Shown here: in pieces, positions 1 through 21,611 of the stretch
How positions within the stretch are numbered: position 1 is the first letter of the stretch
Layout of the letters: the number at the start of each line of letters is the position of its first letter
DNA from: an uncultured Candidatus Poseidoniales archaeon
GTDB taxonomy: Archaea > Thermoplasmatota > Poseidoniia > Poseidoniales > Thalassarchaeaceae
Direction of reading: 5' to 3'
Length of the DNA: 21,611 bases
Assembly: GCA_964645485.1 (NCBI GenBank)
Contig: CAZXZO010000029.1
Span: 1-21,611, forward strand
The notes under the pieces: generated by a model
Databases searched by the model: none
What the model was told of the DNA's origin: nothing
What the model saw: only the letters and a program-made list of their open reading frames with translations
Position numbers and translations under genes: made by a program

Positions 1-159
1 CGGTGGCATTCCTCCTGGCGGCATCATTCCCGGTGGCATCCCCCCTGGCGGCATCATTCCCGGTGGCATTCCTCCTGGCGGCATCATTCCCGGTGGCATC
101 CCCCCTGGCGGCATCGGTCCTGGGGGAGTCATCCCCGGCGGCATGTTACCCGGCGGCAT
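1..159 (-). repeat. Coding tandem repeat, 15-nt unit (MPPGx pentapeptide, about 11 units), with higher-order 30/60-nt periodicity
   Basis: Bases 1-55 are identical to 61-115. Translation: MPPGN MPPGM TPPGP MPPGG MPPGM MPPGG MPPGM MPPGG MPPGM MPPGG MPP. Confidence 0.95.
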
Positions 160-1116
160 GGAAGCTGGTGGTGAAGAATTAGCCGGGGTGCTATCTTGCA
201 TTGGTGGGAGGGCAGATGGGGCTCCTTGAGGAGGTATTGCAGCCGCTTCAACTGGAGTAGTAGGGTCGTTCATCTCTGGTGGAGGACCTGAGGGCGCAGC
301 AGGTGGCCCAGAAGGAGCAGCCGGCGGGCCGGTAGGTGCAGCCGGAGGGCCGGTAGGTGGAGCCGGAGGCTCAGGTTGTGAAACGGGTTGGGATGAAGGT
401 GCAGAAATTGGCGCTTGCGCGGGAGCAAGAAGGTCTGCCCCTTGTGGTGGCCCAGAAGGAGCAGCAGGTGGACTGGTGGGTGCAACTGGTGGCTCAGGTT
501 GTGAAACAGGTTGGGATGAAGGTGCAGAAATCGGCGCGTGTGCGGGAGCAAGAAGATTGCTCGCAGGTGGGCTTGCAACAGATTCTTGGACCGGAATTTC
601 GGCACTGAATGCATTAGCCAACGGATCTGATGACGGTGCTGCAGCCACGGCAGCAGACGGCTCTATCTCTCCTCCAAAATCAACCAATGCAGTGCCAAAA
701 GCAGCATCAAATATGCTTCCACCTACTGCATTTCCTTTACCACCTGATTGAATCGGCTTGCGGAAACTTTCTGCAACTCTAAGGTCTGATGGGTGGGGAC
801 CTAGTTCAACTGTTTGACTACCTCCACTCGATTGGTATTCTAATTTGAACAACCAAGCCCCTGAATCAGGATTGACAAAATACGAGTAATCTTGTCTCAA
901 GCCGGCTTGAATCTCACTACCAGATTCGTATGCCTCTGCCTTGCCACCATCCATCGTACGCATTCTTGGTACGATTCCAGATATGGCTTGAGCACCCTCA
1001 TTTGTGACTTCAATTACGATTCTAAGTGCATCTCGGTCATCGTCATCAATATCATCTTCAATGCAGTGAATTCGAATTTTGAGTGGACCACTTTGTACAG
1101 TGAATTCGTCGCTCAT
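1..1116 (-). CDS. Partial (runs off the window) hypothetical protein: N-terminal beta-rich, possibly Ig-like domain, then a long Pro/Ala/Ser-rich region and an MPPGx repeat tail
   Basis: Manual translation shows no stop from 1176 to 1; it is missing from the ORF track, probably because its stop lies outside the window. ATG at 1116 follows GGGAGTGACC. Begins MSDEFTVQSGPLKIRIHCIEDDIDDDDRDALRIVIEVTNEG and ends ...MPPGGMPPGMMPPGGMPP. An alternative in-frame ATG is at 1149. Confidence 0.85.
   Translation of the reverse strand, partial: MSDEFTVQSGPLKIRIHCIEDDIDDDDRDALRIVIEVTNEGAQAISGIVPRMRTMDGGKAEAYESGSEIQAGLRQDYSYFVNPDSGAWLFKLEYQSSGGSQTVELGPHPSDLRVAESFRKPIQSGGKGNAVGGSIFDAAFGTALVDFGGEIEPSAAVAAAPSSDPLANAFSAEIPVQESVASPPASNLLAPAHAPISAPSSQPVSQPEPPVAPTSPPAAPSGPPQGADLLAPAQAPISAPSSQPVSQPEPPAPPTGPPAAPTGPPAAPSGPPAAPSGPPPEMNDPTTPVEAAAIPPQGAPSALPPMQDSTPANSSPPASMPPGNMPPGMTPPGPMPPGGMPPGMMPPGGMPPGMMPPGGMPPGMMPPGGMPP
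363..555 (-). repeat. Intragenic duplication, 123-nt (41-aa) period
   Basis: 368-432 and 491-555 are near-identical and encode LLAPA(H/Q)APISAPSSQPVSQPEPP twice. Confidence 0.9.
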
Positions 1117-1254
1117 GGTCACTCCCAACCCTACCGACACCCACCCCATTACTTGAAGCGCACCCCGCCAAGTGCTCTAATCATCAACTTGTGTTTTTTT
1201 TGGTATTGACCAATTTCCAACACAATTTACAGTTGTTTGATGGATAAATCATGT

Positions 1255-1860
1255 TTAACGAAGATGTTTACGTAATGCTGGAGGTAAACTAGTACCGTCT
1301 ACCACAATAGAGCCAACAGTCAAATCAATTGCACTCTGGTGAGTGTGGCGTTTATGGATTAGCATCAAGTCACGAATCCCAAACCATAACATCCCGAATA
1401 ATGGAATTGCATACTTCATTTTTCTTAATGCCCTTGCATCCCAATCACTCTTTACAAGGGGCTTTCCATCTTCTAGAACTACTGCTAAACCAAACCAACG
1501 CTGGGCATAAGTCCGGCCATAACGGATTCCGGTAAATTTGTGATACAGATAATTGGCAGAGAAAATCAAGAACCAATCAACCAAGAACAAGACTGTACCC
1601 TTTCCACCCGAAAGAGCCAATCCTAGATTATACGCTTGTACAATACTGGCTACTCCGCCTGACAAAAGAGAGGTTACCAAGTGAAGCACCCCCATCACGA
1701 AAACAGTGTCAATCATGTATGCTAGCGCCCGCGTGGACGCGCCCGCGAGAATTGTACCTTCGGGGATTATCCAACTCCCGCCACCTGCCTTCACTGCTTC
1801 TTTCGCGGGATTGACAAATTCTCCTTGGTGTGTGGATATTGGGCTCTCTTGTTCGGACAT
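1255..1860 (-). CDS. RDD-family membrane protein
   Basis: RDD signature LAGASTRALAYMIDTV, a second TM segment, G-x-T-x-x-x-R-W-F-G-L-x-V-V and a late H...D motif. Start moved to ATG 1860, which has GAGGTGG upstream and lies 11 nt after the helicase stop. Confidence 0.85.
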   Translation of the reverse strand: MSEQESPISTHQGEFVNPAKEAVKAGGGSWIIPEGTILAGASTRALAYMIDTVFVMGVLHLVTSLLSGGVASIVQAYNLGLALSGGKGTVLFLVDWFLIFSANYLYHKFTGIRYGRTYAQRWFGLAVVLEDGKPLVKSDWDARALRKMKYAIPLFGMLWFGIRDLMLIHKRHTHQSAIDLTVGSIVVDGTSLPPALRKHLR

Positions 1861-1871
1861 CTTGCCACCTC

Positions 1872-3887
1872 TCAATAACTTTGGAGGACGTGCCACGCCT
1901 CAAGTTTCCTATCTCTCACCCAATCAAGCCAGGCCTCCCAATCGCCGTCATGGCGAAGGGTGTCAGCACATCCTACAACGATAAGGCCGCGACGAGGTCT
2001 AGTGATTGCGACATTCAGTCTTCTGTGGTCTGATAAGAATCCTACTTCGCCGTCATTATTTGCTCTCACTGTTGAAAGAACAATGACTTCTTTTTCACGG
2101 CCTTGATATCCATCAATACTTCGGATCTCAAGGCCACCTGCTTCTTCATCGCCTTCACCTGATAGAATTCCTTTGCCGTCAAATAAATCTGTCAGCAATT
2201 GTACTTGACCACTGTAAGGAGAAACTACTCCAATATCTGATGGTTCTAAGTCACCTGCACTTAGCAATTGGTCAACTATTTTCACTACCCAGCCAGCTTC
2301 ATCTCTATTGATGCGTGACTTGCCATCAACTGCTAACTCCTCAGCACCATCTATTGGGACAAATGCAACAGGTGCATTCCAATCAGGCCATAAGAAACCT
2401 CCAGGTGCAATTCTGTCATCAGAACTGACTCCATTTTCCAATTGATTATCATAATATCTTGAAGACGAATATTCAGCAATTACTGGATGCATCCGGTATT
2501 GAGTTTTGAGCATAGTTGGAGTCATTCCAACATCTATCATTCGCTCGAACAAACTTCTCCTCAAACCATCCTGTTCGGCTCGCCGAGAAATTACCGTGGG
2601 TGGAAGTTGGCGATGGTCGCCAACTAACACAAGGCGGCGACAACTTCGCATTATTGGAACCCATGTCGCCGGTTCAATTGCTTGAGTTGCTTCATCAATT
2701 AGTATATTGGAAAATTTCCGTTGCCCTAGTATTTGGTGTCCTACCCCAATACATGTGGAGCAAATTACTTCTGCACCATCAAGAACATCATCACTCATTG
2801 ATGTTTCAAGTGCTCTAATTGATTTCCAGCCCATTTTCAAGTCACGATGAGCAAGCCCTTTTTCCTTCCCTTTGAAAGTTGGGAGTCGTCTCTGAAGACT
2901 CTCCTGAAGACCGAGTAATTCTCTAACTTCTTCTTGCAGTGGGTGTTCCTCTATTTTTGCCCGGATAGTTGCAGACCTGAGATGTGCTCTCACTTTTACG
3001 GGTTGACCGATTCTAACTGCTTTAACTCCGAGGTCGAGTAAGCCCTCGAGTAGATTATCAACTGCTACATTACTGTCAGCAGTCGCTAAAATTGGGCCAG
3101 TTCCTTGCTTTGCCCAGCCTTGAAGAATTCTGACAGCGGTGTGGGTTTTTCCAGTTCCAGGCGGCCCTTGTATCAGACTGAGTCTAGATGTCATGGCTTT
3201 TTCAAATGCCTCTTCTTGGCTTTCATTCAATTCATTTGGAGAATAGACATCGCGCCATTTAACGCCACGGAATTCAGGCCTCATGTTGGCTGAATCATTA
3301 ATGTCTCTTGGTTTACCAAGTAACAGATCTGACAGAGGTGTGGGTGGGTCATCTCGAAGAATTTCACGAAGTGCATCCTGCATTCTATCATGTGCAACTC
3401 GGTTCGCTCCTCTATCAATACGCCAAGTTCCGCTCCGAACTTTGTCAAGGTTCTCTGACACAACGACAGAGATAGAGTTACGTTTTCGGGTGAGAACAAT
3501 TCCTTCGACAGGGATTTCTTTTAGTGGGTTATTGCGGCAGATTGTGACGATATCTCCTTGAGAAAATCTATGGCTACCTAGGTTGTGCCCCTTCTGAGCA
3601 GAGAATTTTACTACTCTCTCACCAAATAACCAGCCGTTATTCCTAGCAATCACGCCTATCAATGCGTAGCCATGTTCTACCAACTTCTGTTTAGACCAAT
3701 GGCGTAACCTTTCCTCAACTTGGGCCATTTCATCTTCAAGTTCCCAAGTGATTAATCGCGAATATCGATTATGAAAATCTTGAGCCCGGATGAATCGAGT
3801 AGTTTCACCATCAATTGCTGGTGGAGGCAAGTCCGCACCTTTACCGGGTTTCAGACGACGAATGTCACCTCGCTTACCATCTGCCAC
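1872..3887 (-). CDS. Superfamily 1 helicase, Upf1-like / IGHMBP2 (DNA2/NAM7) family
   Basis: Q motif LNESQ, Walker A QGPPGTGKT, Ia ATADSNVAVDNL, Walker B DEATQ, III VLVGDHRQLPP, IV QYRM, V DGYQGREKE, VI RRLNVAITRPR. The N-terminal region resembles IGHMBP2. GTG start. Confidence 0.93.
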   Translation of the reverse strand: MADGKRGDIRRLKPGKGADLPPPAIDGETTRFIRAQDFHNRYSRLITWELEDEMAQVEERLRHWSKQKLVEHGYALIGVIARNNGWLFGERVVKFSAQKGHNLGSHRFSQGDIVTICRNNPLKEIPVEGIVLTRKRNSISVVVSENLDKVRSGTWRIDRGANRVAHDRMQDALREILRDDPPTPLSDLLLGKPRDINDSANMRPEFRGVKWRDVYSPNELNESQEEAFEKAMTSRLSLIQGPPGTGKTHTAVRILQGWAKQGTGPILATADSNVAVDNLLEGLLDLGVKAVRIGQPVKVRAHLRSATIRAKIEEHPLQEEVRELLGLQESLQRRLPTFKGKEKGLAHRDLKMGWKSIRALETSMSDDVLDGAEVICSTCIGVGHQILGQRKFSNILIDEATQAIEPATWVPIMRSCRRLVLVGDHRQLPPTVISRRAEQDGLRRSLFERMIDVGMTPTMLKTQYRMHPVIAEYSSSRYYDNQLENGVSSDDRIAPGGFLWPDWNAPVAFVPIDGAEELAVDGKSRINRDEAGWVVKIVDQLLSAGDLEPSDIGVVSPYSGQVQLLTDLFDGKGILSGEGDEEAGGLEIRSIDGYQGREKEVIVLSTVRANNDGEVGFLSDHRRLNVAITRPRRGLIVVGCADTLRHDGDWEAWLDWVRDRKLEAWHVLQSY

Positions 3888-3976
3888 ATTTTAGGCGGAC
3901 CATTTGTTGTCTTTCAACCTTCCAATTGTGAAATATCACCGTAGGTGGATGAATCAAGCATACAGCGGAAGGTGAG

Positions 3977-3983
3977 TATTATA
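3977..3983 (+). promoter_or_regulatory. Candidate TATA box for the Zn-ribbon gene, in a divergent intergenic region
   Basis: TATTATA lies about 35 nt upstream of ATG 4016. Confidence 0.45.
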
Positions 3984-4015
3984 CCCTAATCGTGCGCGGA
4001 TATAGAACGAGGCAA

Positions 4016-5338
4016 ATGTTCGGACGCTGGCGCAAGGCAAAGGAAGAGGCAGGCATAACCTGCCCTTTATGCAGCGAAGTTTCCCCAGAGGGTACGGAAG
4101 AATGCCCGAAATGTTACCATCAACTTGGAAAGAGTATAATTGAACAAGATGACAGTGTTTCGAAAGAAGTTAGTACTTCGATTTTTGATGAATTGTTAGC
4201 AGAAGATGAAGATGGCGATGATGGTGAGGTCGTTGATTGGTCAAGACATACCTTTGAAATCGATGATGTGACGATTGATGTCAGTCAGTATGAAGAGGAT
4301 TCTGAGGCTGTTGCTTTATCTGCGGCTCCTAACTTTGCAGCCATTGAAGCAGATGCACCAAGTCAAGTTCCTAAAGTTGCTGAAGAATTGGAAGAAGGTG
4401 AGTATGAACTGAGTACTTCGGATGCACCAACGAATGTTGAAAAGTTCGTTGTGCCTACTACTACTACGGAATTTGAGGCTGTTGAGGAGCCAACTCATCA
4501 AGTTGACCTAGTTGTGCCATTATTGCCGAAAGGTGCATCCGAAATGCCCTCTGAAGAAGAGCCGCTAGCAGACCCATCTGAGGTGCCTGAGGAAAAACAA
4601 GAACCCTCATCTGAAGTTATTGCCCAGCCAGTTCCTACTGCTGCAGCCGAGTCTGTGGCTGAATCAGTGGCAGTCAAGCCAGTGGTGGTTCCTACACCGA
4701 CTACAGTACCAACTACAACCCCTGTGGCGTCAGCCACACCTCCACCTGCTTTGCCAACACCACCCCAAGCAGCCCCAACCCCTAGCCCAAATCCTGCTCA
4801 TGCAGCCAAGCCGGAAATTCCAAAACTTCCGAGTTTGAATCCGGCGGCAGCAAACGGGGCTGTAGCAACTCCTACACCAGCACTCCCGTCAGTCCCAGCA
4901 ACTCCAGCAGTTCCATCAGTCCCAACAACTCCAGCACTGCCCGCAGTGCCTTCATCAAGACCAGATGCCAACGCATTCAATCAGGATGTAGAATTGGATG
5001 TTGATGCTCCAGCAGAATCACAATCGGCCACACCACCTTCTCTAGATGACCAGATGTGGCCGTGGCCACAAGGCGAACCTTATGATGACCTAATTGTAAA
5101 GAGGAAATTGCGCCAAGTGATGGAATCTGTGAAGGGTGGTGATTTGGATGGTGCGGCTAGAGACCTTGACAAATTAGGCCCTCATCTTGGAGACCGAAAA
5201 GAGATTCTATTCCATGTAGGAGTTGTACTCAAAAAATTGGGTCGGGAAGAGGCACTTCGCCGAATGCTTGAGACAGCACGTAGACTTCATCCAGAAGACC
5301 AACATGTTGCAACAGCGCTTACAAGCCTAGGAATGTAA
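4016..5338 (+). CDS. Hypothetical protein: N-terminal Zn ribbon, acidic region, Pro/Ala/Thr-rich linker, C-terminal TPR-like helical domain
   Basis: CPLC-x10-CPKC near the N-terminus; C-terminal GDLDGAARDLDKL...EILFHVGVVLKKLGREEA...RRLHPED helical pattern. ATG 4016 is preferred over GTG 3992. Confidence 0.8.
   Translation: MFGRWRKAKEEAGITCPLCSEVSPEGTEECPKCYHQLGKSIIEQDDSVSKEVSTSIFDELLAEDEDGDDGEVVDWSRHTFEIDDVTIDVSQYEEDSEAVALSAAPNFAAIEADAPSQVPKVAEELEEGEYELSTSDAPTNVEKFVVPTTTTEFEAVEEPTHQVDLVVPLLPKGASEMPSEEEPLADPSEVPEEKQEPSSEVIAQPVPTAAAESVAESVAVKPVVVPTPTTVPTTTPVASATPPPALPTPPQAAPTPSPNPAHAAKPEIPKLPSLNPAAANGAVATPTPALPSVPATPAVPSVPTTPALPAVPSSRPDANAFNQDVELDVDAPAESQSATPPSLDDQMWPWPQGEPYDDLIVKRKLRQVMESVKGGDLDGAARDLDKLGPHLGDRKEILFHVGVVLKKLGREEALRRMLETARRLHPEDQHVATALTSLGM
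4874..4954 (+). repeat. Coding tandem repeat, 3 x 27 nt (TPALPSVPA / TPAVPSVPT / TPALPAVPS)
   Basis: acaccagcactcccgtcagtcccagca / actccagcagttccatcagtcccaaca / actccagcactgcccgcagtgccttca. Confidence 0.85.
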
Positions 5339-5372
5339 TCATAGCTTGATCTATACATAAGGGATGGAGACA

Positions 5373-5398
5373 TCTCATGTTGGATGAGGGCTTTTTTT
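5373..5398 (+). terminator. Putative terminator: short hairpin plus T7 tract
   Basis: CTCAT-gttgg-ATGAG, then TTTTTTT at 5392-5398, 35-60 nt after the stop at 5338. Confidence 0.5.
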
Positions 5399-5557
5399 GA
5401 ATTAGTTGAAATCATGAAGATAGGGCAACAACGAGTTTACCTTGTTTAAAAATCCTTGACAGCGGCGAATTGTTACTGTTCAATCAGCCCATTAATCTGA
5501 TTATTACAGGATTTATTGTTTGGCAAAATCATAACACCTCATAACCATTCGACGGCT

Positions 5558-6982
5558 ATGATGCACGCCACACCGACCCTCATCATTGATGATGAGTTAA
5601 TTCTGCGGCCGGCTGATACACACTACCTTGACCAATTAGTAATCGCTTTTGAGGAATCTCTGCCAGAAGTAATTGGTGGCTTGCCTTGGTATGATGTTGG
5701 AGACGAGATGCATCTTCAACTCGAACAATATCTGTATGATGTAGGTAGAGGTGGTAGAATTGGCCGGGCCCATCATTGGGTAATTCTTGACAAATCAAAT
5801 GAGGAATTTCTTGGACTTGTGGCATTTGACAGGTTTACTCGGGTACGTGAAGCACATTGGAATCTAGGTTATTGGACTCGAAAGTCTGCAACTAGAAGGG
5901 GGATTGCTAAGCGAGCAGCAAATAAATCACTAGAATGGATTTCAACAACTCAAGGTGGCCCTACTGCAGTAGAAATCACAGTTGACCCTAACAATGAGGC
6001 TGGATTAGCCACTTGTAATTCCATTGTCAAAAGATGGCGAGGTGAAAGAGTAGAATGGGTTGATGGCGAGGTTGAAATTGCTGGTGAAATGCGTCACCAC
6101 ATCACATTCATACTGCCTCGTTTACCCTTAATTGAAATCGATGATGCTCACAACGGCAATGTCTGGCTTTCACTAGATACAGATGATTTATCGCATCATC
6201 CTAAAGTGTACGGCCATCCAAAACGCTCACGGAGAAATTCTCCTCAACCATACAAAATGAGTGAAACATTGGCTAAATCTTGGGAGGGGTTCTTTCGGTG
6301 GAGAAAAAACGAAGGGGCAGGGTTACCCGTAACGCTGTTTGTCATCAGCGAGCAATTAGAAGATGTTGATTTTGCTGCTAACTTGAAACAACTTTTAGGG
6401 CAGGATGAAACCGTGACTATTGGTTGTCATGGGAAGAAGCACAGGTGCTGGTCGGCATGGCCAGAAGATAGAACCGGATTTGCAAATGAACTTGCATTTT
6501 CTATGGAAAAACTCTCAGCCTTTGCCGGGGAAAATTTTCGTCCTTGGTTTCGCGCTCCGGGGGGTTACATTGCTCCCTGGATGATTGAGGTACTCAGTGA
6601 AAATGGCATCACTCTTGATTCGTCGGGAAGTGTGACAAAGGTTAGTGATAGAAAAGTTGGTTTGAAATTAGGCTTTGAAAGCATCAGAGACGCCTGTTGG
6701 AGGAAGGGTTTAGTTGAACGGTTTTGGTTCTCCCGCTTCGGTGTTCCCCTAACTGGCCCCGCACTGCGAATTCCATTGCTGAAAAGTTTAGCAAAACGGC
6801 AGTGGAAGAAGGTCACAAAAGATGCTAAATGTGTGAGTGAAAATACCCTCTTAACGCCTAGTTTCATGGTATATTCACTGTATTGGCACCTTCTAGACCA
6901 CGCCGGAAAAAATGGCAATTGGCAGCCTCCCATTCACCATTCATTCACAACAATTGAAACCGATGCAAACTACAAACGGTAA
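5558..6982 (+). CDS. Fusion of a RimJ/RimL-type GNAT N-acetyltransferase and a CE4 (NodB-like) polysaccharide deacetylase
   Basis: GNAT: LGYWTRKSATRRGIA and EITVDPNNEAG. CE4: LSLDTDD (motif 1), TLFVI, IGCHGKKH (motif 2), FRAPGG (motif 3), DSS, YWHLLD (motif 5). Start likely ATG 5558 or 5561 rather than TTG 5516. Confidence 0.8.
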   Translation: MMHATPTLIIDDELILRPADTHYLDQLVIAFEESLPEVIGGLPWYDVGDEMHLQLEQYLYDVGRGGRIGRAHHWVILDKSNEEFLGLVAFDRFTRVREAHWNLGYWTRKSATRRGIAKRAANKSLEWISTTQGGPTAVEITVDPNNEAGLATCNSIVKRWRGERVEWVDGEVEIAGEMRHHITFILPRLPLIEIDDAHNGNVWLSLDTDDLSHHPKVYGHPKRSRRNSPQPYKMSETLAKSWEGFFRWRKNEGAGLPVTLFVISEQLEDVDFAANLKQLLGQDETVTIGCHGKKHRCWSAWPEDRTGFANELAFSMEKLSAFAGENFRPWFRAPGGYIAPWMIEVLSENGITLDSSGSVTKVSDRKVGLKLGFESIRDACWRKGLVERFWFSRFGVPLTGPALRIPLLKSLAKRQWKKVTKDAKCVSENTLLTPSFMVYSLYWHLLDHAGKNGNWQPPIHHSFTTIETDANYKR

Positions 6983-7007
6983 TATGAGCCCCCCAAGTCG
7001 TAATGGC

Positions 7008-7022
7008 CGACCCAAAGGGTCG
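7008..7022 (+). other. Small perfect hairpin between the deacetylase fusion and the oxidoreductase
   Basis: CGACCC-AAA-GGGTCG. Confidence 0.4.
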
Positions 7023-7059
7023 CACCGTACTTTAGGCTGCAAAAAATTGGGTTGATTAT

Positions 7060-8964
7060 ATGGCTGATGCAGAATATCCTGGAATTCCAACAACTACTGA
7101 TGGCGCTGGAACTGTTGTCTGGGTAGAGAGCCACATAACCGATGGTTCGTGTGCCTATCCGATAACCCCCTCAACAACTATGGGTGTTGGTTACAACATG
7201 GAAGTGTCGAACGGAAAAGAGAATCTTTGGGGAACTAGATTAGCTTTCATTGAGCCAGAATCAGAACATTCCTCAGCATCGGCTGCAGAAGGGTTTGCAC
7301 TCGCTGGTGGTCGAGTCACCAATTTCACAAGTGGTCAAGGACTTATCCTGATGAAGGAAGTTCTCTATGTCATTAGCGGTAAGCGACTTCCGATAGTGTT
7401 CCATATTGGCTCAAGAGCAATGACAAGCCAGTCACTCAATGTTCACGCAGGTCATGATGATGTGATGGGTGTGTCAGATGTTGGGTGGGCAATTCTTTTT
7501 GCTAGAAATGCGCAAGAAGCAGGAGACCTTGCACTAATTTGTCGAAGGGCTGCTGAAATAAGTTCAACACCATTCTTGAATTGTCAAGATGGTTTCTTGA
7601 CCACGCACACAATCGAAAATACATTGTTGATTGAACCTGAAATGATGCGTGAATTCGTTGGTGACCCAGCAACTAAACTTCGTAACATGTTTGATCCATA
7701 TAATCCGATAATGACTGGAGTTGTGCAAAATCAAGATGCTTACATGAAAGGGAAAATCGCGCAACGCTCTTTTACTGATTTAGTCAAGCCAGCAGTGATG
7801 GAATCGATGCAGTTATTTAGCGACTTAACCGGTCGTAATTATGACTTAATTGATGGATATATGATGGAGGATGCAGAGTATGCAATTGTTGGAATTGGTT
7901 CAATGATAGAGACTGCAACGGCTGTTATAGACTATTTACGGGAACAAGGTCGAAAAGTTGGTTGTGTTCATGTCACATGTTTCCGCCCATTCCCTAGCCA
8001 AGAAATAGCACGTATGATTGGTGGATGTAAGGCAATAGCAGTGCTTGAAAGGATGGATGACCCGATGGCAGCCGACAACCCACTGACAATGGAAGTCAAA
8101 ACTGCGTTGTTTGATTCTGGTTTCAATCCTAAATTATTCACCGGCTCATATGGTCTAGGTTCAAGAGATGTCACATCATCAGATATTATCGCAACTTATG
8201 ATTTGCTAGCAAGTGGTGAGGAACCACGTTTCATCACTCTTGGAATAGACCACCCAACTGCACTAGAGCGCACGCACGAGTACGATGGTCGACCAGATAG
8301 TGCCTTCAGTATGAGAGGTCACAGTGTGGGTGGATTTGGTAGCGTGACAACAAACAAAATCATCGCTACAATTTCCGCAGACTTATTTGGGAAGAGAGTT
8401 CAAGCATTTCCTAAATACGGTTCTGAAAAGAAGGGATTGCCAACCAATTTCTATCTAACTATTGCCGATGAAAGAATCCGTATTCACCATGAATTAGATG
8501 TTCTTGACTTCATCGCAGTCCAAGATGAAAACGCATTTGTAACTAGTAATCCACTAAAGGGATTGAAAGATGGAGGTAGCGTGTTTATTCAATCAACAGC
8601 AACCTCTGTTGAACAGGTAGTGCAGAGTCTTCCTCCAAGGACGATAAAAGAAATCTGTGACCGTGATTTGAAAATCTTGTATCTTGATACTGCAAAAATC
8701 GCACGTGAAGTCAGTAGTAGCGTCGATTTAGTAGTTAGAATGCAAGGAATTGTGTTGCTTGGAATCTTCCTCAAATGTACGCCATTTGCTAGCCAAGTTG
8801 ATGACCAACAGATGTATGCATCAATCGAAAAATCACTTCGCAAGTATTTTGGTAAACGCGGTGAACAAGTTGTCAGTGATAACCTAACATGTGTTCGCCG
8901 TGGATATGAAGAGGTTTCAATCATAACTTCAGAAGAAATAGATTCACTGGAGGTGAAATTATGA
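7060..8964 (+). CDS. Pyruvate/2-oxoacid:ferredoxin oxidoreductase, NifJ-type N-terminal subunit (domains I-III, alpha+gamma)
   Basis: AYPITPS, ESEHS, HIGSRA, DAEYAIVGIGS, GSYGLGSRD, GHSVGGFGSVTTNK and YGSEKKG motifs. Confidence 0.92.
   Translation: MADAEYPGIPTTTDGAGTVVWVESHITDGSCAYPITPSTTMGVGYNMEVSNGKENLWGTRLAFIEPESEHSSASAAEGFALAGGRVTNFTSGQGLILMKEVLYVISGKRLPIVFHIGSRAMTSQSLNVHAGHDDVMGVSDVGWAILFARNAQEAGDLALICRRAAEISSTPFLNCQDGFLTTHTIENTLLIEPEMMREFVGDPATKLRNMFDPYNPIMTGVVQNQDAYMKGKIAQRSFTDLVKPAVMESMQLFSDLTGRNYDLIDGYMMEDAEYAIVGIGSMIETATAVIDYLREQGRKVGCVHVTCFRPFPSQEIARMIGGCKAIAVLERMDDPMAADNPLTMEVKTALFDSGFNPKLFTGSYGLGSRDVTSSDIIATYDLLASGEEPRFITLGIDHPTALERTHEYDGRPDSAFSMRGHSVGGFGSVTTNKIIATISADLFGKRVQAFPKYGSEKKGLPTNFYLTIADERIRIHHELDVLDFIAVQDENAFVTSNPLKGLKDGGSVFIQSTATSVEQVVQSLPPRTIKEICDRDLKILYLDTAKIAREVSSSVDLVVRMQGIVLLGIFLKCTPFASQVDDQQMYASIEKSLRKYFGKRGEQVVSDNLTCVRRGYEEVSIITSEEIDSLEVKL
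8949..8956 (+). promoter_or_regulatory. Shine-Dalgarno site for the second oxidoreductase subunit
   Basis: Perfect GGAGGTGA 4 nt before ATG 8961, with an ATGA start/stop overlap at 8961-8964. Confidence 0.85.
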
Positions 8965-10553
8965 CCATCAGACTACCAACAGCACATGACAAGGATTTCT
9001 TCGACATAGATGATTTTGAAAACCGAATAATTAGCGCTTACAATGATGGCTCAGCCTCAGACACGCTCGCCGCAGATTCGGCTCACGCGCGTTCAATTAT
9101 CGCAGCAGGTTCAGGCCGTCACCGTGATTTCTCTTACATTGCTCATGAAATTCCTGAGTTCATTGCTGATGCCTGTGTTGGTTGCATGGATTGTGTTACA
9201 ATGTGTCCAGATACAGCAATTCTCGGAAAAGTTGTAGATGAAGAAACCCTCAACACGAATCTCAATATTCTACCACCATCAGAACAAGAAGAGATGAATC
9301 GCCTTTGGCCAAAGACTCGAAAATACTGGGACAACCGGGAAAAGAAGGGCAAGAAGCCGGGAAGATTTGGAATTTTCATAGACCCATCAAAGTGTAAGGG
9401 TTGTTCAGAATGTGTAGAGGTTTGTGGAGACAAAAACGCACTAGCCATGGTTGGCAAGGAAAAGTACGGCATGGAACATCACAGAAAATTGTGGGAATTT
9501 TATGAGGCACTTGGACCAACAGACCACGATTACATCAATGAGAGGTCATTGATGGATATGATGCTAGCAGAAGAATCTCTACTCTATGTTGGTGGTGCAG
9601 GGTCCTGTGCGGGTTGTGGCGAGGCTACAGCACTAAGGATGATGGCAGCAGCAACCGGATTTGTGTACGGCAAAGAACGATTTGGAGTTGTAAATTCAAC
9701 AGGTTGCTCTACTGTTTACGGGTCAACTTATCCATTCAATCCGTGGGACATACCTTGGACTAACTCTCTCTTTGAGAATGGTGCCACTGATGCAATGGGT
9801 GTGCGGGTTCGATGGGACCAACTTGGATGGCAAGACAAGAAACTGTGGGTTGTTGGTGGAGACGGCGCAATGCTGGATATCGGATTTGGTTCACTATCCC
9901 GTCTGCTCTCCTCAGGAATGGATGTCAATGTATTCGTTCTTGACACTCAAGTATATTCGAATACTGGTGGACAAGCTTCCACTAGCACATATGTTGGTCA
10001 AGATGCAAAATTCGCCGCTCATGGAAAGGATATTCATGGTAAGACAGAGAGGAGAAAAGAAATCGGTGCGATTGCCGCAATGCATCCAAATGTCTATGTT
10101 GCACAAACAGTTACTTCTCTGCCGAATCATTTCTACAAGTGTGTGATGGAAGCGAATGAATTTGAAGGTCCATCAGTCATCAGTGTTTACACAACTTGTC
10201 AGCCTGAGCACGGAGTTGGAGACGATGCAGCCACTCGGCAAGCAAGGTTAGCGGTTGATACTCGTGCATTCCCTATCTTCGTCTTTGACCCGCGTAAGGG
10301 ACCAACCATGCAAGACAAATGGAGTCTGAAAGGTAACCCAAGTCCGAACAAAGATTGGCATCGAAAGAAGAATGATGAAGGCGAGTTTGAAGAGGTGAAA
10401 TTCCGAGACTTTGCTCTCACTGAAGGACGATTCCGTAAGCAGTTCAAAGATGGCGTTCCAAGTGATGCTATTCATGCCGCTGAGGCAGACAGATTAGAGT
10501 TTTGGAACCGCTTGCAAGACCTCGCTGGCATTGAGAGAATTATACCTGAGTAA
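8961..10553 (+). CDS. Pyruvate/2-oxoacid:ferredoxin oxidoreductase, C-terminal subunit (2x[4Fe-4S] ferredoxin domain plus TPP-binding beta domain)
   Basis: CVGCMDCVTMCP and CKGCSECVEVCG; GSCAGCGE, GCSTVYG and CQPEH cluster ligands; TPP motif GDGAMLDIG...DTQVYSNTGGQ. Confidence 0.93.
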   Translation: MTIRLPTAHDKDFFDIDDFENRIISAYNDGSASDTLAADSAHARSIIAAGSGRHRDFSYIAHEIPEFIADACVGCMDCVTMCPDTAILGKVVDEETLNTNLNILPPSEQEEMNRLWPKTRKYWDNREKKGKKPGRFGIFIDPSKCKGCSECVEVCGDKNALAMVGKEKYGMEHHRKLWEFYEALGPTDHDYINERSLMDMMLAEESLLYVGGAGSCAGCGEATALRMMAAATGFVYGKERFGVVNSTGCSTVYGSTYPFNPWDIPWTNSLFENGATDAMGVRVRWDQLGWQDKKLWVVGGDGAMLDIGFGSLSRLLSSGMDVNVFVLDTQVYSNTGGQASTSTYVGQDAKFAAHGKDIHGKTERRKEIGAIAAMHPNVYVAQTVTSLPNHFYKCVMEANEFEGPSVISVYTTCQPEHGVGDDAATRQARLAVDTRAFPIFVFDPRKGPTMQDKWSLKGNPSPNKDWHRKKNDEGEFEEVKFRDFALTEGRFRKQFKDGVPSDAIHAAEADRLEFWNRLQDLAGIERIIPE

Positions 10554-10555
10554 AA

Positions 10556-10572
10556 TCTTCTATTTTCTCTTT
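10556..10572 (+). terminator. Possible archaeal U-rich terminator
   Basis: TCTTCTATTTTCTCTTT immediately after the stop at 10553. Confidence 0.4.
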
Positions 10573-10629
10573 AAAATGCTATTTTGGGAATATTATTTCA
10601 AAGTCTACCAATAATACGCCCCACTTTCC

Positions 10630-10637
10630 TTAATATA
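10630..10637 (+). promoter_or_regulatory. TATA box, probably for a leaderless transcript
   Basis: TTAATATA centred about 26 nt upstream of ATG 10660. Confidence 0.6.
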
Positions 10638-10659
10638 GGTAGGTTCTTCAGCGGAAGTT

Positions 10660-13600
10660 ATGGGACTACGTAGTTTAACCCCGATGATTTTAGCAGCACT
10701 GATGTTGATGATGAGCTGGGGCGCTCTTATCGATGCAGTAGAAATGAATGATGAAGACGAAAATACAGCAGTATTGGAGACTGTTGATGTTGTGTTTGCC
10801 CCAAGCAACCCTGGTCATACAGTGTTTGGACAATACATAACATCTGACAATTGCGGATATTGTATGAGTTATGGTAGTCCAGCACATGATCAAGCAAAGA
10901 ATAGTTTGCCAGATAATTATGTGTACATTTCCTACCACAGTGCATCCTATGGTAATACAGCCGATGCAGAATCTGGTAATATCGCACCTATCTATGGTGT
11001 TTCCCACTTACAAGAAACAAGTGGTGCACCAAAGACATCTTTCGGAGATTCTACTCTTAACACAGGTTGTGGATCCAACACTTGCTGGGATTCCTACATC
11101 TCAAGTGGAGGTAACATGCACTCTACTGCAGCCGACTATGCAGTTGGTGTAGGACAGAGTGATAATGGCGACGGTACAACTGATATAACAATCTCAGCAT
11201 CTTACATAGGTTCAGGTACTGCTGCATCGTCAATCACATTGTACGCTGCAGTTACTGAGAAGGTTTGTCACTCCCACGCTTATTCAGATGGAAGCAAAGG
11301 TGGTAACTGCTGGGAAGCATGGCTATTGGACAATGGCAACTATGCAAGCAACAGTGGAAATACAGGTGGTTCAGGATTTGAGACAGTTTCGCTCTCCTCA
11401 GGTTCAGCTTCCAAGTCATGGACTGTTCCAAACAGTCTAGTAAGCGGTGGTGCAAGCAACATGAATACTGTTGCTGCACTCTTCAGCGGATGGAGCGCAA
11501 GCAGTTTCCGAGAGAATGTTTACGCTGCAGGTGACAGCACAATGAACCCACTAGACCTATCAGTTACTGATATGACAGTAACTAATCTTGACGCCCAATC
11601 TGTAGGATTCAAAACTGGTGACAGACTTCAGTTAGATGCAACAATTGGCAATACTGGCCAAGAAGATTATTCCGGTGCTGGTCAAATCCAATTCTTTGAA
11701 ATCAGTAGCTCAGGTTCTGAAAACCCAATTGGTCAAGCAGTTTCATTGAATAATTTGGTGGCTGGTGCAACTCAATCAGTTTCCGCTGAATTTGACACAT
11801 CTTCAATCCCAATGAATCAGAATGACCCTAACACTGTGTTCCGAATTAAATTAACAGGAACTGTTGGTGAGAGTATGGCATCGAATAATGTTCAGGATGT
11901 TCTAGCACCTCACGACTTATTACCTGGTACATCCAAGCCAATTTCAGTTGGCTCAACTCAGATAGATAGAGGAAGCGTCCTTGACTTTGAAGTCTCAGGA
12001 TTCTCCAACGACAATGTGGACGACATGTCCTCAATGACAGCAGAATTTGAAACAAGTGAAGCAGGCGCGAACCAATGGAGTGGTGCTTGGATAACTGGTG
12101 GAAATCTAATGGGCGCAGGTGGCGCAAATGAGCGCTTTGTGTTCACTGTTACCCCACCTAACTCCGCAGCCAGCGGTGATTACGACGCCCGAGCAAGACT
12201 GATTGATGCAAGAGGCCAAATTGGTGACTGGTCCACAGTTAACAGTAATGCATTCAGCCTCCTGAATGGTCTTCCAATGGTTGTAAACTCAGATAATCTT
12301 GGTGAAGCCCCTTCAAACTGCCCAACATACCCAGGTCAGCCAACAGTTAAGGTAGAAACAATTGAGACAATTCCTGTAGCAGGTTTGATTTGCGATGCTG
12401 AAACACCTCTTGACCAACTTGTAATATCAAGCACTAACCCTGCATTCCGCTCATGGAATCCAACAACCGGAGAAATCGAAGTTAAGTTTGATACAGTTAA
12501 CAAGAATCTCCAAGGAGAAGTAATTGCACAACCACTTCAAGTAAACCTCCACGATGGTGAGGACAGCAACAGCGGAACACTCAATATTATGGTTATTGAA
12601 AATGGTGCACCACGCTGGTCATCTCTGCCGACACAATCCTTCGATGAAGGTTCGGGAAGTTCACTAATCATGACAACTTTCTTGTCTGACACAGATTCTA
12701 GTGGTCAAAGTTCAAGTCCAATGGGATTAGCATTAACTGTTGAATACATTTCGAACACTTCCTTAATTGAAGCAAGTTTGAATGGCCACACTCTCAACAT
12801 CGATGCAGTTGATGATGATGTATTCGGCACAGCATTAGTAACAATCCGTGCAACAGATGCTGATGGCCAATCGTCAGACACAGATTTGACAGTAATTATC
12901 GCTAACGTGAATGATGCTCCAACACTTGATACGTCATTCTTTGACGACTTCAAAATCAAGGTCGGTGACGAGTTCACCTTCAACGTGGGCGAAAGCATGT
13001 CTGATGTTGATGATGCAGTAGATCCAATCAATGTGGTAGTTTCCGCAGACACATGGCAGACAGGTTCTCGATACAATGCTCTAACTGGAGAACTCAAAGC
13101 TTCGTTCGAAGATGAAGGAACTCATACTATTTCCATAGTAGTACGTGATTCACATGATGGAATGAGTGCCTATGATGTCACAGTTGAGGCTGTAGACAGT
13201 TTGCCACTTGTGTGGTCTGAAAACGCTAACTCTGGAGACATGATGGTACAGGCTGAAAACGTCTTCGTAGGCGAACTTCCAACCTTTGTGGTTACTCAGC
13301 ACAGTGATTTGGTATTGTCTGACATTGAAATAGAATGGTCGATATGTAATCTTGATTCAGGAATTTGTTCGGACTTCGGTCTTGAGAATCCAACATCACT
13401 AACAGAATTCAATTTCACCATCGCAAAAGACGGTGGAGTGTTATTCCGTGATTATGTGAGTATTGGGGTTACCGCAATTGATTCCGATGGATTCGATAGA
13501 GAGACAACAACTGCCTTGAAATATGAAGTAACCGAAGAGAGACCAGAAGTTGTTGATGACTCAACTGATGATACAACTGTTAGTGGTGACGAAACACAAA

Positions 13601-13917
13601 ACGCAGCAGGTAATGCAGATATGGTAGTTTACGGCATCATTGGTGCATTCATCGTTGCTCTTCTAATTGCTCTCACGCTTGGAGTTATGCTTCTTCGTGG
13701 CGGTAAGGAACAGGAACTTGGAATGGGTTACGGGACAGCACCTCTAATGGGTATGCCACCAGCACCAGCAACTGATCTAGGAATGGTTCCAGACTACACT
13801 CATCTACCAGCCGGTGGAAACTATGTGACTAACGATTCAGGTCAGACTGTTTATCTTTCACCAGATAGCACTGACTGGACAATGCAGGCAGACAATACAT
13901 TCGTCCGCACTCGCTAA
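10660..13917 (+). CDS. Large secreted, C-terminally membrane-anchored surface protein: Omp28-like thioredoxin-fold CxxC domain, CARDB/Ig-like and cadherin-like domains
   Basis: N-terminal hydrophobic signal; TSDNCGYC...YISYH; LDATIGNTG...L-x-AGATQSVS (CARDB-like); DADG, VNDAP and DVDD cadherin-type motifs; TM segment VVYGIIGAFIVALLIALTLGVMLL; short cytoplasmic tail. Confidence 0.8.
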   Translation: MGLRSLTPMILAALMLMMSWGALIDAVEMNDEDENTAVLETVDVVFAPSNPGHTVFGQYITSDNCGYCMSYGSPAHDQAKNSLPDNYVYISYHSASYGNTADAESGNIAPIYGVSHLQETSGAPKTSFGDSTLNTGCGSNTCWDSYISSGGNMHSTAADYAVGVGQSDNGDGTTDITISASYIGSGTAASSITLYAAVTEKVCHSHAYSDGSKGGNCWEAWLLDNGNYASNSGNTGGSGFETVSLSSGSASKSWTVPNSLVSGGASNMNTVAALFSGWSASSFRENVYAAGDSTMNPLDLSVTDMTVTNLDAQSVGFKTGDRLQLDATIGNTGQEDYSGAGQIQFFEISSSGSENPIGQAVSLNNLVAGATQSVSAEFDTSSIPMNQNDPNTVFRIKLTGTVGESMASNNVQDVLAPHDLLPGTSKPISVGSTQIDRGSVLDFEVSGFSNDNVDDMSSMTAEFETSEAGANQWSGAWITGGNLMGAGGANERFVFTVTPPNSAASGDYDARARLIDARGQIGDWSTVNSNAFSLLNGLPMVVNSDNLGEAPSNCPTYPGQPTVKVETIETIPVAGLICDAETPLDQLVISSTNPAFRSWNPTTGEIEVKFDTVNKNLQGEVIAQPLQVNLHDGEDSNSGTLNIMVIENGAPRWSSLPTQSFDEGSGSSLIMTTFLSDTDSSGQSSSPMGLALTVEYISNTSLIEASLNGHTLNIDAVDDDVFGTALVTIRATDADGQSSDTDLTVIIANVNDAPTLDTSFFDDFKIKVGDEFTFNVGESMSDVDDAVDPINVVVSADTWQTGSRYNALTGELKASFEDEGTHTISIVVRDSHDGMSAYDVTVEAVDSLPLVWSENANSGDMMVQAENVFVGELPTFVVTQHSDLVLSDIEIEWSICNLDSGICSDFGLENPTSLTEFNFTIAKDGGVLFRDYVSIGVTAIDSDGFDRETTTALKYEVTEERPEVVDDSTDDTTVSGDETQNAAGNADMVVYGIIGAFIVALLIALTLGVMLLRGGKEQELGMGYGTAPLMGMPPAPATDLGMVPDYTHLPAGGNYVTNDSGQTVYLSPDSTDWTMQADNTFVRTR

Positions 13918-14067
13918 TCCTAGTACTAACAGCATGAGGGGTTTCCCCTCTCTAGGGAGCTTGACATAGCGTTAGTCTTCGTCGACACTCGCTAATCGTA
14001 CCCCCCTGACAGCATGAAGGAGTCACATTCTCTGTGAGAATTGACTTACGGTTAGTTTTGGCCCACA
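13908..14067 (+). ncRNA. Two tandem ~79-nt elements with conserved blocks and covarying stems; candidate structured RNA of unknown family
   Basis: Blocks CACTCGCTAATC, ACAGCATGA, TCTCT, TTGAC, GTTAGT and ACAC occur twice, with identical spacing from ACAGCATGA onward. Intervening bases differ while keeping pairing (see findings). Confidence 0.55.
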
Positions 14068-14112
14068 CATCATATCGGATGGTTCAATTGCTAAGCGCAT
14101 CTACCCTTGTTG

Positions 14113-14679
14113 ATGGCAAACGGACCCCGTCCCGATGGAGACGCAACCCGTGCTAGGATACTCATTTTTCTTGAAAAGAACCAAGGCGCCCATCTATCCG
14201 CCATTATTCGAGCCCTTCAACTAGGGAATCATCAAGCAACTATTCACCTCAAAACACTAGAATCCCAGTCCTCAATTTGGGAACGAAGAGAAGGTCAGTT
14301 GTTGAGATATTTCACGAATACAATCCCACCCCACACTTCACCTGAAGATTTACCAAACCCCCCCCAAATGTTCACACCTGATTCTGTGCAGTTTCGTATT
14401 ATTGACCGTCTAGCAAGGAACCCCAACCCAAGCAATAATGCAGGTCCCCTAACACAAGGAAAACTTGCAGATGAACTAGGATGTAGTCAACAATTAATCA
14501 GTCACCATCTTATTGCTCTTGAAAAGAGTGGATGCATTAAATCTCGTAAGTCTGGATTTCGAAAAAATTGGAGTGTGTTGGCTCCTGGTTTGCAAGCGAT
14601 TACAGGCGGCTCACGCTCTTTGTCAAGCATAGATCACCACGATTTGGAAGCATTGATAGTTCATTATGGTGGAGAATAA
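14113..14679 (+). CDS. Transcriptional regulator with two winged-helix (ArsR/MarR-like) domains
   Basis: HTH1: RARILIFLEKNQGAHLSAIIRALQLGNHQATIHLKTLE. HTH2: LTQGKLADELGCSQQLISHHLIALEKSGCI. ATG at 14113. Confidence 0.85.
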   Translation: MANGPRPDGDATRARILIFLEKNQGAHLSAIIRALQLGNHQATIHLKTLESQSSIWERREGQLLRYFTNTIPPHTSPEDLPNPPQMFTPDSVQFRIIDRLARNPNPSNNAGPLTQGKLADELGCSQQLISHHLIALEKSGCIKSRKSGFRKNWSVLAPGLQAITGGSRSLSSIDHHDLEALIVHYGGE

Positions 14680-14778
14680 ACACACCTACTTTGGTCAATT
14701 TTTCCTCTTTTTGATGGTTTCCGCATTGAATATATCTAACATTAGTATAAGAACGAGTACCAAAATAAGCCGAAACAA

Positions 14779-14795
14779 TATAAAACGGTCGTTTT
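14779..14795 (+). promoter_or_regulatory. TATA box overlapped by a perfect inverted repeat (operator candidate)
   Basis: TATAAAA at 14779-14785, 26 nt from ATG 14808; AAAACG-GT-CGTTTT at 14782-14795. Confidence 0.6.
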
Positions 14796-14807
14796 GCCGG
14801 TTAAATT

Positions 14808-14984
14808 ATGGCATCTGTAACAGATAACCTGCAAGCAATGATCGACACCCTGATGGGTGCAATGAAAGACGCTGAAAAGCACGAGCGCGGCACAGATGCT
14901 GCGTCACGCCGCCTACGCGGTGTACTATCAGCAACTGCAAAGAGCTGCAAGTCTCTTCGTGGTCAGATCCAAGACGAGCGCTGA
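14808..14984 (+). CDS. 58-aa Hc1-like (histone H1-like nucleoprotein N-terminal domain) small protein
   Basis: Manual translation (below the ORF-track cutoff): MASVTDNLQAMIDTLMGAMKDAEKHERGTDAASRRLRGVLSATAKSCKSLRGQIQDER. The DAEK-x-x-x-G-x-x-AA-x-x-R-L-R pattern matches the Hc1 family. It has its own TATA box and terminator. Confidence 0.8.
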   Translation: MASVTDNLQAMIDTLMGAMKDAEKHERGTDAASRRLRGVLSATAKSCKSLRGQIQDER

Positions 14985-15030
14985 AGTTCCTTCAACGCCA
15001 CTTGGTAATCTTTCCAGTATATGCGAACAC

Positions 15031-15080
15031 GGCCCGTCTTGGGGGGGGATTTTTCCCTTCCAAGCGGGCCATTTTTTTTT
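15031..15080 (+). terminator. Long hairpin plus T9 tract (intrinsic-terminator-like)
   Basis: GGCCCG/CGGGCC, CTTGG/CCAAG and an inner G-run/CCCTT stem with G-U pairs, followed by TTTTTTTTT at 15072-15080. Confidence 0.7.
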
Positions 15081-15131
15081 GTATTTTTATTAATGATATT
15101 CTCCAATTATTGTCTTCAAAATAATCTTTGA

Positions 15132-15722
15132 TTGAATGGATGGATTGATGCGGTAACAACAACTCGCGAGGTTGTGGCGAACAACTCAAGTAAGTCAGGT
15201 AAGTTGTCATCCGCTCCGCTCAAAAAGCGTAGTAGATTACGTAAGATTCTAGCTTTCATCCCATGGGCAGTTAGAGGTGGCTACAAAGTTGCAAAGAAAC
15301 TGCCCAAAGAAAAGCGGCAGGAATTGATTGCAGTCGCAAAAGACCCAGATGCGTGGGGTGAAGGAATAGCAAAAGGGTGGGATGTCGCTAAAGTTGAAGC
15401 AATTGAGGCCAAAGATGGCTTCACAACCCTTGGTAAAATCGCCTTGGGGAGGAAAACCAACAGGGCTGAAAGAAAACAAGCAACTGCGCAACTCGGAATG
15501 CTTGGGCTTGTTGTAATGCCACTCAAAGTATTTCTAATTCCAGGTTCTGAAATTTTACTCACCGTAGCCGCATTTGTGATGCCTTGGAGACTTGTTCCAG
15601 ACAAGTGGATTCCTTTCCAATCTCTAAGAGATAATCCAGATGATGAGATTCAAAAGCAGAAAAAGAAGAGACTCAAACTATTCCACAAAGACCGTCAAAG
15701 AATAGTCGATAAACTCGATTGA
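15132..15722 (+). CDS. Membrane protein with a LETM1-like domain (start uncertain, TTG)
   Basis: GRKTNRAERKQATAQLGMLGLVVMPLKVFLIPGSEILLTVAAFVMPWRLVP resembles, from memory, the LETM1 family LTRRERRQ...LVPF-x-x-F-x-x-x-PF-x-E-x-LLP...FP-x-x-LP segment. Basic termini. Confidence 0.55.
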   Translation: MNGWIDAVTTTREVVANNSSKSGKLSSAPLKKRSRLRKILAFIPWAVRGGYKVAKKLPKEKRQELIAVAKDPDAWGEGIAKGWDVAKVEAIEAKDGFTTLGKIALGRKTNRAERKQATAQLGMLGLVVMPLKVFLIPGSEILLTVAAFVMPWRLVPDKWIPFQSLRDNPDDEIQKQKKKRLKLFHKDRQRIVDKLD

Positions 15723-17501
15723 TTATTCAGCAATAACTTGACCATGTGTAGTCCACACCTGCCATTCTCCGCCTCCATTCAAAAAGTCTGCTTGACCGTT
15801 TCCTGCCATTCCCCAACCTTGAGGTGCCACCCAAGAGGAGCCCGGAGCGAGAATCACCCATTGAACATTGGAGAGATTTCCACGGTTTTCCATTTTCACC
15901 CCAGTCATTAGTTCGTCTTGCCACCCTGAATCGGGAGCCCGCCAGTGCCCGGTTACATTTCGTGAATTGTCCAGGTCAATTTCGGTGTGAAAGGTGTAGA
16001 GGTAGTGCATTCCCAAAGTGCCCTCATGGATGAACAAAAAATCTTCTCCATCTTCCATATTTCTGTCCAACGCCTTTGCCGCATCGTCAGTCCAATAGGT
16101 CTGCCCATGTATTCCTGCGAGTAGGGAAAGTGGAATGATTAACAGGATTCCAAGAGCAAATGCCGCACTCTTTTTTCCGGGATTTCCAAGAGACGGAAGG
16201 TCAGGATAGAGGTGATTAAGATGCCCTAAAAGCATCAAAATTGGAATCATTGTGAGTGAAATATAGCGACCATTATTGCCCATTGTCCACATTACCCAAG
16301 GCCAATCTGCGTTCCAAATTATTGATTCATAAGTCCATAATGCTGCAACATAAATCGTGATTGCTGTTGTGAAGCCGGCGATTGAAATCGTGATAAAAGT
16401 CGCCGGCATATTTTTTGTTGCAACAAATCTCTTCCAAGCAGAGGAGACGAAAGGCCAAATCATCATTCCGAATAATGTGTAAATTACTACAATGTTGAAA
16501 ATTGAAACGACGAGGGCAAAGAAAAATCGAGGGGCATTTATTGAGATTACAGAAAGTGTTGCACCTCCACCACTTGCTCCAAGGGCGAGCATCGATATTC
16601 CAACAACAGTTGAAATCAGCAATCCACCGCGCAGTGGATTGCGAGTTAGAGAGTGTAGTGCTGGCAGATAGAGGTCAACTAAATGAAATGCCAAAACTGC
16701 TAGTCCAAAGAATAGTCCATATATTGGATTGATTCCCTTCAACATCATGATGCCCATCATGCAGACAGCGGATGCAAAAGCCCCACCAATACGGTATTCA
16801 ATCCCTTTTTCGGCAACTAATTTAGCGTTGATTAAAACAATCACTGCAACAAACATTGCAATCGTTGGTTCAGAGTAAGCCCTTCCAGTTGAGAAAATAA
16901 ATGTTGGATAAATTGCAATCAGTGCCGCAGCCCTTCTACTATTTCCTCCTGAGAACATTCCGTATGCAAAACCTCCAAGGCCAACTAGTAACAAAGTGAG
17001 GCTAAGAGCCAAGCCTCTAACACCGATTTCTCCAAGAGATGATGGGGCGAGAGAAAGTGTCCAACCGTTGTCAGAAGGTGCGTAATCAGGGTCACTTGCT
17101 AAATTGTCGATGGGTCGTGTGTGACCCCAAACTAGGCTGCCATCATCATCTTTAGCAAGGCGAGTATGGGTGTCCACACCTAACTCGCTAGAAAATGCAG
17201 TAAACACATTGAGTAGAATACCACAAATCAGTAACCATTTCCAAAACTGTTTGTTATCAACAAATGACCACCAAGCAGTCGCCGATTCGGGGGAAATTTT
17301 AGGCGGGATTTTTTCGGAGGGCGAGTCGGCCGCTTCAGGTGCTGAGGTGGCGGCAGATGAATCAGCAAATTCAGGCGGGATTTTTTCGGAGGGCGAGTTA
17401 GCAATTTCAGGTGCTGAGTTGGAGGCAGATGAATCAGCAAATTCAGAAGTGAATTTTTCGGCCGATTCGTCGGAAGAATCGGCATCATCTATTGCTTCCA
17501 C
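15723..17501 (-). CDS. Multi-pass membrane protein, probable GT-C fold (ArnT/PMT-like) glycosyltransferase, with an acidic repetitive N-terminus
   Basis: About 10-12 TM segments; acidic residue in the first loop (ELGVDTH); IYPTFIFSTGRAYSEPT; GRYISLTMIP; soluble C-terminal domain. GTG start. Confidence 0.6.
   Translation of the reverse strand: MEAIDDADSSDESAEKFTSEFADSSASNSAPEIANSPSEKIPPEFADSSAATSAPEAADSPSEKIPPKISPESATAWWSFVDNKQFWKWLLICGILLNVFTAFSSELGVDTHTRLAKDDDGSLVWGHTRPIDNLASDPDYAPSDNGWTLSLAPSSLGEIGVRGLALSLTLLLVGLGGFAYGMFSGGNSRRAAALIAIYPTFIFSTGRAYSEPTIAMFVAVIVLINAKLVAEKGIEYRIGGAFASAVCMMGIMMLKGINPIYGLFFGLAVLAFHLVDLYLPALHSLTRNPLRGGLLISTVVGISMLALGASGGGATLSVISINAPRFFFALVVSIFNIVVIYTLFGMMIWPFVSSAWKRFVATKNMPATFITISIAGFTTAITIYVAALWTYESIIWNADWPWVMWTMGNNGRYISLTMIPILMLLGHLNHLYPDLPSLGNPGKKSAAFALGILLIIPLSLLAGIHGQTYWTDDAAKALDRNMEDGEDFLFIHEGTLGMHYLYTFHTEIDLDNSRNVTGHWRAPDSGWQDELMTGVKMENRGNLSNVQWVILAPGSSWVAPQGWGMAGNGQADFLNGGGEWQVWTTHGQVIAE
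17301..17446 (-). repeat. Coding tandem repeat, 2 x 72 nt (24 aa)
   Basis: 17301-17372 vs 17373-17444 differ at 7 of 72 positions; PEFADSSA(S/A)(N/T)SAPE(I/A)A(N/D)SPSEKIP-type unit. Confidence 0.92.
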
Positions 17502-17526
17502 AATTTTAGGCTGAAGTCAGATTGCA

Positions 17527-17545
17527 ATTGAGCCTTCGGCTCAAT
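17527..17545 (-). other. Perfect 8-bp hairpin directly after the fen stop codon
   Basis: Minus strand ATTGAGCC-GAA-GGCTCAAT. Confidence 0.6.
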
Positions 17546-18567
17546 CAGAAATCAAAAAGCGAGGTTTGCCCACCCGAGCGTAATCTGCCAGCGGCTTCCA
17601 TCCGATTCAGTGCTCTGCCAATCCTTCGCTCAGAGAAGTCGTGTCCATCCACTAGCATTTCTCGCAACCCTTCTTCGTCACACATTCCATGATTTGCAAG
17701 AGGTTCGTCTGAGGCTGGGTGGTTCAGGAAAAGTTCCCTTATCTCCCCAAGTTGTTGTGGAATTTCCTTGTCTTTTGCGGCGCACACTTCCTCAATTGTT
17801 CCATGTTCACGTATCAATTTGAGCCCAGTTTTAGGTCCAATCCCCCTTATTCCAGGGTGAAAATCAGTACCCACCATGATGCCGAGGTCAACGAGTTGTT
17901 CGTAGGTTAACCCATTGTCATCCAAAAGTTCTGCCAAAACAATCCGCTCAGCATGAACCAGCCTGCCGAATTTTCTGGTACCATGTGATGTGAGGTTTCT
18001 CACCATTACCGGTGCTCCATACAGCAGTGTATCCCAATCTTGGCTTGCAACAGCATCTAGATCTCCACGAGCGCATCTAACAGCAGCGGCTCCCTCTGCT
18101 TCCATCGGTGCTTCGATGTTGGTAATTCCAAGCAAATCCAACATCGCCCGGGTTTCGCCAACCATCTCAGGGGTGTAAGAAACAATTTGTGAGCCGAGTT
18201 TTTGGGCCGTAGTCCAATCTTCATCGGCAACTGCCCTGTCCCACTTTTCTTGTGCTTCATCTTTACGAGATTTCCGACTTGCTAAAGTATCCATCTTCAA
18301 CTCATGTGGTTTACCATCAAACACGAAGATAGGGTCAATTCCGGCTTCAACCATAACGGTTGCTCGGTCGAGAAATCCCATCAGATGTGCGACTGGATGT
18401 CCGTTAGAATCAGTAAGAGGCCCACCATCAGAGCCTTCACCACGTTTTCGTAAAGTAGTGATGAATTGGTATGCAAGTAGAAAGGCATCAACTGCAACTC
18501 GCTGGCCGTTGAAATCTGTTAATTCAACAGGATGTGGTGTTGCTAAATCCCGAAGATTACAACCCAA
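17545..18567 (-). CDS. fen: Flap endonuclease 1
   Basis: (M)GCNLRDL N-terminus; acidic active-site motifs VDAF, FVFDG, MEAEG, SQDWDTLLYG, GTDFHPG; H3TH GIGPKTG; C-terminal PIP box QTSLFDF. TTG 18567 lies 6 nt after GGAGGCG. Confidence 0.97.
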   Translation of the reverse strand: MGCNLRDLATPHPVELTDFNGQRVAVDAFLLAYQFITTLRKRGEGSDGGPLTDSNGHPVAHLMGFLDRATVMVEAGIDPIFVFDGKPHELKMDTLASRKSRKDEAQEKWDRAVADEDWTTAQKLGSQIVSYTPEMVGETRAMLDLLGITNIEAPMEAEGAAAVRCARGDLDAVASQDWDTLLYGAPVMVRNLTSHGTRKFGRLVHAERIVLAELLDDNGLTYEQLVDLGIMVGTDFHPGIRGIGPKTGLKLIREHGTIEEVCAAKDKEIPQQLGEIRELFLNHPASDEPLANHGMCDEEGLREMLVDGHDFSERRIGRALNRMEAAGRLRSGGQTSLFDF

Positions 18568-18650
18568 ATTAATCGCCTCCAAATGTCATATCAATTGCAA
18601 CAGTGAAAAACAATCGCCGCCCTTGAGATTTCCCAAGGCATTCCACATCC

Positions 18651-20297
18651 TCACAAATCGTCGTCATCGAAGTCGAAGTCATCAAAATCTTCATCTTCAT
18701 CATCAAAATCAAATTCCTCATCGTCGAAATCATCATCTTCCACAACTCTTCTAGGGCGGCGATTTCGAGTCCATTGAAACAAGCCGACTCCAGCCAATAT
18801 AAATCCAAGTAATGTCAACAGAAGAGGGTAGTATTGCCAGGTATATTTGACGCCAACCAATTCAACAATTGTGTCACCATTTGCATCTTTTTCAGGTATA
18901 ACCCATCGTCCACCAAATGTGTCATCCTTAACCCAGAATTGATTTCCTTCATCACTCGGGACAGCCCACTGAGGTACAACGCGGGATTCTCCATCACTAG
19001 TGGTTGTGTTAACCAAATTGACATTTAAAATCAAGGCAGAGCCGGGTGTGGGGTCAAGTGCGGTCAGGGAAAAATAGAGTTGCACATACTCACGACCTCT
19101 CGAACTAGTCTCGGCAGGGTCGCTCAAGGTTTCGGCTGATGATTCAAAACCAAGGCCATAGTGCCAATCGCCATGGCCGTTGATGTCCTTTGCTCTGTAA
19201 ATAATATCGTAAGGAATGTAAACTTGGAATTCAGTTCCAGCGGTTAATTCTCCCAGGAAAGTACCATCTCTTTCTTGTAATGCAGCTAACTCATCAATAG
19301 TCCAAACATCAGGGTCATTCTCATCAACTGCAGTTGCTAACGCAACAGGTCCAGAAACGATGGGGATAATTGCGAATGATGCAATCATTCCTATTCCAAC
19401 CATCACGACTGCAAGGACTTTGAAAATCCCAGTTGGTGGCATCAAGAACATGATTCCAGCAACAATACCAATGCTAAGTAGTAACATGAAAATTGGTCCA
19501 CCGACTCCATTAGTTGCAACTTCATGGTCGGTAAAACCAGCAGTTCCAACTGCATACGGTGAAACGTAATCCTTTCCTTCTTCTAATTCAAGTCCAGGCA
19601 CTTCCTCTTCGTATGGGGGTAGTATTGGTACAACCATCTCAAAATTATCACGACCAAGATAGAGGGTGTAACTATCAGTGATGCCACTTGATTTAGTGAA
19701 TTGAAGGCGCATACCGAATACTTCTCCTCCCTCCAATTCGTCAATATTATGTCCTGCAAATGAATAAGTGTAGATGTCTCCATCCACTTCATCAGGGCCA
19801 GCAAGTGTAACTGATGACATATCAGCGAGACCATTTTGTGCACCCATTCGAAGAGTCAATGTTACTTCTTTACTGCAACCACTACAATTGATTGCAAGGT
19901 TTAGGGTACCGGTTATCGGTTGTTCTGGGTCAATTCCCGTGGCATTTTCATTGGCATCTGTTCCATCAAATGTGAATTCCCTTATTCCTCCACCAGCATT
20001 AGCGTCTCCTGGAATATTACCTTCAAAGAAACTGGAGGCAGATTGTCCATCATTTGATTCAGCGTGATTCCAAGTAGTCCATTGAGTACGGTCAGCGGCA
20101 GAATCTTCGCCATACATGTAGAGAATAGGTTGCTCATAAGTAAGAACACGGTCTGGGTCTGCTTCATCATCTTGCATGGTTGAAGCATTACGGTCAATTC
20201 CGCTTGCGGTTGAAATTGATGATACCATCATGATACCAAAAAGTGTCAACACCGCCCATAGGGCGGTGCCGCGAATCCGCTTATTTGGCGCCGCCAT
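18651..20297 (-). CDS. Uncharacterised membrane protein: signal peptide, two extracytoplasmic domains, three TM helices, Asp/Phe-rich tail
   Basis: Start reassigned to ATG 20297 (MAAPNKRIRGTALWAVLTLFG), which removes the overlap with the divergent trm11. C-terminus is DDDFDDEEFDFDDEDEDFDDFDFDDDDL. Confidence 0.8.
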   Translation of the reverse strand: MAAPNKRIRGTALWAVLTLFGIMMVSSISTASGIDRNASTMQDDEADPDRVLTYEQPILYMYGEDSAADRTQWTTWNHAESNDGQSASSFFEGNIPGDANAGGGIREFTFDGTDANENATGIDPEQPITGTLNLAINCSGCSKEVTLTLRMGAQNGLADMSSVTLAGPDEVDGDIYTYSFAGHNIDELEGGEVFGMRLQFTKSSGITDSYTLYLGRDNFEMVVPILPPYEEEVPGLELEEGKDYVSPYAVGTAGFTDHEVATNGVGGPIFMLLLSIGIVAGIMFLMPPTGIFKVLAVVMVGIGMIASFAIIPIVSGPVALATAVDENDPDVWTIDELAALQERDGTFLGELTAGTEFQVYIPYDIIYRAKDINGHGDWHYGLGFESSAETLSDPAETSSRGREYVQLYFSLTALDPTPGSALILNVNLVNTTTSDGESRVVPQWAVPSDEGNQFWVKDDTFGGRWVIPEKDANGDTIVELVGVKYTWQYYPLLLTLLGFILAGVGLFQWTRNRRPRRVVEDDDFDDEEFDFDDEDEDFDDFDFDDDDL

Positions 20298-20374
20298 AGA
20301 GTGGCGGACCCCACCGGATGATATAGAATTGAAGGCCGGCCGCATAGCGGTAGAGATAGCGGAGGTGGTACAAG

Positions 20375-21547
20375 TTGTCCAAGAATTTAGCGAAAAATGC
20401 AGATGCAATCGTAATTGCTAGCGGCTGGCAACCAAATATCGCTCAAGCAGAATTTTCAGCCCTCGTCAACCCGTCGTTTCATCCACAATTCGTCCATGAA
20501 CGAGTATTGATATGCGACCAAGATTCGGCAACTAAAATCGCTCAAAGGTCAGCACTAATTTCTGAGACGCTTTATCCAGCAAGTCATTCGACTTACAGCG
20601 ATTTAGAAAAACATGTAGAATTGGTGGTGGCGTGGTGTGAAGAAAATCTCCAAAATAATGGTCAAACTTTGGCAGTGAGAGCCAAAAAAATTGGCCCAAG
20701 AGTGGAGGGTTGGTCAACTCGAAGTATTGAGCAATCAATTGGCGGGGCGCTGTTTGGGGAAGGTTGGAAAATAGACCTCACTGCTCCGGAAATAACGTTG
20801 AAAATAATAGCGTTAAATCACATAGAGAGGGGCGAAAATCCTCCTCAAATTATCTGGGGGGTGTTGACCAGTGGCACATCTACCTGGGATGAGAGAACCG
20901 CTCCAAAACGACCTTACTTCAAACCGATAAGCCTAGATCCAAGACTGGCTAGAGCAATGGCCAATATTGCCTGCCCAAGTGAAGGTAAAATTCTCGACCC
21001 GTTCTGTGGGACTGGGGGGATATTGTTAGAGGCTGCAGCCGTAGGTTCACAGGTTTTTGGAAGCGATGCAGATTCTAGAATGGTAGAAGGAAGTAGGGAC
21101 AATCTCAAGTGGGCAAAAGAAATCCAAACCATGTCACATAGTGCAAAAATAAAGCGTGGTTCAGCAACTGAATTAGCCAACCTTTGGGATGATAAAATGC
21201 CCTTTGATGGGTTCGCCTTTGACCCTCCTTACGGATTAAATTCTTGGAAGAGTGATGATGGGTGGCAACTTTTCATTGATGCAATGAAATCCTGTAAACA
21301 GGTGGCAACTGATGGAGCAAGGCTCGTTGCGCTTCTGCCATGGCCGCCCAAGGCATTGGGAATGGATTTGCTGAGAGGTGACTTTGGCCAAGGAGAAAAT
21401 GACGGTTTAGCTCAGACTTTTGGTAAATCATGGGTTGATGTTGTAGAAGAGGTATATGCCGCTGGTTGGAAAATTGAAAGCACTACAACGATTCCAGTTC
21501 ACAAATCTCTAGCGAGGCTTCTTCTTGTTTGTCAAAAGATGAATTAG
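20375..21547 (+). CDS. trm11: tRNA (guanine-10-N2)-(di)methyltransferase, THUMP plus Rossmann methyltransferase (Trm11/Trm-G10 family)
   Basis: THUMP: TLAVRAKK...IGGAL...WKIDLTAPE. RPYFKPISLDPRLARAMANI, SAM motif ILDPFCGTGGILLEA, DPPYG. TTG start 7 nt after GGAGGTG. Confidence 0.88.
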   Translation: MSKNLAKNADAIVIASGWQPNIAQAEFSALVNPSFHPQFVHERVLICDQDSATKIAQRSALISETLYPASHSTYSDLEKHVELVVAWCEENLQNNGQTLAVRAKKIGPRVEGWSTRSIEQSIGGALFGEGWKIDLTAPEITLKIIALNHIERGENPPQIIWGVLTSGTSTWDERTAPKRPYFKPISLDPRLARAMANIACPSEGKILDPFCGTGGILLEAAAVGSQVFGSDADSRMVEGSRDNLKWAKEIQTMSHSAKIKRGSATELANLWDDKMPFDGFAFDPPYGLNSWKSDDGWQLFIDAMKSCKQVATDGARLVALLPWPPKALGMDLLRGDFGQGENDGLAQTFGKSWVDVVEEVYAAGWKIESTTTIPVHKSLARLLLVCQKMN

Positions 21548-21611
21548 TTACTCAATGGGTAGCGTCTGACAAGACCCACTGCAAGCCCTTTGATTGGGTC
21601 AGAACGAATCA
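21544..21611 (-). CDS. 3' end of a convergent gene (partial, unidentified)
   Basis: Open minus frame ...IRSDPIKGLAVGLVRRYPLSN-TAA; its stop overlaps the trm11 stop (TTAG at 21544-21547). Confidence 0.4.
   Translation of the reverse strand, partial: IRSDPIKGLAVGLVRRYPLSN

Follow-up and report, generated by a model that had tools for sequence, protein, structure and literature searches.

The paired repeat units at positions 13900 to 14057 of the window, that is, of the whole 21,611-nt stretch of DNA from an uncultured Candidatus Poseidoniales archaeon that was analysed, are a lineage-specific tandem duplication of the final 18 nt of a surface-protein coding sequence (CDS) and of the hairpin that follows its stop codon. 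The duplicated module is an ordinary feature of a gene end. An earlier note on this DNA had taken the pair for a candidate new family of structured RNA; in its place there is now a history, in which a gene-end hairpin was copied together with 18 nt of coding sequence. As for what the hairpin does, the reading that it forms the 3′-terminal stem-loop of the surface-protein mRNA, located between two cistrons and duplicated here, has in our judgement slightly better than an even chance of being right.

The upstream gene (10660..13917, plus strand, from the list of open reading frames and its translation) encodes a protein of 1085 aa. From a signal-like N-terminal segment the protein continues through a large extracellular region to a single C-terminal membrane helix, after which comes a conserved cytoplasmic tail of about 70 aa that terminates in ...DNTFVRTR*. 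A comparison of this protein with Pfam gave no match. Its orthologues are present across the family Thalassarchaeaceae, and the conserved tail is common to its paralogues. In the genome to which the window belongs, four large proteins (1085-1935 aa) have a common C-terminal cytoplasmic tail motif (...PDG..W.MQ.D.SF...), found at 13612-13914 of the window and at C22:15912-16079, C9:35294-35410, and C1:151849-151977. They form a membrane-anchored surface-protein family without a Pfam match, of which there are several paralogues in relatives too. The paralogues have no stable hairpin after their stop codons.

Repeat unit 1 (13900..13977, plus strand) consists of the true final 18 nt of the CDS (TTCGTCCGCACTCGCTAA), which read TTC GTC CGC ACT CGC TAA and encode FVRTR*, and of the ancestral post-stop hairpin. 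The stop codon (13915-13917) is therefore inside this unit, as the earlier note had seen when it described an overlap of copy 1 with the end of the gene; what it missed is that the end of the CDS recurs in the other copy. Repeat unit 2 (13978..14057, plus strand) begins with a non-coding pseudo-copy of the CDS end (TTCGTCGACACTCGCTAA, 13978-13995), identical to it at 16 of 18 positions, a match that none of 500 shuffles reached, and continues with a diverged hairpin. Because unit 2 starts with a copy of the CDS end, the pair is a 78-nt tandem duplication of a gene-end module made of the CDS end and the downstream hairpin. The pseudo-copy reads TTC GTC GAC ACT CGC TAA, which turns FVRTR* into FVDTR*, and this Arg-to-Asp change hits a residue that is invariant in the orthologues. 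It is in phase with the surface-protein gene but behind three stops.

The similarity between the units extends well beyond the coding remnant. The motifs listed in the earlier note are all present in both copies: CACTCGCTAATC at 13908 and 13986, ACAGCATGA at 13929 and 14009, TTGAC at 13961 and 14041, and GTTAGT at 13971 and 14051. A repeat search finds a direct repeat of 23 nt (TTCGTCCGCACTCGCTAATCCTA and TTCGTCGACACTCGCTAATCGTA) with a spacing of 78 nt, and alignment of the units with MAFFT gives a mean column identity of 79%, or about 67% outside the CDS remnant. None of 2000 shuffles reaches their post-stop similarity, and the divergent 23-nt cores, too, resemble each other more than chance would predict (p about 0.01). 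In a maximum-likelihood tree of the two units and nine orthologous elements, the units are sisters with a support of 95/97, and the branch of unit 2 (0.5) is about five times longer than that of unit 1 (0.093). The head-to-tail arrangement, the non-coding copy of the CDS end, the sister relationship, and the single copy found in relatives are the marks of a tandem gene-end duplication. In addition, the sequence that follows unit 2, TTGGCCCACAC (14058..14068, plus strand), matches the start of the unit, TTCGTCCGCAC, at 7 of 11 positions, the layout expected for a duplication between two short imperfect direct repeats. These are probably the repeats between which the duplication arose, and the 78-nt segment would have been copied head to tail, with short TTCG..C..CAC repeats as the sites of slippage or unequal exchange.

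An assembly artefact is ruled out, as six contigs from separate samples and different assemblers (ENA, Logan, JGI) have the same 195-nt spacer with the tandem. They differ at one base, a synonymous C-to-T change at 13914 in one contig. The tandem is thus fixed in six assemblies, with no variation in copy number among them, and the downstream regulator protein is 100% identical on contigs of six separate samples. Two coding explanations were also discarded. The 78-nt period is in frame, which would suit read-through of the stop codon into unit 2, yet an in-frame TAG and TAA occur within four codons of the TAA. Small open reading frames starting at the ATGA common to both units would encode peptides of 11 and 7 aa that are unrelated and have no counterpart in the orthologues. 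No tRNA or tmRNA was found.

Hairpin 1 (13913..13976, plus strand) is long and imperfect, and matches a covariance model of the element with 55.6 bits. Its basal helix pairs GCTAATCCTA (13913-13922) with TAGCGTTAGT (13967-13976) at 9 of 10 positions and encloses the stop codon; the same helix is also present in the minimum-energy folds of seven near relatives. Its apical helix pairs GAGGGG (13936-13941) with CCCCTC (13945-13950), so that unit 1 retains the GGGG-TTT-CCCC apex found in orthologues. Hairpin 2 (13991..14056, plus strand), seen in the minimum-energy fold, matches the model with 44.7 bits. Its basal helix, GCTAATCGTA (13991-14000) with TACGGTTAGT (14047-14056), is fully paired (10/10), and its inner helix of 10 pairs is formed by GTCACATTCTC (14022-14032) and GAGAATTGAC (14036-14045). 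The outer stems are therefore as the earlier note had described them. By contrast, the alternative pairing of CTAAC with GTTAG, which had been read there as a possible switch, is poorer in the relatives, where the orthologous column is CCAAC, CCGAC, or CCTAC.

On the plus strand, neither copy folds better than dinucleotide shuffles of itself (z of -0.5 for copy 1, -1.3 for copy 2, and -0.8 for the pair), and the lowest z (-1.9) belongs to the minus-strand fold of the whole region. Directly after hairpin 2 there is a TTTT (14056-14059) whose first T is the last base of the stem, while no U tail follows copy 1 or most of the orthologous hairpins. A scan of 13600-14400 for terminator-like structures gave a single match, where shuffles lead one to expect 0.5. 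It is a 7-pair stem at 14032-14051 in copy 2 with the tail TTAGTTTTGG; it has the same TTTT as hairpin 2, but a different and shorter stem.

In the relatives examined, which belong to several genera of the Thalassarchaeaceae (MGIIb), the order of surface-protein gene, hairpin, and winged-helix (wHTH) gene is kept, and every related spacer examined has one element as against two here. Within a sub-clade of the genus, comprising eight species and metagenome contigs, the element can be aligned. There it has a basal helix GCTAATC(R)/(Y)GGTTAGT around the stop codon, a middle helix, and a GGGG-TTTN-CCCC apex. Among near relatives, the identity of the element (73%) compares with 61% at four-fold sites and 82% in the promoter stretch. 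A covariance model built on the sub-clade alignment was searched in 21 genomes of the genus and gave two matches in the genome studied here and one match each in 8 of the 20 others, always at the orthologous locus. None of the 21 genomes has a match anywhere else, so the element does not belong to a widespread RNA family. A dispersed repeat of the MITE or REP type was likewise rejected, since BLAST and nhmmer find no further copies in the own genome (1.94 Mb, 82% complete) and the covariance model agrees with them. Rfam 15 yields nothing at E ≤ 10 for 13600-14400, nor anything window-wide at gathering thresholds, and a literature search on Poseidoniales and non-coding RNA found no paper.

Outside the sub-clade, what persists is the hairpin rather than its sequence. 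Even where the sequences of different genera bear no relation to one another, a stable G+C-rich hairpin is found 10-30 nt downstream of the stop; its distance from the upstream stop is constant, while the length of the spacer varies from 99 to 360 nt. Hairpins with z < -2 are present in 17 of 27 distinct orthologous spacers, representing about eight unrelated hairpin sequences, as compared with 10% among 450 gene ends taken at random from the own genome and 6% among its CDS controls. Three orthologue groups (L028, L040, L063) have no clear hairpin. Thus, one surface-protein gene keeps a stable 3′ hairpin over family-level divergence in uncultured marine group II archaea, in a setting where, taking the own genome as a whole, hairpins are not used at gene ends, which otherwise have T-tracts.

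This persistence with unrelated sequences is better evidence for a structure than covariation is. In an alignment of 11 sequences, the proposed structure pairs 80% of the cells within the sub-clade, and one pair in the basal helix clearly covaries, with four pair types (GC 4, AU 3, GU 2, CG 1). Nevertheless, the covariation score across near relatives (0.136, against 0.122 in column shuffles) is not significant, as 66 of 500 shuffles score as high, and RNAalifold assigns almost no covariation energy. The earlier conclusion that the two copies reflect selection on structure rather than a decaying duplication is therefore not borne out: in addition to the single covarying pair, copy 2 has the fivefold longer branch, and 6% of mutated versions of copy 1 fold at least as well. 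G-U cells outnumber A-C cells (40 to 20) when the plus strand is considered, although the structure was itself derived on that strand, and this excess is a mild pointer to pairing in plus-strand RNA.

The gene downstream of the hairpins (14113..14679, plus strand) encodes a double winged-helix regulator of 188 aa, in which Pfam recognises an HVO_0163-N HTH and a MarR/ArsR-type HTH domain; the source names it 'ArsR family'. A box, TTCAATTG (14083..14090, plus strand), is located downstream of both units and ends 22 nt before the ATG of this gene. Orthologues of several genera have it as TTCAATTG, TTGAATTG, or TTCAATTA, and in every orthologue checked the spacer between box and ATG is 21-22 nt long and of non-conserved sequence. 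The centre of the box is near -27 relative to the start of a leaderless mRNA, and a TATA element at that position agrees with the established promoter geometry of leaderless archaeal mRNAs. The conserved box is a predicted promoter element, at the position of a TATA box, or an operator. With the box at TATA spacing, both repeat units are upstream of the regulator's own predicted promoter. CAATTG is, however, no general promoter box, as a crude genome-wide histogram has no peak for it at the expected promoter position. Its role would then be specific to a few genes, or it would be that of an operator.

The spacer between the two genes (13918-14112) also lacks the canonical archaeal intrinsic terminator, namely at least five T shortly after the gene. 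It has no T5 run, the longest being the T4 at 14056-14059, and the first T5 tracts are found 3′ of the regulator gene, at about 14700-14712, followed by a T9 run 3′ of the next small gene. This small gene (14808-14984) encodes 58 aa with a weak match to Pfam Hc1. After it, at 15025-15082, there is a strong hairpin with the T9 run (GGCCCG...CGGGCC, then TTTTTTTTT), an example of the canonical terminator as this genome has it. In G010 (L093), of the same genus, neither the wHTH gene nor the hairpin is present, as though a single deletion had removed them, and T-rich tracts follow the surface-protein gene immediately, with the 58-aa Hc1-like gene after them. These tracts resemble those 3′ of the regulator gene in the window, and G010 shows that the surface-protein gene can do without the hairpin. 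A hairpin anchored to the stop codon, a spacer without T5, a predicted promoter box downstream, and the arrangement in G010 all fit a 3′ hairpin of the surface-protein message. The hairpin is possibly located within a leaky two-gene unit whose canonical terminator comes after the regulator gene. Of the four options that the earlier note had listed, it is accordingly the 3′-UTR element that stands, as relatives have one stop-anchored hairpin, while the leader, the L7Ae-bound or guide RNA, and the dispersed repeat do not.

Concerning the function at the RNA level, the strand, and any role of copy 2, we infer the following from the sequence and its conservation. The hairpin would do its work in RNA of the plus strand, where the surface-protein message ends, by blocking 3′-to-5′ decay, by causing a partial stop or a pause of RNA polymerase ahead of the wHTH gene, or in both ways. 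With the wHTH gene promoted separately, an abundant structural mRNA would be uncoupled from the mRNA of a regulator. Copy 1 would be the ancestral, constrained hairpin, and copy 2 an additional one that evolves fast but still folds, with U4 after it.

Related arrangements are known in other systems. In bacteria, the REP hairpins of malE-malF and the hairpins of the puf operon are stable structures between a highly needed upstream cistron and a gene whose product is needed less, and such intercistronic hairpins are thought to block 3′-to-5′ decay and to set differential expression. The role of a decay barrier is suggested for the present hairpin by analogy with them. REP elements, however, belong to families of dispersed repeats that have transposases of their own, while the element described here is confined to a single locus and its host is an archaeon with different RNases. 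Tandem loci of the VNTR/MIRU type are similar in that a head-to-tail unit derives from the end of the upstream gene, including its hairpin or terminator, and in that the extra copy degenerates; here, by contrast, there are only two copies, which are old (see the identity outside the CDS remnant above) and fixed. Termination in archaea is normally driven by a U tract, and the lack of a U tract in most orthologous hairpins counts against the present reading. A role as a partial terminator is nevertheless plausible, because a hairpin that lacked a T stretch terminated 59% of the transcripts of an in vivo reporter in Haloferax volcanii and allowed read-through (PMC7237163). The hairpin-associated 3′ ends of that species (Berkemer et al. 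2020, PMC7237163) likewise have a stem-loop without a long T stretch at or after the end of the gene. In contrast to those of Haloferax, the hairpin described here is predicted from sequence. It is tied to a single gene throughout a family and is no part of a genome-wide class; the stop codon falls within its basal helix, and there are two copies of it in the genome studied here. The locus is a convenient test case for hairpin-dependent 3′-end formation or mRNA protection in marine group II archaea.

The spacer itself has a history of small duplications in other relatives, and DNA rich in hairpins is often prone to local duplication. In G001 (L094:1126-1605), another species of the genus, the final 20-22 nt of its own CDS (CGTTCATCCGCAC...TGA) recur 65 nt after the true stop, with 15 of 18 positions matching, a level reached by none of 500 shuffles. 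The spacer of G001 is 360 nt long, when about 115 nt is usual, and it has two copies of the CAATTG promoter box at a distance of 31 nt. A duplication of the whole unit was rejected in this case, since only the CDS end repeats and the remainder of the units is alike at chance level (p = 0.26). The copy of the CDS end in G001 appears to have arisen at this locus independently. In G003 (L028:2115-2164), a segment of the 3′ arm in the spacer (...GTTAGTT and its flank) occurs twice, 37 nt apart. Together with the window, these two cases make the spacer seem prone to local duplication.

The principal alternative concerns copy 2. It is possible, although we think it unlikely, that only copy 1 matters and that copy 2 is a functionless by-product of slippage in slow decay. 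Such a by-product would account for its branch of 0.5 against 0.093 for copy 1 and for the Arg-to-Asp change in its pseudo-CDS, and a single copy suffices in all relatives. Moreover, when copy 1 is mutated at random, 6% of the resulting sequences fold as stably as copy 2 or more so (p = 0.06 overall and 0.24 in the central part), and the local duplications in the spacers of G001 and G003 suggest a mutational hotspot. On the other hand, copy 2 has the better basal helix (10/10), and at the three arm positions where it departs from copy 1, pairing is either kept or regained. Its differences are also fewer in the flanks (9/42) than in the middle (17/38), with p = 0.03 for a partition chosen after the fact, and it is fixed in six separately assembled samples of a compact genome. 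A different and rather speculative extension, to which we give little credence, takes the hairpin for a gene-specific regulatory RNA across the Thalassarchaeaceae. In that case, the basal helix would sequester the stop codon, a protein, perhaps the adjacent double-wHTH regulator, would read the hairpin and couple surface-protein output to expression of the regulator, and extra copies would have been selected twice, here and in G001.

Other explanations assign the hairpins to the downstream gene or to no gene at all. The idea that they are a cis-regulatory leader of the wHTH gene on read-through transcripts, riboswitch-like or bound by a protein, is very improbable. It could draw on the missing T5 terminator between the genes, with the first T-tracts 3′ of the wHTH gene, on the joint absence of hairpin and wHTH gene in G010, and on a gene pair that is syntenic across several genera. 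However, the hairpin is anchored to the upstream stop and not to the wHTH ATG, its distance from which varies with spacers of 99-360 nt, and the conserved box at a fixed 21-22 nt indicates a promoter downstream of both copies, which is what makes the riboswitch-like leader of the earlier note unlikely. Between genera the sequence of the hairpin is unconserved, it has neither a multi-helix junction nor a conserved loop, and there is no Rfam match. We consider it very improbable that a transcription factor, perhaps the wHTH protein, binds the arms (CTAAT..., GGTTAGT) as DNA, in which case the duplication would have added an operator. The arms are about 45 nt apart and form no compact palindrome, the 5′ arm is accounted for by coding sequence and the stop codon, changes compatible with G-U favour pairing in plus-strand RNA, and outside the genus it is only the property of forming a hairpin that is kept, with no sequence box. 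This has to be set against an ArsR/MarR-type regulator as the downstream gene and against GTTAGT-like boxes in distant orthologous spacers, twice in G003, beside the promoter box in G007, and in G021. Finally, each unit could be an independent small RNA, either similar to a C/D-box RNA or kink-turn with L7Ae, or antisense to the 3′ end of the gene, which we regard as extremely improbable. Archaeal C/D-box sRNAs have a C box RUGAUGA, a D box CUGA, tandem G-A pairs beside a canonical helix, and 12-nt guides. The likeness is that tandem sheared G-A pairs would be possible between AUGA on the 5′ strand and the UGA of UUGA on the 3′ strand. The boxes in the window are, however, imperfect (AUGAGGG or AUGAAGG, and UUGA), and their 23-nt distance does not suit a C/D guide, for which the 12-nt spacing is missing. 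No canonical helix stands beside the putative G-A pairs, and none of the nine orthologous elements keeps the AUGA and UUGA letters, so that the kink-turn proposed in the earlier note has no counterpart in relatives. The low z of the minus strand (-1.9) and the palindromic CAATTG box, which could in principle fire both ways, would suit an independent transcript, but there is no TATA-like box before either unit on the plus strand and no Rfam match even at E = 10.

Two further observations concern the regulator and its box. In the window, boxes containing CAATTG are also found about 19-23 nt upstream of three other candidate start codons, at about 17525-17535 (minus strand), at 3920-3935, and at about 18590-18600 (minus strand), and one of the genes so preceded is a 592-aa open reading frame (15723-17501). 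These boxes might be operators of one regulon. The double-wHTH domain, in turn, is also found family-wide at the N terminus of open frames of about 870-1000 aa, for instance at C11:20116-20547 in the own genome; the small regulator thus has long fused paralogues.
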